Shown: positions 1 to 64,000 of the stretch, in pieces
Position numbering within the stretch: the stretch's first letter is position 1
Layout of the letters: each line of letters begins with the position of its first letter
Sequence record: NC_061449.1
DNA: 64,000 nt
Strand: one strand, 5' to 3'
Translations under genes and position numbers: made by a program
The notes under the pieces: generated by a model
Database searches by the model: none
The model's input: only the letters and a program-made list of their open reading frames with translations
Told to the model about the DNA's origin: nothing

Positions 1-2
1 TC

Positions 3-1112
3 CTAGAGAATTTTGAAGCCTTTGAAAATGTTGTACGCAATCTCTTTGCGCTGTACAGGACGAGTGACGCACACCCATTCCCACTGATCGTTCTTCGCTG
101 TGCGTTTCTTCGGTGCCTCCATAACTTTCAGCACGTAGTTTTTGAAAGGCAGAACGAGAATGTCTTCTGGTTCAATCGCGCCGCTACGCGCTGGCAGCAC
201 GACCGTGATGTTGCCAACAGTCAGCTCCTGATCGTAGTTCAACACGTTTGCTTCTTCGCTGATGTTGCCCTTAACAGGAGGCACACCCAAGTCGAAGATC
301 ATTGTGATGTGCGTGAACGCCTCAATCCCTTTGACGCGAATCGTTACGTGCTTGCCTCGCCACGGCTCCAGATTCTTCGCTGTCAGTTCGACTTCAACGC
401 CGTTCACAAGCAGCATAGGACGTGGGAAAGCAGGTAACATACTTTCGTTTAGACGTACCGAATAAGTCGCCTGCGTAAAGTATTTTGGGATAAGCTGATC
501 AAAATCAGCGTAACCTTCTTTGCGAACTTGTCTGAACGTCGCAGGGCTGGTGGACTGATCGAGCGTATAGCCTGTCAGTTCCTTGATGTGATAGTGGGTA
601 GCAACGTTGTAGACGAAGCCTGTGCTAATGAAGCCGGGCACTACACCCTGACGGTAACAGATACCGCAGTTTGCAACGTTACCACCATCCCATTTAACGT
701 CGAACTCTTCACCGGCATCAACGCCCATAATGTCTGCTGCGTCCATGACCGCGTTCATACCGTCATCAATATCATCGAGGCTAACTGCTTGACGCCCACC
801 GCCAAACATTCCTTTTGATACTGTGCCGATTTTAACGCCGCCATTCATTGCGTCAGACTCACGGCCGAGAGATTTCACTCCGGCCGGTATGTTGTCCATG
901 ATATCGTTCTCAACCTTGTTGCAACTACAGGTGAGACCCATCTTTGCTTTCTTGAAGATAACGATATCGGTGGCATCTACCTGCAATGCCTGTTCGACTT
1001 TTGACTGTACTACCTTCTGGACGGAATCGAGGCGTCGTTGGACGCGTTCCGTTTCGTAGGTCTTGTGCCGGTCATAAGTATTTCGTGGTCTTCCACGTTC
1101 AATCCAGCTCAT
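3..1112 (-). CDS. hypothetical protein, 369 aa, with CxC and CxxC motifs
   Basis: Complete long ORF with a purine-rich RBS upstream; no family recognised. Confidence 0.8.
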   Translation of the reverse strand: MSWIERGRPRNTYDRHKTYETERVQRRLDSVQKVVQSKVEQALQVDATDIVIFKKAKMGLTCSCNKVENDIMDNIPAGVKSLGRESDAMNGGVKIGTVSKGMFGGGRQAVSLDDIDDGMNAVMDAADIMGVDAGEEFDVKWDGGNVANCGICYRQGVVPGFISTGFVYNVATHYHIKELTGYTLDQSTSPATFRQVRKEGYADFDQLIPKYFTQATYSVRLNESMLPAFPRPMLLVNGVEVELTAKNLEPWRGKHVTIRVKGIEAFTHITMIFDLGVPPVKGNISEEANVLNYDQELTVGNITVVLPARSGAIEPEDILVLPFKNYVLKVMEAPKKRTAKNDQWEWVCVTRPVQRKEIAYNIFKGFKIL

Positions 1113-1212
1113 AGAAGTTCTCCTCTGTGTGCTTGAAATTAGTGACTAAAAATTTAGGACCTTCGACCCGGCAAATACTTATTTAATCGTATGTTAAATC
1201 ACGGAGCCTAAC

Positions 1213-1761
1213 ATGCGTATTCTCTCAGGCGACCCGGGAAAGGTTAACTTCGCGTTGTCTGTTACTGAATTTACGGACAATCGCATTAACATACTCGGTA
1301 CGCGGATGTTTCAGCATCCAATCCAAAACCTTCATTACGATATGCGCGATCCTGTCAAAGAGTTCATGAAAGAACTTGAAGACATATGGAAGCGCTATGG
1401 ACCGTTTGATGCGATGTGCTTCGAGCGTTTTCAATCTCGTGGTTTAGGCGGTAACACCATTGAAGCAATCTCACTTATGCTTGGTGTGCTGTCCATGTTC
1501 GCGCTGAAAAAGAATTGCCCTATCAGTTTGATAACGGCAAGTCAGTGGAAGAACGCGTTTAACCGCACGATGAACCTCAAAGAGTATTACGCGCATTACA
1601 ACCTTACGTCCAAAAAGAGTCGCAAAGCGATTCATGAATTTGATGCAAGCCTTATCGGCATGTATACCTTCTATCGCCACACGAACCGGAAACCTTTCGT
1701 AGGCTTCAACAGAATTGTTGATGTATACGTTCCGAAGTTCTTGGCTGCACCTGTACTGTGA
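1213..1761 (+). CDS. ruvC: RuvC-like Holliday junction resolvase
   Basis: RNase H-fold catalytic pattern ILSGDPG...FERFQ...HEFDASLIG; GGAG RBS. Confidence 0.8.
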   Translation: MRILSGDPGKVNFALSVTEFTDNRINILGTRMFQHPIQNLHYDMRDPVKEFMKELEDIWKRYGPFDAMCFERFQSRGLGGNTIEAISLMLGVLSMFALKKNCPISLITASQWKNAFNRTMNLKEYYAHYNLTSKKSRKAIHEFDASLIGMYTFYRHTNRKPFVGFNRIVDVYVPKFLAAPVL

Positions 1762-1768
1762 GGCAAAC

Positions 1769-2134
1769 ATGGAACATGAACAACTGCTCGCTCTCGTTAA
1801 AGATGTAGTGTCCGAATTCGGTGAAGCAATCTACCTCGATCGTGGTCAAGTCGGACACAACAGCGAAAGCAACGCTACGCTGGAAACTCTGTTCAGCGTT
1901 AAGTCTGACGCTGCCGGTACTACGCTGGCGCAAGACCTTCGCGCTAAGATCGCAGAGCATCTGGAAAAGCTGAAAGCGGAAGGTATGACCCGCAACTACA
2001 ACGGCAACGCGCAACATCTGGTTCTTGTCACTGAGTCGCCTACGTTTACCTACCGTGACCCAATGGCAAACGAAATTCTCAACGGGGTTCTGTACTCATT
2101 CTCCATTGGTTACCCCTTAATTCTGGCCAATTAA
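1769..2134 (+). CDS. hypothetical protein, 121 aa
   Basis: GAGG RBS before ATG 1769 (track start 1715 overlaps the upstream gene). Confidence 0.75.
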   Translation: MEHEQLLALVKDVVSEFGEAIYLDRGQVGHNSESNATLETLFSVKSDAAGTTLAQDLRAKIAEHLEKLKAEGMTRNYNGNAQHLVLVTESPTFTYRDPMANEILNGVLYSFSIGYPLILAN

Positions 2135-2135
2135 T

Positions 2136-2144
2136 CTGTAAATA
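2136..2144 (+). promoter_or_regulatory. CTGTAAATA candidate phage-sigma promoter
   Basis: Recurrent motif, here 37 nt upstream of ATG 2181. Confidence 0.5.
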
Positions 2145-2180
2145 TCCTTACTTGGTTAATGTGGCTTGTGGGATATCGAA

Positions 2181-2873
2181 ATGGCGAAGTTGAAGAAAGA
2201 ACGAGAAGTCAAAGTTAAGGCTGCGAAGCCTAAAAAAGCTGCGACAAACAAAACAAAGAAAGCAAAAGCTAAAGCAGTTCCTATTCGTGTTGTGCAGGAC
2301 ATGCGCCCTATTATTCATTGTCCTGAAATGGAAGACAAGCCTCAACCGTTTCGTTTTCGTGGGCAGTGCCCAATCACAACATGTCAGTATTGCACACGCG
2401 AAACGCCTACCGGATGTATGGCGCTTGACCGTAAAGAAGCTGCTGACCGTTCAATCTCTAACAGGGAGATCGCTTATTACAAACGTGGCCTCTTCCCGGA
2501 ACTCAAGGAGATGGATCAAAAGCAGTTGGACAACACGATTCGACGCGCACAAAATCGTACCCGTACTGCTATCTGTCTTACTATGTTTATTGCCGGGATT
2601 GATGATTCTGATTGCGATAGAACTTTTGTCTACGTAGAAGGTCGCAGTCGCATCGTCGATCAAGTACACAACTATCTGGTGCAGACGTTCAATGATTACC
2701 GTCCGTGGATGCTGGCGTACCTCGACGACGAAGAACGATTTGCTAAGATGGTGGGCAAGATAACCAATTCCGACTTTAATTTGGGTATGGCACTGCGCTT
2801 GACGCCTCGTAAATATCAGACGTTCTGCCAGTCGCTGCAAAACCTTAAACAATCTGGAGACTCAAATGAGTGA
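2181..2873 (+). CDS. hypothetical protein with Lys-rich N-terminus and Cys cluster (CPITTCQYC...C)
   Basis: Long ORF; possible Zn-binding; start 2166 or 2181. Confidence 0.75.
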   Translation: MAKLKKEREVKVKAAKPKKAATNKTKKAKAKAVPIRVVQDMRPIIHCPEMEDKPQPFRFRGQCPITTCQYCTRETPTGCMALDRKEAADRSISNREIAYYKRGLFPELKEMDQKQLDNTIRRAQNRTRTAICLTMFIAGIDDSDCDRTFVYVEGRSRIVDQVHNYLVQTFNDYRPWMLAYLDDEERFAKMVGKITNSDFNLGMALRLTPRKYQTFCQSLQNLKQSGDSNE

Positions 2874-4635
2874 AATCTTCTCTCTCGATCAGTATCGCGC
2901 GATGATTAAGCGCAACATCCTGAGCGAGCCTCAGATGCTGGTGAAGAACCAAACCCAACCGCTGGGTCAAATCTCTTTCCAGTGTCCTGGTGACAACTTC
3001 AAAATGAAGGACGTCATCATCCCTGCTACGCGCAACGCTGTTGACCTGACTCAGCAAGCGCCGCTGGAAAACCTGCTGGCGTGTAGCCAACTGAAATCGC
3101 TTATCCAGTTGCAGCGCGTTGTGCTGCTGAACCCAGACGATATGCCACAACCGGGCGAAGGTATTCCTCAGCCTTCTCTGTCTCAACCGCCTGTCGCTGG
3201 TGCGCTGTCTGTTGACGGTACAACTATTCCGAACGCGACTGTGATCGTTGAGCAGAACGGTAACGTCTGGACCGGCACTTCAAATGGCGCTGGCGTGTTC
3301 ACTGTTGACGTGTCTGGTCTGGAACAGGGTGCGTTCTCAATCACTGTCACTGCTGACGGTTTCACTCCTGCTCGTTATAACTACGAAGCCGGTGAACAAC
3401 CACTGCAACCAATGCCTGAGCCTACCGTACATGCTGTCTTCAATGAGACAACTGTTTCCGGTACGACTGTTGCGAATGCTAATATCGTTGTAACAGTAGC
3501 GAGTAAAGCATTCACTGGTCAGGCTGACAACGCTGGTGCGTTCTCTATCAACGTTGACCCGCTGCCGTTTGGAACAATCCATCTGGCATTCGACGCGCCT
3601 GGCTACCTGATCAAACAGATCGATGTTGTTACCGATAGCGTTCCGGGCATTGCGCAGATTAACAGCGCAGCGTTCCTGTCCACAGCACTGGCAGGTAAAG
3701 CAAACCCTAACGGCGAAGTCGAAATCCTGATCGATGGACAGTCTAACCAGTTCGTCACTGCTGATGCGCAGGGTAACTGGACTGCGACTGTCGGCGCTAT
3801 CAAAGGCGCTGTATCTATTCGTGCTGTTGAGATTGACGGTTACGATGAAGCAACTGCAACAATGCAGCCGACTAAACTCCAGTTCGGCGCTATCGCAGTT
3901 GACGATGCAGATGCGTTCGGTGAGAATCGTACCACGGTAACTGGTACTATCGCCGGTCTGAATGCCGAAGCGAACGACATTGCTGTGACTGTGACTGTTC
4001 AGGCGGGTCTGTACGAAGGTACAGTCGATCTGGGTGCAGGTACTTTCAACATCACTGGTGTTGATGCGAAAGCAGGTGTTGGCGCTACTGGCGTTGTCAA
4101 TGTTACCTCTGCGTTCTACGAAGACGGTAGCACGTCGTTCACGATTCTGGAAGAGTTCACTGCACCTACTCTTGAGCAGGCTGTTGATGGGCAGACTTCT
4201 GTTATCGGTAATACCGCTGCAAGCACCACAGTTAAAGTCACCATGAACGGTGAAACTAAAACTGCGTCTTCAAACGCGCAGGGTGCATTCAGCGTTTCAG
4301 GCTTCACGAATGTTGTTCCGGGTCCAGTTACTATCGAACTGTCTCGCGCTCAATATCTGACAGCCTCCTTCGAAGTGAATCAGACTGTACAGGCTCGTGG
4401 TGAGCTTGATGCAGATCTGAAAGCGGGTGAAGATACTGCTACAGGTTTAGCAACCCCAGGTTCCACTGTGACTCTGACTCAGGGTAGTGTTACCGGTGAT
4501 GCTGTAGCAGACGCGAGCACTGGCGAGTTCATTATTACTCTGTCCGGTGCTCTGGTCGAGGGGCAGGCCACGCTGACTGTTAAACATGCGGGCTATGTTG
4601 ACTTTACTGACACTTTGGCTGTCGCTACAGCTTAA
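2866..4635 (+). CDS. Ig-like (Big-type) repeat protein, probable virion decoration or adhesin, 589 aa
   Basis: About six Thr/Gly/Val-rich beta repeats of the type VSGTTxxNAxVxV...GxFxVxV; N-terminal domain shared with the next gene. Confidence 0.7.
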   Translation: MSEIFSLDQYRAMIKRNILSEPQMLVKNQTQPLGQISFQCPGDNFKMKDVIIPATRNAVDLTQQAPLENLLACSQLKSLIQLQRVVLLNPDDMPQPGEGIPQPSLSQPPVAGALSVDGTTIPNATVIVEQNGNVWTGTSNGAGVFTVDVSGLEQGAFSITVTADGFTPARYNYEAGEQPLQPMPEPTVHAVFNETTVSGTTVANANIVVTVASKAFTGQADNAGAFSINVDPLPFGTIHLAFDAPGYLIKQIDVVTDSVPGIAQINSAAFLSTALAGKANPNGEVEILIDGQSNQFVTADAQGNWTATVGAIKGAVSIRAVEIDGYDEATATMQPTKLQFGAIAVDDADAFGENRTTVTGTIAGLNAEANDIAVTVTVQAGLYEGTVDLGAGTFNITGVDAKAGVGATGVVNVTSAFYEDGSTSFTILEEFTAPTLEQAVDGQTSVIGNTAASTTVKVTMNGETKTASSNAQGAFSVSGFTNVVPGPVTIELSRAQYLTASFEVNQTVQARGELDADLKAGEDTATGLATPGSTVTLTQGSVTGDAVADASTGEFIITLSGALVEGQATLTVKHAGYVDFTDTLAVATA

Positions 4636-4643
4636 TCCTTTGA

Positions 4644-4661
4644 TAGGGGCTTCGGCCCCTA
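4644..4661 (+). other. UUCG-tetraloop hairpin without U-tract
   Basis: TAGGGGC-TTCG-GCCCCTA between two co-oriented genes. Confidence 0.6.
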
Positions 4662-4688
4662 AACTGAACTGAAATTCGGAGAACTACC

Positions 4689-5354
4689 ATGAGCGTTAAA
4701 AAGAGCAACACCACTGTTAAGCCTATCACTCTCGCAACCTACAACGAACGTTACGGTGACGATATCGTAGCGCCTATGTATGTCGCTAACCGTACTGAAC
4801 CTCGCGGCAACGTGGCATTCAGTGCGAAAGACGATCTGGGCCAGCCTGTTGCAGTTGTTGTACCGGCAACCTTTATCCCTGTCGATCTGACTCAGCAAGC
4901 AACTAAAGCGAGCCTGTTGCAGTCTACTCACCTGCGTCGCGCACTGCGTATGAACCAGCTGGTGATCATCGACACTAAGAGCGCGGAAGAATATCTGCGT
5001 ACCAGTGCTTTGGCACAAGCCGAGATGCGTAACCTGAACAAGATGAACGCGTCTATCTCTGCTGACCTGAACGAATACGAAGATGGTGAGCTGGCTGAAA
5101 TCGATCTGGGCGGCGGTACTCGCAAGAAAGAGATTCACTTCGAAGGCGCAGAACAGCTTTCTGAAAACCAGTTCGTTAACGCATTCATTCTGCGAGCTGC
5201 TTCTGACAGCGAAGAATCTGACGACAACCTCGTTCGTGAGTTCCTGTCTCGCGGTCTGAACCTGCCTGTATCTGAACTGAAAATCCTGCGCGAGCATATC
5301 ACTCGTCCTGCAATCGTTGACCTGATCGTTCAGGCGCTCGACGACGCAGAATAA
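4689..5354 (+). CDS. hypothetical protein, 221 aa; N-terminal domain paralogous to the Ig-repeat protein
   Basis: Shared NxTxPxGxxxF...VxxPAT..VDLTQQA...L motif; GGAG RBS. Confidence 0.8.
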   Translation: MSVKKSNTTVKPITLATYNERYGDDIVAPMYVANRTEPRGNVAFSAKDDLGQPVAVVVPATFIPVDLTQQATKASLLQSTHLRRALRMNQLVIIDTKSAEEYLRTSALAQAEMRNLNKMNASISADLNEYEDGELAEIDLGGGTRKKEIHFEGAEQLSENQFVNAFILRAASDSEESDDNLVREFLSRGLNLPVSELKILREHITRPAIVDLIVQALDDAE

Positions 5355-5366
5355 AAGTCTACAGAC

Positions 5367-5409
5367 AAAAAAAAATGGGAGGCCCCGAAAGGAGTCTCCC
5401 ATTTTTATT
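5367..5409. terminator. bidirectional intrinsic terminator
   Basis: A9-TGGGAGGC..GAAA..GTCTCCCA-TTTTTATT between convergent genes. Confidence 0.85.
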
Positions 5410-5578
5410 ACTGCGCTTGTTGTCGTAGACGATCAAGAAATGCTGATGATTCGCCTGGCTTAATCAATCGAGGCTCAACTTTGATGCGATTGATCATGCG
5501 CTGCATACGACGAATACTTCGGCTACGTAAATCTTCAATCGAGTGTTGCTTAAACTGCTTTCTGAACTTCAACGCCAT
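5408..5578 (-). CDS. small basic hypothetical protein, 56 aa
   Basis: AAAGGA RBS before MALKFRK; directly downstream of the primase. Confidence 0.6.
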   Translation of the reverse strand: MALKFRKQFKQHSIEDLRSRSIRRMQRMINRIKVEPRLIKPGESSAFLDRLRQQAQ

Positions 5579-5579
5579 G

Positions 5580-6638
5580 TTATTTCCTTTTGCTTTCAAT
5601 TGCTTTCGGACGATTCCAACCTAACGCTTTCGCTGGCATGATACACTTCTTACCATGAATGTCACGTAACGTCATGCGAACTTCTTTGATCAATTTGAAT
5701 GGTGCGTTATCAGGGTCGAGCTTAATCAGCTTGCCGTCTTCATCAAACTCACGAGGTAACTTGAAGTGCTTGACCGGTACTGGAGAGTTGCGCTCAAACT
5801 CCTCTTTGATTTTTGTACGCAACAACTTCCCACCACCATCGTTATCTGTCATCGTGTAGACAACGCTCACGCCAAGCATCTCAATTGTTCTTCGTTTCGT
5901 TTCACCGAACTGCTCTGCACCAAGCACTGCCAATGCTGGTATGCCATACGATAAAAGAGCGAGCGCATCACGAGGTCCTTCGACCAGAACAACATAGCGC
6001 AGCTTGTATTTCTTCAAACACTCTTTCACTAGCGGTAGAGGGAACAGACCTTTATCTTTCGCCCAATCGCCTTGCGAGTTCACATAGCTGGTGCCGTTCA
6101 TTTGCTTACGCAGATACGCAGCGATACCGCCTATGTATTTCGTACCATGCTTACATGGGAAGAAGCAAACGTTAGTACCTGTGTGCTGTGCATTGAGCAG
6201 ACCACCAGCAGCACGAACAAGCGCTCCCGGATATCCACGCCACTCAACATCAAGTGGCCACTCCATGTATGACTTACGTCCGAGCGCTTTCATCAACAGA
6301 CCGACAGAAGGGTAAGTACCAATCTTCGAACCAATCTGCTCATACGTTTTAAGCAACGCACTAAGAGAGTTTGTGCCAGCATCTTTCAACGCCCAGCCTT
6401 TAATCTCTTGCAGTCGAGCGTGTGCCGCTAATTTGTTCCAGCCACCCTTCTCCCCGCAGCCGAAACAGTGAAAGAATCCTAGCGGAATCTCCATCCCTAC
6501 AGAAGTGTAAATACCACAACTAGGAGTCTTATCGCTGTGGAAAGGACAGCACACCATAACAGTGTCGCCGTTATATTTCTTGTCGCCCGGCAATTTGCCG
6601 ATCTCGTCAAGTATTATCTGATGGACATCTTCTGCCAT
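5580..6638 (-). CDS. dnaG: DnaG-like DNA primase
   Basis: CHC2 zinc finger CCPFHSDKTPSC...FHCFGC; TOPRIM motifs LVEGPRDALAL and MTDND. Confidence 0.9.
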   Translation of the reverse strand: MAEDVHQIILDEIGKLPGDKKYNGDTVMVCCPFHSDKTPSCGIYTSVGMEIPLGFFHCFGCGEKGGWNKLAAHARLQEIKGWALKDAGTNSLSALLKTYEQIGSKIGTYPSVGLLMKALGRKSYMEWPLDVEWRGYPGALVRAAGGLLNAQHTGTNVCFFPCKHGTKYIGGIAAYLRKQMNGTSYVNSQGDWAKDKGLFPLPLVKECLKKYKLRYVVLVEGPRDALALLSYGIPALAVLGAEQFGETKRRTIEMLGVSVVYTMTDNDGGGKLLRTKIKEEFERNSPVPVKHFKLPREFDEDGKLIKLDPDNAPFKLIKEVRMTLRDIHGKKCIMPAKALGWNRPKAIESKRK

Positions 6639-6677
6639 ACCATCCTCAACTGATTTCGTAATTTACGCATATAAGCA

Positions 6678-6686
6678 TATTTACAG
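6678..6686 (-). promoter_or_regulatory. CTGTAAATA candidate phage-sigma promoter for the primase
   Basis: Reverse-strand copy 40 nt upstream of the primase start. Confidence 0.5.
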
Positions 6687-6702
6687 AAAAAGGACTATAA
6701 GA

Positions 6703-7038
6703 ATGGGTAATCCACATCGCTACGTGCATAGTGCTGTGCGGCGCTTCTATGATAAGCACTGGTTACAGTTATGCGACCTGATAAAAGTCGAGCCTCAGAC
6801 TTTAGGTGCGTTCAACACTCAGGGTGATATGATTGGTTTGTCACTCCCTGTTGATACAGACATTGAGGCAATGACCAAGAGTCTTCGCCTGATGTACGCT
6901 ACTAACGAAGAGGGTGTAGAAGTACGTTGCTACCTGTTTGGTACTCGCTACTACAAGTTCGTATTTTTTAAAGGCATGATTGCCGTAAGCGAGGATGACA
7001 ATGAGAACGTTCGCAAACGTACCAGCGCGAGTCAATGA
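6703..7038 (+). CDS. hypothetical protein, 111 aa
   Basis: AGGA RBS; complete ORF. Confidence 0.7.
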   Translation: MGNPHRYVHSAVRRFYDKHWLQLCDLIKVEPQTLGAFNTQGDMIGLSLPVDTDIEAMTKSLRLMYATNEEGVEVRCYLFGTRYYKFVFFKGMIAVSEDDNENVRKRTSASQ

Positions 7039-8086
7039 TACCCGCGCACTGTCACGCATCGGCAAAATGATCGATGCTGCCCTTGACGTAAAGAATCAAG
7101 AGAAGCGCTGGCCAAAGAAACGTGTCAGCCCTTCGATGTTTCCTATCTGCGCGATACAAGAAACAGCCAAACTGATTTACCAGAAGCACAACAACGCAAT
7201 GACTGGAGAGTCAGGAACGTTGTTGAACATCTTTGCGAAAGCAGGGACAGGGATGCACGAATCGTTGCAGAATGCTCTGGGTCACAGTGGTCAGATGGTA
7301 GGTCACTGGAAGTGTACGAATGACAAATGCCCTGAACATGCCAAGACTAAAGGTAAGATGGTCGATGGCAAGTATAAGAAGGGAAAGTACACGCGAACAC
7401 GAAGTACAAACAACCGTTGTCCAACGTGTGATAAACCTATGGCTTATGCAGAACTCAAAGTCCTGTACAAGTCACTCAAAGGTTACGTTGACGGTCTGAT
7501 TGATAATCTTGACGGCACGTACAGCCTGATCGATTTGAAATCGACTATGGTAAGCAAAGCTGCTGACGGGACTTTCTTCGTTAAGTACCATCGCTTCCAG
7601 ATTGCAACATACGCATACCTGCTGAAAAAACGTTACGGCTACAACATCGTGGACTATACCTTAGTTTACGTGCCCCGCGACAACCCGAAGAAGTTTGTCG
7701 AGAAGACCTTTGTGTTTGACGAGGCAGAGTCGAAACGAGCCAAAGACTTCATGATGGAACAAATACGCGCATGGGATGCTGCGGTAAAATCGGCGCGCAC
7801 TGGCGATCTGCTGCCAGCTCTAAAACGTAAGCCGTGCAAGAGCGCTGAGTATTATTGGGACGAGTTCCACGGATATGATACATGTCCTTTTGTTGACTAT
7901 TGCTTTATTCAATCACACATGATTGACTTCATGAAGAAGTTGGAGCAGCGAATCATGGCCAACCCCGACCTGACTTATATGGAAATCGTAAGCACAGGGC
8001 GGAAAACTCAACAACAAGGTCTGCTGCCGGACAAGAAGCAGAAGTCTCAACGTCCGAAGCATATCGTAAAAACATTTGAGCTATGA
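7001..8086 (+). CDS. Cas4-like PD-(D/E)XK exonuclease
   Basis: SPSMFPIC...YAEL...GYVDGL...LIDLKS...FQIATY and C-terminal PC..C..C (split Fe-S ligand pattern); extra CxxxxC/CxxC insert; start uncertain (6995/7001/7067). Confidence 0.75.
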   Translation: MRTFANVPARVNDTRALSRIGKMIDAALDVKNQEKRWPKKRVSPSMFPICAIQETAKLIYQKHNNAMTGESGTLLNIFAKAGTGMHESLQNALGHSGQMVGHWKCTNDKCPEHAKTKGKMVDGKYKKGKYTRTRSTNNRCPTCDKPMAYAELKVLYKSLKGYVDGLIDNLDGTYSLIDLKSTMVSKAADGTFFVKYHRFQIATYAYLLKKRYGYNIVDYTLVYVPRDNPKKFVEKTFVFDEAESKRAKDFMMEQIRAWDAAVKSARTGDLLPALKRKPCKSAEYYWDEFHGYDTCPFVDYCFIQSHMIDFMKKLEQRIMANPDLTYMEIVSTGRKTQQQGLLPDKKQKSQRPKHIVKTFEL

Positions 8087-8493
8087 GTATACAAAAAGAT
8101 TATGAACGATCACTGCGCCGACTTAAGGGGTCTGTCCATCGCACTGAGCAGCTAGGTTATATTGTGCCTCGCTGCGTTGACGTCGTTCTCTCTAAGGTGA
8201 AACCGCCTGATCAGGTTGTGTCGAGAAAGTATCTGGTGATGCTGTTGCTGTTCAGTCAATCCAGTGAGAATCTCCGTGCGGCCTTGACCATGAGAGAACA
8301 ATTGGTTGTCAAGATGGCTCTACTCAGTCGCAAGCACCCGACGCCAGAGATTCAACGTCGCATTAGACGTCTGGAGGAACTGGTCAATAATCAAGACAGG
8401 AATATCGAAAGCCAGTTGATGTTGCTCGAATACAGAGCAAACATTCTGATTGATATTCTCGACGGTAAAGAACCCAACTCACGATACACTTGA
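8083..8493 (+). CDS. hypothetical helical protein, 136 aa
   Basis: ATGA overlap with the upstream stop. Confidence 0.7.
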   Translation: MSIQKDYERSLRRLKGSVHRTEQLGYIVPRCVDVVLSKVKPPDQVVSRKYLVMLLLFSQSSENLRAALTMREQLVVKMALLSRKHPTPEIQRRIRRLEELVNNQDRNIESQLMLLEYRANILIDILDGKEPNSRYT

Positions 8494-8501
8494 GGTGTAA
8501 C

Positions 8502-8978
8502 ATGGAAATTTATGTAAGCCTGAGCCAAGACTCTACAGACAAGAACCGCAACAAGGTATCGAGTCCAGAGTCGAACACCGGGCGCGTTGACGTGTCTGAT
8601 TACGCAAGTCTCGAAAAGAAACTGCGTCTGACAGAAGAAGCGAAAGACAAAGAGAAACTGGCTCAGAAAGCTGGTGGCGGGGATTCTGTAAAGGGTAAGA
8701 AAGGCGCCAAGAAGAAAGGCGAGAACAAACCCGAAGAAGACGATACTGACATTGATACCGACACTGATTCAGATGGAGGCGATGATGATACAGATGACTC
8801 TTCCAATGATTCTGGAGACGACTCCGATGGAGACTCTAAAGCTAAGAAAGGTGGAAAGAAATCTGACAAGTCTGGAGATGCGGACGACGAAGACGCAGAA
8901 GACCCTGACGCAGACGAACCCGAAAGTGATGACGGGGATGCAGATGCTGAAAGCGTTGATGACGAGGACATCGAATAG
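8502..8978 (+). CDS. low-complexity Lys/Asp-rich protein starting MEIYVSLS
   Basis: GAGGTG RBS; acidic disordered C-terminal half. Confidence 0.75.
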   Translation: MEIYVSLSQDSTDKNRNKVSSPESNTGRVDVSDYASLEKKLRLTEEAKDKEKLAQKAGGGDSVKGKKGAKKKGENKPEEDDTDIDTDTDSDGGDDDTDDSSNDSGDDSDGDSKAKKGGKKSDKSGDADDEDAEDPDADEPESDDGDADAESVDDEDIE

Positions 8979-9012
8979 CGAACCAGTCGATGTGCCGAAG
9001 ACGCATGATGCG

Positions 9013-9474
9013 ATGATTGAAATTCTGATCGCTATTCGCTACATGTGCACCAAGCGAATGATCTATCCTGTAGTTGCTGCGACCATAGAACGGCGTAACG
9101 ATTTTCTGGTGATGAACAAGCTGACTTTCCAGATGAAGCCGAGTATGTTCTACAGCGCTATTCAGGATAGTAACTGCAAGGTGAATGTGTGTTGGCTTAT
9201 GCGAGCCTTCACGCGCACAGCGCTTCATTTCGATTTGCTGCCTGTCATTGCAGATAGAAGCGGTGACTTCCAGCCACTGGTGAGTCGCTTCTTCACTCAG
9301 GATGATCCTGACTTTGCGTATCGACGTTTCTATGACGTGCGTAAGCTGCCGCCAGTAACAGACATTCGCAAGCCCCGCCTGTATACGCTTAACGGAGTTG
9401 ATTATGGCGTACAAGTCATTAGCCAAGAAACCGAAGAAGTCCAAAGCTGCGAAAGAAGCAGATACTCGGAATAA
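9013..9474 (+). CDS. hypothetical protein
   Basis: Open frame 8752-9474; the part before about 8990 overlaps the previous gene, so the start is uncertain. Confidence 0.6.
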   Translation: MIEILIAIRYMCTKRMIYPVVAATIERRNDFLVMNKLTFQMKPSMFYSAIQDSNCKVNVCWLMRAFTRTALHFDLLPVIADRSGDFQPLVSRFFTQDDPDFAYRRFYDVRKLPPVTDIRKPRLYTLNGVDYGVQVISQETEEVQSCERSRYSE

Positions 9475-10060
9475 GGCACATAAACAAGCGAAGCGCGGCA
9501 AGCTCGCTCAAGCAGTGAAGACAATCAGTGCTGCTGCTGCTAAATCTCGACGTATGACTAAAGGTGAGAAACGCGCAATTCAGTTGCAGCCGTTCAAACC
9601 CCAAGTTGTGCCTCAGCCACCGAAAACTCCTCTGATGGAAAAGGGTATGTCGCTTACTGCGCTGATGCGCTCGACTCCCCGCCTGATGAAAGAGAACGCG
9701 ATGGAGTGTTACGTTAACGGTGTCAAACGCGGTAAGACTAACAAAGGTCTGCCGATGATTATGGCAAACGTTCGACACAAAGACCCACTGCGCCCTAATA
9801 AAACAGTGCGCATTCACAAGCCGATGATTATCGGTCTGGATGACCCGTACAAGCCTATTTCAAAACAAAAGCGTGTGCTGGTCAGTTGTCCGTGTGAGAA
9901 CTATGTTTTCATGTGGGAATATGCGAACGCCGAACACGGCTGTGCGCGAATTATTTACGGCAACGGTGAGCCACCTGACTTCACTAACCCAGGACACGCA
10001 CCTGGCTTGTGTAAGCACCTGATGGCCTTAGCCGATCAAGTCAAACGTAACGGAGATTAA
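9404..10060 (+). CDS. basic protein with SWIM-type zinc finger
   Basis: VLVSCPCENY...GLCKHL (CxC...CxH); GGAG RBS before ATG 9404. Confidence 0.7.
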   Translation: MAYKSLAKKPKKSKAAKEADTRNKAHKQAKRGKLAQAVKTISAAAAKSRRMTKGEKRAIQLQPFKPQVVPQPPKTPLMEKGMSLTALMRSTPRLMKENAMECYVNGVKRGKTNKGLPMIMANVRHKDPLRPNKTVRIHKPMIIGLDDPYKPISKQKRVLVSCPCENYVFMWEYANAEHGCARIIYGNGEPPDFTNPGHAPGLCKHLMALADQVKRNGD

Positions 10061-10065
10061 TCTCG

Positions 10066-10347
10066 ATGTTCTTTAAAAATCCTGCGATGGGTGTTGTGCC
10101 CAGCCAGCCAATCATTCACTCGATTACAGAGATGCACCGCCGTGTTGCAGAACTGAATGGTGAACTGATCGCTGCTGGTTGTACTGTGGTTGAGAACTGC
10201 GGTGAGATGTTGATTGAAGTACCTGCAGGTGCGTCTGCTGTTGTAGACGAAATCATGCAGCGTCATGTTGACATGTTCGCAGGTCCTATCATTAGCGCAC
10301 CTGCAAGTTTGCAAGTCGGAGGCGAGGATGCAGAAGCAGAAGTTTAA
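10066..10347 (+). CDS. hypothetical protein, 93 aa
   Basis: GGAG RBS; part of an operon. Confidence 0.7.
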   Translation: MFFKNPAMGVVPSQPIIHSITEMHRRVAELNGELIAAGCTVVENCGEMLIEVPAGASAVVDEIMQRHVDMFAGPIISAPASLQVGGEDAEAEV

Positions 10348-10762
10348 TCCGAACGAACCGTACTCAGTATCATTGAGTTTCGGTCCTCATATCGTCCACG
10401 GTCACGCAGAAGAAAGCGCATTCGGTCAGGTCATGCAGAACATGTTGCTGCGTGAAATCAGCAAGACCTGTAAAGAGTCGTTTGACGCAATGGCTGCAAC
10501 ACCTGTAGGCATTCAACCCACGTTCGAATGTGAGGAGAATGACGCCAGTTCGATTCTGCGCTGCGTCGAACAGTGGCACAAGCTGATTGCCGACCAACCG
10601 CCTGTGCGAGAGTTTGAGCCGTGTTCTATCCCTGACTGGATGCGACCTAGCCTTAGCTCTCAGGGCATGACTGATGATCAGATCGATAAGATCATTATCA
10701 CTGGCATTGAACCTTCTGTGGTTGATATGCCCGGCGTCGTGTTGAGAACGGTGAGTGCCTAA
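10328..10762 (+). CDS. hypothetical protein
   Basis: GGAGG before ATG 10328; stop overlaps the next start. Confidence 0.65.
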   Translation: MQKQKFNPNEPYSVSLSFGPHIVHGHAEESAFGQVMQNMLLREISKTCKESFDAMAATPVGIQPTFECEENDASSILRCVEQWHKLIADQPPVREFEPCSIPDWMRPSLSSQGMTDDQIDKIIITGIEPSVVDMPGVVLRTVSA

Positions 10763-10977
10763 TGGCATGTGCCGGTTGTGGACGTCGTAGCTCTCGAATC
10801 AGCTACAACGCCAGCTCTGCTCCTCAACTCGAAATCGAAGAGGACGATACGTTAAGCGCTGCGCGTTTAACTCCGATGGGTTGGGTACGCACCTGCGTCA
10901 AATGCGGGAAAGTATCTGAACCTTCACCATTTGCAGAAAACATCAATAAGCCCTGTGACTGCACATTAGACGAGTGA
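10762..10977 (+). CDS. small Cys-rich (Zn-ribbon-like) protein, 71 aa
   Basis: CAGC, CVKC and CDC motifs; TAATG coupling. Confidence 0.65.
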   Translation: MACAGCGRRSSRISYNASSAPQLEIEEDDTLSAARLTPMGWVRTCVKCGKVSEPSPFAENINKPCDCTLDE

Positions 10978-12203
10978 TCATGATGAACAATCTCGTTGGC
11001 CTTGTGGCCGCACTGGACCATTGCCGCTTCTATGCGGAGAACATGGTTCACATTCAATTCGGCAGTTCTCTCTGTGCGGTGCCTCCTGCTGCGCCGTACA
11101 ATCAACCTATCAATGAGCGTAGGCTGCACTCGTTAGCTGAAAGCATTGAACTGGCTTTCGACAATGCGATCAGTCGCACTGATTTGGAGTTTCCGATTCA
11201 GGGCATTCTCTATCGCTTTCGTTCTATCTTCGGCTACTATGTTTCGCAGTGCCGCGAAGACATAGCAAGAGGCAGACCTTACACATCACCTCGGGGAACT
11301 CCAGTACCTGCTGTGCCTGAGCGACTTGCTGGCGAGCATGAGAAAGAGTTCGCCTCGCGTTTCCTCAAGTACACGTCTGATCAAGTGAGCGCGTTCCTGT
11401 ACATGGTCTGTCTTGATCAGTACGCGCGTGAGCAAACGGATATGTGGCTGCCTGACCCGGCACCGGCATTCGATTTGCCGAAAGACATTCACAGCGACAA
11501 CCCTATCGCGTTCACGACCATGCACAATGTTTTGATCAATCATTTGATGGAAGCGATGTTGCAGACGCATAGCGACACGCTGGACATTCATGTGTCGTTG
11601 CGTGACTACGGGCTGACTGTTCTGTTTCCGCTGGTGGCTGAGTGCCGTAATGTTATTTACGCTGCGTGGCCTGTAATGCGTGGGAGTTTCCGCAAGCCTC
11701 GTTTCATGGGTTGCGGTGAGCATATCGAGATTCCTGACATGGAAGACGATAGCTGTGAGGAAGATTTCGAACCAATCCCTGAGATGGGTCCTATGTTCGA
11801 GAATCAGGCGAAGTGGGAAGACATTGCGAAAAGTGTTGCTGCTGGTCTAGGCCTTACAGCTTCCACCGACGACAGTGATTCTGGTTTTGAACTGATTCCG
11901 GATATCTACGCAAGCGCTGACGACTTTATGTACCGCAGCATATATCGTTACACTGAAAAGTATGTCTTCGATATTGCATTCGTTCCTGCTGACGCGTATC
12001 CTGATATGCGTCACATTCAGGCGCTTCATGAAGCTATGGAGCGTATTCAGAAACACGCGCTTGATTTTAATTGTCACACCATCACGCGTCTTGTTGGGTA
12101 TAACGGAGAGTTGAAGACCATGCTGATTCGTGTGCAGCGCAACGTGGACTTCCCGGCCCAGGATTTCGTTATTGAAAATTTACTTGGAGCATTAAATGTC
12201 TGA
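10974..12203 (+). CDS. hypothetical protein, 409 aa
   Basis: Long ORF coupled to both neighbours. Confidence 0.8.
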   Translation: MIMMNNLVGLVAALDHCRFYAENMVHIQFGSSLCAVPPAAPYNQPINERRLHSLAESIELAFDNAISRTDLEFPIQGILYRFRSIFGYYVSQCREDIARGRPYTSPRGTPVPAVPERLAGEHEKEFASRFLKYTSDQVSAFLYMVCLDQYAREQTDMWLPDPAPAFDLPKDIHSDNPIAFTTMHNVLINHLMEAMLQTHSDTLDIHVSLRDYGLTVLFPLVAECRNVIYAAWPVMRGSFRKPRFMGCGEHIEIPDMEDDSCEEDFEPIPEMGPMFENQAKWEDIAKSVAAGLGLTASTDDSDSGFELIPDIYASADDFMYRSIYRYTEKYVFDIAFVPADAYPDMRHIQALHEAMERIQKHALDFNCHTITRLVGYNGELKTMLIRVQRNVDFPAQDFVIENLLGALNV

Positions 12204-12729
12204 TGTTATTCTGTTCGACAAACAAAATGAGTGGGAAGACTTCGGCAGCGCGGTCTACGAAGAATTTGGTCTGAACGTAATGACCGGCAGTAGCAGTGCT
12301 AGTCAGATTCCTACAGTCGCACCGTTCGAAGATGTGAAGCACCAACTCAGCTACTCGAACATTCTGCCTGAAGGTGAGCAATCACCTATCGTTGTGCTGG
12401 ATATTCTGGTCATGGAAGTTGAGCTGGCCGAAGGTGAATCCAGCAAATACAATGCAGACGGTCTTGACGAAGCTGTGCGTAAAGTTGTGGCACTGTATCA
12501 GGCTCGCGCTCGTGATCTCGACTGCCACCTGACAGGTAACTTCATTACAGCAGACCACAAAGTCAATGGTGCGCTGTTGCGTATCTATCGCAATCAGGAT
12601 TTCGTGTGTAAGGGCCACCCTGAATTGCTGCATGGCAAACCGCTCGGCATGTTCCACTGCGACAAATGCGGTGAGATGCAAATGGCCGGTGCATTCCACT
12701 TACCTAAAGAGGAAACTCAACATGGTTAA
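12196..12729 (+). CDS. hypothetical protein with C-terminal CxxC/His zinc motif
   Basis: CKGH...FHCDKCGEMQMAG..H; GGAG RBS. Confidence 0.7.
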   Translation: MSDVILFDKQNEWEDFGSAVYEEFGLNVMTGSSSASQIPTVAPFEDVKHQLSYSNILPEGEQSPIVVLDILVMEVELAEGESSKYNADGLDEAVRKVVALYQARARDLDCHLTGNFITADHKVNGALLRIYRNQDFVCKGHPELLHGKPLGMFHCDKCGEMQMAGAFHLPKEETQHG

Positions 12730-13189
12730 AGGTGGTCTGTGGCGCGTCTTCCCTGATTATGATTCAGAGGAGATGCTGCTGAAACTCGGTGCTGCCATAG
12801 GCATCGACCGTGACAGCGACGACGTGCCTGATGAACTACACGTTACGCTGGCGTATGACGAATCGAACCCTGACGTTAAAGCAGAGCTAAACGATGCTGG
12901 CGAGTTCTTCGCTACCGTCGCTTCTGCTGAACTGTTCGGCGAAGGTCAAGATAAGATTCTGGTGCTCGTACTTGAATCGCCTGACCTGCAACAGGAACAC
13001 GCTCGCATCCACGCATGTGGTGCTGCTAAGTTCTTGCACACGCCGTACAGACCGCACGTCACGCTACTCAAACACGCGAAAGACAGTCAGGCTGAATATC
13101 TCAATCAGATCATTCAGCACCCAGGCCGTCCTCCAATCACTCTGCGCTTCATCGAAGAAGATCGCAAGGTGCTGGAGAAGCGTAGCTAA
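12722..13189 (+). CDS. acb1: 2H phosphoesterase, Acb1 (T4 gp57B)-like anti-CBASS nuclease
   Basis: Two HxT motifs (ELHVTLAY, YRPHVTL) with an LVLVLES segment, spaced as in T4 57B/Acb1; GAGGA RBS. Confidence 0.75.
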   Translation: MVKGGLWRVFPDYDSEEMLLKLGAAIGIDRDSDDVPDELHVTLAYDESNPDVKAELNDAGEFFATVASAELFGEGQDKILVLVLESPDLQQEHARIHACGAAKFLHTPYRPHVTLLKHAKDSQAEYLNQIIQHPGRPPITLRFIEEDRKVLEKRS

Positions 13190-13240
13190 ATCCCAGCGGT
13201 GGCCCTGTGCTGCCGCTTTTGTCGTTCTGGAGAAATTTCT

Positions 13241-13558
13241 ATGGAAATTCTTGTAAGCCTTTCACATGAAATTCGTGTTGACCGTCAGGATGCACCTGAA
13301 AAACCGGTACCCCTTGATGGCCAGCAACGTGCGCTTGAACTACAGGAACAACGTCGCATTGCAGACGAGTACGGCATCGACACACCTAAGGAAGAGATTG
13401 AAGAAAAAGAGAAGGACCGCATCAAGCGTGAAGAAGAAGCTGCTGCCGAGAAGAAGATTAAGCCACCAGCAGACTTAGGACAGCGTAAGCCCGACGAAGA
13501 CAAAAATCTTACAGCCACTGATATTCAAAATCAGCACGATCTCCTTACAAAGATCTAG
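13241..13558 (+). CDS. charged hypothetical protein starting MEILVSLS
   Basis: GGAG RBS before ATG 13241. Confidence 0.7.
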   Translation: MEILVSLSHEIRVDRQDAPEKPVPLDGQQRALELQEQRRIADEYGIDTPKEEIEEKEKDRIKREEEAAAEKKIKPPADLGQRKPDEDKNLTATDIQNQHDLLTKI

Positions 13559-13562
13559 GATT

Positions 13563-13571
13563 CTGTAAATA
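13563..13571 (+). promoter_or_regulatory. CTGTAAATA candidate phage-sigma promoter for the sigma gene
   Basis: Intergenic, 33 nt before ATG 13604. Confidence 0.5.
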
Positions 13572-13603
13572 AGAGTCAAAGCAACTAACAGGTGTATTTG
13601 ACC

Positions 13604-14641
13604 ATGAACAATAAGTCGAATCTCACAGGCGGTCAGATAGAAAGCGTCATGGACACAATGCTTCATGACTGCCTCCGTGAGATTGTTGAGAACACCGACG
13701 TATTCGATGTGCAACTGACCTATCTGTTGAACATGATTACCTCGAATAAGAAGCGCAAGCCGTACAACGCAGAAACGCGTGACCGTGCAATCAGCCTTCT
13801 GATTAAAGCGCTCTCTGTGCCTCGCGATCAGAAAATGATTTATATTCAGGAACTCAAAATGGAGCGCAACTTCATTTACGTCTTCCTGGAAAATGTAATT
13901 AAACGGTACTACACGACATACGTTGAATTGTATCGGGCATTCGTCAGTACGCAAGATCCGATTCGACGTGAAGCGTACTCGAAGCGCCTGAACGTGTATG
14001 TGAAGATGTTTGGTGCAGAGTCTCGCTCTAAGCTATTCGTCGCGCTGTGCCGCTTGAATGATTTGCTGCCGCAGTTCATGGAATACTTCCACTCGGTGGT
14101 GGCTGACTTCTATAGACTATGCAGCAAGCAAACAAAGTTTTATGTTGATACAAACCGCGGCAAGCTGTATGACAGCAAAGACGTGCGCCAGAACTTCTTG
14201 CGTAACGTTATCGTGGCGATCAACAAGTATGACTCGTCGCGTGGTGCGATTGTGAGTTATACGAAGTGGTGGATCTTGAATGCCCAAACCTGTAGTAGTA
14301 GCGAGCATGAATATGGCATCGCGTATACTATTCCCCAGACTCAACGTAAGAAACTGGCGACAGGTGAAGATACCACTTCTCTGAATTTCTCGGTAAGTCT
14401 TGATACTCCTGCGAACGAATCTGATGAAGGTGCGGACGCGTCCCTACATCAAAAAGTGAGTGACCATCATCACTTAGAAGATCACGTAGATAGTGAAAGA
14501 CGTACTGAAAAACTGAGACTGCTTATTAAGCGCGTAGACCCACTCGGCGTTGCACGATTGACGATGGATGTGGGTGAGGAGTTCGATAAGTTCGAACTTG
14601 ATCTGATGCGCAAACATATGCAGGCTCAAGGGCTAGCCTAA
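13604..14641 (+). CDS. phage-encoded sigma70-family RNA polymerase sigma factor
   Basis: Region 2-like VRQNFLRNVIVAINKYDSSRGAIVSYTKWWI; region 3.2-like SVSLDTPANESDEGADASL; no clear region-4 HTH; start 13592 or 13604. Confidence 0.7.
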   Translation: MNNKSNLTGGQIESVMDTMLHDCLREIVENTDVFDVQLTYLLNMITSNKKRKPYNAETRDRAISLLIKALSVPRDQKMIYIQELKMERNFIYVFLENVIKRYYTTYVELYRAFVSTQDPIRREAYSKRLNVYVKMFGAESRSKLFVALCRLNDLLPQFMEYFHSVVADFYRLCSKQTKFYVDTNRGKLYDSKDVRQNFLRNVIVAINKYDSSRGAIVSYTKWWILNAQTCSSSEHEYGIAYTIPQTQRKKLATGEDTTSLNFSVSLDTPANESDEGADASLHQKVSDHHHLEDHVDSERRTEKLRLLIKRVDPLGVARLTMDVGEEFDKFELDLMRKHMQAQGLA

Positions 14642-14643
14642 AA

Positions 14644-14652
14644 CTGTAAACA
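14644..14652 (+). promoter_or_regulatory. CTGTAAACA variant promoter for the SSB-recA operon
   Basis: Intergenic, 38 nt before ATG 14690. Confidence 0.45.
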
Positions 14653-14689
14653 GTGATCACATAAGCACACTCAATATTGAGGAACAACA

Positions 14690-15952
14690 ATGGCACGTGG
14701 ATTTGGTGACATTCAAGATAACAGCAAACGCGATAGTTTGCGTGAATCGGAAATCTTTGAGATCTTCCCTCTTTCGAAGAAAGCAAACGGCAACTGGGTT
14801 TCAATTCGTCTGCTGAATCTTGACCTGCTTCCTATCAAGAAGCACTGGATCAAGATCATGGGCGGGAAAGATAAAGACAAAGAGATCAAAATCCCGCGCA
14901 TGTGCGTTAGCTTCGACCCGGACAATCAGAACAAACCTCTGAACGGGATGAAGTGTCCGTACTGTGGCATCGCTCACGGTAACGACGAATCTGGTGCGCC
15001 AGCGCAGTACGACTATAAGTGGTATGCGCAAGCGATCATTCGTGACGAGCAAGCTGCTGCGCCGCGTAAAATGCCGAAGCTCACTAAGAATGAGCAGAAG
15101 ACCGGCAAGAAAGAAATGGGCAGTGAGTCTTGGACTCCTGTTATGTGTATTCCTTTGTCGAACTCTCTGGCTGGCAAAATCCGAGAACTGGGTGAACGTA
15201 ACATCCACACAGTCAAAGATAAGAAGTCCGGCAAGAAGTCGAAGCAAGCGTTCCAGGTCAATGACGACAAGTACGGTTGTGATATTGAAATCAAATACAA
15301 CCCGAAAAAATCTCCGGCAGAGCGTTACACCATTGAACGCGGCGATCACACTCCGTTGACGAAAGAAGAAAAGGGTTATCTGACCTGGGACTTCGACAAC
15401 TGGAACGAAATCTACGACATGCTCGGTCGTCTTGATGAAGCTGCTGCTTTGGCTGACTTCAAGAAGATGGACGTTATCGGCGTTAACACCAACGATGATG
15501 ACGGTGATGACGACGAAGACGGCGATGATGATATGTCTCTCGGCCGCAAAAATAAAGGCAGCAAAGCAGACAAGAAAAAACGTCGTAGCGATGACGACGA
15601 TGATGACGACGAGGACGAAGATGACGATGAAGATGATCGTCGCAAGTCCAAGAAGTCAAAAGCGTCCAAGTCTCGTAAGCTGTTAGACGATGACGACGAT
15701 GATGACGACGAAGACGATGAAGATGATCGTCCGTCCAAGAAAAAGAAATCTTCGAAGGACAAAAAGTCCTCGAAGGTTAAGTCTAAGAAGTCCAAGAAGT
15801 CAGATGATGACGACGAAGACGACGCACCTAAGAAGAAGAAGAAAAAGAAATCTTCTGACAAAGTGAAATCATCCGATAAGAAGAAAAAGAAAAAGTCTTC
15901 TGATGACGATGACGACGACGCTCCGAAGAAGAAGAAAAAGAAAAAGAAGTAA
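14690..15952 (+). CDS. T4 gp32-like single-stranded DNA-binding protein with long alternating poly-Asp/poly-Lys tail
   Basis: IRLL...HW...C...CPYC pattern; position directly upstream of recA/uvsX; tail composition seen directly. Confidence 0.6.
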   Translation: MARGFGDIQDNSKRDSLRESEIFEIFPLSKKANGNWVSIRLLNLDLLPIKKHWIKIMGGKDKDKEIKIPRMCVSFDPDNQNKPLNGMKCPYCGIAHGNDESGAPAQYDYKWYAQAIIRDEQAAAPRKMPKLTKNEQKTGKKEMGSESWTPVMCIPLSNSLAGKIRELGERNIHTVKDKKSGKKSKQAFQVNDDKYGCDIEIKYNPKKSPAERYTIERGDHTPLTKEEKGYLTWDFDNWNEIYDMLGRLDEAAALADFKKMDVIGVNTNDDDGDDDEDGDDDMSLGRKNKGSKADKKKRRSDDDDDDDEDEDDDEDDRRKSKKSKASKSRKLLDDDDDDDDEDDEDDRPSKKKKSSKDKKSSKVKSKKSKKSDDDDEDDAPKKKKKKKSSDKVKSSDKKKKKKSSDDDDDDAPKKKKKKKK

Positions 15953-15960
15953 TCTGAAAC

Positions 15961-15987
15961 AGGGTGGCTAACGCCGCCCTTTCTTCT
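15961..15987 (+). terminator. intrinsic terminator
   Basis: AGGGTGGC-TAAC-GCCGCCCT followed by TTCTTCT. Confidence 0.65.
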
Positions 15988-16009
15988 CTCTAATCTGGAC
16001 TATCCAACA

Positions 16010-19000
16010 ATGGCAAAAACGAACAACAAGGCTGAGAAAAAAGCTGAGAAGAAAGCTAAAGTCAAAGCCTCTAAGTCGAAGGACAAAGCAGTCGCCTCTG
16101 ATGATATCGGTGGCGTTGAAGTATTAGGCTTTGACCTCGGCAGCATGATGGATGACGTGCTCGACGGCATCGAAAAGAAAACGAAAGTAAGTTCTGCCGA
16201 TGCAGCACGACACGCACCTCGCATCTCTACTGGTGTGCTCGCGCTTGATATGTACCTTGACGGCGGTATCGTACCTGGCGGTTGGTACACGTTCAGCGGC
16301 GGTGAGCAGTCGTGTAAGTCAACCATGACCATGAGTATCATGGCGAGTCTGATTCGTCTGAAATACTCTGGCATTAGCGTAGTGTTCGACTACGAAGGTT
16401 CGACAGATGCTGAATACGTTGCTGGTCAGCTCAAAACGTTCGGTGTTAAAGTCGATCCGAAAACAATCTTCGGTGTGCGTGACGAAGACGGCTCGTGGAT
16501 TATCAAGCCTAAGATTCGTTACTATGCACCAGACAATGGTGAGCGCTTCTTCGATTATATGTCGATGCTGCGTCGTCGTCTGCCTGACAAGATCGTAGAG
16601 AAAGACGGCTCTGCGTATTACCTCTTTGAGAACAACAAAGAGAACGCGAAGAAGCTGGCTGGTAAGTACGACAAGAAGTGGTTCAGTCGTAACAACCAAT
16701 TCAAAGTTCCTGCTGCTGATGGCCACATGCAAGCGGCTGTTATCGTTGACTCCTATCCGGCAATGCTGCCTGATCAGGTAGATGACGATGACGGTTCAAA
16801 AGCAATGGCACTGCAAGCGCGTATGTTCTCTGACGGCATCAAACGTTTCCGTGGTGGTATGCGTCGTAAGATGATGACCATCGTTGGCGTTAACCAGTTG
16901 CGTCAGAAGCCTGCTGTAATGTTCGGCTGTTTACATGGAAAGACGCTGGTACCATTCGTTGACGGTCGTGTTCTCCGCATGAAAGATATTGTGGATAATA
17001 AGATTGAAGGTGAAGTGTGGTCATACAACGAAGATAATCGTCAGATTGAACCGCGTCGCATTACTGCATGGCACCACAACGGCAACGTTGAAGATCAGTC
17101 GCATTGGATGCGCATTATCACCCAATGCCCTGAAACTGCTAACGGACAGGCTTCCGTCACGGTGACTCCTAACCATGAAATTCTGACTGACCGTGGTTGG
17201 AAACGTGCTGACGAGATCACAATGACTGACCGAGTTGTGTCGAAGTACACGTCAGTGCGTACTGGCTCCCTTGCTAAGTTCCTGAATGCTGTCGCTGTAG
17301 GCGATAGCTCGATGGTTGCGGATAGCCCGAACAGCGGCCTGTTGAAATTCCAGGATAACAACAACCCGGACTACGTTCTGTGGAAGATTGGTAAACTGGA
17401 AAATCACTTCGAGTTTGAATCCTATTCAGCTTCGCATGGCGGCGAGTGCTACATTGCTCGTGGTAGCGACTTTGTTGCTTACTCAAAGCAGGTGCCTGAG
17501 CGTGAGCCGTGGAAAGTTAAGTTTGATGACCTGTCGTTTGCTGTGTTCTACATGGACGACGGTACTCTGAAAACTGATCGCAAGAACGCCCTGTTTAGCA
17601 TCAAGCGCTTTAAAGGCGATACTGCCGCCCTTGATTCGATTCATGCGATGTTTGCCGAACATGGCTTTGCGGTTAACTACAATCCTGACGACGGCTGTTT
17701 CTGGATGAACTTGAATGAAAGTGATAGCTTCTTCCAGCGCATTCGTAAGTACGTGCCTGACTGTATGCAGTACAAACTGCCTGCTGAACATCAGGGCTTC
17801 TACGAAGAATTTGAACTCGAAGGTCAAGAGCATGTGCGTCCAGTTTACGTACCTGTGATCGGCATCGAGCCTGGTTCTAAGAAAGCATTCCAGATGAAGG
17901 GCAAGTACGATATTACTGTTGATAACAACCACAACTACATGGTTGGCAATTCGGCGAACGGAATCATCGTCCATAATAGTCCCGAATATGAGCCGGGCGG
18001 TGATGCGTTGAAGTTCTACTGCTTCGACCGCGACACTCTGATTCGTACTGACCACGGCGTGTTGACTGCACCGCAGATCAAAGAGCTGATGGAAGCTGGT
18101 ACCGAAGTTCGTGTTGAATCGTTCGACGGTTATCAGAAGATTCAGGGTGCGTGGAAAGTTGATGACGCTCCGTTCCCAATCGAAATGAATGCTGGTGGTC
18201 ACACATACATCGGCAGCGCAGAGCACCGTCAGTTCACGTTCATGTATGACTGGACAGCAGAAGGTATGATGGTTCTGCGTCCTGAGTGGAACACACTCGA
18301 CCAGCTTGCTAAGTGGCCTGATAAGAAGGGTCAGTATGCAGGTCTGCGTGTACCGCCAGTGAAAGAACTGAAACAGAACGTGCCTGATGCGTTCGACGAA
18401 GCGAGCCAGCTTGTTCGTAATCTTCTCGGTAACTGCGATCCGGTTAGTGTGCAACTGCCTCTGGTGACTGACGGCGATACTACCTACGCTGCAAACGTGC
18501 TGACCATTGATATGGTTGGCGAAAGCACTGACGTGTCTGACTTCTCGTTCTGGGCTAAGAAGCTGCTGGATATCGGTGTGTACGCATACGCTGACGAAAG
18601 CGGTCTGCACATGCCTGGCCTGAACAAGTACGAGCTGACGCAAGCCGTAGAGCAATACGCTGAGGGTGAGTTTGTGGGTCTGTCGTTTGAGGCCACCAGC
18701 CGTCAACGTCAAACGCAGATGCTGACTGTTATCGCTGATGTGTTCCCTGAACTGACTCGCTATGTTCTGGACTATCAGTTGCAGACAGGTGATGATAAAA
18801 TCTATCTTGCACCTGAGCAGGACTTCGCACAGGCTCTCGACCTGATTCTGCATAAGCAGATTGAAGGCTACGATGACATGTACGACCTGCTGATGACTCA
18901 GCTTGCCTACGTTGAAGACTGGTTCAACTTCGACAACTCGATTCTGCCTGTGCCGTTCACTCTGAAAGCTCTCGACAAGCCTGTTGAGTTCTGGGACGTG

Positions 19001-19585
19001 AATGTTGACGAAACCTCTGTGGTAATCACTAACGGTTTCGTATCGCATAACAGTGACGTGCGTGTTCGTCTGGCCTCTCGTGCAGTACCTGAAGGTTGGC
19101 CGAAGCTCAAAGACGCGCCTGGCGTTGTTGGTGAGAAGTCTGTTACTGTTGAAGGTGGTACTGACCGCTATCGTTTCATCGCTGCTAAGACCATCAAGAA
19201 CAAGATGGGCGGCATCCCTAACCAGAGCACTTGGCTGCGTCTGTGGGAAGCTGATGGTAATGGTGAAGCGCGTGGTTTCGACCCAGTGTTCGATACGTGG
19301 CACTATCTGAAAGTTCTCGGCCTGATCAACGGTACTCGTAAGAACTTCAAGATCAAAGCGCCATGTCCTCTTGCATCCGAAGTCAAGATGGACTGGGATG
19401 ACTTCCGTACTCTTATCAACGGCAGCAAAGAACAAGTCGTTGCTGTCTGTAAGAAACTGAAAGTCAAACCTGCAGGTCTGCGTCTGTGGTGCTTCAAGTT
19501 TGTGCAGTCTGCCAAAGGCAAAGAAATGTTGAAAGCGTCTATCAGTAAGTCTGCGAAGTCTTCTGATGACGGTGACGACGAGTAA
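16010..19585 (+). CDS. uvsX: RecA/UvsX recombinase precursor, 1191 aa with two inteins; predicted mature protein about 497 aa
   Basis: ISTGVLALD..L.GG; Walker A GGEQSCKST; Walker B VIVDS; NQLR..P.VMFG|SPEYEPGGDALKFY|SDVRVRL reconstitutes the RecA signature after splicing. Confidence 0.9.
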   Translation: MAKTNNKAEKKAEKKAKVKASKSKDKAVASDDIGGVEVLGFDLGSMMDDVLDGIEKKTKVSSADAARHAPRISTGVLALDMYLDGGIVPGGWYTFSGGEQSCKSTMTMSIMASLIRLKYSGISVVFDYEGSTDAEYVAGQLKTFGVKVDPKTIFGVRDEDGSWIIKPKIRYYAPDNGERFFDYMSMLRRRLPDKIVEKDGSAYYLFENNKENAKKLAGKYDKKWFSRNNQFKVPAADGHMQAAVIVDSYPAMLPDQVDDDDGSKAMALQARMFSDGIKRFRGGMRRKMMTIVGVNQLRQKPAVMFGCLHGKTLVPFVDGRVLRMKDIVDNKIEGEVWSYNEDNRQIEPRRITAWHHNGNVEDQSHWMRIITQCPETANGQASVTVTPNHEILTDRGWKRADEITMTDRVVSKYTSVRTGSLAKFLNAVAVGDSSMVADSPNSGLLKFQDNNNPDYVLWKIGKLENHFEFESYSASHGGECYIARGSDFVAYSKQVPEREPWKVKFDDLSFAVFYMDDGTLKTDRKNALFSIKRFKGDTAALDSIHAMFAEHGFAVNYNPDDGCFWMNLNESDSFFQRIRKYVPDCMQYKLPAEHQGFYEEFELEGQEHVRPVYVPVIGIEPGSKKAFQMKGKYDITVDNNHNYMVGNSANGIIVHNSPEYEPGGDALKFYCFDRDTLIRTDHGVLTAPQIKELMEAGTEVRVESFDGYQKIQGAWKVDDAPFPIEMNAGGHTYIGSAEHRQFTFMYDWTAEGMMVLRPEWNTLDQLAKWPDKKGQYAGLRVPPVKELKQNVPDAFDEASQLVRNLLGNCDPVSVQLPLVTDGDTTYAANVLTIDMVGESTDVSDFSFWAKKLLDIGVYAYADESGLHMPGLNKYELTQAVEQYAEGEFVGLSFEATSRQRQTQMLTVIADVFPELTRYVLDYQLQTGDDKIYLAPEQDFAQALDLILHKQIEGYDDMYDLLMTQLAYVEDWFNFDNSILPVPFTLKALDKPVEFWDVNVDETSVVITNGFVSHNSDVRVRLASRAVPEGWPKLKDAPGVVGEKSVTVEGGTDRYRFIAAKTIKNKMGGIPNQSTWLRLWEADGNGEARGFDPVFDTWHYLKVLGLINGTRKNFKIKAPCPLASEVKMDWDDFRTLINGSKEQVVAVCKKLKVKPAGLRLWCFKFVQSAKGKEMLKASISKSAKSSDDGDDE
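16928..17977 (+). mobile_element. intein 1 (350 aa) with LAGLIDADG-type homing endonuclease
   Basis: N-terminal CLHGKT, block B VTPNH, block F YDITV, C-terminal IVHN followed by Ser; endonuclease motifs FLNAVAVGDS and AVFYMDDG. Confidence 0.9.
18020..19051 (+). mobile_element. intein 2 (344 aa); no recognisable LAGLIDADG motifs in its central insert
   Basis: N-terminal CFDRDT, block B GSAEH, block F FWDVNV, C-terminal VSHN followed by Ser. Confidence 0.85.
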
Positions 19586-19592
19586 TCAATTT

Positions 19593-19616
19593 GGGAGGGC
19601 TTCGGCTCTCCCTTTT
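19593..19616 (+). terminator. intrinsic terminator with UUCG loop
   Basis: GGGAGGGC-TTCG-GCTCTCCC-TTTT. Confidence 0.85.
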
Positions 19617-19634
19617 CCTGTGTAAGGAGAACCC

Positions 19635-20057
19635 ATGCGTACTCAAATCATCACTGCTGATATTGTCAATCTCGAAACCGTGACTGTTAATGAAGAAGAC
19701 GGTTCAGAGGTCCGCACACCGACAATCGTGCCCAACGTTGAAGGCGAAATGACTGTTGGTATTAACGAACTGATCAGCCTGTCTGACGGCATCAACGAGC
19801 ATCCTGACTCCGACTGTCGCCTGATCGTTATCGTGTCACCCGACGCTGTGCCTGTATTCTACAGCGAAGCGCTGGCAGACTACTTCGATCCAATTGAGCG
19901 CGTAGTTGATATCGAAGCCGGTAACATCGGTAGCATTACTGGTTTGCAGGTGATTCGTGGTCTGCAAGCAGAACATCCTTATGTTGCAGTCGTCGAAGTG
20001 CGTGACGCTGACACCGTAGAGATTCTGCGCTACAACGCGTCTGTAGTGAAACTGTAA
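19635..20057 (+). CDS. acidic hypothetical protein, 140 aa
   Basis: AAGGAG RBS. Confidence 0.8.
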   Translation: MRTQIITADIVNLETVTVNEEDGSEVRTPTIVPNVEGEMTVGINELISLSDGINEHPDSDCRLIVIVSPDAVPVFYSEALADYFDPIERVVDIEAGNIGSITGLQVIRGLQAEHPYVAVVEVRDADTVEILRYNASVVKL

Positions 20058-20122
20058 ATAAAGAGTGGGAGGCATACTCCCACATCTTCTCACTCGATAG
20101 GCCAACGTGCCAGGAGTAACTA

Positions 20123-20833
20123 ATGAATAAATATCATTTCGCTCATGTACCTAATCAGGACATGTTCTCGGGTTTAGTTCACGGTTCTTTTCACGCATTA
20201 CGTGCGCACGAACAGAACAACCCAAACAAACACCAACTCGCAGTCGTGTACGTCGATATAACCGCACATGCTGCAACGTCTGCGCTGTATGCTATTCTCA
20301 AGCGCTCACATATTCAAGGGATGTTGCCTACGGCCTACATTGATAATCACTCTGTTCGCGGCTTTACTGCTGCGCGTGAGTTCTCTGTGTTCCTGTCACC
20401 GAGTCTTAACTACGTCGATCAAAAACAACTCGGTGAGGACCTGCTTCGATTCTTCGATGCTGTGGAGAAGGCCTCTCAAAGCGGCAACTCTTTCATTGGT
20501 GTGTATACAACGTCCGAAAGTCTGAGTATCATCTCAAATCTGCGTGACGCCGCGTATGGACGCTATCTCAGCTCTGAATTTGGTCACACTTCTCTAGGTG
20601 CTGATGGAGTGCAGTCTAACCTTGCATTCAAAGACGCGTTTAATTTGATTAATGGTGTTGACCAGTTGCATGACAGTCCGTGTCAAACAGTCATACTCGG
20701 TGACGACTATCTCAATCTTAGTATGTCAGCGATAGGCACTCTCATTCGTATCTGCGAAGATGCAGGTAAGAAGTATGTTCTCGGACGTAATCTGCACCGC
20801 GAATACTTCATGAAGAAGATCTGTAAATACTGA
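20123..20833 (+). CDS. hypothetical protein, 236 aa; paralogue of 21999-22766
   Basis: AGGAG RBS; N-terminal similarity HxAxxP...F...V...H..RAxExN. Confidence 0.75.
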   Translation: MNKYHFAHVPNQDMFSGLVHGSFHALRAHEQNNPNKHQLAVVYVDITAHAATSALYAILKRSHIQGMLPTAYIDNHSVRGFTAAREFSVFLSPSLNYVDQKQLGEDLLRFFDAVEKASQSGNSFIGVYTTSESLSIISNLRDAAYGRYLSSEFGHTSLGADGVQSNLAFKDAFNLINGVDQLHDSPCQTVILGDDYLNLSMSAIGTLIRICEDAGKKYVLGRNLHREYFMKKICKY

Positions 20834-20881
20834 TCACCAACCGAACACAAATGCTGTGTGTAGTCTAGCCTGAATTGGGCA

Positions 20882-20915
20882 GGGGAGAGCCGGATGGCCT
20901 CCCCATTTTTTTTTT
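20882..20915 (+). terminator. intrinsic terminator
   Basis: GGGGAG(A)GCC-GGAT-GGCCTCCCC followed by A-T10. Confidence 0.85.
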
Positions 20916-20930
20916 GTCTGAGGGTTTTCT

Positions 20931-21953
20931 ATGTCTGAAAAAGCAACATTCGTCCAAGTGCATGAGGCCTACTTACAAGAGTCTGCCTCTCGCGGTGCAG
21001 CACGATCAAAGATAACCGATCACTTCACTACGTACCTGAAAAAGAACAACGGCAAGCTCCCTCCACTCGGAATCCCTATGGAAGAGTTTGTTCGTTGGGC
21101 CAATATGATCCCAACAGAAATCAATCCTGACATAGCCCGTCAGCTAATGTTTATTTCGTCAGCGACCTATACGCATTACGTTTGGTCTTTTACGAAAGCA
21201 TCGTTTGTAATTGAGAAGGAGCTGTGGCCACATCTGATTGATGGTGATGCACCTAAAGTGTTGCCGACCTCTACGCTGCGTCAATTACCTCACTGGTCGC
21301 AGTGGATCAATTGTGTGTTCACGCTTGAATACAAACACGCCACTACAGGTAACAGATACGAAATTGATATTGAAGGCTTCTGGGCAACCTACGTCAACTA
21401 CCAAGAGGCAACTCACCTGAGCTTGTCCTGCTTAGGTGTGTATAATGACGGCACAGGCAATCAAGTAATGTCGCTCTACATCATGTTCGACATTACCAAA
21501 GACATGGAACTGTCTGACGGTTTCGATTGGTTCATGCACCTTGTAGGCGCTAAAGGCGCAACGGGTGTTGACATTAATTCTGACAACGGCCATGAGGTCA
21601 ATGAGGCTGTCATGGCTCTCATGAAGCCTGTCGTTAACGTGCTGCTGTTTGTTGCATCGCAGGTAGACAACATCTATAAAGGAGGAATCAAATCACTCAA
21701 ACCCAGACGTAGCGGTAACAGTTACAAAATCATTCCTGTTCGTGATGTTCGTGAGTGGAATGTGGGTACAGAGTTGCTTAATGAAATTCGTACCTATGAA
21801 AGCGAAGTGAAATCTCATGAATCAAATGGTCGTCGTGCGCATATACGCAGAGGCCATCATCATAGTTATTGGTACGGACCTTTAAAGGGTGAGCGTGAGT
21901 TGAAGTCACGCTGGGTACCACCATGTGTTGTTCGCGGCACTATCGCAGAATAA
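20931..21953 (+). CDS. AcrVA2/FinQ-family protein, 340 aa
   Basis: PTS..RQLPHW, IEGFWATY, LLFVASQVDNIYKG, VGTELLNEIRTYES and RAHIRRGHHHSYWYG...RWVPPCVV are colinear with remembered AcrVA2 motifs (KGFWAIY, RPHIRRGHWHGYW). Confidence 0.75.
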   Translation: MSEKATFVQVHEAYLQESASRGAARSKITDHFTTYLKKNNGKLPPLGIPMEEFVRWANMIPTEINPDIARQLMFISSATYTHYVWSFTKASFVIEKELWPHLIDGDAPKVLPTSTLRQLPHWSQWINCVFTLEYKHATTGNRYEIDIEGFWATYVNYQEATHLSLSCLGVYNDGTGNQVMSLYIMFDITKDMELSDGFDWFMHLVGAKGATGVDINSDNGHEVNEAVMALMKPVVNVLLFVASQVDNIYKGGIKSLKPRRSGNSYKIIPVRDVREWNVGTELLNEIRTYESEVKSHESNGRRAHIRRGHHHSYWYGPLKGERELKSRWVPPCVVRGTIAE

Positions 21954-21998
21954 CTTTTATCTCAACTCCATGTATGGGCGTTATGCCCGGAGGCTATT

Positions 21999-22766
21999 AT
22001 GAAATCTCGTGTACAACATGCGTATATCCCTGATATGGGATCGTTTGACCCTTACGTCCGCTCTCTGTGCCATATGGCGCGAGCACTGGAAAATAATGGC
22101 CTGAACTACGGCAAGTCAAAGCCTGTCGTGATCATCGGCACTTCGAAACGCGTAGTTGAAGCCTATGTTAAGCAGTTACTCAACACAAACAATCTACCGC
22201 ACACTCTCATTTGCTTTGGCGTAGACGAACCTCCTGTCAGCCATCGTGACTACACCTACGCCGGTGCCCATGTTGTGCTGATGCACGATCTGACCTATGT
22301 TTGCAGCGACACAATGAACAAGGTTGCCACACGCGTTCTCGAAATCATCGACAGCCTGAAACAGAAAGAAGGTGATACTGACCTCAAAAACAGTGAGCTG
22401 TCTTTGGTTTACTCCAACCCACATTTGTGGTCTGCTATTCTTGACTACGGCGCTGCTTCGTTTATGAACATGGGTGGTCGTAACATCGAATACCGCAGCG
22501 GCTTGGTTTCATCTATCGGCCTCGACGCGTTAATGAAGTGCGAAAGCAATCAAGAATACCATGAGCTTCGAGCCGAAACTATTACGATCGGCCTGGAGTT
22601 CTTCTGCATACGTACAGACTACCTGCTGTCCAAGGTGCATAACCTGTTGTGGTCACTCGCGTGTGATGACTGCAAGTTCAAAAAGAACCATCGCATCATC
22701 TTCCACGAAGACTTCCGCCGCTTGTTCTTTGAAGAATACATTCTAAGGGACTTCAAGGGCTTTTAA
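21999..22766 (+). CDS. hypothetical protein, 255 aa; paralogue of 20123-20833
   Basis: GGAGG RBS; N-terminal similarity. Confidence 0.75.
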   Translation: MKSRVQHAYIPDMGSFDPYVRSLCHMARALENNGLNYGKSKPVVIIGTSKRVVEAYVKQLLNTNNLPHTLICFGVDEPPVSHRDYTYAGAHVVLMHDLTYVCSDTMNKVATRVLEIIDSLKQKEGDTDLKNSELSLVYSNPHLWSAILDYGAASFMNMGGRNIEYRSGLVSSIGLDALMKCESNQEYHELRAETITIGLEFFCIRTDYLLSKVHNLLWSLACDDCKFKKNHRIIFHEDFRRLFFEEYILRDFKGF

Positions 22767-22839
22767 GAATAATCTTAGCCCGCTATCTAATTTCTATATG
22801 TTGGCAAGTAGTGCTGACGTATCGTTATTGGAGAATAAC

Positions 22840-23100
22840 ATGTGCGGACGTAGCCTTCTACGGTTGAAGTACAACGCACGGTCCTCGAACTGGTGCAATA
22901 ATAAAGTAAACGCTTGTAGTGAGCGGAAGGCGAAGAATGTCCAGTGCGAACAATTCTTGGAAGCAACCAAAGATTGTCGCTCAGAGCAGAAGTCGTCAAG
23001 TGTAGTCTCTTTCTTCCGAGGCCATGAGCTAGTAGGTCAGGCGATATGGCATGAGATTGAGGGGGACAGCACACTTCAATTCCGGTTGCTGCTTGCTTAA
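22840..23100 (+). CDS. hypothetical Cys-rich ORF, possibly degenerate
   Basis: GGAGA RBS before ATG 22840; fills the gap between genes. Confidence 0.4.
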   Translation: MCGRSLLRLKYNARSSNWCNNKVNACSERKAKNVQCEQFLEATKDCRSEQKSSSVVSFFRGHELVGQAIWHEIEGDSTLQFRLLLA

Positions 23101-23104
23101 CGAT

Positions 23105-23140
23105 AAAAGGGCTTTCAGAGATGATCTGATGGCCCTTTTC
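23105..23140. terminator. hairpin flanked by A and T tracts
   Basis: AAAAGGGC...GCCCTTTTC. Confidence 0.6.
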
Positions 23141-23198
23141 TTATTCTAACGCTAATTTTCACCTGTCAATACACACAAACCGAACTCGGGGTACTCAT

Positions 23199-24839
23199 AT
23201 GTCTTTGGTTAAAATTCAAGGCGTACCATCAACTTCTGCTCCGTCTAAAGCGCAGAAAGATGCCGCCGTATATATGTTTGGCTCTAAGGGCCATTCAATT
23301 GTCGCAGTGCTCGACAAATTCAGTCGTGCAAAAGAGCTGCGTACCGCACACCTTGACGGTCTGCTCAAGCTGATGAAAGATGGTGAAGATGACGAGATCA
23401 TCAAATTCACCGCATCTGCTTTGGGTAAGAAAACCCTCGCTGCTGCTAAAGCGTTTGCTGTTGCGAAAACACTGACAGCATCTATCAAAGCGTTGAAGCT
23501 GATTCGCGTTCCTGTTAAGTGGATCGACGGTCACTCTGATGTTGCGGCTGCTCGCGCACAAGAAACCAAAGAGATTCGCGCACGTCGTACTGCGGGCAAC
23601 AAACCTGAGAAGCCGATTAAGCTCGATAACCCTGGCGCACCTGAAGCTACTACTGTAGACAACAAAGTGATCGACGCTAAGAAGGGTTCAGCGACGCCAG
23701 CCACAGATGAAGTGAGTGTAATTTCAAGCATTTCATACAACAAATCTATCGGCGTTAACTCTATTGTAATTCGCCGCTTCTTCCGTGGTCATGAAGTCAC
23801 AAGCTCTTTGATGTTCAGAAAAGGTGTCGGTGCACAAGCGACTCAACTCGGACTGTCCTCTCACGGTAACGGTCATGAGCAAGGTGCTGGTTTACTGGTC
23901 GAAGCGTTCAAAGCAACTGGTGTCAAGCCTGTTTGGTATTTGGCTGATGCTGGCGATGCTGCGTTCGATTTGGGTTCTGCTGCAAACGTGGCGAAAGTGT
24001 TTAAGTGGCTGCGAGCACGAAAAGTCGGTATGACCTTTGACGCAAAAGCGAAACTGCCTAAGTCTGGCAAAGTTCCTGCAGGTGCCTCTCGAATTGTTCG
24101 AAACGCTATCGGTAAACAGAAGCCAGCAACGGCGGACGAAATCAGCAAAATGACCTTTGAATTTGTTAAGAGCAAAAACACAGGCAAAGATTCTGTAGAG
24201 CTGAGTTTCAAACAACCTTCGAACGGTCATGAGTGGTCATTGAACCTGTCACGTCAAGGCGATTCTATTGCGAGCGAACACGACGGTACCTCTGGCTATC
24301 AGACCGCAGAATCATTCCTGCAACGCGGCGTCACTGCTATCGGTGGTACCCTTGTTTGGGAACATCAACAATCAGGCAGTGCGAGCTTCAAATTCGCAAG
24401 TGAAGATCAGGCCAAACAGTTTATTGCCTGGGCCAAGAAACAGAAAGCCCAAACAATCAACTTTAAGACTGAACCAAAACTCACAGTTGCTAAGAGCGCA
24501 GGATATACGCCGTCAGGTAAATCGGACGTGACGCTGGTGGATGAACTGGCAGAAGTGACCGCACGTAAGATCGCTGCGAAGCCGCTACAGGCGCGTGAGG
24601 AATATTTCAATGCGCTGCGTAATACTTTGCATTCTAACCTGCGTAACTCTGTGGTCAACACAACGTCCGACGGTGTTACCGTTGCACTTGGTAGCAAGCT
24701 GTACACGATCCGCCTGTCAGATAACGCGTGGACTATTCAGACTGGCGCTACTGGTAAGCAGAAAAAAGTCGGTGCAACGTTCGATATCGTTGACCTGCTG
24801 GGCATGATGGACAAGAGCATTCTGCGTCCTAAAGCATAA
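23199..24839 (+). CDS. Lys/Ala-rich hypothetical protein, 546 aa
   Basis: Long ORF with GGGG RBS and its own terminator. Confidence 0.85.
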   Translation: MSLVKIQGVPSTSAPSKAQKDAAVYMFGSKGHSIVAVLDKFSRAKELRTAHLDGLLKLMKDGEDDEIIKFTASALGKKTLAAAKAFAVAKTLTASIKALKLIRVPVKWIDGHSDVAAARAQETKEIRARRTAGNKPEKPIKLDNPGAPEATTVDNKVIDAKKGSATPATDEVSVISSISYNKSIGVNSIVIRRFFRGHEVTSSLMFRKGVGAQATQLGLSSHGNGHEQGAGLLVEAFKATGVKPVWYLADAGDAAFDLGSAANVAKVFKWLRARKVGMTFDAKAKLPKSGKVPAGASRIVRNAIGKQKPATADEISKMTFEFVKSKNTGKDSVELSFKQPSNGHEWSLNLSRQGDSIASEHDGTSGYQTAESFLQRGVTAIGGTLVWEHQQSGSASFKFASEDQAKQFIAWAKKQKAQTINFKTEPKLTVAKSAGYTPSGKSDVTLVDELAEVTARKIAAKPLQAREEYFNALRNTLHSNLRNSVVNTTSDGVTVALGSKLYTIRLSDNAWTIQTGATGKQKKVGATFDIVDLLGMMDKSILRPKA

Positions 24840-24841
24840 TC

Positions 24842-24870
24842 AAAAGGGGTAGCTTCGGCTGCCCCTTTTT
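24842..24870. terminator. intrinsic terminator with UUCG loop, closing the core region
   Basis: AAAAGGGGTAGC-TTCG-GCTGCCCCTTTTT. Confidence 0.9.
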
Positions 24871-24891
24871 ACGTCTAAATGCCATAAAAAT

Positions 24892-24921
24892 GACTTAACT
24901 CAAATCGAGACTTAACTCAAA
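24892..24921 (+). repeat. 13-bp direct repeat GACTTAACTCAAA x2, period 17
   Basis: Exact copies at 24892-24904 and 24909-24921. Confidence 0.8.
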
Positions 24922-24950
24922 CTCAGACGCCCTACGATCTGCGAAGTATG

Positions 24951-25002
24951 CAAATAACTGGACAAAATAGCTCTATACACGCATACGCGCCCTATGATAC
25001 AC
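24951..25002 (+). promoter_or_regulatory. early-type promoter P1
   Basis: AAATAACTGGACAAAATAG, then extended -10 TG-A-TACACT (24997-25002). Confidence 0.75.
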
Positions 25003-25056
25003 TATATGCAGACGCTACATGTCGTAGCGCATACAACTCATGCTAAGGGGCATACA

Positions 25057-25755
25057 ATGAAAGCAGCAGATTTTGACAAAGCATTCAACGCGAAAGACGA
25101 AGCAACCTTAAACGCATACGCCGACAAAATTGTTGCGGCGCTTAACGCTCTCGGTCGATATGACCTGAAACTTCAAATCATCTTCGGTACCGACCCGTAC
25201 GGCGAGTGTCCTGATTTTGTGAATGACCCGAACGGTCTGCGTGTCGTTCAGAACGGCGAAGAAATTTTCGATATCTACACGCCGACTGAAAAACAAGTTG
25301 AAGGCGATTCGTCAGATGTTTTCGTCTACGCTTCATTCTCTGGTGTTGAGGCCTCAAAGTGGGGCAAAGATGTTTCTGACAATGACGTGGCCGAAATCGC
25401 CGCTGACCTGAACGAAGAAATCGAACGTGTTGGCCGCGTGTTTAGTGAATCTGATCGCCCGATGTTGCAGCAAATCGCCGACGACCTGAACGCGAAAATG
25501 AAACGTACCGATGCCCGTGTGATTGTTACAGACGGCGCCGAAGATAATCTGATACTTATGGTTGTAGGTTATGAAGACGGTGAAGTCGGTGACGAGTTTG
25601 GTTTCTTCTTAGACCTGCCGTATACAGATGACGCAGGCGAAGACGAGAATTACGTTCTGCACTATGCCGGTTACCCTGATATGAACGACTACACGTTCCG
25701 CACTGTTGACATCGGCCAGCTTTCTGCTGCAATCGAAGAACTCGACCTGCTGTAA
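25057..25755 (+). CDS. very acidic protein, 232 aa
   Basis: AAGGGG RBS before ATG 25057; first gene after P1. Confidence 0.8.
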   Translation: MKAADFDKAFNAKDEATLNAYADKIVAALNALGRYDLKLQIIFGTDPYGECPDFVNDPNGLRVVQNGEEIFDIYTPTEKQVEGDSSDVFVYASFSGVEASKWGKDVSDNDVAEIAADLNEEIERVGRVFSESDRPMLQQIADDLNAKMKRTDARVIVTDGAEDNLILMVVGYEDGEVGDEFGFFLDLPYTDDAGEDENYVLHYAGYPDMNDYTFRTVDIGQLSAAIEELDLL

Positions 25756-25820
25756 TCGCTAACTAACATTAACTGCGGGGTTACGGCCCCGTCTACTTAC
25801 TTCTATAGAGAGACACGACC

Positions 25821-26441
25821 ATGACTATGCACATCACTACTTTCTTCGTAAAACGCTCTTACGCATCTCTGGCTGCTGGTTCATTCACTATCGCTTCTAA
25901 GCAAGTGCAAGAGCTTGTAGAGTCTGAGGTATTCATTGTGTATGCTAACACAGGCTTAGGTAACGCCTTCGCTTTACGCAACATCACTCTGACGCCTGTT
26001 GATGAAGCAAACGTGCGTGTTGAGTTCGACCCGCTGACCGACGTTCACGCAATGCCACCGTCAGTGTTGCCGAAAGACGTATTGACCGAAAGCACGCAGC
26101 AATACTATATGATGCCTGATGATGTTGCTCAGGCCCCTCGCTTCTGCGTATCTAATCACGCATCTGGCAACGAACCTAACATGTTGTGCTTGAACCATGA
26201 CGTGCGCGAGCGCCTGATTCAATATAAAGGCGGCATGATCAGTCTGACAGAGTTGGTGCTTGTGTTACATGATCAAGCTATTTCAGTGACTGACATTCAC
26301 CAGCACCGCCGCAACAAAGAGAAGTATGTGGCGCAAATCACTGAACGCACCTCACATGTTATCGAACTGTCGAAAGACAATGGTGTTAAGCAGCACGACA
26401 CAGACTTCCCGTTGCTTGCTCGCCTGAACGTGTATCTGTAA
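25821..26441 (+). CDS. hypothetical protein, 206 aa
   Basis: Complete ORF in operon. Confidence 0.75.
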   Translation: MTMHITTFFVKRSYASLAAGSFTIASKQVQELVESEVFIVYANTGLGNAFALRNITLTPVDEANVRVEFDPLTDVHAMPPSVLPKDVLTESTQQYYMMPDDVAQAPRFCVSNHASGNEPNMLCLNHDVRERLIQYKGGMISLTELVLVLHDQAISVTDIHQHRRNKEKYVAQITERTSHVIELSKDNGVKQHDTDFPLLARLNVYL

Positions 26442-26502
26442 ACAAACATCAGCGCCTTCTGACTGAGGGCGCATTCTCAAATTTGCTTCAAGGGGAAGCG
26501 CT

Positions 26503-26979
26503 ATGAGTAACAAACTTTTCGGCAATACACGTTATTTGATTATTACGGACAAAGAATTGCAGGCCGGTCTTACTGTTGTCGCTTCTCCAAAAGCAGATAC
26601 AGATACGATTGATGGTCTGCGTCTTATCGTCGTTTATCCAGGCACTATGGGGAAACCTGATGCTTACAGTGTGTGCGCTGTGGGGAAAGCGACGTTCACT
26701 TATTATCAACGTGTCTTGGGCGAGTATGACGAAAATCAACCTATCGATACTCACATTCATTTTAGCGATGTGCGTCAAATTGACTTGACTATGGCTCATA
26801 TCGACCGCGTAAAACGCTTTCGATACGGCGTACACACGACACATGAGGTCACCGATACTGTGATTACCCGCGCTGACAGAGTTACTACTTACGAAGATCT
26901 TTTCGTGCCTGTAGGTCAGGCATTGGACGCGTTCACTACCAAACAACTGCAAGACGAACTGACTCGTCGTTGCGCATAG
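26503..26979 (+). CDS. hypothetical protein, 158 aa
   Basis: AGGGGA RBS. Confidence 0.75.
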   Translation: MSNKLFGNTRYLIITDKELQAGLTVVASPKADTDTIDGLRLIVVYPGTMGKPDAYSVCAVGKATFTYYQRVLGEYDENQPIDTHIHFSDVRQIDLTMAHIDRVKRFRYGVHTTHEVTDTVITRADRVTTYEDLFVPVGQALDAFTTKQLQDELTRRCA

Positions 26980-26989
26980 GAGAATAAAA

Positions 26990-27070
26990 ATGAGCAACAA
27001 CACTAAAGGCAAGTACAACTGCGAAGAACTGCTGAACCTAGCCGCGAACAGTTGGTTGATGCTATTCTGA
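26990..27070 (+). CDS. small ORF, 26 aa (MSNNTKGKYNCEELLNLAANSWLMLF)
   Basis: Strong AGGAG RBS; absent from the ORF track because of its length. Confidence 0.45.
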   Translation: MSNNTKGKYNCEELLNLAANSWLMLF

Positions 27071-27148
27071 CTCGACCAACTATTTAATTCCTTAATGTAA
27101 AGGCAATATGCCTCGCAATATGTGAGGCTTTTCTATTTGGAGAATGTT

Positions 27149-27409
27149 ATGGTATACGAACGCGAAGAACTCGAAGACATGCCTCTTAGTACGCTTTATC
27201 ATCTGGCGTGTGCCAAAGGTCTGTTAGATGACCTCGACGATGAAGACGACGTACCAGAACGTGAGGTGCTGGTGGGAATGATTCTCGACGCGCAGAGTGA
27301 AGATGAACAGGCAGAGCAAGACGCTGCCGATAAACAACGCGCCGAAGATGATCGCGACCCGCGTATCAATCGTCGTGAAGATCAAGACGGCTCGGACGAC
27401 TACTGCTAA
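27149..27409 (+). CDS. acidic protein with Rho-N/HeH-like two-helix domain
   Basis: EELEDMPLSTLYHLACAKGL...EREVLVGMIL resembles the E. coli Rho N-terminus; GGAGA RBS. Confidence 0.65.
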   Translation: MVYEREELEDMPLSTLYHLACAKGLLDDLDDEDDVPEREVLVGMILDAQSEDEQAEQDAADKQRAEDDRDPRINRREDQDGSDDYC

Positions 27410-27627
27410 TGACACCTACTGAACTCAATGAGTATCTGCATCTGGTGCTGACGCCTGTTGCTATGGCATGGCGTGAACAGTTCCCCAAGAAAAAGCAGGT
27501 GATGGCCTAGGTCAAAACAGCTTACTCATGTCGTATCAAATTCGTCGAAGACCGTGAAGTTGAAAAAGCGTGGCAAGCATTCTGTCGCACACACGGTCTC
27601 AAGAACGAAGAAACACTCGAAGTCTAA
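27409..27627 (+). pseudogene. 72-codon frame interrupted by a single in-frame TAG (27508-27510)
   Basis: MTPTEL...QVMA*VKTAYSCRIKFVEDREVEKAW...TLEV-TAA, followed by a terminator. Confidence 0.45.
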
Positions 27628-27631
27628 ACTC

Positions 27632-27660
27632 AAGGGCTGCCATTGCTGGTGGCCCTTTTT
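27632..27660 (+). terminator. intrinsic terminator
   Basis: AAGGGCTGCCA-TTGC-TGGTGGCCCTT followed by TTT. Confidence 0.75.
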
Positions 27661-27665
27661 CATTT

Positions 27666-27674
27666 CTGTAAATA
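27666..27674 (+). promoter_or_regulatory. CTGTAAATA candidate phage-sigma promoter
   Basis: Immediately after a terminator, 33 nt before ATG 27707. Confidence 0.5.
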
Positions 27675-27706
27675 TCACGCACACAAACAACAATGCGAGA
27701 TATACA

Positions 27707-28075
27707 ATGCGCCGCTTCGTTATCGTCTTCAACGTCACTCAGGCAGAGCTTGAGGACCGTCGCTTCTTTCAGTCTAAATTCAACATCGTTTCGTCACTGC
27801 GCCGTGCTCGCTGTGTCTTTCTCGTTGTTCGTGAAACAAAGCAGGTGCTGTGCGTTTCAGAACTGACCTATCAACCAAGTGTAGAGCCAGGCATCCGTCA
27901 GGTAGACTTCGATGCACCGCGTGATGTGACTGCATATGTGTTGCCATTCACCGAACTCACTACAGCTATGGTCAACAACTCACAGGACCCAAGCATTCGC
28001 TACTTCGGTCGCCAGCTTGAGATGGATGCAGACCAACTCAAGCGCTTCCACACTCAACTGGAGATTGTCTCATGA
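27707..28075 (+). CDS. hypothetical protein, 122 aa
   Basis: The track start 27554 would span a terminator, so ATG 27707 is preferred. Confidence 0.7.
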   Translation: MRRFVIVFNVTQAELEDRRFFQSKFNIVSSLRRARCVFLVVRETKQVLCVSELTYQPSVEPGIRQVDFDAPRDVTAYVLPFTELTTAMVNNSQDPSIRYFGRQLEMDADQLKRFHTQLEIVS

Positions 28076-28317
28076 CCAAACCAACACTGGGCGCTTCACT
28101 GGGCGCTCGCTTCGCCGTCACCTCGAAAGAGAACATCGAGGCACGTAAGAAAACGAACCCACGTCGAAGCACGTTAAGCGCAGCAACAACCAGAGAATTG
28201 CACAACGCTGTGAACATGCTGGCGATCAAACTCAAGACCACACGCTCTGGTGCTATTGAACGCGCAGTGGCGGAACTATGCGACAAGCATGGCATTGACT
28301 ACGGGACGCTTGAATGA
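28072..28317 (+). CDS. ribbon-helix-helix (CopG/ParG-like) DNA-binding protein
   Basis: TLSAATTRELHNAVNMLAIKLKTTRSGAIERAV fits the beta-alpha-alpha RHH pattern. Confidence 0.65.
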   Translation: MTKPTLGASLGARFAVTSKENIEARKKTNPRRSTLSAATTRELHNAVNMLAIKLKTTRSGAIERAVAELCDKHGIDYGTLE

Positions 28318-28676
28318 CCGACACGCATATCTACTGCAAGCTGTATGGTGTGCGGCATCGCTTAAAGATCACCGCGTACAACTTCATGAAGCAGCCTAAC
28401 ATGATCACTGTCGATTCGTCTGACGTGCTCAAGATGATGCCTCTGATTGATGTTGGTGCTGCATACGACACTTACACGCCGTACAACGTGCTCAAAGCAG
28501 GACGCGCTGACTTCAAGATCCGCCTGATAGAAAAGACAGACGCGAACGTTTGGCGTTATGTGTTTGAGGATTATCGTGGGCAGATGTTCGAAACGTATTT
28601 AGTTCGGAGACACTATGAAACGCCTCGGGATTGTAACGGTGTTGTCATTAAAGGACAAACAACCCAAATCATGTGA
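28314..28676 (+). CDS. hypothetical protein, 120 aa
   Basis: ATGA coupling. Confidence 0.7.
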   Translation: MTDTHIYCKLYGVRHRLKITAYNFMKQPNMITVDSSDVLKMMPLIDVGAAYDTYTPYNVLKAGRADFKIRLIEKTDANVWRYVFEDYRGQMFETYLVRRHYETPRDCNGVVIKGQTTQIM

Positions 28677-29250
28677 TTTAGATATCACGCCTGTATCGAA
28701 AGACGAAGAATGGGGCTCGCTGAGTCCCTTTCACTTAGGTCCGTGTCGTACACCAGACGGCACGATGTTTCTCAACATGGAGAATCTGTGGCAGTACAGC
28801 AAGGTCTACGAAGAACACCTCATTAACTCGAATGACCTGTTCCATGGTGAGATCTCCTCAGATTGGTGGGCGTGGCATTTAAAAGGCAGCACAACAAAAC
28901 AGGCGCATCGCTATCCTATGGGAAAAGGCCAAAAGGCTTTGTTCTCCAGATGGGGCGACTTGCGCCTTTCGTACATTCCCGCACGAAAACAAATCTATGT
29001 GCCGGAGTACACAAAGCTGGTGGTGCAGCAACCGAAGTTCAAGCGCCTGTTGAAAGAATATAAGAAAGGTGCTCACATAGTTTTACGCGACTATGACACC
29101 TACGATATTCAGAAAGCCTATCCTGAATCGCGTAGTCCTTGGCTTTCCGCCATTCAAAACGACAATGCAAAATTCGGACACGCGTTCGTTATCGCATTGG
29201 CCCTGTTATTCCACGAACGACCACTCTGGTATAATCAATGGACAATCTAA
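28615..29250 (+). CDS. NADAR-like/DUF6939-like protein, 211 aa
   Basis: LSPF...FLNMENLWQYSKVY resembles the NADAR LSNF...E..(F/Y)Q..K motif; GGAGA RBS. Confidence 0.45.
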   Translation: MKRLGIVTVLSLKDKQPKSCDLDITPVSKDEEWGSLSPFHLGPCRTPDGTMFLNMENLWQYSKVYEEHLINSNDLFHGEISSDWWAWHLKGSTTKQAHRYPMGKGQKALFSRWGDLRLSYIPARKQIYVPEYTKLVVQQPKFKRLLKEYKKGAHIVLRDYDTYDIQKAYPESRSPWLSAIQNDNAKFGHAFVIALALLFHERPLWYNQWTI

Positions 29251-29555
29251 AGTATCTGGCCTGTATCGAACTGAGCACAAGGGAAGGTAATCTGAATCTG
29301 CCTATCTTGCCTAAATGTGATATGCAGGCGTTTCTGCTTGATAGCCGTACTAAAACGAAAGTGCCTATCAAGCTCAATGCCACAAATGTGGTCAAAGTCT
29401 GCAACAAGACGTGCGGTAGCCTACAGTGGTTCGACTGCGTTAATCTGCTTATTTGGTCTTCTTTCGAGCCTGAAAGATTTACGATGTATATTGAGCGCGT
29501 ACTCAAAACAGACGAGACTACAGAAGCCCTGCAATCTGCTGAACTCTGCAAATAA
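29238..29555 (+). CDS. hypothetical protein, 105 aa
   Basis: ORF ends inside promoter P2. Confidence 0.6.
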   Translation: MDNLKYLACIELSTREGNLNLPILPKCDMQAFLLDSRTKTKVPIKLNATNVVKVCNKTCGSLQWFDCVNLLIWSSFEPERFTMYIERVLKTDETTEALQSAELCK

Positions 29556-29601
29556 CTGGCTAAAATAGCCGTTTCATTCAGAGACTGACCTATGTTATAA
29601 T
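29550..29601 (+). promoter_or_regulatory. early-type promoter P2
   Basis: AAATAACTGGCTAAAATAG...TG-T-TATAAT. Confidence 0.75.
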
Positions 29602-29647
29602 AAACGTGAGCGCAGTGCTCATTACAACACAAGCTGAGGAGCTTATT

Positions 29648-30094
29648 ATGACTATTTCAATCGCTGATCTGAAAACGCCTGCTGACTTTACTGCTAAACT
29701 GACTTTCGGTCACATGGAAGAATTGAGGGCGAATCTCGAACGCGCCTTGAATCGTCCTGACCTTGAAGTGTATGTTGAGTGTGACTCAAACTATACCATC
29801 GAAGAAGCGAACACTGACGGTCCTGACCAACTGGTTGCTGGTCATGATTACATAAACGTTCACGTTCGCTATTCAGGTATGTCATTCGACGAGACTACTG
29901 AGAAAGGTGTGTGGGATATTCTGCTGCATACACCACATGAAGATAACGATGTGGGTGAATGGTCGAACTCGTACACAATGCTTATCATGGACGATAACAT
30001 GGACCTTCTCGAAGAAGTGAACGTAGAAAATGGCAACCCGCGCATGTACGAAACTTTCGTAGATCGTCTGAACTACTGGTTACCTAAACTGTAA
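29648..30094 (+). CDS. acidic hypothetical protein, 148 aa
   Basis: RBS AAGCT-GAGG-AGCTT at 29631-29644. Confidence 0.8.
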   Translation: MTISIADLKTPADFTAKLTFGHMEELRANLERALNRPDLEVYVECDSNYTIEEANTDGPDQLVAGHDYINVHVRYSGMSFDETTEKGVWDILLHTPHEDNDVGEWSNSYTMLIMDDNMDLLEEVNVENGNPRMYETFVDRLNYWLPKL

Positions 30095-30162
30095 GTGATT
30101 TGTGTAGAGCATTCGCTGAGTGCTCTATGAAAATCCAAACAACCTAAGCTGAGGAGCTTAAC

Positions 30163-30480
30163 ATGTCATCATCTACTACTCTGACTTTCATCTTCCCAGA
30201 AATGACTACTCTGGAAGTTTCTATCGGTAACGGCATTGTTCCTGCGTATCTGGGTCTCGCCGAAAACAGAGACATAACATTCAGCGATGTTAAAGCGCTG
30301 CGTCTTATGGGTGACTCTAACATCGTGGGTGCAATGAGCCGCTTTGATCAGTCACTGCTTAACATGCTGATCGCTCGCCACGAAACGCATGAGCATATTC
30401 GTTGTCGTGACGCGATTGAAAATGGCACTGAGCATTTCCCATCTACTTGTCTGTACCTGAAAGTAGCGCACCACCGCTAA
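30163..30480 (+). CDS. hypothetical protein, 105 aa
   Basis: Repeated RBS element. Confidence 0.8.
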   Translation: MSSSTTLTFIFPEMTTLEVSIGNGIVPAYLGLAENRDITFSDVKALRLMGDSNIVGAMSRFDQSLLNMLIARHETHEHIRCRDAIENGTEHFPSTCLYLKVAHHR

Positions 30481-30543
30481 GATTTGTGAAGGGCATTCGC
30501 TGAGTGCCCTTTGAAAATCAAACCATAAGCTGAGGAGCTTAAC

Positions 30544-30897
30544 ATGCCAGCAACTGAACTGCCTATCGACGCCCGCGCTTTTGACGACCTGAGCAACAAC
30601 GCTTTCTTGCAAGTATGCAACGCGATCTCTTTCTGTGTATCGCGTGGTGATCTTGAGTTTCGTCATCACATTAAAGGCCGTCACATCGACGTTGCTTATC
30701 GTGCTGGTGGCAACAACACATTCGGTATTAGCACTGTGCGTATACTGATGCCGTCCGAAGTTCTGCGTGAAGATATCGTAGAAGACTTCGAAATCATACA
30801 CGGCGATGCAGTGATTCAGATTGAACGCCAGAAAGATTCGTTCTCAACGTTACAGCGTATCGCTGGTGCAGTCGAAGCGTGTATGCCTAAACGGTGA
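30544..30897 (+). CDS. hypothetical protein, 117 aa
   Basis: Repeated RBS element. Confidence 0.8.
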   Translation: MPATELPIDARAFDDLSNNAFLQVCNAISFCVSRGDLEFRHHIKGRHIDVAYRAGGNNTFGISTVRILMPSEVLREDIVEDFEIIHGDAVIQIERQKDSFSTLQRIAGAVEACMPKR

Positions 30898-30961
30898 TTG
30901 TTGCTCGCAGGTTCTTACGAGAGCCTGCTGTCAACATAACCCATAAGCTGAGGAGCTTAAC

Positions 30962-31366
30962 ATGAAACAATATCCACAACGCGGCCGAGTGTACACGCTG
31001 AAAGAAATCGAGAATGAACTCGAACTGCGTGACAGCCCGTTCTTAGGCTTCACCCCGCAGAAAGTTCGTTACGTTGCACTCTCCGCGACCGAGCAAGTGA
31101 TTCAGCAGTCGCATATTGCTAACCTCTCAGATCTTGAGGGTTGGGCCGATACTGAGTGGACGTATCTGTATGAGACAGACGAGTGGATTCCAATCTTCCG
31201 TGCTGTCGATAACGCAGCAATCGAAGCGCTGTGTGTCATTGAACCTGACACGTATGAACATCGTTCTGATACAACAATGTTCGTCTACCCTAAAGGCACT
31301 GAGTGCAAACAGTACGTGCCTTTCGATGAAGCAGTTCACGGCGATCTGCTTGAACGCGACAAATAA
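30962..31366 (+). CDS. hypothetical protein, 134 aa
   Basis: Repeated RBS element. Confidence 0.8.
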   Translation: MKQYPQRGRVYTLKEIENELELRDSPFLGFTPQKVRYVALSATEQVIQQSHIANLSDLEGWADTEWTYLYETDEWIPIFRAVDNAAIEALCVIEPDTYEHRSDTTMFVYPKGTECKQYVPFDEAVHGDLLERDK

Positions 31367-31421
31367 CAACAAGGGATGCTCACATAGGTGGGTGTCCCAT
31401 TCTACATTTAAGGGGAAAATC

Positions 31422-31961
31422 ATGTTAGACCAAATCACTCATATCATCCAAGCGATGATGACCAATCTGAAAGACGTTCGTGCTGTTGAAGAAGTTCGAA
31501 TCATCGGTAGCATGGCTGTGCGCTTCCGTGCAAAAGGCAAAACGTTTGACGTGCGTGGCCATTATCCGCTTTTCTGCGTTAATGAAATCGAAGGTTCCTG
31601 CATGACTGGTTCGAAAGCAGCCTATGAGATTGAGCGTCAGATGAATGGCGGACCTATTGACTCGCATGACGAAGAAGACTTCGCGCATGACTCACACGAA
31701 GAAGCAGTCAACGACCTGCTGTGTGCGCATGTCGATAGCATGAGCGAGGAGCATGTTCGTGCGTACAACGAAGAATGCGGTGGTCCTGACTTAGACCCTA
31801 TCAATGCGCAACGTGTCTGGTTGAAAACACACTTGATACACCGCAGCGCAGAACTATCCCGCATGTTTGAAGAAGTGTTGTTCATGGAAGGTAAAGAGCG
31901 TTACGAAGAACTGCGTAAAGCAATCAAAGCTGTTTACGACAATAAACCGAAAGTAGCCTAA
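31422..31961 (+). CDS. hypothetical protein, 179 aa
   Basis: AAGGGGA RBS before ATG 31422. Confidence 0.75.
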   Translation: MLDQITHIIQAMMTNLKDVRAVEEVRIIGSMAVRFRAKGKTFDVRGHYPLFCVNEIEGSCMTGSKAAYEIERQMNGGPIDSHDEEDFAHDSHEEAVNDLLCAHVDSMSEEHVRAYNEECGGPDLDPINAQRVWLKTHLIHRSAELSRMFEEVLFMEGKERYEELRKAIKAVYDNKPKVA

Positions 31962-31973
31962 GAGGAAATAGTA

Positions 31974-32414
31974 ATGAGCGAAATAGATATTCTGATCCGT
32001 GAGTTCGAACGGGCGTATCTCAAGTCACTTGCGTCTGCCTGGGGTAACGTTGCGTACCATGTCCAAGATCATCACCCTGAGTTGAAAAACATTCGCATGT
32101 ACTTGCGTTTTCGCACCCAGTATCAATGTCTCTGGAATCGACCTGTTCTTGTTCTCGCAACAATTGATGTTACTAATCCTGGCCAAGGCGAGTTCTCGAA
32201 GTTACTCGCTCGTACTAAAGAAATGTGTCGGCAGCGTGACTGGATTCTCCAAATTGAAAACGTGCTGACACCTAAGTTCAGAAAGTTTCTACAGCGTGGT
32301 GGATTCAAACCATTTGGTATTGATGCCGAAGTGCCGTACGGAAGTCTCTATTGGTTCCACGACGAAACAATCCCAACGCAGTGTGCCATGTACAGACAGG
32401 AGCGTTCGCTATGA
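31974..32414 (+). CDS. putative GNAT-fold protein, 146 aa
   Basis: IDVTNPGQGEFSKLL (acetyl-CoA loop-like)...FLQRGGF; GAGGA RBS. Confidence 0.45.
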   Translation: MSEIDILIREFERAYLKSLASAWGNVAYHVQDHHPELKNIRMYLRFRTQYQCLWNRPVLVLATIDVTNPGQGEFSKLLARTKEMCRQRDWILQIENVLTPKFRKFLQRGGFKPFGIDAEVPYGSLYWFHDETIPTQCAMYRQERSL

Positions 32415-32854
32415 CAATCTACTGGCCGACAATACTGATCTGTCTGACGCCGTTGCTTGCGTGTTATGCGACAATCCCGTGGTTCCGAGCGGCGGTAGAC
32501 AGACGCCTGATGTTCAAGCCGTTTGACTATGACGCACTGACCGACATATACGCTAATGGTATGCCGGAGCGTATGCGCATCGAATGTCTACACGCAAAGT
32601 ACACTGCGTTTCAGGAGAATCATTCGCATGTGGATATCTTCCCCCACAAAGAAAACGTAGCAACGCTTCGCTTTCGTGTCGATGAAGAATTTCCTATTGC
32701 TCGTATCTTTCATGATGTGCTGGTTGGTAACTACAACGCGTTCGGGCTCAAAACAAAGAAAGCGCCTACGATAAGTATCAACCAGTCAGTGTATCGTGTG
32801 CTTGATTTTGAATACGACGATCAGTACCTGTTCATTTATGTGAAACATCACTGA
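32411..32854 (+). CDS. hypothetical protein with N-terminal hydrophobic segment
   Basis: MTIYWPTILICLTPLLACYATIPW; AGGAG RBS. Confidence 0.7.
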   Translation: MTIYWPTILICLTPLLACYATIPWFRAAVDRRLMFKPFDYDALTDIYANGMPERMRIECLHAKYTAFQENHSHVDIFPHKENVATLRFRVDEEFPIARIFHDVLVGNYNAFGLKTKKAPTISINQSVYRVLDFEYDDQYLFIYVKHH

Positions 32855-32863
32855 GGCAACATC

Positions 32864-33163
32864 ATGGTCACCCAACAACAACTCAAAGAGTTTTCTGCAT
32901 TGCCCTCTTTAGACAGGAAAGTGTTTCTGCGTAGTATGCAAGTAGAGATGTTGGGTGCCCTCCCCGAAGTCGAGGCGATTGTGCGCGAGATGTTGTATCG
33001 CGCTATCGTGGTAGACGTAGCACAGGCGGAGATGGCACTCCTTGCAGCACGTCAAATGTGTGAGAACAGGGACGTAAAGAAAGCCATTGACGATTTACTT
33101 ACGTTTGCGGCCAAGATACATGACGCCGCAACTGATATCCTTTTTCTTGGAGATATAGCATGA
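32864..33163 (+). CDS. hypothetical helical protein, 99 aa
   Basis: GAGG RBS. Confidence 0.75.
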   Translation: MVTQQQLKEFSALPSLDRKVFLRSMQVEMLGALPEVEAIVREMLYRAIVVDVAQAEMALLAARQMCENRDVKKAIDDLLTFAAKIHDAATDILFLGDIA

Positions 33164-34212
33164 ACACAATTTCTGGATCAGTGATTGACGAAGATGTTCT
33201 GGATTGGCTTGATAACTTTAGTTCGCATGACCAGCGTAAAATCGCTGATGCGATCAACGCGATTGCGTATGCCCATCGCGCAGAGCTATCTATTCCGAAC
33301 ATGCTGCATGATGAAGACATTGCTGCACTGTCTCATTCTGACCTGTTCACTATTCTTTCGCTTGCTGCACCTAATGCGCAGTATGACTTAACGTTGTCCA
33401 ACGTTCAACTGCTCGGCCTTGCGATGAACGCAATGGGTATCATCAATTACAACATGCCTGAACTGAATAGCCCGATTATGATCGCTCGCAAGTTCGCAGA
33501 CGAGCGACGTAAAAACATACTTGGTGGTGATAGCAGTCGCGGTGATGTGATCAAAGCACTCAATCAGTGGGTTTGCGGTCTGCGCGATATTGATTTGTCC
33601 CATGCAGGTTCCGATGTAGCGCCTGACATTGCAGGTATGTACCTGTGCCTCGACGAGCATGAACAGATTCGTTACGGCCGTCTGTTCCGTAACAGCAGTG
33701 ATGGTTGGACCTTCTGTGAATCAAACGAAGACGGTGGATCTACTAACTGGTATGATCGCAGCACCGAGCACGTCAAAGAAGATGATCTGCCTATGACGTT
33801 GCTTAGTAACTGGGTGCTGGTGGCTGAGTGGTATAGCCCGAATGTTAAAGCTGCCCAGAAAGCAATTCCGCTAGGTTGTGTGAGCGACACGCATCGCATC
33901 TTTATGTTCCTGCGAAGTCTTAGCCCTCACGTAAAAGCGGAGCTGGTGGCACACTTCGATGGTGTGCTTGATTACAAAGCACCGACCTGTGTTGATACTA
34001 TCGGTCGCTTGACTGAGCATGACTGGCGTATGGCTGCTATCGCTGTTGCAGACGACGCAGAGATTCCTGCAGGTGAAACGAGCTGGTCTAATGTACCTGC
34101 GTGGTTGTGCTTCGTTGCCGTTGCTAAATCACTTGGTTTCAACTTCGAAACGCGCCAGTTCGACCCGCAGTTCGAGTATCAAGCTAACGACGATCATTTA
34201 GAAGGAGAGTAA
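33160..34212 (+). CDS. hypothetical protein, 350 aa
   Basis: Long ORF with GGAG RBS. Confidence 0.8.
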   Translation: MNTISGSVIDEDVLDWLDNFSSHDQRKIADAINAIAYAHRAELSIPNMLHDEDIAALSHSDLFTILSLAAPNAQYDLTLSNVQLLGLAMNAMGIINYNMPELNSPIMIARKFADERRKNILGGDSSRGDVIKALNQWVCGLRDIDLSHAGSDVAPDIAGMYLCLDEHEQIRYGRLFRNSSDGWTFCESNEDGGSTNWYDRSTEHVKEDDLPMTLLSNWVLVAEWYSPNVKAAQKAIPLGCVSDTHRIFMFLRSLSPHVKAELVAHFDGVLDYKAPTCVDTIGRLTEHDWRMAAIAVADDAEIPAGETSWSNVPAWLCFVAVAKSLGFNFETRQFDPQFEYQANDDHLEGE

Positions 34213-34213
34213 C

Positions 34214-34756
34214 ATGGCAAAGTCACTGGGCGTATACATGACGTATATTCTGCGTCATAAACCTCAGGACATTGGCATCGCAATGGACACCCAAGGCTGG
34301 GTGTCTGTTCTGGATTTCTTGCAGAAAGCGAAGTACAAAAAGCAAGTGACCAGAGAGATGCTGATCGAAGAAGTAGAAGCGGACGATAAAGGTCGTTTTG
34401 AGTTTAACTCGAACAAGTCCAAGATTCGTTGTGTTCAAGGTCATTCTGTCGAACACGTCATTCTCAATCTTGCACCGTGGACTGATTGTTCGTCTTTGTA
34501 TCACGGCACCGCTGAAAAGAATATTGCTTCAATCATGCACGAAGGAATCCTGAAACGCAAACGCAAGCACGTCCATATCAGCAACGATATTGAAACAGCG
34601 AAACGCGTTGGTCAACGTCACGGTGTGCCTGTTGTATTTGAGATCGACACCCAGGCAATGATTACTCACGGGTACAAGTTCTACCGAGCAGAGAACGGGG
34701 TCATCTTAACTGACCACGTACCTTCTCGCTATATTCGACTTCTGGACTCTAACTGA
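34214..34756 (+). CDS. kptA: RNA 2'-phosphotransferase (KptA/Tpt1)
   Basis: ILRH.P..IGI.MD.QGWV, DDKGRF, IRCVQGHS, LYHGT, RKHVHIS, GQRHG, NGVILTD.VP. Confidence 0.92.
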   Translation: MAKSLGVYMTYILRHKPQDIGIAMDTQGWVSVLDFLQKAKYKKQVTREMLIEEVEADDKGRFEFNSNKSKIRCVQGHSVEHVILNLAPWTDCSSLYHGTAEKNIASIMHEGILKRKRKHVHISNDIETAKRVGQRHGVPVVFEIDTQAMITHGYKFYRAENGVILTDHVPSRYIRLLDSN

Positions 34757-34763
34757 GCATATT

Positions 34764-34809
34764 TCTGGACGAAACAGCCATTCAAGACTGGCTCGATTTA
34801 TGCTATAAT
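34764..34809 (+). promoter_or_regulatory. early-type promoter P3
   Basis: CTGGACGAAACAG...TG-C-TATAAT. Confidence 0.65.
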
Positions 34810-34858
34810 AGAGATGAACGCTAGACACTCGTTTAGCTACTTACATGAGGATATGTAT

Positions 34859-36268
34859 ATGAAAAAGATTAAGCACACTTTCCGCCTGACCGACCTTGTT
34901 CGTATCTCCAACGTTCTGCCTGTGACCATGAAGCATTTTGATGGTGCAGGTGAAGAAGCAATCGTCGTTGGTCGTCAGGATGAAAAAGACGAGTACGCAC
35001 TGCACGTCAAACATCATGGTCGTGTTTCATGGTACCCCGCCGAGTGTTTGAAACTTATCAAACACGATCAGTCTGCACTTCTCGACAAGTGGGAAGCAGG
35101 TAAGTACGGTAAGAAGAAAAAGAAAGAGCGTGAGATCCCTAACGAACTGCGCAACTTCACTGCTATCCTGCCTGTGACCTGTAACGCTGATTGTGCTTTC
35201 TGCCCTGAGAAAGAAATGGAAAACAAAGCGCCGCAGAAAGAGTGGCAAGACAATCTGATGGCTGCAATCAAAACGCACGGTCATCGTGTTGATCACATCT
35301 CAATCTCTGGGGGTGAACCTACGCTTCGCATGAAGTATCTGTTCGAAACGATTGACCGTATTCGTGCAGAAGCTGGTACGCACAAAGTGGGTCTGACTTC
35401 TAACGGTCAGTTCCTTGAAAAGCATAATCAGACGATGACGTTCCTCGATCTGAATACAGACGTGATGCTGGAAAGCAAACTGTCGCATCTGAATATCAGT
35501 CTGCACTCATTTGACCGTGAGAAAGCAAACAAGATCATGGGCGTCAACTATACGTGGACTCTTGATGACCTTGTGCGCTTCCGCCGCCAGTTAGGTCGCA
35601 GGCTGAGTTTCCATATCAACTTCGTTATCAACAAACAGAACATCGACAACATCGAATGGGAGTTCCGTCAGGCGAACGAACTGATGAAAGCAAACCCGTG
35701 GATCGACGTTGTGTTCCGTGTTGACTACGACAACAAGAAGTTGAGCAAAGAACTGCGTAAGTATGGCATGGCGCATGAAGCGTGGCGCAACGCTACACGC
35801 GGCTCACAGCGTGACGTTATGGAGGCTGAGAAGAAGTTGAAGAAGAAGCCTGAGCTGATCAAGCTGTTTGATTCTATCTTTGACGGTAGCTACTACGATG
35901 AAATTTTCGACGAGACCCTGCCAGGATTCGACGATACGTTTACTACTGGTTGTCCGTCATGCTTCACGCATCGCAGCGCCGACCTCGGTAACAGCTTCGC
36001 ATATCTGAAAGCGTCTTCATACGAACCGAACGAAGACGAAGAAGAATACACCGAAATGGTATTCCACATGGACGGCAACCTGTACTTCGACTGGTCACGC
36101 AAAGAGCCTGTACCAGAAGTGAAAGCCAAGAAGGTAAAAGCGAAGAAAGTGAAGAAGGCGAAGAAAGAAGAACCTAGAGGCTATCCTGATACCTGTAACT
36201 TTGGTTCTTCTCGTTGTGGATTTACTGGCGGCAACGGGAGTTGTGGTTTCGGTAGCGGTATGTGCTAA
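34859..36268 (+). CDS. radical SAM enzyme with N-terminal accessory domain and Cys/Gly/Phe-rich C-terminal tail
   Basis: CNADCAFC (CxxxCxxC), SGGEPTL, LTSNG, LNISLHS, late CPSC; RBS in loop of TACAT-GAGGAT-ATGTA. Confidence 0.88.
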   Translation: MKKIKHTFRLTDLVRISNVLPVTMKHFDGAGEEAIVVGRQDEKDEYALHVKHHGRVSWYPAECLKLIKHDQSALLDKWEAGKYGKKKKKEREIPNELRNFTAILPVTCNADCAFCPEKEMENKAPQKEWQDNLMAAIKTHGHRVDHISISGGEPTLRMKYLFETIDRIRAEAGTHKVGLTSNGQFLEKHNQTMTFLDLNTDVMLESKLSHLNISLHSFDREKANKIMGVNYTWTLDDLVRFRRQLGRRLSFHINFVINKQNIDNIEWEFRQANELMKANPWIDVVFRVDYDNKKLSKELRKYGMAHEAWRNATRGSQRDVMEAEKKLKKKPELIKLFDSIFDGSYYDEIFDETLPGFDDTFTTGCPSCFTHRSADLGNSFAYLKASSYEPNEDEEEYTEMVFHMDGNLYFDWSRKEPVPEVKAKKVKAKKVKKAKKEEPRGYPDTCNFGSSRCGFTGGNGSCGFGSGMC

Positions 36269-36279
36269 GGAAAACTAAA

Positions 36280-36642
36280 ATGAATGAACGTCGTAACTTT
36301 TATTACCACAGCCCGTTTTATTATGGGCTTATTGTGTGGCGTAGACGTCTTGCTGTTGTCGGTGCTATGCTGATCGCTATTCTGATCATGCACGGTCGCT
36401 CCGCTCCTGCTGTCGAAGACATGTGGTTCTGGACAGGCATCATCTTCGGTGTAATTGGTGGTGTGTGCTATATACGCATGTGGTGCTATGAAAACTACCT
36501 GCTTGCTGCAATGGGCCCGCTCGATAACAGCACCGTTATTGGTTCATTGAACTTCGATAAGATCGAACGCAAACACGAAGTCTGGTACGAGAAGAAATTT
36601 GGCTGCAAGCCACCGAAGACTAACACATGGAGCAATGACTAA
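36280..36642 (+). CDS. membrane protein with 2 predicted TM segments
   Basis: Two hydrophobic stretches; AAGGA RBS. Confidence 0.7.
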   Translation: MNERRNFYYHSPFYYGLIVWRRRLAVVGAMLIAILIMHGRSAPAVEDMWFWTGIIFGVIGGVCYIRMWCYENYLLAAMGPLDNSTVIGSLNFDKIERKHEVWYEKKFGCKPPKTNTWSND

Positions 36643-37100
36643 TGCCACGCATGTTCACTGTAACCCACCGCAAGAAGCTCCACGTCCGTATGAGTGATCC
36701 TAAATTTCACGGTGCGAAGTGTGAAGCTATCTACCAACAAGGCATGAAAGCTCTGCGTCAACTTAAAATGTATCAAGACGCTATTCGTTATGCTCGTCGT
36801 CCTGGTGTGCGTTTCCGGCGTAATAGTACGTTTGCACTTATGTTGGATAATGAATGGTGGGACCATAAATCTATCGAGGAGTACCGTCGAGAAGTTCTCC
36901 ATTGGACTGCTTGCTTGAGAAAGGCTCGCGTTGCATACACCGAAGAACATTCAAAGCGCCACAATCATCCACTGCGTTTCGAAGTGAAAGATGCAGATGG
37001 TAATCGCGTTGATCTGTTCGTGACTTATGGTGCGGCCAATCACTGTAAACTACGTTCAGGGCTTGGCGCTACACTCAATCGTTATGAGGAAAAGAAATAA
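36642..37100 (+). CDS. basic hypothetical protein, 152 aa
   Basis: TAATG coupling. Confidence 0.7.
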   Translation: MPRMFTVTHRKKLHVRMSDPKFHGAKCEAIYQQGMKALRQLKMYQDAIRYARRPGVRFRRNSTFALMLDNEWWDHKSIEEYRREVLHWTACLRKARVAYTEEHSKRHNHPLRFEVKDADGNRVDLFVTYGAANHCKLRSGLGATLNRYEEKK

Positions 37101-37101
37101 A

Positions 37102-37365
37102 ATGGCTGTTGGTTTTGTGAAAGATGATGGTGTGAATGATACCATCGAAACAAACGTGATGAACGAGATTGACCGCGCTCGCTCAGAACTTCAAGGCGTA
37201 GGTTCTGATTACTGCGTCAACCAAGACTGCGGTGCGAAGATTCCTGTGATGCGCAAACTCGCTATGCCAAATGCGCGTTACTGTGTTAACTGTCAGGCAA
37301 GTCATGATGGCACTGCTAACGTCGGCTACAATCGTCGTGGCTCCAAAGATTCCCAACTGAGGTAG
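37102..37365 (+). CDS. ybiI: DksA/TraR-family C4 zinc-finger protein (YbiI-like)
   Basis: C...DCGAKIP..RK.AMP.ARYCVNCQ; C-terminus GYNRRGSKDSQLR matches remembered E. coli YbiI. Confidence 0.88.
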   Translation: MAVGFVKDDGVNDTIETNVMNEIDRARSELQGVGSDYCVNQDCGAKIPVMRKLAMPNARYCVNCQASHDGTANVGYNRRGSKDSQLR

Positions 37366-37370
37366 CAACA

Positions 37371-37793
37371 ATGGCAACACTTACCCAGACTAACAAGAAG
37401 TGGAACGTAACGTTCACCCAGAAAGATAAACCGGATAACGTGTTCACTGCTACATACACCAATGAGCAGGAGTATCTCAACTGGGTAGCACTGCATGAGC
37501 AAGGCTTCGATATCGAAGTTGAGATCGAAATGTCTTTCCTTGTGCAGAAAGGTCCGCACGACAACATACAACCTGTCGATCAGCCTGATGTGACTTATTC
37601 GCTTGAGGCGTTTATCTCGACCGCTAACGACTGGGTAGTTATTCGTAGTGGCATCGCTTCCCCAGAAGCTGTCACTCAACTTATCGATCAACTCAATATC
37701 ACGCCTGAAAACAAACACGTCAAGGGAACTAAGTTCCGTGTTGTGCGTGTTATGCGTGACGCTGTTGAAGAACTGTGGGGAGAGATGTGGTGA
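37371..37793 (+). CDS. hypothetical protein, 140 aa
   Basis: GAGG RBS. Confidence 0.75.
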   Translation: MATLTQTNKKWNVTFTQKDKPDNVFTATYTNEQEYLNWVALHEQGFDIEVEIEMSFLVQKGPHDNIQPVDQPDVTYSLEAFISTANDWVVIRSGIASPEAVTQLIDQLNITPENKHVKGTKFRVVRVMRDAVEELWGEMW

Positions 37794-37924
37794 GCGACAA
37801 AGAACCATATTCACGTTGTGAAGACTGCCGTACACCTCTAGCAGAAGATGAAGTGTACGGTGAGTGGGATGACCTGTGCGAGAACTGCTTCGCCGATCGT
37901 GAAGACGAAGGGGAGCCGACATAA
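37790..37924 (+). CDS. small Zn-ribbon protein, 44 aa (CEDC...CENC)
   Basis: GTG start overlapping the upstream stop; GGGGAG RBS; absent from the ORF track. Confidence 0.55.
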   Translation: MSDKEPYSRCEDCRTPLAEDEVYGEWDDLCENCFADREDEGEPT

Positions 37925-38241
37925 TGCTGCGTAAACTTTGGATAGCTATGGGATTCATATTCCCTACTGTTGCAGATGCCATGCGTAAACGTCAGGCTTG
38001 TACACGCATTGGTTACACCAGTTACTGCGTTATGAATCGAGCTGGTTTTGCGGAGGCATTCACGCACCACCTGCATGAGTATCGAAACGCCAGCGAATCG
38101 CTGGCTGTACTCAACAAACATAAGCACGAAGACGTGACCGCAAAAGCGCAGCGTATGGATTATCCTTGTGTTGTTGTCTTTGTGGAAGATGGCTTCTCAA
38201 CGATTGCAATTGATGCACCTACCATGGAGCGCCACGTATGA
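37924..38241 (+). CDS. hypothetical protein, 105 aa
   Basis: TAATG coupling. Confidence 0.65.
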   Translation: MLRKLWIAMGFIFPTVADAMRKRQACTRIGYTSYCVMNRAGFAEAFTHHLHEYRNASESLAVLNKHKHEDVTAKAQRMDYPCVVVFVEDGFSTIAIDAPTMERHV

Positions 38242-38591
38242 AACTTACAAAGCTGCCGCGTTACTTGTGGCTAACAGGCATACAGGTAACGCACTTCTTC
38301 AAGCTGCTTAAAGCGAATCGTGAACTCGCTGCTATGGAGCATGAAGCAGAAGTGCTCAAAGCTCTGCAAGATCTCACTGAGCGTGATATGCAGAACGGAA
38401 CTATCATCTGCATCAAGGTGCTTTCGTTCTTTCAGGAGTTGAAGCGCCCTCGTGGTGTGAAGCACAATCTTCCCTACCTGTGGCCGAAGCGTGACCTGAT
38501 TCGCTTGCTCAACAAGAACGGCGTTGCAGTAGGGCCAGTACCGAATTACTTTGCAGCGTTCCATCAACTCGTAGACAAAGGGTTTAAGTGA
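38238..38591 (+). CDS. hypothetical protein, 117 aa
   Basis: ATGA coupling; GGAG RBS. Confidence 0.7.
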   Translation: MKLTKLPRYLWLTGIQVTHFFKLLKANRELAAMEHEAEVLKALQDLTERDMQNGTIICIKVLSFFQELKRPRGVKHNLPYLWPKRDLIRLLNKNGVAVGPVPNYFAAFHQLVDKGFK

Positions 38592-39253
38592 TGAACATCA
38601 TTCAATTCCTCATGGATGAGGACGAAGTACAGTCTGCATTCGTTGCGTACCGCACCGACCCTACCGATGAAAACAAACGTCGTGTGATCGAAACGCTTTT
38701 GCGTGAACACGCGTTCGCAACTAACGTAACAGAGAAAGCTACGGTGCTGGGTAAGCCTCAACATCGTTTTGTGCTTATCCCCCACACTACCGCTATCAAT
38801 CGTGAGCGAGTAGAAGTTAGTGGAGATCAGATTAGCTGGGACAGGCCCGTTGATCGCAGACTGCTCGATCTAGCGAAGTGTGCTACCCGTGTCAGTAATC
38901 ACGTACACGAACTAGGCGGCTCTGCTGTGTTTGTGCGCTTCACCGCCGACGAGTGGCACGAGACTTTCCTGACTCAGGGCCTTCCGATGTATCTTGCGGC
39001 GATGCAGGAAGCCCTGAAGGAAACAGAGAGTCTCGAAGCTATCGCAGTCTCTATGGAAAAACTGATTCGCGTTGTCGGTAATATGACCGAACTTGCATAT
39101 TCAAAACGACTGATAGGTCAGATGTATGCCGTTGCTGAAAACAGACACGATGACACTGTTAGCAGTGCGCTAGTTGCTATGGTAGATCTGGGGAGAACGA
39201 AGAACATCCCTGCTATCTGTAAAGAGACAGAAGACGAGAACGAGGAAGAATAA
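38588..39253 (+). CDS. hypothetical protein, 221 aa
   Basis: Coupled ORF. Confidence 0.75.
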   Translation: MMNIIQFLMDEDEVQSAFVAYRTDPTDENKRRVIETLLREHAFATNVTEKATVLGKPQHRFVLIPHTTAINRERVEVSGDQISWDRPVDRRLLDLAKCATRVSNHVHELGGSAVFVRFTADEWHETFLTQGLPMYLAAMQEALKETESLEAIAVSMEKLIRVVGNMTELAYSKRLIGQMYAVAENRHDDTVSSALVAMVDLGRTKNIPAICKETEDENEEE

Positions 39254-39625
39254 ATGATCAAACAAATCCCAAGACAACTTTCGACCAAAGATCGTAGTCT
39301 GTCTATCGACGGCTTTGCTTCTGCGGTCAATCTGGAAAACTACACTGCTGTCGTGCGCGGTCCGTGGAAGTTACTGCGCGGCACTAACACCAGCGGTAAC
39401 TTCACTGTCGTGCTGGTGGGGCCTCACGCCGTCCCATCGAATCTGGTCGGCATTCAAATCTTAATGGCTGCTGGCTTCTCTGATGTAGACGCTATGCTTG
39501 CTCTCGGTGTAACACGTAATGAATATCGTGCGTGGACAAAAACGCAACGCACTCGCAAACGCGAAGCAGCCGCACAACCACGCATGGGCAGCACAACATC
39601 ACTCGACGATCTCAAGGGGAAGTAA
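39254..39625 (+). CDS. hypothetical protein, 123 aa
   Basis: Abuts the upstream stop. Confidence 0.7.
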   Translation: MIKQIPRQLSTKDRSLSIDGFASAVNLENYTAVVRGPWKLLRGTNTSGNFTVVLVGPHAVPSNLVGIQILMAAGFSDVDAMLALGVTRNEYRAWTKTQRTRKREAAAQPRMGSTTSLDDLKGK

Positions 39626-39626
39626 G

Positions 39627-40013
39627 ATGAAACAGCTATTCGTAGGCAGTCACCCAAACACCGTTCGCTTCTCTGATCTCGATTCTCGTGATCGCGTGTG
39701 TGAGATTCGTGTGCTGATCGCCAATGCGTATACTATCCTGCGCGATGCTATCGGTGAGAAAGCCAAAGATGAAGCGAGCGTCTTCCACGGCCCGTGGCTT
39801 GTGTTTCGTAACCTGATGAACGAGCACCCTGCTACGTGTCTCGAAGAATATCGTCACGCTTCAATCTACTTCGATGCAGACACCGAAAACATGGTGACTG
39901 AGATTGCTGATCTGATTGAACAGCATATCGAACTGACTCGTCAGTCTCTCAGTTTGAAAGGCGCTAATCAACATCAGGCTGCTGACGATGAAAACTTTGC
40001 ATTGCGTGGCTAA
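39627..40013 (+). CDS. hypothetical protein, 128 aa
   Basis: AGGGGA RBS before ATG 39627. Confidence 0.7.
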   Translation: MKQLFVGSHPNTVRFSDLDSRDRVCEIRVLIANAYTILRDAIGEKAKDEASVFHGPWLVFRNLMNEHPATCLEEYRHASIYFDADTENMVTEIADLIEQHIELTRQSLSLKGANQHQAADDENFALRG

Positions 40014-40191
40014 ACGTTATTGGCGCGAGGCGATGATACTGATTGTGTTGGTTGTCATCGCTTTCGCTTTACCTTACTTCGAAGTGCGTAGCCCAGAGCT
40101 GACTATGCTGGTGGCTGTTATCGTGGCTGTGTACTTCTTCGCTACTTGGGCATGTAAGCCTAGATATGGACGAGACAATGAGAAAGAATGA
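39988..40191 (+). CDS. small membrane protein with 2 TM segments, 67 aa
   Basis: Two hydrophobic stretches. Confidence 0.55.
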   Translation: MKTLHCVAKRYWREAMILIVLVVIAFALPYFEVRSPELTMLVAVIVAVYFFATWACKPRYGRDNEKE

Positions 40192-40729
40192 AATCGTATT
40201 GAGCGCCGAAGAGATTGCAGACGGCATCGAGAAGATCAATCACGCACTACTGCAAGTTGGTCTGCGTTGCAACGAAGGTGATGTTGGTTACGAAACTGTG
40301 TATACCGATGATCGCGGTGAAACGCAGGGTGGCTGGTACGCCGAGTTCGATAAGAAGTCCCGCGATAAGCTGCGTGAATCAAAGAAAGTGTCGTGGCGTA
40401 ACTGTGGCATGATTAGCGGCGACACGCTCGATAGCATTCTGCGTACTGCTGCTAGTCTGAAATTCCGCAACTATGGCAAAGAGCCTAGCCCTACTCAGAT
40501 TAAGAAAGTGGTGCACATGATGACCAAAGAAGGTGCCACCAAGAGAGCGCTTGAGATCTACAACTCAGCCGCGCCTCTGTCTGACGATGACCTCAAGCTG
40601 TGTATCGAACACTTCCGTTCACTGGAAGCGTTAATCAAAGTTGACCCGATGTTGAAGCTCGCGCAGCCTTACGTTGTGAACAACCTGTATCAACTCGAAA
40701 ACTACTTACACGCACGTAAGAGCAAGTAA
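40166..40729 (+). CDS. hypothetical protein, about 187 aa
   Basis: Complete ORF; start 40166 or 40178. Confidence 0.7.
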   Translation: MDETMRKNEIVLSAEEIADGIEKINHALLQVGLRCNEGDVGYETVYTDDRGETQGGWYAEFDKKSRDKLRESKKVSWRNCGMISGDTLDSILRTAASLKFRNYGKEPSPTQIKKVVHMMTKEGATKRALEIYNSAAPLSDDDLKLCIEHFRSLEALIKVDPMLKLAQPYVVNNLYQLENYLHARKSK

Positions 40730-40734
40730 CAATC

Positions 40735-40762
40735 ATGGGAGACTCCTAACGGGGTTTCCCAT
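40735..40762 (+). terminator. hairpin, possible terminator
   Basis: ATGGGAGACTCC-TAAC-GGGGTTTCCCAT with a weak U-tract. Confidence 0.55.
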
Positions 40763-40787
40763 TAGTCATTTCTGGAGCAAATTTTAC

Positions 40788-41768
40788 ATGAGATTCGGAT
40801 TCGCCTGCAAGCTAATCGACGAGAACGGCAAACAACCTTACCCAAACAAAAGTCTAAGCTATAAGCACTTCTCAAAACTCAGTCTTGACGAACGACGCCA
40901 GAAGTTGCGTGAGATCGTGACAGTCAATCTAACGTCGCTGTATGATATGATTGCTCACGTCGGTATGTTACGCCGAGACATGCGTATGTTTCGAATCACT
41001 AGTGAATTACTTCCGTTGTACACGCACCCGCAAGTAACGCATCTTTATCAAGAGCGTGAACTTGCCGCATACATCGAACACTGGTTGTGGAAGTGTGGTA
41101 AGTTGGCACAAGGCGCTGGTGTTAGACTTTCGTTTCATCCAGGCCAGTTCACAGTGCTCGCGTCCGATCGCCCTGATGTTGTACTCAACTCAATTAACGA
41201 ACTTGAGTACCATGCGTACTGCGCCTATCACATGGGGTACGGTCGTCGCTTTCAAGACTTCAAGATTAACATTCACCTGAGCGGTAAACTTGGTGCAAAA
41301 GGGTTTCGTGCAGCACACTCGAAACTTTCTGATCACTGCCGAAAGATGTTGACCGTCGAGAATGACGAGATTACGTCCAGCATCGAAGACTGTTTAGAAC
41401 TCGCCGACCTTTGCCCGATAGTTCTCGATATTCATCATCACTGGGTAATGACAAACGAATACATTCAACCGACCGATGATCGTGTTCAGCGTGTCATAGA
41501 GTCGTGGCGAGGCATCACGCCTGTTGCGCATTATTCTGTGTCGCGGCCTGAGTTCGTACCGTCGAGAGGTCTGCCAGATCAAAACAAGCTCGCTGCTAAT
41601 CGTATGCAGTTACGCGCACATTCTGACTACTATCACAATGACGACGTAAATGACTGGGCCCTAAGTTTCACTGATTTTGACTTGATGTGTGAGTCGAAAG
41701 CTAAAAACAGAGCACGTATAAAACTGGCTTGTTTTAGAGCGAACTCTGCAAATAACTGGACAAAATAA
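40788..41768 (+). CDS. uvsE: UV-damage endonuclease (UvsE/UVDE)
   Basis: RFGFACK, MFRITSELLP, RLSFHPGQF, INIH, LTVENDE, IVLDIHHH, RAHSDY, MCESKAK. Confidence 0.92.
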   Translation: MRFGFACKLIDENGKQPYPNKSLSYKHFSKLSLDERRQKLREIVTVNLTSLYDMIAHVGMLRRDMRMFRITSELLPLYTHPQVTHLYQERELAAYIEHWLWKCGKLAQGAGVRLSFHPGQFTVLASDRPDVVLNSINELEYHAYCAYHMGYGRRFQDFKINIHLSGKLGAKGFRAAHSKLSDHCRKMLTVENDEITSSIEDCLELADLCPIVLDIHHHWVMTNEYIQPTDDRVQRVIESWRGITPVAHYSVSRPEFVPSRGLPDQNKLAANRMQLRAHSDYYHNDDVNDWALSFTDFDLMCESKAKNRARIKLACFRANSANNWTK

Positions 41769-41801
41769 GGCTTGTTTCAGATGGTTGCCCTATGCTACAC
41801 T
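41750..41801 (+). promoter_or_regulatory. early-type promoter P4
   Basis: AAATAACTGGACAAAATAAG...TTGTTT...TG-C-TACACT. Confidence 0.75.
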
Positions 41802-41852
41802 GTATGTGAGCACTTTAATCGCGTTTAACTAGACAGAGGAAGGAACACTACT

Positions 41853-42155
41853 ATGTTCAATACGACAACTATCGCTAAAAAGACAGACGTTCTCCGTGCC
41901 ACCAACCATTCTTTTGGCATTACTGGTATCACGCCTACCAATCGCATCTCCTGCGTTTGGCCCGGCGCTCTGGAAGTTCCTGCACACATTAAACGTTGGT
42001 GCCGCGCAAACGAAATCCTGACTGACCTTGACGCGTACATGCGTGTTCGTTTTAAAGGTCGTCGCGCAGACATTCTGAATCTGGTAGCCAAGCATCTTGC
42101 ACCAGATAACCCGGAACTGGCTGTTCGTATTCTCTCAACTATCACAGAGGCTTAA
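41853..42155 (+). CDS. hypothetical protein, 100 aa
   Basis: AAGGA RBS; first gene after P4. Confidence 0.75.
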   Translation: MFNTTTIAKKTDVLRATNHSFGITGITPTNRISCVWPGALEVPAHIKRWCRANEILTDLDAYMRVRFKGRRADILNLVAKHLAPDNPELAVRILSTITEA

Positions 42156-42156
42156 A

Positions 42157-42420
42157 ATGAAACTTCAACCACTAGAAGCTATGTATGGTGCTACGAACAC
42201 CAATACACCGTTAGATAGCAAACGTGGCTTCCGTCCTGTCGAATCAAAATACGTCGATAGTACGGAGGTTAAGTTGCAGAGGCTATCGCACGATATACAC
42301 GAACGTGTGGTTGTTGGGTACGATCAATTTGGTCGTGCCTTGTATGGAACACGGGAGCCACAAACAACGTTCGAAGTGCGTGACAGCAAGGAAAGCGAAC
42401 CGAGTAAGACGGCGCCCTAG
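42157..42420 (+). CDS. hypothetical protein, 87 aa
   Basis: GAGG RBS before ATG 42157. Confidence 0.6.
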   Translation: MKLQPLEAMYGATNTNTPLDSKRGFRPVESKYVDSTEVKLQRLSHDIHERVVVGYDQFGRALYGTREPQTTFEVRDSKESEPSKTAP

Positions 42421-42495
42421 CAAGCTCACAAACGGAAGCCATAGAATAACAAACAATAAATTCATGCGCTGAACAAACGTGGGGGGTGTCTCAAA

Positions 42496-42873
42496 ATGAT
42501 CGTTATATGTAACTCTTCAAGACAGTTCTGTCCTGACCGTCTCGCACACGGAGACGCTTTTGTCTTTGGTAAGACCCGCATGTTGTTACGCGCAGACTTC
42601 TTAGTTCTGACCGATAAAAATAACAGCATGTATGTTGTACGCAAATCTGATGTTGTATGGGCTCCCGAGCTTACGGGTGCGACGCATGTGATTAAGATCA
42701 GGGCGTTCGCCCAGATTAAACCGTTTGAACTCAATGCAGCATGTCCTCAGTTCAATAGCCGCGTATTCGGAACAATCGCGTTCCGCAATCCGCACTTCGA
42801 ACACAGACTGAATGGTCTGAAATATGTAGAGACAATCTTCGGAGGTTTACATGGCTCGATATCATGTGTTTAG
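42496..42873 (+). CDS. hypothetical protein, 125 aa
   Basis: GGGGGG RBS. Confidence 0.65.
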   Translation: MIVICNSSRQFCPDRLAHGDAFVFGKTRMLLRADFLVLTDKNNSMYVVRKSDVVWAPELTGATHVIKIRAFAQIKPFELNAACPQFNSRVFGTIAFRNPHFEHRLNGLKYVETIFGGLHGSISCV

Positions 42874-43099
42874 TGCGGCGCATAAGTATTTCGGTGAAGC
42901 ATATGAAGGTACTTGGTTGAAAGAGATCGCTCTCAACGGCAAACAAGTCCTCAGTGCAGAGTTCCCCAACTTTGACGCAGCGAAAGAATGTGCCGATAAG
43001 TTGCATGAGGTTTGCGATATAGGGTGGATCGTGTATAACGCTTTCTCAGAACGCGCAATGTACGATACCCGCACAGAGCACGGCGAGTCTGTAAAGTAA
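42851..43099 (+). CDS. hypothetical protein, 82 aa
   Basis: GGAGG RBS. Confidence 0.7.
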   Translation: MARYHVFSAAHKYFGEAYEGTWLKEIALNGKQVLSAEFPNFDAAKECADKLHEVCDIGWIVYNAFSERAMYDTRTEHGESVK

Positions 43100-43176
43100 T
43101 AGCAGACTCGCTTGCACCTATTCTTAACGTGGCGCTTACGGGCTACACAACAATTCACTATCAATTGAGGTTCCAA

Positions 43177-43686
43177 ATGAAATTCACTGCTATCGCTATC
43201 GCACTGGTTATGTCCGCTTCTGTATCTGCTGCAAACTTCAAAGCGCCTGCACCCGCTGCTGGTATGCAGTCGTCTGGCATGTCTATCTCTGATCGTCTGG
43301 ATGATAGCTGCCTAATCAAGTTGTCTGCCGCACAAGATCTGCGTGACGCTATTGTTGACTTTGCGGTGTCACGCGACGCTATTGACACTGTAGCACTTTG
43401 GCCTCTGGTCTGTGCGCCGACGGTCGAAGCTAAATCCATTAACGTCGAACGCATTGGCTCCGATTTGACTCTAACCTACGTCAACAAAGACGCAACGATG
43501 CCCAAGCTCGTTATTGTGTTGCAGCGCGTCAAGTCTGAGAACGAAGACGATGCACCTGCATATCAGATCGTTCAAGTCGGTGATATGAATGCTATGGGCT
43601 ACGAAGAACAGTCCGCGGTTAAAGATTGGTTGCTTGATTGCTACGCAGCTACTGTACAAGACGATATGGTGGCGGCGCTGAACTGA
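43177..43686 (+). CDS. secreted/periplasmic protein with Sec signal peptide
   Basis: MKFTAIAIALVMSASVSA-A signal peptide; GAGG RBS. Confidence 0.75.
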   Translation: MKFTAIAIALVMSASVSAANFKAPAPAAGMQSSGMSISDRLDDSCLIKLSAAQDLRDAIVDFAVSRDAIDTVALWPLVCAPTVEAKSINVERIGSDLTLTYVNKDATMPKLVIVLQRVKSENEDDAPAYQIVQVGDMNAMGYEEQSAVKDWLLDCYAATVQDDMVAALN

Positions 43687-43991
43687 TGGAAGGTAAAAAG
43701 CTAGACGTATTCCTGCAACAACGCACTGCAATAAATAAAGTCGCTTCCAGTCCAAAAGACTGGGAGACGTACAAAGAAATGCTGTTGAACATACGGCTTG
43801 CCGTTGCTGTTGACCCACGCCCTGATGCCGCTGTGCGACACTTAGCACGTACTTGGCACGCCGAAAAGAAATATGCGCTCCCTGTCTGTCAGGCTACGCT
43901 TTTAAAACTGATGACGTTGAAGAAAGCGAACCAAACGCTTGAAGAAATGATCGCGCTCTACATTGACCTTGAGGAAGGACCGAAGAAATGA
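43686..43991 (+). CDS. hypothetical protein, 101 aa
   Basis: TGATG coupling. Confidence 0.7.
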   Translation: MEGKKLDVFLQQRTAINKVASSPKDWETYKEMLLNIRLAVAVDPRPDAAVRHLARTWHAEKKYALPVCQATLLKLMTLKKANQTLEEMIALYIDLEEGPKK

Positions 43992-45160
43992 ATGATATCA
44001 CCAAAATTGCTCGCAGCATTTTTGAACGAGGCACTATCGAGCAACGTGATGCGTTACGTGCCGTTGCGAATACAGTGCTTGTTCCAAACATGCGACTTGC
44101 CTATGAAGTCGCTGAGCCTACAGTTGAAGAAACGTATCGCCTTCTTGAGGGCATTGCGTTTACAGGTGATGGTACGCTGATGCTGCCGGGTGACGAGATC
44201 TACGCACTCGATTCTCTCCTGAACAAAGAGTGGAAGAAGACTTTCTTCGAAGCTGTTGCGAACATGACGCTTACCATGTATTGCACAGACCCGCACACCG
44301 CGGGCAAAGGCTTCTGGCCTAAGAACAACAATGATTGTTGCGAGTTTATCACACGCGCCTTTATCTGGATGCTCACTCAGCACGGTCTGACCAATATTCT
44401 GTTGCGCGATACAAGCGTCGTAAGCCATACGCGTTTGCCTCAGTTTATCATTGCGTTGCAGACAGAAGGTAAAGACGATGGCTATGCGCGTCATTTCAGT
44501 TTGTATGATCCGTATTCTGATTCAGGCAACATCACTGTTTCTAACTTGTGGTCGGACGAATACAAAGCAGCAAGAGTGAGTGAGACTCTTGCTAGTCGTC
44601 CACCTGAATACGATGCGGTTCGTCGTATGAAGTTCGATGAACTCGCTGACTTGTGCGAGCGACTGGAACTCATTGCAGTGAAGTCCGACTCGAACTGCGA
44701 TTGTGAAGATGATGACTGCGAATGCGGTGAGCTGGTAACTCGCCATGACCTCGACCGCGACCCAGACGATCTGCGTGAAATCTTCTACGCCAAGTATGGC
44801 GACCCTGACGACGAAGGCGTTGTCGATGAAGAAGCCTGGATTACAGGCGCTTCACTCATGGAAGTTGAAATCAATCTGCCGATCGTCACTTTGCATAAGC
44901 CTGTACCTAAAACGAATATGCCGCAATCTGGCCGCATGAAAACGAAAAAGCCGATGGCGAAATCGACTAACAAGAGTCGTGTCGTTCTTCGTCCAGACCA
45001 ACAGATCTGGCATGAGCTTGATGAAAAGCAAGAGTTCGGTGATCGTCGTTTTGCTATCACTCTCGTATCTCGCCATACGTGTGGTATCAATCGACCTGTA
45101 GCAACGAACAATGAAGCGCTCGCTATCGCATACGCCCTGTTAGCGCTAGAAAGCAAATAA
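43988..45160 (+). CDS. hypothetical protein, 390 aa, with Cys/acidic patch and HeH-like segment
   Basis: RRMKFDELADLCERLEL...DSNCDCEDDDCEC. Confidence 0.8.
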   Translation: MNDITKIARSIFERGTIEQRDALRAVANTVLVPNMRLAYEVAEPTVEETYRLLEGIAFTGDGTLMLPGDEIYALDSLLNKEWKKTFFEAVANMTLTMYCTDPHTAGKGFWPKNNNDCCEFITRAFIWMLTQHGLTNILLRDTSVVSHTRLPQFIIALQTEGKDDGYARHFSLYDPYSDSGNITVSNLWSDEYKAARVSETLASRPPEYDAVRRMKFDELADLCERLELIAVKSDSNCDCEDDDCECGELVTRHDLDRDPDDLREIFYAKYGDPDDEGVVDEEAWITGASLMEVEINLPIVTLHKPVPKTNMPQSGRMKTKKPMAKSTNKSRVVLRPDQQIWHELDEKQEFGDRRFAITLVSRHTCGINRPVATNNEALAIAYALLALESK

Positions 45161-45205
45161 TTGGTCAGAATAGCGCTTCTATCTGAGGCGCTTCTATGAT
45201 ATAAT
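45155..45205 (+). promoter_or_regulatory. early-type promoter P5
   Basis: AAATAATTGGTCAGAATAG...TG-A-TATAAT. Confidence 0.7.
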
Positions 45206-45272
45206 CATAGATAGAGCAATATCGCTCTCAACGTCACTTTTAACCATACGTTTATAACGGGAATTGTCATTT

Positions 45273-45575
45273 ATGTCACGCACTATTTCACGCAAGAAAG
45301 CAGTTAACCTCATGTCCACCACTTACAACGCGAAACACCCTGAGTACCTGCCTCGCCTGTTGGCCGAAGATATGGACTCGACTCACCTGTTTGAGTTTCG
45401 TGAAATGGTAATAGCCAAGATTCAATCTGGTGAAGACCCAACTAAAGTGGTCGATGATATGATCGATACTGCAATCCGCGTCACTCAGGTTCGTCGTCGT
45501 ACAAGCAACGATTACAACCCAAAGATTGCCGACGTGCTTACTGATGAACTGCGTGATATGCTCCGTAAACTCTAA
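45273..45575 (+). CDS. hypothetical protein, about 100 aa
   Basis: First ORF after P5; start uncertain. Confidence 0.65.
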   Translation: MSRTISRKKAVNLMSTTYNAKHPEYLPRLLAEDMDSTHLFEFREMVIAKIQSGEDPTKVVDDMIDTAIRVTQVRRRTSNDYNPKIADVLTDELRDMLRKL

Positions 45576-45583
45576 GGATAAAA

Positions 45584-46138
45584 ATGAAAAGCTACGGTTA
45601 CTTTTATATTCTGAATCACATCGCTATGGCCGTAGATGCACCCAACAAGGACGTTGGGTTTAAAGCTCTGATTGAACTGGATATGCTCAATCGCGCATCT
45701 ATCTTTACGCGCCCTGACGCCGAGCCCCGCGCTGCAAAACTTGTACGCGATTTAACTCAGGCAATCTATCCACCTGCCTCCGATATTCATCCGACTGTTG
45801 CGCAGCGTATGATGTTGGTTAAAGCGCTGCACGACGAAGAACTAGAATCCATCGTCGGTGGTATTCGCTTCTTCGTGCCGTTTGCGTACACGAAAGAACA
45901 ACTGACCGAGCAGTTCGGTTTCTTTGATAATGGTGAGGCGCTTAACGTGCCCTACTATCTGCGACATATGCTCATGGAAGATCAAGCCGTCTTCCTCGAT
46001 GGTAAGCTGACCAGCTTCGCGTATTCGTGCTCGCATGGAGAAGTGACGCAGACAGCCAGAACTTACGGTCTGCTTCCTGCTCAGGCTTATGGCAAAAACG
46101 ATATCCCTGAGCAATTCAAACATCTGCCTCTGTTTTAG
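45584..46138 (+). CDS. hypothetical protein, 184 aa
   Basis: AAGGA RBS. Confidence 0.75.
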   Translation: MKSYGYFYILNHIAMAVDAPNKDVGFKALIELDMLNRASIFTRPDAEPRAAKLVRDLTQAIYPPASDIHPTVAQRMMLVKALHDEELESIVGGIRFFVPFAYTKEQLTEQFGFFDNGEALNVPYYLRHMLMEDQAVFLDGKLTSFAYSCSHGEVTQTARTYGLLPAQAYGKNDIPEQFKHLPLF

Positions 46139-46150
46139 GAGACAACACTC

Positions 46151-46609
46151 ATGGGAGTTGTTAACGGCATAACCGCTACCACGTTCCCTTCGCGGGGACG
46201 TGACGAGGGCCAGAAGATTGCTCTCAAGACTCGCTGGGGAATTTATCCAGCGGTTATTGTGCGACAGGATAACGACCAGCCGTACAATGAGATATGGAAG
46301 ATCGATGCAAAGAATCTTCCTCGTCGTTATTTCGCAGAAAGCGATGACCTGTTCGTGTCGCGCCATTACATTGAGAACTACGCGAAGCATTCACCTATCT
46401 GTGCTAAAGGTGAGTACGAAGATCAGTTCGTCGATGTGGTGTTTGACCACGACACACAGAATAAATGCGAAGGCGTCGTTGTGACGCATCGTGATTTGCT
46501 TGTGGTAATTCTTATTACTACAGGCCCACATTCAGGTCGCTACGTTACTGGCAAAGAATGTCAGTACGCACCCCGACCTCGCTTCACCAAAGAACTTATC
46601 GACAACTAA
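46151..46609 (+). CDS. hypothetical protein, 152 aa
   Basis: AGGAG RBS. Confidence 0.75.
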   Translation: MGVVNGITATTFPSRGRDEGQKIALKTRWGIYPAVIVRQDNDQPYNEIWKIDAKNLPRRYFAESDDLFVSRHYIENYAKHSPICAKGEYEDQFVDVVFDHDTQNKCEGVVVTHRDLLVVILITTGPHSGRYVTGKECQYAPRPRFTKELIDN

Positions 46610-46619
46610 GGACATAAGA

Positions 46620-47147
46620 ATGCAATTCAAAGTAATGCCTGACCTCGAACGTTTCCCAGACTTCATTATGCCTAAACGTGCTACTGCACACTCGGCTGGG
46701 TTTGACCTGTTTGCGCAGGAAGATATGATCATCACAAACAACACCGAGCTGTTCGAGCTGGGGTTCAAAGCAGCCGTACCTCGCGAGGTTACTGGCGCTA
46801 ACGATCAGGTTCCGAAGGAGTACGTAGGGATCATCTTCCCACGCAGTGGCCTGGGCGCCAAGTTCAACTGTCAACTGTCTAACACGCTGGGTGTAATTGA
46901 TAGCGACTACCGCGGTCAGTGGATGGCTGCTCTGCATCTCGGCGGCAAGGGGACTAAGGTCCAAAGCACGGAAACCAATCGACCTAACCACGGTGAAACG
47001 CAACGCCTCGTGATCAAGCGCGGCGAAGCATTTGCACAAGTGCTGTTCTTCGAAGTACCTCAGGTGACTGTTGTTCAGGTTACCGAACTGGATGACACAG
47101 AGCGTGGCGAGGGTGGTTTCGGTTCCACCACTAAGCCTAGTGAGTAA
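46620..47147 (+). CDS. dut: trimeric dUTPase
   Basis: Motifs SAGFDL, PRSGLG, GVIDSDYRG, FAQ and RGEGGFGST. Confidence 0.95.
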   Translation: MQFKVMPDLERFPDFIMPKRATAHSAGFDLFAQEDMIITNNTELFELGFKAAVPREVTGANDQVPKEYVGIIFPRSGLGAKFNCQLSNTLGVIDSDYRGQWMAALHLGGKGTKVQSTETNRPNHGETQRLVIKRGEAFAQVLFFEVPQVTVVQVTELDDTERGEGGFGSTTKPSE

Positions 47148-47355
47148 TCTCTGGGTATTGTTCATTGCCTACTATGTTGTAGGCATTATTCAGTTCGCAA
47201 GAGAACTGCGATCTATATCGAACGATGATCCAGAAGTCAAAGCGTTCAATCGCAGCATGGACGATCAGTCCAATGTCCAAGTTCTCTGGACTGGACTCAA
47301 ACTCGCTATGGCGGTGATATTCATTCACATTCCGTGCTGGATATTCCGCATATAG
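47140..47355 (+). CDS. small membrane protein
   Basis: GTG start overlapping the end of dut; two hydrophobic segments. Confidence 0.55.
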   Translation: MSNLWVLFIAYYVVGIIQFARELRSISNDDPEVKAFNRSMDDQSNVQVLWTGLKLAMAVIFIHIPCWIFRI

Positions 47356-47413
47356 TGATGCTACTCACACGAGGGACCTTACGTGGGTTCCTCATTATCG
47401 TAATATAAACACT

Positions 47414-47728
47414 ATGGCAAAGAAAACTTATCTGCTGCCCCGTGAGCGACCTAGCCCGTTGCCGAACTTACGAGCCTATCTCGCGTTCCTCGCCCGGAAG
47501 CCTAACGCTAATCGCGCAGTATTAGAATCGTATTGTAATGCAAGTCTGGCTCAAATGCGCCGCCACCGTTTCTTTGTAGGTAAGCTCTTTGGCTACAAGG
47601 TGTATACGAAATCGAACAAGCTCGCATACACGGTTGTGTGGATCGACCCATACAACTACGATTGTCTTGTTCTGAATCATCAAAGGAGAATAGTAGAGTT
47701 CAAAAACCTTTACGGCCTGCTTTTATAG
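47414..47728 (+). CDS. basic hypothetical protein, 104 aa
   Basis: Complete ORF; weak RBS. Confidence 0.6.
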   Translation: MAKKTYLLPRERPSPLPNLRAYLAFLARKPNANRAVLESYCNASLAQMRRHRFFVGKLFGYKVYTKSNKLAYTVVWIDPYNYDCLVLNHQRRIVEFKNLYGLLL

Positions 47729-47766
47729 TTAGGTCCTAGCGCCTTCACACTAGGGGAAATCTTCCG

Positions 47767-48444
47767 ATGATAACTGTTCTTAACAATCGTACCGACGAGG
47801 TAATTAAACGCCTGAACGTAGCAGTATGGATCTGTGTCGCAATCATGTTTGCTGTCTTCATTGCAGTCGTGAGCAACGCACGAGCCAGTATGTCTACAGG
47901 CCCTGACAACGCCATTGATCTTTCATCCTCCGTGTCACTCGATCCCTCCAATCGCGTGGCAACCAAATACAAGGAGATAGAAAAGGCAGTAGCTGTGAAA
48001 GAAGAACGAAGGCCCAAACGTTATGTAACGAGAGAGCGCCTCCGACAACTTTATGCTCACTTGCCTCATCCGTCTGACTTGGGCAAGCAGATTGATTTGG
48101 CCGCAGAGAAGTACAATGTAGATGCAAAACTGCTTCTATCAATCTGTGTGTCCGAGTCGCATCTTCGTGCAAAGGTCAGGAACAAGTCTGGTGCTACAGG
48201 TCTGTGTCAAATCATGCCTAACATGCACGGACGTTCTGTACGGGAACTCATGGACTACCGAATCAATGTTGATCAGGCAGCCCAGATTGTTGCGTTACTA
48301 AACAAGCAGTGTAAAGGCCGACGCGCTTGCGTTATCCAAAGTTACAACACTGGTTGGGGAGCATATTTGAAAGGGGTTCGTTCCCCTCAATATTTAGCGA
48401 AAGTACAGACTGAGTATCGCCGCAAGCATACTCCATCTTCCTAA
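47767..48444 (+). CDS. SLT-domain lytic transglycosylase with N-terminal TM/signal segment
   Basis: AAEKYNVD..LL.SI..SES (catalytic Glu), GATGLCQIMP, SYNTG. Confidence 0.85.
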   Translation: MITVLNNRTDEVIKRLNVAVWICVAIMFAVFIAVVSNARASMSTGPDNAIDLSSSVSLDPSNRVATKYKEIEKAVAVKEERRPKRYVTRERLRQLYAHLPHPSDLGKQIDLAAEKYNVDAKLLLSICVSESHLRAKVRNKSGATGLCQIMPNMHGRSVRELMDYRINVDQAAQIVALLNKQCKGRRACVIQSYNTGWGAYLKGVRSPQYLAKVQTEYRRKHTPSS

Positions 48445-48459
48445 TAAGAGGACATAATA

Positions 48460-49146
48460 ATGAACATCAATATCACCACGCTGTACAAAATGCAATTCCA
48501 GTTACTGAAACCTCTGTCACCTCGTCAGGAGTATGCGCTTGTCGTGCTGCTCTGTGACAACGTGCAAGACGGTGATGTGGCTGCACTGGCACAAGTAATC
48601 GTTCGTGACTATCCGCACGTTGCGCGTCTGTATGATGCGTTCGCTGCTGCCAACCAGTACGAAAACGCTGTGCCGTTTATCGTACCTGTGTTGAACTCCG
48701 ATGAAGTCACCGAAGAGATCTTCTGCATTCGTAATCACGCTCTGGTTGTTGCACCTGACCTGCGTGATTCCCTGTATCAGGCTCTGACTCGCGTTGTAAT
48801 GATGCGTGAAACTCCTGATGAATTGCTGATGCGTGAAGGCGCTGAATTGATTCTGGTCCATGACGCTTTGCCGTTCTTGCTAGGCCAGTTCGTTGACAGT
48901 ATGCTCGACGCGTACAACTGTGGTGTGCTGCCTATGGTTATTCGTCCTACGAAAGACCAGCAGGCTATGCGTGATGATCGCCTCTTGTCGTTTGAGATGT
49001 TGCGTGACAGCAATATGTTCTCTGGAAGTCTGGACTTTACTAAAGCTCTACAGCCGAGCGAAAAAGCGAAAGCAATTGCTGCCCAGCTTATCTCTCGTCT
49101 GCGTGGTGTCAAGCCTGTACACGGCTTCGACGCAGTAGCACAATAA
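48460..49146 (+). CDS. hypothetical protein, 228 aa
   Basis: GAGGA RBS. Confidence 0.8.
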   Translation: MNINITTLYKMQFQLLKPLSPRQEYALVVLLCDNVQDGDVAALAQVIVRDYPHVARLYDAFAAANQYENAVPFIVPVLNSDEVTEEIFCIRNHALVVAPDLRDSLYQALTRVVMMRETPDELLMREGAELILVHDALPFLLGQFVDSMLDAYNCGVLPMVIRPTKDQQAMRDDRLLSFEMLRDSNMFSGSLDFTKALQPSEKAKAIAAQLISRLRGVKPVHGFDAVAQ

Positions 49147-49151
49147 AACTC

Positions 49152-49182
49152 AACGGGAGACCTTAACTGGTTTCCCGTTTTT
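49152..49182 (+). terminator. intrinsic terminator
   Basis: AACGGGAGACC-TTAACT-GGTTTCCCGTT followed by TTT. Confidence 0.8.
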
Positions 49183-49212
49183 CATTTCTGCGCAAATTTT
49201 GAGACTACGACA

Positions 49213-50154
49213 ATGACTAAAATGACTAACATGCCATTCAGCACCTCTCTTGAACGTAATGCTTTCTTCAATGAGCACGTTCTCTCCTTAGACCTGTGGC
49301 CAGTATGGAAATACGTTGACGCTAACAACAATCCTCAATGGCAGGGTGACCCGCTGCTGCACCACATGCACTATCACTCTACCGAACATATGAAGCAGGT
49401 TACTGCGCTTGCGCTATGGTTACTTCTTCAGGAGATGGAGTATCAGTGGCAGTACGATAACGGTGCCCTGCCACTGGCCGTCGCGTGTATGTTCCATGAT
49501 ATGCACCATTCGCTCGGACGTCTTAGCGATGAAGTTAACGTCCGTACTTCACAAGATGCTTTCAAGCAGTATCTGACGGTATGCGAAGACCAACGCATTA
49601 AAGATCACGAAGAAATCATTCTCGATCTGATAGGCGTTACGCAATTTCCGTACATGAAGAATCGTCAGCCGAAGAATCTTATTGAGCGTTGTATTCGTGA
49701 TGCGGATATTCTTTATGGTATGCAGGATGATGCACTGGATGTTGTGATGTTTGCCTTGCGCCGTGAGGTAAATCGAAGCGTCAATACGCCAACCCACTTC
49801 ACAGCAGAACAATGGGCAGCAGGTCGTGTTGATTTTCTTATGTCTGTTGAGATGTACACGCCAACTGCGAATACAATTATGGATTGGTTGCTTGTTCAAG
49901 ATAACGATCACAACCATCAGGCTAAGATTGATAGCTGGATGCGGGACAACGTTATCTTCCGTGATACGACGGCAAACAAACTTCGCGCCAATGACGTGTT
50001 GTTCATTGATACTGAATCAGATAGTACGCCAAAGCGTCGTCTGATTGAACGTGTGGAATCAGTACACCCGTATATCAACTTCTACTTCCACGACGGCGAA
50101 GCTCTTTCGCTGCGTGATGGTGAGAGTTGCGTCGTGTGCGAAAGACGCAAATAA
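49213..50154 (+). CDS. HD-domain metal-dependent phosphohydrolase
   Basis: HYHSTEH...MFHDMHHS...IRDADILY. Confidence 0.8.
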   Translation: MTKMTNMPFSTSLERNAFFNEHVLSLDLWPVWKYVDANNNPQWQGDPLLHHMHYHSTEHMKQVTALALWLLLQEMEYQWQYDNGALPLAVACMFHDMHHSLGRLSDEVNVRTSQDAFKQYLTVCEDQRIKDHEEIILDLIGVTQFPYMKNRQPKNLIERCIRDADILYGMQDDALDVVMFALRREVNRSVNTPTHFTAEQWAAGRVDFLMSVEMYTPTANTIMDWLLVQDNDHNHQAKIDSWMRDNVIFRDTTANKLRANDVLFIDTESDSTPKRRLIERVESVHPYINFYFHDGEALSLRDGESCVVCERRK

Positions 50155-50199
50155 TAGGCTGAAATAGCCGTACTGTCTAAAGTGCGCCTATGATACAAT
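50149..50199 (+). promoter_or_regulatory. early-type promoter P6 (divergent copy)
   Basis: AAATAATAGGCTGAAATAG...TG-A-TACAAT. Confidence 0.6.
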
Positions 50200-50255
50200 A
50201 TGCGTAAAGCAGAAGAACGCGCACTGCATCACCCACGTAAACTGAGATACTGATT

Positions 50256-50561
50256 ATGCCTACTAACCACAATGACGTTCTGGAAAAGAAAGTAAAACGC
50301 GCCCTTGAAATTTGCTGGAATGAAACGGCAAAGAACAATTCAGGACCGACGACTTATGCGTTTCTTGCATCTTCGTTTGCTGCTGATGGTCGCATCCTGT
50401 TTGAACATGAATTGAAGATGATCGGCGACTGGCTGCGCGACGGTATTAACATCAACCTGTATGGTCGCTTTGCCGTAACTACCTACACAAGCAATAAGGG
50501 CTTCATGGTGGCATTCCAGCCTGTTGCTGACCTAGAAGATATCGTTGAGATGGAGCTGTAA
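50256..50561 (+). CDS. hypothetical protein, 101 aa
   Basis: First ORF after P6. Confidence 0.7.
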   Translation: MPTNHNDVLEKKVKRALEICWNETAKNNSGPTTYAFLASSFAADGRILFEHELKMIGDWLRDGININLYGRFAVTTYTSNKGFMVAFQPVADLEDIVEMEL

Positions 50562-50562
50562 C

Positions 50563-51138
50563 ATGGAACAGATTGATATGTTTGATACACAGGGTGCGCA
50601 TGAAATCTCCGAGTACACCGAACTTGATTCAGATCGTTTGCATCCGTCTGAGGTTACGCGCAATGACCGTCGCGTGATCGCTGCGTTCGGTCAGCCTGTA
50701 CTTAGTGACGAATATCTTGCTAAGTACCCGAGTATGCGTCCTGGTAAATTGAAGTTTCGCAAGAAGCTGGTTATGGTTCATGAGTTCGTGCTCGTCACGC
50801 ATGATAAACTGAAAGCCAGTTTATTGAAAAAGCAGGGCGACGTGCGCCGTATGAGCAATGCTGACCCGCAGTACCTGATCAATGTGTATAACCACACAGA
50901 GAAGGTAGCGTTGTTCATGCGCGACTTTGAAGACTTCATGAGCCACTTCATGAATGCCCTTCACCTGTTTACTGTGGCGACTGTGTATGATGGCCGTCTG
51001 CTTGTGTTTGCAGAGAACGGCGATCCGCTTGTCACCTCAGAAGAAACGTTGGCGATGCTCACCGAGATTGAGCACTTCATCAACAAAAGCAAAGTGTATC
51101 GCGTACACTCACAACACGCCATCTACCGTACAATCTAA
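50563..51138 (+). CDS. hypothetical protein, 191 aa
   Basis: GGAG RBS before ATG 50563. Confidence 0.75.
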   Translation: MEQIDMFDTQGAHEISEYTELDSDRLHPSEVTRNDRRVIAAFGQPVLSDEYLAKYPSMRPGKLKFRKKLVMVHEFVLVTHDKLKASLLKKQGDVRRMSNADPQYLINVYNHTEKVALFMRDFEDFMSHFMNALHLFTVATVYDGRLLVFAENGDPLVTSEETLAMLTEIEHFINKSKVYRVHSQHAIYRTI

Positions 51139-51185
51139 TCTATCAATCGAGGCAGCGCTCACGGGTGCTGCACAGGAGAAACATT

Positions 51186-52724
51186 ATGTCATTCGATCTT
51201 CGTCAAAACTTACTGCTTGTTCGTGACGCTGCCTTGACAGGCAAGCCGCTGTTTTATTTCTACAACGCCATGGGACGTGAGATGGTTCTTACTGGCGATG
51301 TGCTGCGTGAAATCATTGAGCGCCAGAAAGAAGGTACGCTCTGCACTAACACTTACTGGGGTTTCGCGTCTGACCCTACGCTAGAGGTTTGGTCGTTCGA
51401 CGATAACAATGACCTAATGCTTCACCATCACGTAGGCAAGTCCTGCAAAACGTTCCTGCCGTATGAGATGCTTGAGAGTGCTCACGAAGGCTTCAAGCCC
51501 ATCAATGGTCTGTTCATCGAAGACAGTCTGCGCCGCATAATCAAGATTCATCTCAAGGCAACATGCCGTGAGGAACAAAAGATCACTTGGTTTGCCGATC
51601 TACCTGAGTCCGAAATGCGTAGCATGTTGTTATCTCTCGGTGTGGGTCCGATGCGTGTGTCGCGGGAAGACAAAGAAGGTCTGGTCAAGCTGCATGGCCG
51701 TTGGCTGGAAGACTTCGATGATAAGTACAAGTACACGCATAACGCAATCGGCTTGGACGACAACGAAAAAATTCCTGCTGACTATCGCCCTGACCGCATT
51801 CGTGACATTACGAAGCGTATGATGGCTAATGGCAAAACTCAGGATATGATGGACCAAACTCTGAATGACTTGTTGCGTCAGTGTCGTATTCGCGGCGATA
51901 TCCCGCATCCGGGCCGTAACTTCAATCGCCATCAATTGACTTGCTACTACGCAACGCATTTGATCTTTGCGCACGACGCGAAAGAGAAAATGTCAGAACT
52001 GATTGATAATCCGCAATTCGTGGTCAACTTCATTTATGGCTGGTACCCGGAATATACGTGGATTACGATCAACGAAGAAACGTTCGAGTATCAGCAGTCG
52101 CTGGTACGTGCCGCGCTGATCAGTCTGCAACGTCATGTGCAGAATGAAGTTGATGTATACAAGATCGATCATGGCATGGTTAAGTTTGCAGACAACTTCG
52201 AACCAAAAACAAACGAAAAGCCAGAAGATGATGGTGATCTTGATCTGGATAAACTGGACAGAGATGGTCTGTTAGAGCTGGTCATCCAGTATAAGCTGGC
52301 CTCAGCAAAGAAAGCCGCATCACTCGATATTTCTGAGTTACGTGAGCTTTGTGAAGACCATTTCGGGTATGATGAAGTTGAAGAGGACGAGCCAGAACAG
52401 GAGCGTGAGCCTCGTAAATTCCCAGCCGTCAGCGATGACCGTAATATCAGCTACGAAGCGATTCGTAAGGTTCTGATGAAAGCTAAAGTTCCTCGCGCTA
52501 CCTACGCAGGCGACCTGTACTCAAACAACCGAGCAACTGTAAGCAAAGTACGTAAGAGCATAATCAGTGCTCTGACAAATGCAGTTGAAGAGGGTATGCT
52601 GAATAAACTGCCTCAAATCTCATTAGAGGCTATTGCATACGCTCTGACAAAAATGAAAGACGGTGATCGCTATCCGCGTGACGCTGAGTACCTGAAAGAA
52701 CTAATTAAACACGCACTGCGTTAA
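51186..52724 (+). CDS. hypothetical multidomain protein, 512 aa, with HeH-like segment
   Basis: AGGAG RBS; LDKLDRDGLLELVIQYKL...LDISELRELC. Confidence 0.8.
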   Translation: MSFDLRQNLLLVRDAALTGKPLFYFYNAMGREMVLTGDVLREIIERQKEGTLCTNTYWGFASDPTLEVWSFDDNNDLMLHHHVGKSCKTFLPYEMLESAHEGFKPINGLFIEDSLRRIIKIHLKATCREEQKITWFADLPESEMRSMLLSLGVGPMRVSREDKEGLVKLHGRWLEDFDDKYKYTHNAIGLDDNEKIPADYRPDRIRDITKRMMANGKTQDMMDQTLNDLLRQCRIRGDIPHPGRNFNRHQLTCYYATHLIFAHDAKEKMSELIDNPQFVVNFIYGWYPEYTWITINEETFEYQQSLVRAALISLQRHVQNEVDVYKIDHGMVKFADNFEPKTNEKPEDDGDLDLDKLDRDGLLELVIQYKLASAKKAASLDISELRELCEDHFGYDEVEEDEPEQEREPRKFPAVSDDRNISYEAIRKVLMKAKVPRATYAGDLYSNNRATVSKVRKSIISALTNAVEEGMLNKLPQISLEAIAYALTKMKDGDRYPRDAEYLKELIKHALR

Positions 52725-52758
52725 TAGTCAATCATACCTAACATTGTAGGGAACAAAA

Positions 52759-53181
52759 ATGAAATTCGAACAAAACATTCTGGTTGTAAATCGCATCGCT
52801 CTTATCATGAACGACGAGCTAGTTCAGAAATGGGGCGAAGCTGCAAATGCTAACCGCGAAGCTGCGCAATATGCAACTGTAGTTATTCTGGCAAAACTCC
52901 AGCAACGTATCTTAGCTGCATTGTACAGTGAGAACATGGAAGCGTGTGCGCGTCCTGAACTTCTTTGGACTGACTATGGCGCTATCTCAACTAGTGGTCT
53001 GTTTATCATATCATCTGGTGCCGACCCGGAAATGTTGAACCATTACGAAGACCACGATTACTTGAACCACCTGCACACAATCAAACGTGTCGCCGAAGAG
53101 AATGGGTTTAAGCTGTCTGTCTTCCCTGTGAAAGCAAACTTCCCGTTCGCTAATACTGAAATCCCGGCAGATATGCAGTGA
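52759..53181 (+). CDS. hypothetical protein, 140 aa
   Basis: AGGGA RBS. Confidence 0.75.
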   Translation: MKFEQNILVVNRIALIMNDELVQKWGEAANANREAAQYATVVILAKLQQRILAALYSENMEACARPELLWTDYGAISTSGLFIISSGADPEMLNHYEDHDYLNHLHTIKRVAEENGFKLSVFPVKANFPFANTEIPADMQ

Positions 53182-53189
53182 GGTGATCT

Positions 53190-53495
53190 ATGACTGATAA
53201 ACTGACGTTGGTACCGAATGTCGCTATCGTCCTGAAGATGAACGAGCGCCGCTCATTCTTAGGGCCGAAAGAAGATGGGTTTGTCTATCTGGCGAGCAAG
53301 GAAGCGCTCGATAAATTCGAGGCACATATCTTGCGCTACCGCAGCCGCGAAGAATACTCTGAGATAGACGAGCGTGAATTACGCGCTCTGACAGACGACG
53401 GTATTTTAGCTCTGAGTCATGCAGTCAAAGAAGACCCAGAACGCCCCTGGCTGTGGACAAAGACAGACTTTCGCATCAAGCTCTGGCAAGCATAA
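53190..53495 (+). CDS. hypothetical protein, 101 aa
   Basis: GAGGTG RBS; stop codon lies inside P7. Confidence 0.75.
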   Translation: MTDKLTLVPNVAIVLKMNERRSFLGPKEDGFVYLASKEALDKFEAHILRYRSREEYSEIDERELRALTDDGILALSHAVKEDPERPWLWTKTDFRIKLWQA

Positions 53496-53543
53496 AACTG
53501 GACAAAATGAGGCTAGTATTTGATGGTCTCATTGTGTTATACT
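53493..53543 (+). promoter_or_regulatory. early-type promoter P7
   Basis: TAAAACTGGACAAAATGAG...TG-T-TATACT. Confidence 0.75.
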
Positions 53544-53596
53544 AAAAGCGTAGCTTGTGCTGCGCTTTTTTCACTTATGTCTGAGGAGACAACAAA

Positions 53597-54061
53597 ATGC
53601 TGAACGAAACGAAAGCAACCTTATCTGATATCGAATTGCAGGACCGTATGATGGACTCTGCTGTCCAAAAAGTTATCGAACTGAAACCTGAATGGATCGA
53701 CGTTTGTGCTGCGGGTCTCCGACTGTATCTGACAGTATGTGACCAGCTCGGCGGTCCGATTCCTGAAATGCGTTTCGTTCACAACAACAAGCCGTGCAAA
53801 CTCTCGTTCAACCTGAAAGAAGCTACTGAGGGTAGTGAGTTCGTTGCGAACGATATCGATCACGAAAAGCAGATGGAAATTTGTGAAGCTATTCTCGCTA
53901 CAGCCGAAGCAAATGAAGAAGGTCACTCGCTTATGGATCTTGCGATTTGCTCTGGTCGTCTGTTTATGATTGGTTATGACGGACTTGCTGGTACTATCGA
54001 CAAAGTGTGTTTCCGCCACGCTAAAAAGAACTACACAATGAATCTGGTCAAAGAGGCCTGA
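53597..54061 (+). CDS. hypothetical protein, 154 aa, with internal two-fold repeat
   Basis: RBS hairpin TGTCT-GAGG-AGACA; D....RL(Y/F)...D.L.G.I....F.H..K occurs twice. Confidence 0.8.
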   Translation: MLNETKATLSDIELQDRMMDSAVQKVIELKPEWIDVCAAGLRLYLTVCDQLGGPIPEMRFVHNNKPCKLSFNLKEATEGSEFVANDIDHEKQMEICEAILATAEANEEGHSLMDLAICSGRLFMIGYDGLAGTIDKVCFRHAKKNYTMNLVKEA

Positions 54062-54068
54062 GATTCTA

Positions 54069-54260
54069 ATGAAAACCACAAACGAAATGATCAAAGAGTT
54101 GCGACAACGCGGCGAGCTTGTTATTGAAGAACGCCAGAAAGACGCAGTACCCGACTTAACGTTCACGCTTGATTGTCTATGTCTCACATACAAGAAGCGT
54201 GAAGTAGAAACGACCAAGCGAGGCCGCGTTATCACAATCAAGTTGACGAACATGCACTAA
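54069..54260 (+). CDS. hypothetical protein, 63 aa
   Basis: Short ORF in operon. Confidence 0.55.
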   Translation: MKTTNEMIKELRQRGELVIEERQKDAVPDLTFTLDCLCLTYKKREVETTKRGRVITIKLTNMH

Positions 54261-54401
54261 CAATCCAGTTTGGCTCGCCCGTCCAGAAATGCTCACCCCC
54301 TAATGAGGCGCCTATCGCAGAGGCGTGACGGTGCGGGTCCTTTTTAGAACGTACTTATTAGTGCGTTGCATAAAGTACCTAAAACCAAACAGGAGGCTGT
54401 T

Positions 54402-54668
54402 ATGAAGTTTAACGATGTAAGCAAAGATGCTCAGGTAATTCTTATGGGTGGCGCACTTGCCGGTGTGATTGAAGTCTTCGGACGCGACGAAGAAGATGAA
54501 GGCAAAAAGCTGATCGAAACAGCATTGAGCCAAGTCGGTATGACGTTCGACGAGTTCCGTGTTCTGATGACAGAGATGACACCGGAAGTTGAGGCAGAAG
54601 TTGAAGCAATGCTCGGCAATCGCAATGAAGACGGCCAGACTGATGAAAATGGCTGGAGCAAAGAATGA
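54402..54668 (+). CDS. acidic hypothetical protein, 88 aa
   Basis: RBS hairpin AACAG-GAGG-CTGTT. Confidence 0.75.
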   Translation: MKFNDVSKDAQVILMGGALAGVIEVFGRDEEDEGKKLIETALSQVGMTFDEFRVLMTEMTPEVEAEVEAMLGNRNEDGQTDENGWSKE

Positions 54669-54880
54669 GCCGACGACCAACGCAAGATGAAGTGAACGGT
54701 CAGATAGCTGCGTCCGAAGAGCAACGCTATAACGAACAAATCGCTCAATATGACGACTGGACAGACGACGAGCTGGCAGATGCTGTAGAAGCTAATGAGC
54801 TTGTACGCGAAGATGAAGACGCAAGCGACTACAGCCGCGAAGCGCTGATTCGTATGCTGCTGGCTGATAGACGCTTCTAA
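54665..54880 (+). CDS. small acidic HeH/Rho-N-like protein, 71 aa
   Basis: YDDWTDDELADAVEANEL...SREALIRMLL. Confidence 0.7.
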   Translation: MSRRPTQDEVNGQIAASEEQRYNEQIAQYDDWTDDELADAVEANELVREDEDASDYSREALIRMLLADRRF

Positions 54881-54882
54881 GC

Positions 54883-54934
54883 ATAAAACTGGACAAAATG
54901 AGGGTTGTATCAGAATAGCGCCCTGAGCTATACT
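54883..54934 (+). promoter_or_regulatory. early-type promoter P8
   Basis: ATAAAACTGGACAAAATGAGG-TTGTAT-18 nt-TATACT. Confidence 0.7.
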
Positions 54935-54940
54935 ATACAG

Positions 54941-55125
54941 ACAGCGAGACATGTTCTCTCTGTGATGTGCCTATAACGTCTTGACCGTGTGTTTATCTTT
55001 TCCCGGGCACACGGTCCTTTTTAAAGCCGCTTCCTGTGAGGCTGTTTTAAAAAGGGTTCGATACCCTTTGAGCGCGCCGGGCTTTACGCGGTTTCCGCCT
55101 ATCGTGCTCTCATGCTAAACCGCAA
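54941..55125 (+). ncRNA. candidate structured leader or small RNA containing a tRNA-like T-arm
   Basis: Four to five hairpins including GACCGTGTG/CACACGGTC and AAGGG-TTCGATA-CCCTT; no ORF. Confidence 0.4.
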
Positions 55126-55136
55126 AGGAAATTGAT

Positions 55137-55856
55137 ATGCCTACTACTTCACGCCCTAAAACAGAAGACAAATTCTCTCAGGCTCGTGCTGCTAAGAACT
55201 CTCCAGAGCGTCAGGCCGCCGCCGAAAAGAAACGTCACAAGGAAACTCCGCCGAAATCAGTACAGGCGAAGTTAGATGCCGTAGCTGCTTCTAAAAAGAA
55301 GACGCCGCGTGGTCCGTCTTCTGTTAGGCCAAAAGCCAGTGCCCCGACTCCTTCTTTCAAGGAACACCTTGCTAAGAAGCGAGTGCGCGATGAAGAACGC
55401 GTGTTCAATTTGGTTCATGCAATTCTTTCTGCGTGGAAAGCAGATGTGGGTCACGCTGAACACACTGCCGCTTCTGCGGGCATCATCAAAGTGTCGCGTC
55501 GTAAGATTGAAGGCGCCCTGCGTGACCTCAAGAATACGCGCTTCACTAAGATCCCGACGCTCATTAATGACGTCCTCGTGTATAACGAAGTCTGCAATGA
55601 GTTTGGTCAGTGGGTATACGTCGAGCATGATAGTCCTGATTGGATTTTCGTGCGTCTGCCTGAAAACAGCACACCTGTGATTCGTGCTGATATCAGCTAC
55701 GACAAGACAGGGGAAACACCTGCCTCTATTTCGACTTCAAGCGAAGCTCTGCTGGCCGACTTCGACGAAGAAGAGGAAGACGAGATTCCTGAGAACGTCG
55801 AATATGATGACGAGAATGATTCCGATCTTGCCGAAGAAGAAGAGGAGGAAGAATAA
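55137..55856 (+). CDS. hypothetical protein with basic N-terminus and acidic C-terminus, 239 aa
   Basis: AAGGA RBS. Confidence 0.8.
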   Translation: MPTTSRPKTEDKFSQARAAKNSPERQAAAEKKRHKETPPKSVQAKLDAVAASKKKTPRGPSSVRPKASAPTPSFKEHLAKKRVRDEERVFNLVHAILSAWKADVGHAEHTAASAGIIKVSRRKIEGALRDLKNTRFTKIPTLINDVLVYNEVCNEFGQWVYVEHDSPDWIFVRLPENSTPVIRADISYDKTGETPASISTSSEALLADFDEEEEDEIPENVEYDDENDSDLAEEEEEEE

Positions 55857-56305
55857 TGGCCTCTTCAATTCGTCCGGCATCCGAAACTGCTGCAATGATC
55901 ATTGAAAACGTCACGCTCTATTCTCAAGAGAAGGGGCATGATTATACGCTGCCGCGCTTTAAAATGTCAGACGCAGCAATACGCCGCATTTCAGGGCATA
56001 CGCGCTTGCTGCCTGAAAGCTATATCGAACAGCTCACCGTCGAGCTACAACAACTTGACTGGTTAATCGTTCGATATGAAGCAGGCATGTTTGTCTTCAT
56101 GTCGTATGCAGTGGCAAAGAACTGGACGACTTTGAGCGCAAAGCGTGTTGTGCCAAACGACGACCTAAACGCTGAGTACGATACGTGGACGTTGCCTGAG
56201 CTACAGGGATTCGCTCAACGTAACGACTTCTTACAGCCCGACGAAGAGGGGTTTCACGATAGAGCGTCAGTGATTCGCGCTATCATGCGAGGCGAGACTC
56301 ACTAA
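55856..56305 (+). CDS. hypothetical protein, 149 aa, with C-terminal HeH-like module
   Basis: YDTWTLPELQGFAQRNDF...DRASVIRAIM. Confidence 0.75.
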   Translation: MASSIRPASETAAMIIENVTLYSQEKGHDYTLPRFKMSDAAIRRISGHTRLLPESYIEQLTVELQQLDWLIVRYEAGMFVFMSYAVAKNWTTLSAKRVVPNDDLNAEYDTWTLPELQGFAQRNDFLQPDEEGFHDRASVIRAIMRGETH

Positions 56306-56358
56306 GCAATAACGAGCGGGGCAGTATATAGCTGCCCTGCTATCTGCGAAGTATGCAG

Positions 56359-56408
56359 AAAACTGGACAAAATCGTGGTTGCTATCTGAAAGCGACCTAT
56401 GATATACT
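56359..56408 (+). promoter_or_regulatory. early-type promoter P9
   Basis: AAAACTGGACAAAAT...TTGCTA-18 nt-TATACT with TG extension. Confidence 0.8.
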
Positions 56409-56465
56409 TAATGCAGACGCAATAGTGCGTCGCACATAAAACACATATACTGAGGAGTATTAATC

Positions 56466-58082
56466 ATGGCACGTATCGAAACTAACACTAACCTGGTTGG
56501 CAAAACTATCGTCCTGCTGAACGGCACCAAAACTAAAATCGAAGATGCAATCGCATCCGGCTACAAAGTGAAAGGCCAGACGAAACGTATCGCTACCCGT
56601 TGCGTTGTGAAAGATGGTGCGCACTTCCGTGAAATCGAACGTATGAACATGAGCCAGCTGGAAGATACAGGCGAAGGTTATGTTAAGCTGAAAGATGCGA
56701 AAGCGTCTGGCAAGAAAGCGACCGGCAAGAAAGACGCTGTGAAAGAGAAAGCGCCTAAGACTTCTGGTAAGAAGACTGGCGGCAAAGTCTCGAAAGAGAA
56801 AGAGCCGAAAGTTCGTCGCAAAACAAAAGTTAGTGGAGGCGAAGACGAGCTGGACTTCAATGATTTTTCAGCAACCGCTGTTGCTGGCTCTATCATCAAA
56901 GGCGGCAAGGCGAAACCTGCTGTTGAAATCGAGGCTGTAGACGAAACGCTGACCGATACTGTAGCCAAACGTCTGGTGGCGCTGATTGAAAACAGCGAAA
57001 TTGCGAAAGTGTGCGCTGACAACAAAACGCCGATCGCTAACGCGCTGTCAGTTGCTTACGGTGCTGAGTACGCCGAAGAGAACAACACAATGCAGATCAC
57101 GCTGAGCCTGCAATATGCGATGCCTGTCAAAGATACCGCTGTTGCGCCTGAGCTTGATGAAGCTGTTGCGAAACGTGCCTCCAAACTTGCTGCTAAGAAG
57201 ATTGGCAAAGTGCTGGCGAAAGCAATCAAAGCTGCGTTTGATCTCGAAGATGCAAACGACCTGCTGCCCGGTACTGTACTGACCACTGACGGTGCTGAGT
57301 TCGTGTTTGTGGGTGAATCTGCTAAACACGCCGGCAAAGCGCTGATGTATAGCGCAGACACTGACGGCTTCAAATCATTCGGCGCCGACAAGCTGTCCGA
57401 CTTCGAAATCGTCGCTGAGGAAAGCGAAGAAGTCGAAGAAGAAGAGGAAGAAGAGGAAGAAGAAGTCGAAGAAGTCGAAGAAGAAGAGGAAGACGGCGAA
57501 GACGACGACAACGTAGAAGATGACGGCGAGCCACAAGACGCCGAATACGAGTTCGTTGCTGTCGAAGCTGATCAACTCGAACTGGTCAACAAGAAAGTGA
57601 CCGCGAAGTATCACGCTGCACTTGCCGAACGTTTCGGCGTAGACGAAGAAGCGCTCGCCCCTGGCCTGATGTTGACTGACGGCGAAACAACCTTCGCTTA
57701 TCTGGGCTGCGATAGCAAAGGCGGGCTGTTGGTAATCGACCTGTCTGACGACGCAGACGAAGAAGATAACGTTCTGGTCTATAGTAAAGCGGATATCAAA
57801 ACGCTGAACGACTTTAGCCCTGTGATCGATAGCGGTGAAGCTGACGACGCCGAAGAAGACACCGAAGAAGAAAACGACACCGAAGAAGAAAACGACTTCG
57901 AAGATGAAGACGGTGAAGAAGACGAAGACGAAGAAGACTTCGAATTTGACGACGCACCGAGCGAAGACCTCGAAGATCTGTCCGAAGACGAGCTGCGTGA
58001 TCGCGCTGTTGAAGCCGGTCTGACTACGCCGCGTAAAGCAGACAAAATGAATGCTGCCCAGCTGCGTAAGCTCCTGAAGTAA
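56466..58082 (+). CDS. large protein with long acidic tracts, 538 aa; paralogue of 58159-59571
   Basis: RBS hairpin ATACT-GAGG-AGTAT; poly-Glu/Asp linkers; repeated beta domain; C-terminal HeH-like module. Confidence 0.88.
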   Translation: MARIETNTNLVGKTIVLLNGTKTKIEDAIASGYKVKGQTKRIATRCVVKDGAHFREIERMNMSQLEDTGEGYVKLKDAKASGKKATGKKDAVKEKAPKTSGKKTGGKVSKEKEPKVRRKTKVSGGEDELDFNDFSATAVAGSIIKGGKAKPAVEIEAVDETLTDTVAKRLVALIENSEIAKVCADNKTPIANALSVAYGAEYAEENNTMQITLSLQYAMPVKDTAVAPELDEAVAKRASKLAAKKIGKVLAKAIKAAFDLEDANDLLPGTVLTTDGAEFVFVGESAKHAGKALMYSADTDGFKSFGADKLSDFEIVAEESEEVEEEEEEEEEEVEEVEEEEEDGEDDDNVEDDGEPQDAEYEFVAVEADQLELVNKKVTAKYHAALAERFGVDEEALAPGLMLTDGETTFAYLGCDSKGGLLVIDLSDDADEEDNVLVYSKADIKTLNDFSPVIDSGEADDAEEDTEEENDTEEENDFEDEDGEEDEDEEDFEFDDAPSEDLEDLSEDELRDRAVEAGLTTPRKADKMNAAQLRKLLK

Positions 58083-58100
58083 TCTCGTAACACTGAAATA

Positions 58101-58127
58101 AGATGCGGTTCATACAGAGCCGCATCT
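58101..58127 (+). other. intergenic hairpin
   Basis: AGATGCGG(T)TC-ATACA-GA(G)CCGCATCT. Confidence 0.6.
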
Positions 58128-58158
58128 CTGACAACTAAGCTGATTGAGGAATCACACT

Positions 58159-59571
58159 ATGTCAAACGCAAATGCAAACCTGTTGAACGCTCGTGTACGT
58201 CGTCTGGACGGTACTGTAACTTACATCAATAAAGTAAATAGTAACGGTTATAGCACCGACGCGAAAGGTCCGCAGATTCCAGTTAAGCGTATCGTGCTTG
58301 CTGGCAAAACGCTGAAAGAGATTGAAGCGCCGTTAGCGAAAGCTGAACACGTTCTGATTGACGGTATCACTGTGAAGCTGAACAAGCGCCAGCAGAAAGA
58401 CTTGCTCAACAACGAGCTTGATCTCGACACAATCAAGCCAGACTTTAGCTCTCTGGTGTACATTGACCCTGAGACAGGCAAGCCAGCTACTGCGAAAGCA
58501 CCGAAAGCAGAGAAAGCTGCAAAGCCTAAAGCAGGGCTGAAAGCAACACGCGAGCGTAACGAAGCGAAAGGTCCTTCACTCGCACAGCAGGTAGACGCAG
58601 TGATCGCTGATGCTAATAGCGTAGCGAAACGCGCCGATGCAGCGAAAGCGTTTGGCATGTTGTGGAAAGATTTGAAAGTTGCCAAGGGCGTTGACGTTGT
58701 AAAAGCTCTTGGCCGTAGCCATGTACGTAAAGCGCTCAAAGCGCTGGACACCGAAGCTGCTAACCTGAAAGCTGATGTAGATTTGCTGCCGTCTGATAAA
58801 GTTGATCGCAAAGCAGAACTGGCACACACTATCGACGCAACCATCGCCGATGCTGATACGCAAGATCGCCGTAAGCTGTTGAGCGAAGCGTTTGACATGG
58901 ACTGGAAAGACGTTAAGAAGCACGGTGGTAAGGGCGTCATCAAGCACATGGGCCGTAAAGCTGCCCAGTCTGCTGTGAATCGTCTGCGTGAAGGCGTGAA
59001 GCAAGACACGTTCATTAAGCAAATGCCTATCGCGCTGAAACGTCTGATTCAAGACGGCAATCTGACGCTGAACAAAGCGCAGATTGAACGTGTGCTGGGT
59101 GCGCTTGACCTCGACGTGAAGTTCTACGACGTGGCAATGCAAACACTGCTGGGTAATCTCAAGCTGTCTCTCGACAAATCTATTGAGAACCCGAAAGTGA
59201 AAGAGAAGAAAGCGAAGCACAAACTTGCAGTGCCGACCTACGCTTCTGAAAAAGAACAGACCAAGCGTGTGCGCAAAATGACTATCAAGCTCATTAAGCC
59301 CCCGAAGAAAGAAATGAAAGCGGCAAGAGCGCACATGAAAGAATCAAAAGCGATCATCGCCAAGAAGCTGGGCATCAAACCTGCTGATGTGAAGCGTGGC
59401 CTGATCTGCTACAAGCCGAACGGTGTTGAGCTGATGTTCGTCGCGTGTGACATGACCGGCCCTGTCTTCATCGAGAAAGACGGCAGCGAATGTGTAATGG
59501 CACATGCCAACGTTGCACACACCTTCAATCTGACTCTGGGCCCTAAATCTGAACTGGATGCTGCTGTATGA
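58159..59571 (+). CDS. large Lys/Ala-rich basic protein, 470 aa, with internal tandem repeat
   Basis: RBS hairpin TGATT-GAGG-AATCA; two copies of A...DA.IADA.....R......AF...WKD.K. Confidence 0.88.
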   Translation: MSNANANLLNARVRRLDGTVTYINKVNSNGYSTDAKGPQIPVKRIVLAGKTLKEIEAPLAKAEHVLIDGITVKLNKRQQKDLLNNELDLDTIKPDFSSLVYIDPETGKPATAKAPKAEKAAKPKAGLKATRERNEAKGPSLAQQVDAVIADANSVAKRADAAKAFGMLWKDLKVAKGVDVVKALGRSHVRKALKALDTEAANLKADVDLLPSDKVDRKAELAHTIDATIADADTQDRRKLLSEAFDMDWKDVKKHGGKGVIKHMGRKAAQSAVNRLREGVKQDTFIKQMPIALKRLIQDGNLTLNKAQIERVLGALDLDVKFYDVAMQTLLGNLKLSLDKSIENPKVKEKKAKHKLAVPTYASEKEQTKRVRKMTIKLIKPPKKEMKAARAHMKESKAIIAKKLGIKPADVKRGLICYKPNGVELMFVACDMTGPVFIEKDGSECVMAHANVAHTFNLTLGPKSELDAAV

Positions 59572-59951
59572 CAAATAACGAAATCCTTTTGTCTGGCATG
59601 TTTGCTCAACTCTATGCGCGGCTGGTAACAGCCGCAGTATTGAAGACCCACGTGTACTACTCTGACTTAGCGCCGATTGTATTCGGCGTTCAACTATCCG
59701 TGATAAGCAGTGCGCAGTACGATGCACTGTGGTCTCTTTTAAAAGAGACCATGCGTATTGATATATCGCAGGGTAGACCGCCGCTCGCAGCACTGTATGT
59801 ATCACGGGCGTCCGATAGTAAACTGCCCGCTAAGAAATTCTTTCGTGAGTACCACAAGCTCACGGGCAAGCATTTGTCAGAAGCTGAATGGCAAGCACTC
59901 GTCGAGAATGTGTGGAACAACTATTCACCAGATCTTCGGGAGCCATCATGA
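59568..59951 (+). CDS. small putative DNA-binding protein, 127 aa
   Basis: VYYSDLA...DISQGRPPLAALYVS...FF resembles a YxxLA/GRPxLSALVV domain seen fused to some nucleases. Confidence 0.55.
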   Translation: MTNNEILLSGMFAQLYARLVTAAVLKTHVYYSDLAPIVFGVQLSVISSAQYDALWSLLKETMRIDISQGRPPLAALYVSRASDSKLPAKKFFREYHKLTGKHLSEAEWQALVENVWNNYSPDLREPS

Positions 59952-60409
59952 AAAAGGCCAAAGTAGCAATTAGTCGCGGTGGCTACAGACCGTCATCGCA
60001 AGAAGAAGCAAAGAAGCTGATAGCTGAATTTATTCTCGGTACTATCGGCGTCGACCCTACTGTTATCAGTCAACAAATGCTGTTGAACGTTGCGAACTAC
60101 AACTACCTAACGTCTATCGCAGACACAGGCAAGGCAAACGCAGCCAACCAAGCAGCATTGCATAAAACTGTAAAAGAACTTAATGCGTTCTGTAGACTGC
60201 ACAAGATTCAACTGGGATTACTAATTATGCCCCATACATCTGCTAGTGATTATTCTGGCGATGAAGTTGTAGCGATTCCGTGGGAGCATGTGCAGAAAAA
60301 CGCATTAAGCCAGTCTGCCATCGAGTCGCTGTTTCAAACAGTTGAAGCCGATGGTTATCCGCAGTTTGTGACTGATGCGAAAACAGTAGAGGGATACAAT
60401 GTTTTATGA
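59948..60409 (+). CDS. hypothetical protein, 153 aa
   Basis: GGGAG RBS; ATGA coupling. Confidence 0.75.
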   Translation: MKKAKVAISRGGYRPSSQEEAKKLIAEFILGTIGVDPTVISQQMLLNVANYNYLTSIADTGKANAANQAALHKTVKELNAFCRLHKIQLGLLIMPHTSASDYSGDEVVAIPWEHVQKNALSQSAIESLFQTVEADGYPQFVTDAKTVEGYNVL

Positions 60410-61679
60410 TCATGTATTCAGCCACGACGAGAAGCAATTGCTCTTGTCTGTGGCAGAATCTAAATATCTGGTTCGGCTAGACTGCCCAGAGTATTTGAAG
60501 AAATCGAAACACGCGATTGAAATTCGCCACACTGTGACGAACCGTGGTGAGCAACGTCGCAGTGGTACAATCACAACTGCGTTTGTACCGCGTATTCATT
60601 CTGCGACTGTGCAGCGCCTTGTGCGCGATGTTCGTGACTCTGCCTCAAAGAGTTCGTCTGATAATCTCGCTGCGCTGTTTGAGCTGGGTCTTGGTGTACC
60701 GAAGCAACACGATATTGCAGTGTACCTGAAAGACTACTCGCGTGAGAACGATAAGAAAGGTGTGGGTATCAAATATATCCGCAAACTGATTAACGAGTAC
60801 CATCGAAAGCATCGTCACAGTTTTGCCGGTAGTCGCTGGTTGATGCCCGCAGCGTATACTGCGAACATGCTCAACATGCAGAACTTCATTCATCTGAAAG
60901 AAGACGGTTACTCGAAGAAAGTAAAAGTACCTGAGGGTGTGCCTGTCGTGTTCATCTACCAGAACACGAATCATGAGAAAGCGATGTTTACGATGTGCGA
61001 CGCATTCATGATAAGCCCGCTCGGTTACCCGATGCCGTTCGCGCAGATAGCGTTACGACCTGAGTTCAAAGCTGCACCGAAAGAGTTCAAGTCGAAAGCG
61101 CTGCGTGGCAAAAGCATGTACGCCATGGTCATGGGCATTGTCTACTGGGAAGAAGGAAGTGCGATTGAGAACTTCCGGGAGCTACAGGCAATTGATGACG
61201 ACCCGTATCTGACGCTGCTTAGTGACGAGAAGTACGCTGACCGCCGCTCTGAGGAGTATCAAGAGCTGCTGGACAAACGTGTTGAACTGAACGAGCAAGC
61301 GAAACACTGGAACGCAGTGATCGCTAAGTATGGCAACACAACGCGCACTCTGAAACCCGAACAAGTCGAGAAGCTACAGAAAGCCGAAGCGTTTTTCAAA
61401 GAACGCAAAGAGTTCATGGACGACTTCGACAAGTTCGAGAAGAAAGAAAACCACAAAGCTGCGAAGAAGTTCGCTGCTGCGAAAGCGCTGTTTGCCGCTG
61501 TTGATTGTGGCACTATCATGGACCGCACGACTTATATGTCCGTGTCGTCTGGGCTTGACGATGTGAATAAGATTCTTACCGTATGGGGATTCACAACCGT
61601 CAATACTGTTAATGTTAGTTTGAAGAAGTCTGTTCTTACATACGACCGCAAAAACGCAAGCCGCGTCTGGTCACTGTAA
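60399..61679 (+). CDS. hypothetical protein, 426 aa
   Basis: Long ORF; GAGGGA RBS. Confidence 0.8.
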   Translation: MFYDHVFSHDEKQLLLSVAESKYLVRLDCPEYLKKSKHAIEIRHTVTNRGEQRRSGTITTAFVPRIHSATVQRLVRDVRDSASKSSSDNLAALFELGLGVPKQHDIAVYLKDYSRENDKKGVGIKYIRKLINEYHRKHRHSFAGSRWLMPAAYTANMLNMQNFIHLKEDGYSKKVKVPEGVPVVFIYQNTNHEKAMFTMCDAFMISPLGYPMPFAQIALRPEFKAAPKEFKSKALRGKSMYAMVMGIVYWEEGSAIENFRELQAIDDDPYLTLLSDEKYADRRSEEYQELLDKRVELNEQAKHWNAVIAKYGNTTRTLKPEQVEKLQKAEAFFKERKEFMDDFDKFEKKENHKAAKKFAAAKALFAAVDCGTIMDRTTYMSVSSGLDDVNKILTVWGFTTVNTVNVSLKKSVLTYDRKNASRVWSL

Positions 61680-61705
61680 ACCACTTATCTGAGGAGATAA
61701 CGCAA

Positions 61706-64000
61706 ATGTCTAATAATAATCTGGGCGCTGCTGCATCATTTGGTTCTGAAACACAAAAGCAGATTAGCGACGAGCAACGTCGTGCTCACTCTGCTGAGAG
61801 CGGTCATCTGAACAAATGCACCATCGTTGTTCTGACTTCTCTGAACGCTCACGGTCGCTTCTCTTACATGAGCGCTGACGAGCAACTGCACGAGAAGTCG
61901 ATTGAAGGTAAGGTAATGGATCGACTGCCTAGCCTGATCGAACGTGCAACTGGTCCTTCTACAGACCAGAACAGTGCGTATTACATTCTGCATCCAAACA
62001 ATGGTGTGCCTACTCGCATCGACGAGCGCATCAAAGTTGGTGAAGGTGATGCGGTCATTGTTTCGTATACTGTAAATAAAGCGGTGTCAGAGATGCACGG
62101 TAGTTTGTCGCTCGCTCTTTTCAGCGCAGGCGAAAGCGACCTGTCAGACTTGGCAGCCGAGTTTGGGGTTCACTCTATCTCGATTGTCGAAGAAAGCAAA
62201 GCCGGTAATTACATTCAGGCACTCGCCGCTCAGGTGGAAGCTCTGCAAACTGTAAATATCACAAGCATTGATGAAACTGATGGTGCTCTCGATAAAGCGG
62301 TAATTGATTACAGCGCGTTGCCAGCTAACCCTGTTACTGTGCTGTCTGGTGCTGTGCGTACTTTCATCATGCAAACTATTGGCGGCGAGATCGTTGCTGC
62401 AATTCCAAATAACGGAGAACTGAACGTGAAACAACCTACCAACGCAACGCCTGTAAACCTGAGCGAAGACTTCGACGCAGAAGACGAAGTTGTTGATCAG
62501 CATGAAGGCGGCGACGAAGAAGAAGTTGCTACTGGCACTGACCTGTTCGGCTACAAAGCAGAAACGCTGTCTGTTGAGCAAATGACCGAAGCGCTCGAAG
62601 CGATTGGTTATGATCTGACTGCGATGAACGAAGACGGTATTCGTGAATCGTTCGACACTGAGCAGGCCATCTGGCTGGAAAAAGCTGACAGCGCCGAAGT
62701 AGACGGCGAAGACGACGATGCCGAAGACGAAGAAGAAGACGAAGAAGAAACCGAAGACGGTGACTTCGATGCCGTTCAATTCCTCGCTTCTGTGCTGGTC
62801 GCCGAAGAACTGGATCGTGCCGGTCTGAAAGTTCTGATTCGTACTCAAGACCTTCCGGTGATGAAGAAAGACACCGTTGAAACTCTGACTGCGAAGCTGC
62901 TTGAGCTGGTCGAAGGCGCAACCGAAGAAGAGATGGTTGAACTGCTGAACACATTCGTAGGCGCTCTGCAAGAGCATGAAATCGCCTGCCCGAACATGCT
63001 GGCGGCTCTGTCTTCTGACGAAGACGAAGACGAAGACGAAGACGAAGACGAAGACGAAGACGAAGAAGATTCTGAGGAGGAAGAAGACTCCGAAGATGAT
63101 GAAGACGAAGACGAAGAAGATTCTGAGGAGGAAGAAGACTCCGAAGATGATGACGGTGATGACCTGCAGGAGCAGATTGACGCCGTAACTGATCCTCTCG
63201 ACTACTTCCAGTTTACCGGCGGTGCCCTGACTGCTGAACAACGTGCTGCTGCCGTTGCTGCTATGGGTGAAGACGCATCTGCGATGACTATCGTTCAGGT
63301 AATGAAAGCGTTTACTCGCATTCAAAGCCAGACCAGCCCTATCGCTGCTGACGATGAAGCTGACCTTTCGTCTAACGTTGACGAACTGACTGCGCTGCTT
63401 GGTCAGTACGATGAAGCGACCGTTCAGCACGTAGCTGAAAGCCTGGGCATTCTCGTTGACGAATGCGAAACCGCTGACGAAATGATCGAAGCGATTGCTA
63501 ACGGCGGTAACGAAGACGACTTCGCCGCAGTTGAAGAGATCGCAACTAACTACGGTGTTGACCTGTCCGAAGTTGCTGACGGCCGTGAGCTGAACTTTGT
63601 TGACGCTCTGCTTGCCGTGCTGCCAGCGTTCCTGAACGACGACGAAGTTTCCGACGACGAAGACGAAGACGAAGACGCCGATGAAGCAGGCGACGATGAA
63701 GTTGAAAGCGAAGACGAAGATGAAGTAGAAGCTGAGGGCGATGCCCCTGCTGAAAACGATCATCTGAAATTCGTTAAGTCTGTTGATACCACAAATCGCG
63801 TTGGCCCTATGCTGACTGTCGATATGGACCAGACTCTGATCATCAACTTCACGCTGACTGACGGTGATACTTACTCGCCGATTGAAAGCGAACTGTCTGA
63901 CATTAACGGCTTCAACTACCGCTATCCGTTCAATCTGGGTAAAGCTGGTAAAGCGCCGGGCGCGATGCACCTGCCAGCGCAGTCTCTGCTGGACATCATC
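61706..64000 (+). CDS. very large acidic protein, more than 765 aa, truncated by the window end
   Basis: Open from ATG 61706 (MSNNNLGAAAS) to the window end; RBS hairpin TTATCT-GAGG-AGATAA; missing from the ORF track because it has no stop. Confidence 0.88.
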   Translation, partial: MSNNNLGAAASFGSETQKQISDEQRRAHSAESGHLNKCTIVVLTSLNAHGRFSYMSADEQLHEKSIEGKVMDRLPSLIERATGPSTDQNSAYYILHPNNGVPTRIDERIKVGEGDAVIVSYTVNKAVSEMHGSLSLALFSAGESDLSDLAAEFGVHSISIVEESKAGNYIQALAAQVEALQTVNITSIDETDGALDKAVIDYSALPANPVTVLSGAVRTFIMQTIGGEIVAAIPNNGELNVKQPTNATPVNLSEDFDAEDEVVDQHEGGDEEEVATGTDLFGYKAETLSVEQMTEALEAIGYDLTAMNEDGIRESFDTEQAIWLEKADSAEVDGEDDDAEDEEEDEEETEDGDFDAVQFLASVLVAEELDRAGLKVLIRTQDLPVMKKDTVETLTAKLLELVEGATEEEMVELLNTFVGALQEHEIACPNMLAALSSDEDEDEDEDEDEDEDEEDSEEEEDSEDDEDEDEEDSEEEEDSEDDDGDDLQEQIDAVTDPLDYFQFTGGALTAEQRAAAVAAMGEDASAMTIVQVMKAFTRIQSQTSPIAADDEADLSSNVDELTALLGQYDEATVQHVAESLGILVDECETADEMIEAIANGGNEDDFAAVEEIATNYGVDLSEVADGRELNFVDALLAVLPAFLNDDEVSDDEDEDEDADEAGDDEVESEDEDEVEAEGDAPAENDHLKFVKSVDTTNRVGPMLTVDMDQTLIINFTLTDGDTYSPIESELSDINGFNYRYPFNLGKAGKAPGAMHLPAQSLLDII
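63017..63151 (+). repeat. (GACGAA)x8 microsatellite overlapping an exact 51-bp tandem duplication
   Basis: GACGAA x8 at 63017-63064; identical units 63050-63100 and 63101-63151 encode EDEDEEDSEEEEDSEDD. Confidence 0.9.

Follow-up and report, generated by a model that had tools for sequence, protein, structure and literature searches.

To our knowledge, radical SAM enzymes that act on Cys-rich peptides always have the enzyme and the precursor on separate proteins and are nearly always bacterial. Two other radical SAM enzymes, viperin and MoaA, act on nucleotides; MoaA holds an auxiliary [4Fe-4S] cluster through three Cys in its C-terminal part, and we know of no viperin with a Cys tail. The disordered C-terminal tail of MoaA, which ends in a GG motif, senses GTP binding, enters the active site and triggers radical initiation (PMC12625886). 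Among peptide-modifying enzymes, PapB is able to form a link between a Cys and the residue at a peptide's C-terminus (PMC12373016), and in the CrpC/CrpA system thioethers are placed on a whole protein, not on a short peptide (PMC13692751). Modified cores can also be part of the modifying enzyme, as in the borosins, N-methyltransferase/core systems that occur in fused and split forms (10.1101/2021.12.24.474128), and the plant burpitides, in which BURP-domain copper cyclases carry fused cores (PMC12186524). Cys pairs on C-terminal arms have a different use in ribonucleotide reductases, where reduction runs through C-terminal Cys (Domkin and Chabes 2014, as cited in PMC6459318), and in the disulfide shuttle of thioredoxin reductase (PMC11238311).

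Here we analyzed a 64,000-nucleotide stretch of sequence record NC_061449.1 (the window) from Erwinia phage pEa_SNUABM_17, a jumbo phage infecting the fire-blight bacterium. Its gene gp271 encodes a radical SAM enzyme with a Cys-rich C-terminal tail. We show that gp271 represents a family of two-part systems, each made up of a MoaA-like radical SAM enzyme and a terminal Cys-pair module, and we propose, from sequence comparison and structural models, that the module is most likely the enzyme's own substrate. The module consists of a flexible basic or coiled-coil linker ending in one to several Cys pairs in a Gly/Ser-rich setting; mostly it is fused at the enzyme C-terminus, and in about 8% of members it is a separate small protein encoded adjacent to the enzyme.

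Gene and domain organization of gp271

The start codon of gp271 agrees with RefSeq (CDS 220859-222268, record position 220859 being window position 34859). An earlier note, made from the DNA letters, had described a radical SAM enzyme with the motifs CxxxCxxC, GGEP and a late CPSC, and all three are present in the 469-aa translation (Table 1). Pfam matched Radical_SAM (PF04055, E = 8.6e-15, 55.7 bits against a cut-off of 29.5) and Fer4_12 (PF13353, E = 1.4e-9), and C108, C112, C115, G151, G152 and E153 are invariant in the family alignment. [quoted passage not shown] The core is preceded by a small beta-domain and a Lys-rich junction; this domain has no Pfam match, occurs in the closest Erwinia/Yersinia-phage relatives only and is missing in relatives of 340-390 aa. 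The core is followed by a family-specific C-terminal domain for which no sequence match was found in Pfam or PDB. In the AlphaFold2 model, its CPSC lies at the turn of the hairpin formed by strands 361-365 and 368-372 (pLDDT ~95).

The Lys-rich linker of the note is real, covering residues 420-441 (36116-36181; its start had been put at about 36119), and its DNA is an imperfect tandem repeat at 36117-36167 with periods 9 and 15 (Tandem Repeats Finder). Translation likewise confirmed the 28-residue tail with three Cys-x-Phe units (446-448, 453-455 and 462-464) and a terminal Cys. The four tail Cys are at 446, 453, 462 and 469, C469 being the C-terminal residue, and C446 and C462 are kept in at least 90% of the aligned sequences.

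Table 1. Features of gp271 (positions in the window) and separate module genes of tail-less family members (positions in the locus named)
Feature	Position	Strand	Basis or remark
gp271 (YP_010302730.1), whole gene: radical SAM enzyme, linker and Cys tail	34859..36268 (including stop)	+	469 aa
Promoter-like extended -10 TGcTATAAT, candidate	34801..34809	+	Read directly; context not conserved
Shine-Dalgarno GAGGA, 7 nt 5' of ATG 34859	34847..34851	+	Read from sequence
N-terminal small beta-domain, residues ~1-80, five strands and one helix	34859..35098	+	AlphaFold2, pLDDT mostly 84-95
Radical SAM partial-barrel core, residues ~97-290	35147..35728	+	Pfam PF04055, PF13353
CxxxCxxC motif CNADCAFC, residues 108-115	35180-35203	+	Translation
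GGEP motif, residues 151-154	35309-35320	+	Translation
Family-specific C-terminal domain, residues 291-414	35729..36100	+	Invariant columns
CPSC, invariant C365 and C368, at beta-hairpin turn	35951-35962	+	Alignment, AlphaFold2
Closing motif H-x-D-G...D-W-x-R	36065-36100	+	Invariant columns
Disordered Lys-rich linker, residues 415-441	36101..36181	+	pLDDT 56-69 (AlphaFold2)
Cys-pair tail YPDTCNFGSSRCGFTGGNGSCGFGSGMC, residues 442-469	36182..36265	+	Translation; stop codon next
Separate module gene, L001	7011-7316
Separate module gene, L011	5844-6080		By eye
Separate module gene, L009	5991-6230
Separate module gene, L013, module N-terminal	21-674
Separate module gene, L015, module N-terminal	1095-1325
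Separate module gene, L042	4804-5001

The surroundings of the gene are variable. Upstream of gp271, the 102 bp that separate it from the Tpt1 gene hold the extended -10 element, which agrees in part with the promoter of its own that had been suggested for gp271; however, the consensus promoter scan gave no call there because the -35 element is weak, and the context is not conserved. Similarly, one of two small membrane genes said to lie nearby follows directly 3' of gp271 as a two-helix ORF (36280-36642), but it is not conserved and lies outside the system. When ORFs lying up to 7 kb from the enzyme gene at six diverse loci were compared all against all by BLASTP, the enzyme alone was shared, except for one upstream ORF common to two of the six. 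The Tpt1 gene, the membrane ORFs and a DksA/TraR gene therefore lie outside the system. No other real ORF with a Cys-x-aromatic end was found in the window and the first loci scanned, and no molybdenum-cofactor genes were found near the enzyme. Enzyme and module form a self-contained system.

A phage-restricted family with terminal Cys pairs

Below E = 1e-30, the family comprises 236 clusters at 50% identity; at the looser limit of E = 1e-10, the profile has 816 hits. Searches of Pfam, NCBIfam, PHROGs and PADLOC gave generic radical SAM or sub-threshold matches only, and no paper on the family was found in the literature searched. No member was detected among 185,579 cellular genomes searched; on this sequence survey, the family is phage-restricted. 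The CxxC hairpin is present in all 185 members compared, mostly 33-34 residues before the closing motif, and 153 of these relatives end in a Gly/Ser-rich tail with Cys pairs at the extreme terminus, while 15 have no tail. A sister clade lacks both the hairpin and the tail. The combination of CxxC hairpin and terminal Cys pair is a sharply defined signature, easy to recognize and usable for annotation.

In the tails, two Cys (75 tails) or four (44) are commoner than three (21) or five (17), and some tails contain up to ten; the duplicated unit is evidently the whole Cys pair. Neighbouring Cys are 3-10 residues apart, with a peak at six, and in 149 of 170 tails at most two residues follow the last Cys. 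Across the family, the residue after Cys is most commonly Gly (289 cases). The linkers span 20-140 residues and are Lys-rich or coiled-coil-like; a DNA-binding role of the Lys-rich linker was set aside, some clades having a linker that is not basic. A lipidation-type terminal signal and a sacrificial sulfur donor were also considered and set aside.

The form seen in gp271, Cys-x-Phe/Tyr, occurs in 53 of the 153 tailed relatives, where the +2 residue of 137 tail Cys is Phe in 68, Tyr in 68 and Trp in one. The commonest unit in this clade is Cys-Gly-aromatic (49/137); most C-x-aromatic units have Ser, Asn, Arg or other residues in place of Gly. The idea that homologues would vary in repeat number while keeping Cys-x-Phe was half right. 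Unit number does vary, from two to five and beyond, with only the Cys and the +1/+2 positions fixed, and the Cys and the aromatic residue are kept; Cys-x-Phe itself, however, is limited to one clade. It is that clade's variant of a general terminal Cys pair and not the defining unit. Tail type tracks the tree of the enzyme core: for all 54 C-x-aromatic enzymes, the nearest neighbour is also C-x-aromatic. Module specificity, as read from this tree, co-evolves with the enzyme.

The tandem repeat in the linker DNA raises the question of whether the tail is functionless low-complexity sequence left by slippage at the 3' end of the gene. This is scarcely credible. The gp271 tail itself is not a DNA repeat, and three C-x-aromatic units arose in none of 2,000 shuffles of the gp271 post-domain region. 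Tail identity is 89-93% among relatives that are 81-83% identical overall, so that in the subclade of the window the tail is better conserved than the enzyme body. Moreover, the pattern is spread over hundreds of 50%-identity clusters and is retained as a separate gene after fission. Together these comparisons indicate that the terminal Cys-pair module is functional and bound to this enzyme, not filler.

Fused and separate forms of the module

The tail-less enzymes fall in ~10 separate lineages of the enzyme tree, and the gene of one of them is located within a block of T4-like head genes. Loci were screened with HMM profiles built from alignments A1 and A2, with loci of the sister clade as controls. 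In six of the eight tail-less members with readable DNA, the linker and Cys-pair module were found in a small gene 0-1 genes away (Table 1), compared with 2 of 31 control loci. The difference is significant with the fixed detector (Fisher p = 0.0017) and when the L011 module, which was detected by eye, is included (Fisher p = 0.0002). The other two members, L003 and L014, showed no partner gene in the locus DNA examined. Fusion thus alternates with fission, and the module is therefore a dedicated partner of the enzyme. In this respect, the enzyme-precursor fusion suggested in the earlier note is partly supported; its strongest form, a classical RiPP, is unlikely.

In such a classical RiPP pathway, cleavage would set the modified tail free as a diffusible peptide, for example a toxin, a signal or a cofactor precursor. 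Core-like, Cys/Gly/Ser-rich repeats of variable copy number would suit such a product, and borosins likewise occur both fused and split (10.1101/2021.12.24.474128); other enzyme-fused cores in the literature searched were those of plant burpitides only (PMC12186524). However, conserved genes for a protease, a transporter or immunity are lacking around the enzyme at the six diverse loci, no RRE-like or peptidase domain was found in the enzyme, and neither tails nor partner ORFs matched any named family, including RiPP precursor models. The partner proteins also contain long basic and coiled-coil parts, suggesting that they act as whole proteins. Because neither a protease, nor an exporter, nor a recognition domain is conserved nearby at these loci, we consider a secreted RiPP quite improbable.

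Proposed mechanism and alternatives

We favor, tentatively, a mechanism in which the module is a tethered substrate: an incomplete auxiliary metal site would capture it, and radical chemistry would cross-link it. The free end of the module would enter the active site, where two of its thiolates would complete an auxiliary metal site to which the domain contributes two ligands, those of the invariant C-P-x-C hairpin. The 5'-deoxyadenosyl radical would then take a hydrogen from a residue beside the bound Cys (Gly, x or an aromatic), leading to a covalent change, the simplest being a thioether ring that joins Cys to carbon, as in sacti/ranthipeptides. A fused enzyme would thus act on its own tail, either in cis or across subunits, and the product would be a modified protein end that is kept inside the infected cell, with no export.

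Several observations are consistent with a tethered substrate. The module is either fused or encoded nearby, its type co-evolves with the enzyme core, and no other neighbour is conserved. Its anatomy, with repeated variable units and free ends, is substrate-like. Hairpin and tail co-occur, and the hairpin lies at a beta-turn, as in metal knuckles. The compact family member (compact members have about 276-300 aa) matches MoaA over its whole length, as well as the peptide-modifying enzymes SuiB, SkfB and EpeE, and there are precedents for radical SAM thioethers on whole proteins and at peptide termini (CrpC/CrpA and PapB). On the other side, the basis of this mechanism is sequence and predicted structure, and the model itself offers no docking: where the earlier note had proposed to look for the tail at the active site, AlphaFold2 leaves it disordered and undocked (pLDDT 37-41 in gp271, below 50; 54-67 in the compact member). 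The enzymes lack both a SPASM and a complete twitch Cys motif, no peptide-recognition domain could be detected in them, and their extra invariant Cys number only two; the nearest solved relatives by sequence, viperin and MoaA, work on nucleotides and not on peptides; and L003 and L014 appear without a partner in the locus DNA examined. The predominance of even Cys numbers would also fit metal chelation or a dithiol/disulfide couple.

Metal chelation leads to a different use of the same site, in which the Cys pair would be a permanent ligand of an auxiliary Fe-S or other metal site together with the CxxC hairpin, or a gate that enters the active site and switches on SAM cleavage, and the substrate would be a small molecule, plausibly a nucleotide. 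An auxiliary metal centre had been named as the alternative in the earlier note, and it gains weight because the domain has only two further invariant Cys, which form a hairpin and always occur with the module. The beta-hairpin knuckle of these two non-cluster Cys, the minimum tail of exactly two Cys, the excess of even numbers and the finding that MoaA and viperins are the closest relatives by sequence and fold all agree with this reading, and the MoaA tail is a precedent for a gate (PMC12625886). Linkers of 20-140 residues, multiple pairs and modules at the N-terminus of separate coiled-coil proteins would nevertheless be odd for a ligand or gate, and the strict +2 aromatic of one clade has no clear metal-binding role. 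In addition, scores fall far short of the curated MoaA and viperin cut-offs, and sequence alignment with them is limited to the core. We regard a ligand or gate as somewhat unlikely.

The dithiol/disulfide option would turn the tail into a swinging dithiol that serves as an arm for redox transfer or hydrogen donation. It would carry reducing equivalents or hydrogen atoms to the active site, perhaps by way of the CxxC pair, host thioredoxin or glutaredoxin would reduce it again, and the enzyme would carry out a net reduction of its substrate. Such an arm would suit the disordered tail, in which Cys come in pairs, at a spacing of 3-10 residues, within flexible Gly/Ser sequence at the very end; there is a second invariant Cys pair in the domain, and C-terminal Cys of ribonucleotide reductases (PMC6459318) and the thioredoxin reductase shuttle (PMC11238311) are precedents. 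Against such an arm, thioredoxin-type redox motifs lie where a helix begins, whereas the CxxC is placed at the turn of a beta-hairpin, and many tails have 4-10 Cys where a single pair would suffice. The +2 aromatic is not a redox relay, because Phe is as common there as Tyr, and the free-standing, unfolded partners are unlike known redoxins. We regard a redox arm as unlikely.

The abundance of Gly next to Cys in the tails also suggests a glycyl-radical carrier, with the enzyme as an activase that generates a stable backbone radical at such a Gly in its own tail. Besides the Gly preference across the family and the Cys-Gly-aromatic units in the clade of the window, there is weak, sub-threshold similarity to the NrdG and PflA activases over the cluster-binding part. 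In most C-x-aromatic units, however, the Gly is replaced, and a disordered tail would be unable to shield a radical. Models for PFLA, NrdG and YjjW scored 24-33 bits against cut-offs of 126-250, and there was no Gly_radical Pfam match even at E <= 1. A glycyl-radical role is very improbable.

Returning to the tethered substrate, this may be the first case of a radical SAM family equipped with its own substrate, a radical-modified terminal Cys-pair module captured by completing a half-built auxiliary site in hundreds of phage lineages, although we would put this no higher than a tentative claim. The presumed target is, in most members, part of the enzyme polypeptide itself. Should the tail prove to be a substrate, the small group of autocatalytic enzyme-core fusions exemplified by borosins and burpitides would gain radical chemistry, and an unrecognized post-translational step in phage infection would be indicated. 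Should it prove to complete a metal site or to act as a redox arm, it would represent a new way to build or feed a radical SAM active site. In each case, a gp271-type protein is a compact target for structural description.

Comparison with known systems

In architecture, the family resembles the borosins and burpitides, in which the modified segment lies at the enzyme's own C-terminus; related systems are known in split form, with the substrate encoded by a neighbouring gene. It differs from borosins and burpitides in its catalytic domain: gp271 has a radical SAM domain in place of the SAM-dependent N-methyltransferase of borosins or a copper protein. The systems described here are also phage-borne, release of a peptide is not indicated, and the modification is only predicted.

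With the sacti- and ranthipeptide maturases (SkfB, CteB and PapB) and CrpC/CrpA, the family shares a Cys-rich, Gly/Ser-rich target encoded beside the enzyme, and the fold of the compact member resembles SkfB and SuiB. Unlike those systems, the target is mostly fused, no recognition domain was found, and in place of a SPASM or full twitch domain only the CxxC hairpin is invariant. Curated models of sacti/ranthi maturases scored 18-25 bits against cut-offs of 340-650, and N_Twi_rSAM scored 25.6 bits against 170; gp271 had no SPASM or twitch Pfam match.

MoaA is the best whole-length structural match of the compact member (TM 0.63), and among PDB sequences the Cys-Gly clade also matches MoaA best (E = 1.3e-16). 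The profile alignments to MoaA that were examined end before the family CxxC. For gp271 and seven relatives, the MoaA models TIGR02666, TIGR02668 and NF001199 gave 38-61 bits against cut-offs of 231-325. In contrast to the three cluster-binding Cys of MoaA, the family has two extra invariant Cys (C365 and C368), and its Cys pairs are carried on linkers of 20-140 residues rather than on a short GG tail.

In PDB, the radical SAM core of gp271 finds its best matches, by sequence as well as by fold, among the viperins. In its predicted fold, this core superimposes on the viperin and MoaA cores with 3.3-3.7 A rmsd over ~200 residues, and the pVip models of PADLOC give E values of 1e-11 to 1e-16. 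However, the alignment is limited to roughly the first 170-200 residues of the core, the viperin PDB profile alignment ending at profile position 188 of 361, and the C-terminal nucleotide-binding extension is unmatched. The viperin models NF038283 and TIGR04278 scored 30-52 bits against a cut-off of 180 and 27-30 bits against 450, respectively.

Finally, ribonucleotide and thioredoxin reductases present, as here, a terminal Cys pair a few residues apart on a flexible C-terminal arm. They belong to other enzyme classes, and the arms of the phage family are much longer and often carry several pairs; its module can also be a separate protein or lie at an N-terminus, and in one clade it has a strict aromatic residue.

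A phage radical SAM enzyme with a repeated cysteine tail

The 263,916-bp Alexandravirus Erwinia phage pEa_SNUABM_17 is the source of gp271 (YP_010302730.1, 469 residues), with positions 220000-223500 of the record matching window 34000-37500 at 100% identity. Translation of gp271 located the radical SAM motifs described in the earlier note (CNADCAFC, residues 108-115; GGEP, 151-154; CPSC, 365-368), and the assignment to this class was borne out by Pfam (PF04055, E = 8.6e-15; Fer4_12, E = 1.4e-9). The Lys-rich linker and 28-residue tail that the note placed after the domain were found at residues 420-441 and 442-469, with three Cys-x-Phe units beginning at C446, C453 and C462 and with C469 as the C-terminal residue. 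At least three Cys-x-aromatic units appeared in 0 of 2,000 shuffles of the post-domain region; dismissal of the tail as meaningless low complexity is poorly supported and deserves hardly any credence. The linker DNA is tandemly repeated, which fits rapid variation of linker length among relatives, unlike the tail DNA, in which no tandem repeat was found.

The extra N-terminal domain of gp271 had no match in Pfam and is confidently predicted to form five β-strands and a helix, resembling a small SH3-like barrel. It is confined to the closest Erwinia and Yersinia phage relatives and is missing from relatives of 340-390 residues. With an extended -10 element and a good Shine-Dalgarno sequence in the upstream gap, gp271 plausibly has its own promoter. 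Across six diverse loci no conserved neighbour genes were found, the enzyme alone being common to all. The Tpt1/KptA, membrane and DksA/TraR genes flanking gp271 were ruled out as parts of the system, as none recurs near homologues; Tpt1/KptA, an activity not usually expected of a phage, is unlinked to the radical SAM gene at other loci.

Features of the gp271 region and of homologous loci
Feature	Coordinates	Position	Details
RNA 2'-phosphotransferase (Tpt1/KptA) gene	window 34214-34756	directly upstream of gp271	Pfam E = 7e-45
Extended -10 element	window 34801-34809	102-bp gap upstream of gp271	
gp271 CDS	window 34859-36268 (+)		RefSeq label 'hypothetical protein'
Extra N-terminal domain of gp271	window 34859-35098		~80 residues, Lys-rich junction after
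Linker DNA repeat	window 36117-36167		imperfect tandem repeat, periods 9 and 15, ~3 copies
Small two-helix membrane ORF	window 36280-36642	downstream of gp271	
DksA/TraR C4 zinc-finger gene	window 37027-37365	downstream of gp271	Pfam E = 1.2e-7
Module gene	L001:7011-7316	directly downstream of enzyme	
Module gene	L011:5844-6080	9 nt downstream of enzyme	
Module gene	L009:5991-6230	second gene downstream of enzyme	
Module gene	L042:4804-5001	directly downstream of enzyme	
Module gene	L015:1095-1325	downstream of enzyme	Cys pair N-terminal
Module gene	L013:21-674	abuts enzyme upstream	module near N-terminus
Sister-clade locus, Dulem virus 40 (PP511379)	L012:5126-7279		
More distant radical SAM gene	L048:3854-4753		
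111-aa ORF	L048:3552-3887	precedes and overlaps the L048 radical SAM gene	

Tail diversity across the family

A first homologue search with gp271 returned 71 proteins, and almost all of them come from Erwinia, Dickeya and Yersinia jumbo phages or from contigs 200-330 kb long. Their C-termini repeat the gp271 design of a variable, often Lys-rich linker followed by Cys units. The earlier note had proposed checking whether repeat number varies while the motif is kept; it does, at 2-5 Cys-x-Phe/Tyr units per tail with Cys and aromatic retained, and the protein often ends exactly at the aromatic residue of a unit. The +2 position is aromatic for 137 tail Cys of the gp271 clade, being F (68), Y (68) or W (1); between Cys and aromatic stands G (49), S (33), N (20), R (16) or a different residue. 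Within the gp271 subclade, 89-93% of tail positions are kept versus 81-83% identity overall, and one relative with a body 98.6% identical differs at eight tail positions, none of them a Cys or an aromatic position; by these comparisons, constraint on the subclade's tail is not limited to the Cys.

A wider profile search of 1.84 billion representatives matched 236 clusters at E < 1e-30 and 816 at E < 1e-10. The ends of these matches reveal Cys-x-aromatic to be just one tail variant among others. Among the 185 proteins that could be anchored on the closing H-x-D-G...D-W motif, 100 have a non-aromatic 'Cys-Gly' tail, 53 a Cys-x-aromatic tail, 15 a nonterminal Cys after the domain, two a single Cys and 15 none, 13 of the latter stopping within 15 residues of the domain. 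Tails with two (75) or four (44) Cys are the main classes, Cys-Cys spacing peaks at 6 (main range 3-10), whole Cys pairs are the repeat unit in long tails, and the distance from the final Cys to the C-terminus is 0-2 residues in 149 of 170 tails. The residue that most often follows a tail Cys is Gly (289 cases). A role for the tail as a glycyl-radical carrier is poorly supported and very improbable.

The folded domain

Across 57 aligned homologues, just five Cys never vary: the three cluster ligands, C365 and C368. The CxxC formed by the last two is present in all 185 anchored members, usually as C-P-x-C and in most cases 33-34 residues ahead of the closing motif. AlphaFold2 placed it at a β-hairpin turn in a confidently modelled domain, both in gp271 and in the compact 276-residue family member P0159 (mean pLDDT 84.3 and 93.5). 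Linker and tail are disordered in the models (tail pLDDT 37-41 for gp271 and 54-67 for P0159), which therefore speak neither for nor against docking of the tail. Foldseek matched the gp271 core to viperins and MoaA, and P0159 to MoaA over its full length (TM 0.63), then to BlsE, viperins and three enzymes that modify peptides, SuiB, SkfB and EpeE. Sequence alignment to solved structures covers only the first half of the enzyme, and matches to PADLOC viperin models are limited to the radical SAM core. None of the curated NCBIfam models claims the family (best 38-61 bits against cut-offs of 180-490), and PHROGs returned only 'radical SAM domain-containing protein' (E = 1e-9).

Fusion and fission of the Cys-pair module

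In a neighbour-joining tree of the enzyme core, tail-less forms occupy about ten distinct positions. At six of the eight tail-less loci with readable surrounding DNA (L010 was left out as too short), an adjacent small gene codes for a terminal Cys-pair motif together with a helical or coiled-coil segment and a highly basic stretch; no such gene was found in the DNA readable at L003 and L014. A fixed detector recovered modules at 5/8 tail-less loci versus 2/31 control loci, comprising sister-clade enzymes and neighbours of fused members (Fisher p = 0.0017; p = 0.0002 with the L011 module, which the detector missed and which was recognized by eye only). In the same tree, the nearest neighbour of each of the 54 Cys-x-aromatic enzymes is also Cys-x-aromatic. 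The sister clade ('Dulem virus 40' type, ~40 viral loci) has neither CxxC hairpin nor tail nor partner. The module has repeatedly fused and split, its tail type covaries with the enzyme lineage and it occurs jointly with the hairpin; on this comparative sequence evidence it is a dedicated partner of the enzyme.

The sister clade itself, comprising Dulem virus 40 and ~40 loci from IMG/VR (L055 and L061 among them), always has a shorter second radical SAM gene before the enzyme, with a GNAT acetyltransferase gene after it in Dulem virus 40, and looks like a different two-enzyme phage module, likewise uncharacterized. At L048, the product of the ORF preceding a more distant radical SAM gene has a segment resembling a coiled coil and a C-terminus rich in Cys and Ser; the pairing of an enzyme with a terminal-Cys partner may therefore reach past the family as defined.

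Cultured-phage members are restricted to Erwinia, Dickeya and Yersinia jumbo phages, and no match reaching the C-terminal domain turned up when 185,579 representative cellular genomes were scanned with a pattern. Taken together, the homologues delineate a phage-restricted, uncharacterized family of radical SAM enzymes that carry or adjoin a terminal Cys-pair module. The sole homologue filed under a bacterial species (Proteus mirabilis GCA_964210295.1, contig CAXOLO010000023.1) lies on a 40-kb contig carrying phage genes for a head-tail joining protein, dCMP deaminase and helicase, and is probably phage or prophage DNA rather than a cellular copy. By the gene table of its contig (JGI 3300072015), the tail-less member P0154 sits in a T4-like head-gene block (in order: portal, prohead protease, 74-aa ORF, radical SAM, 74-aa ORF, two ORFs, scaffold and major capsid protein), a setting that could point to a connection with head assembly or with internal head proteins.

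Possible roles of the module

Our leading proposal, held tentatively and at somewhat less than even chance, is that the module is the enzyme's own substrate, caught at a half-built metal site and radically cross-linked. We infer each mechanistic step from sequences and models. The free end of the module would enter the active site, where its two thiolates would supply the other half of an auxiliary metal site that the domain's CxxC hairpin provides in part. A radical would then abstract hydrogen beside a bound Cys to give a covalent bond, a thioether in the simplest case.

The even Cys numbers, the CxxC knuckle and the kinship with MoaA and viperin favour two readings that retain the partnership of enzyme and module and drop the modification. 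The Cys pair could be a permanent metal ligand or a MoaA-like gate (PMC12625886) for a substrate that is a small molecule, perhaps a nucleotide, which we consider rather unlikely; or the tail could be a dithiol arm as in ribonucleotide reductases (Domkin and Chabes 2014, cited in PMC6459318), which is less likely still. Both sit poorly with long linkers, multiple Cys pairs in one tail, conservation of Phe/Tyr and modules at the N-terminus of separate proteins.

Modification of the module as a substrate would account for the tail repeats and their variable number, for clade-specific recognition residues and for modules functioning from either terminus. As neither a protease nor an exporter is conserved nearby, the expected product would be a modified protein end retained in the cell rather than a secreted peptide.

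Comparison with known systems

No prior description of the family was found in the literature searched, which took in a minority of subscription journals; enzyme-fused cores were found there only for borosins (10.1101/2021.12.24.474128) and plant burpitides (PMC12186524). Radical SAM enzymes paired with Cys-rich targets are known, and what appears new here is that the presumed target is tethered to the enzyme and the system phage-borne. The fused and split arrangements mirror those of borosins (10.1101/2021.12.24.474128), as the substrate proposal would explain. It would likewise explain the likeness to enzymes that form thioethers on proteins (CrpC/CrpA, PMC13692751) or peptide ends (PapB, PMC12373016).
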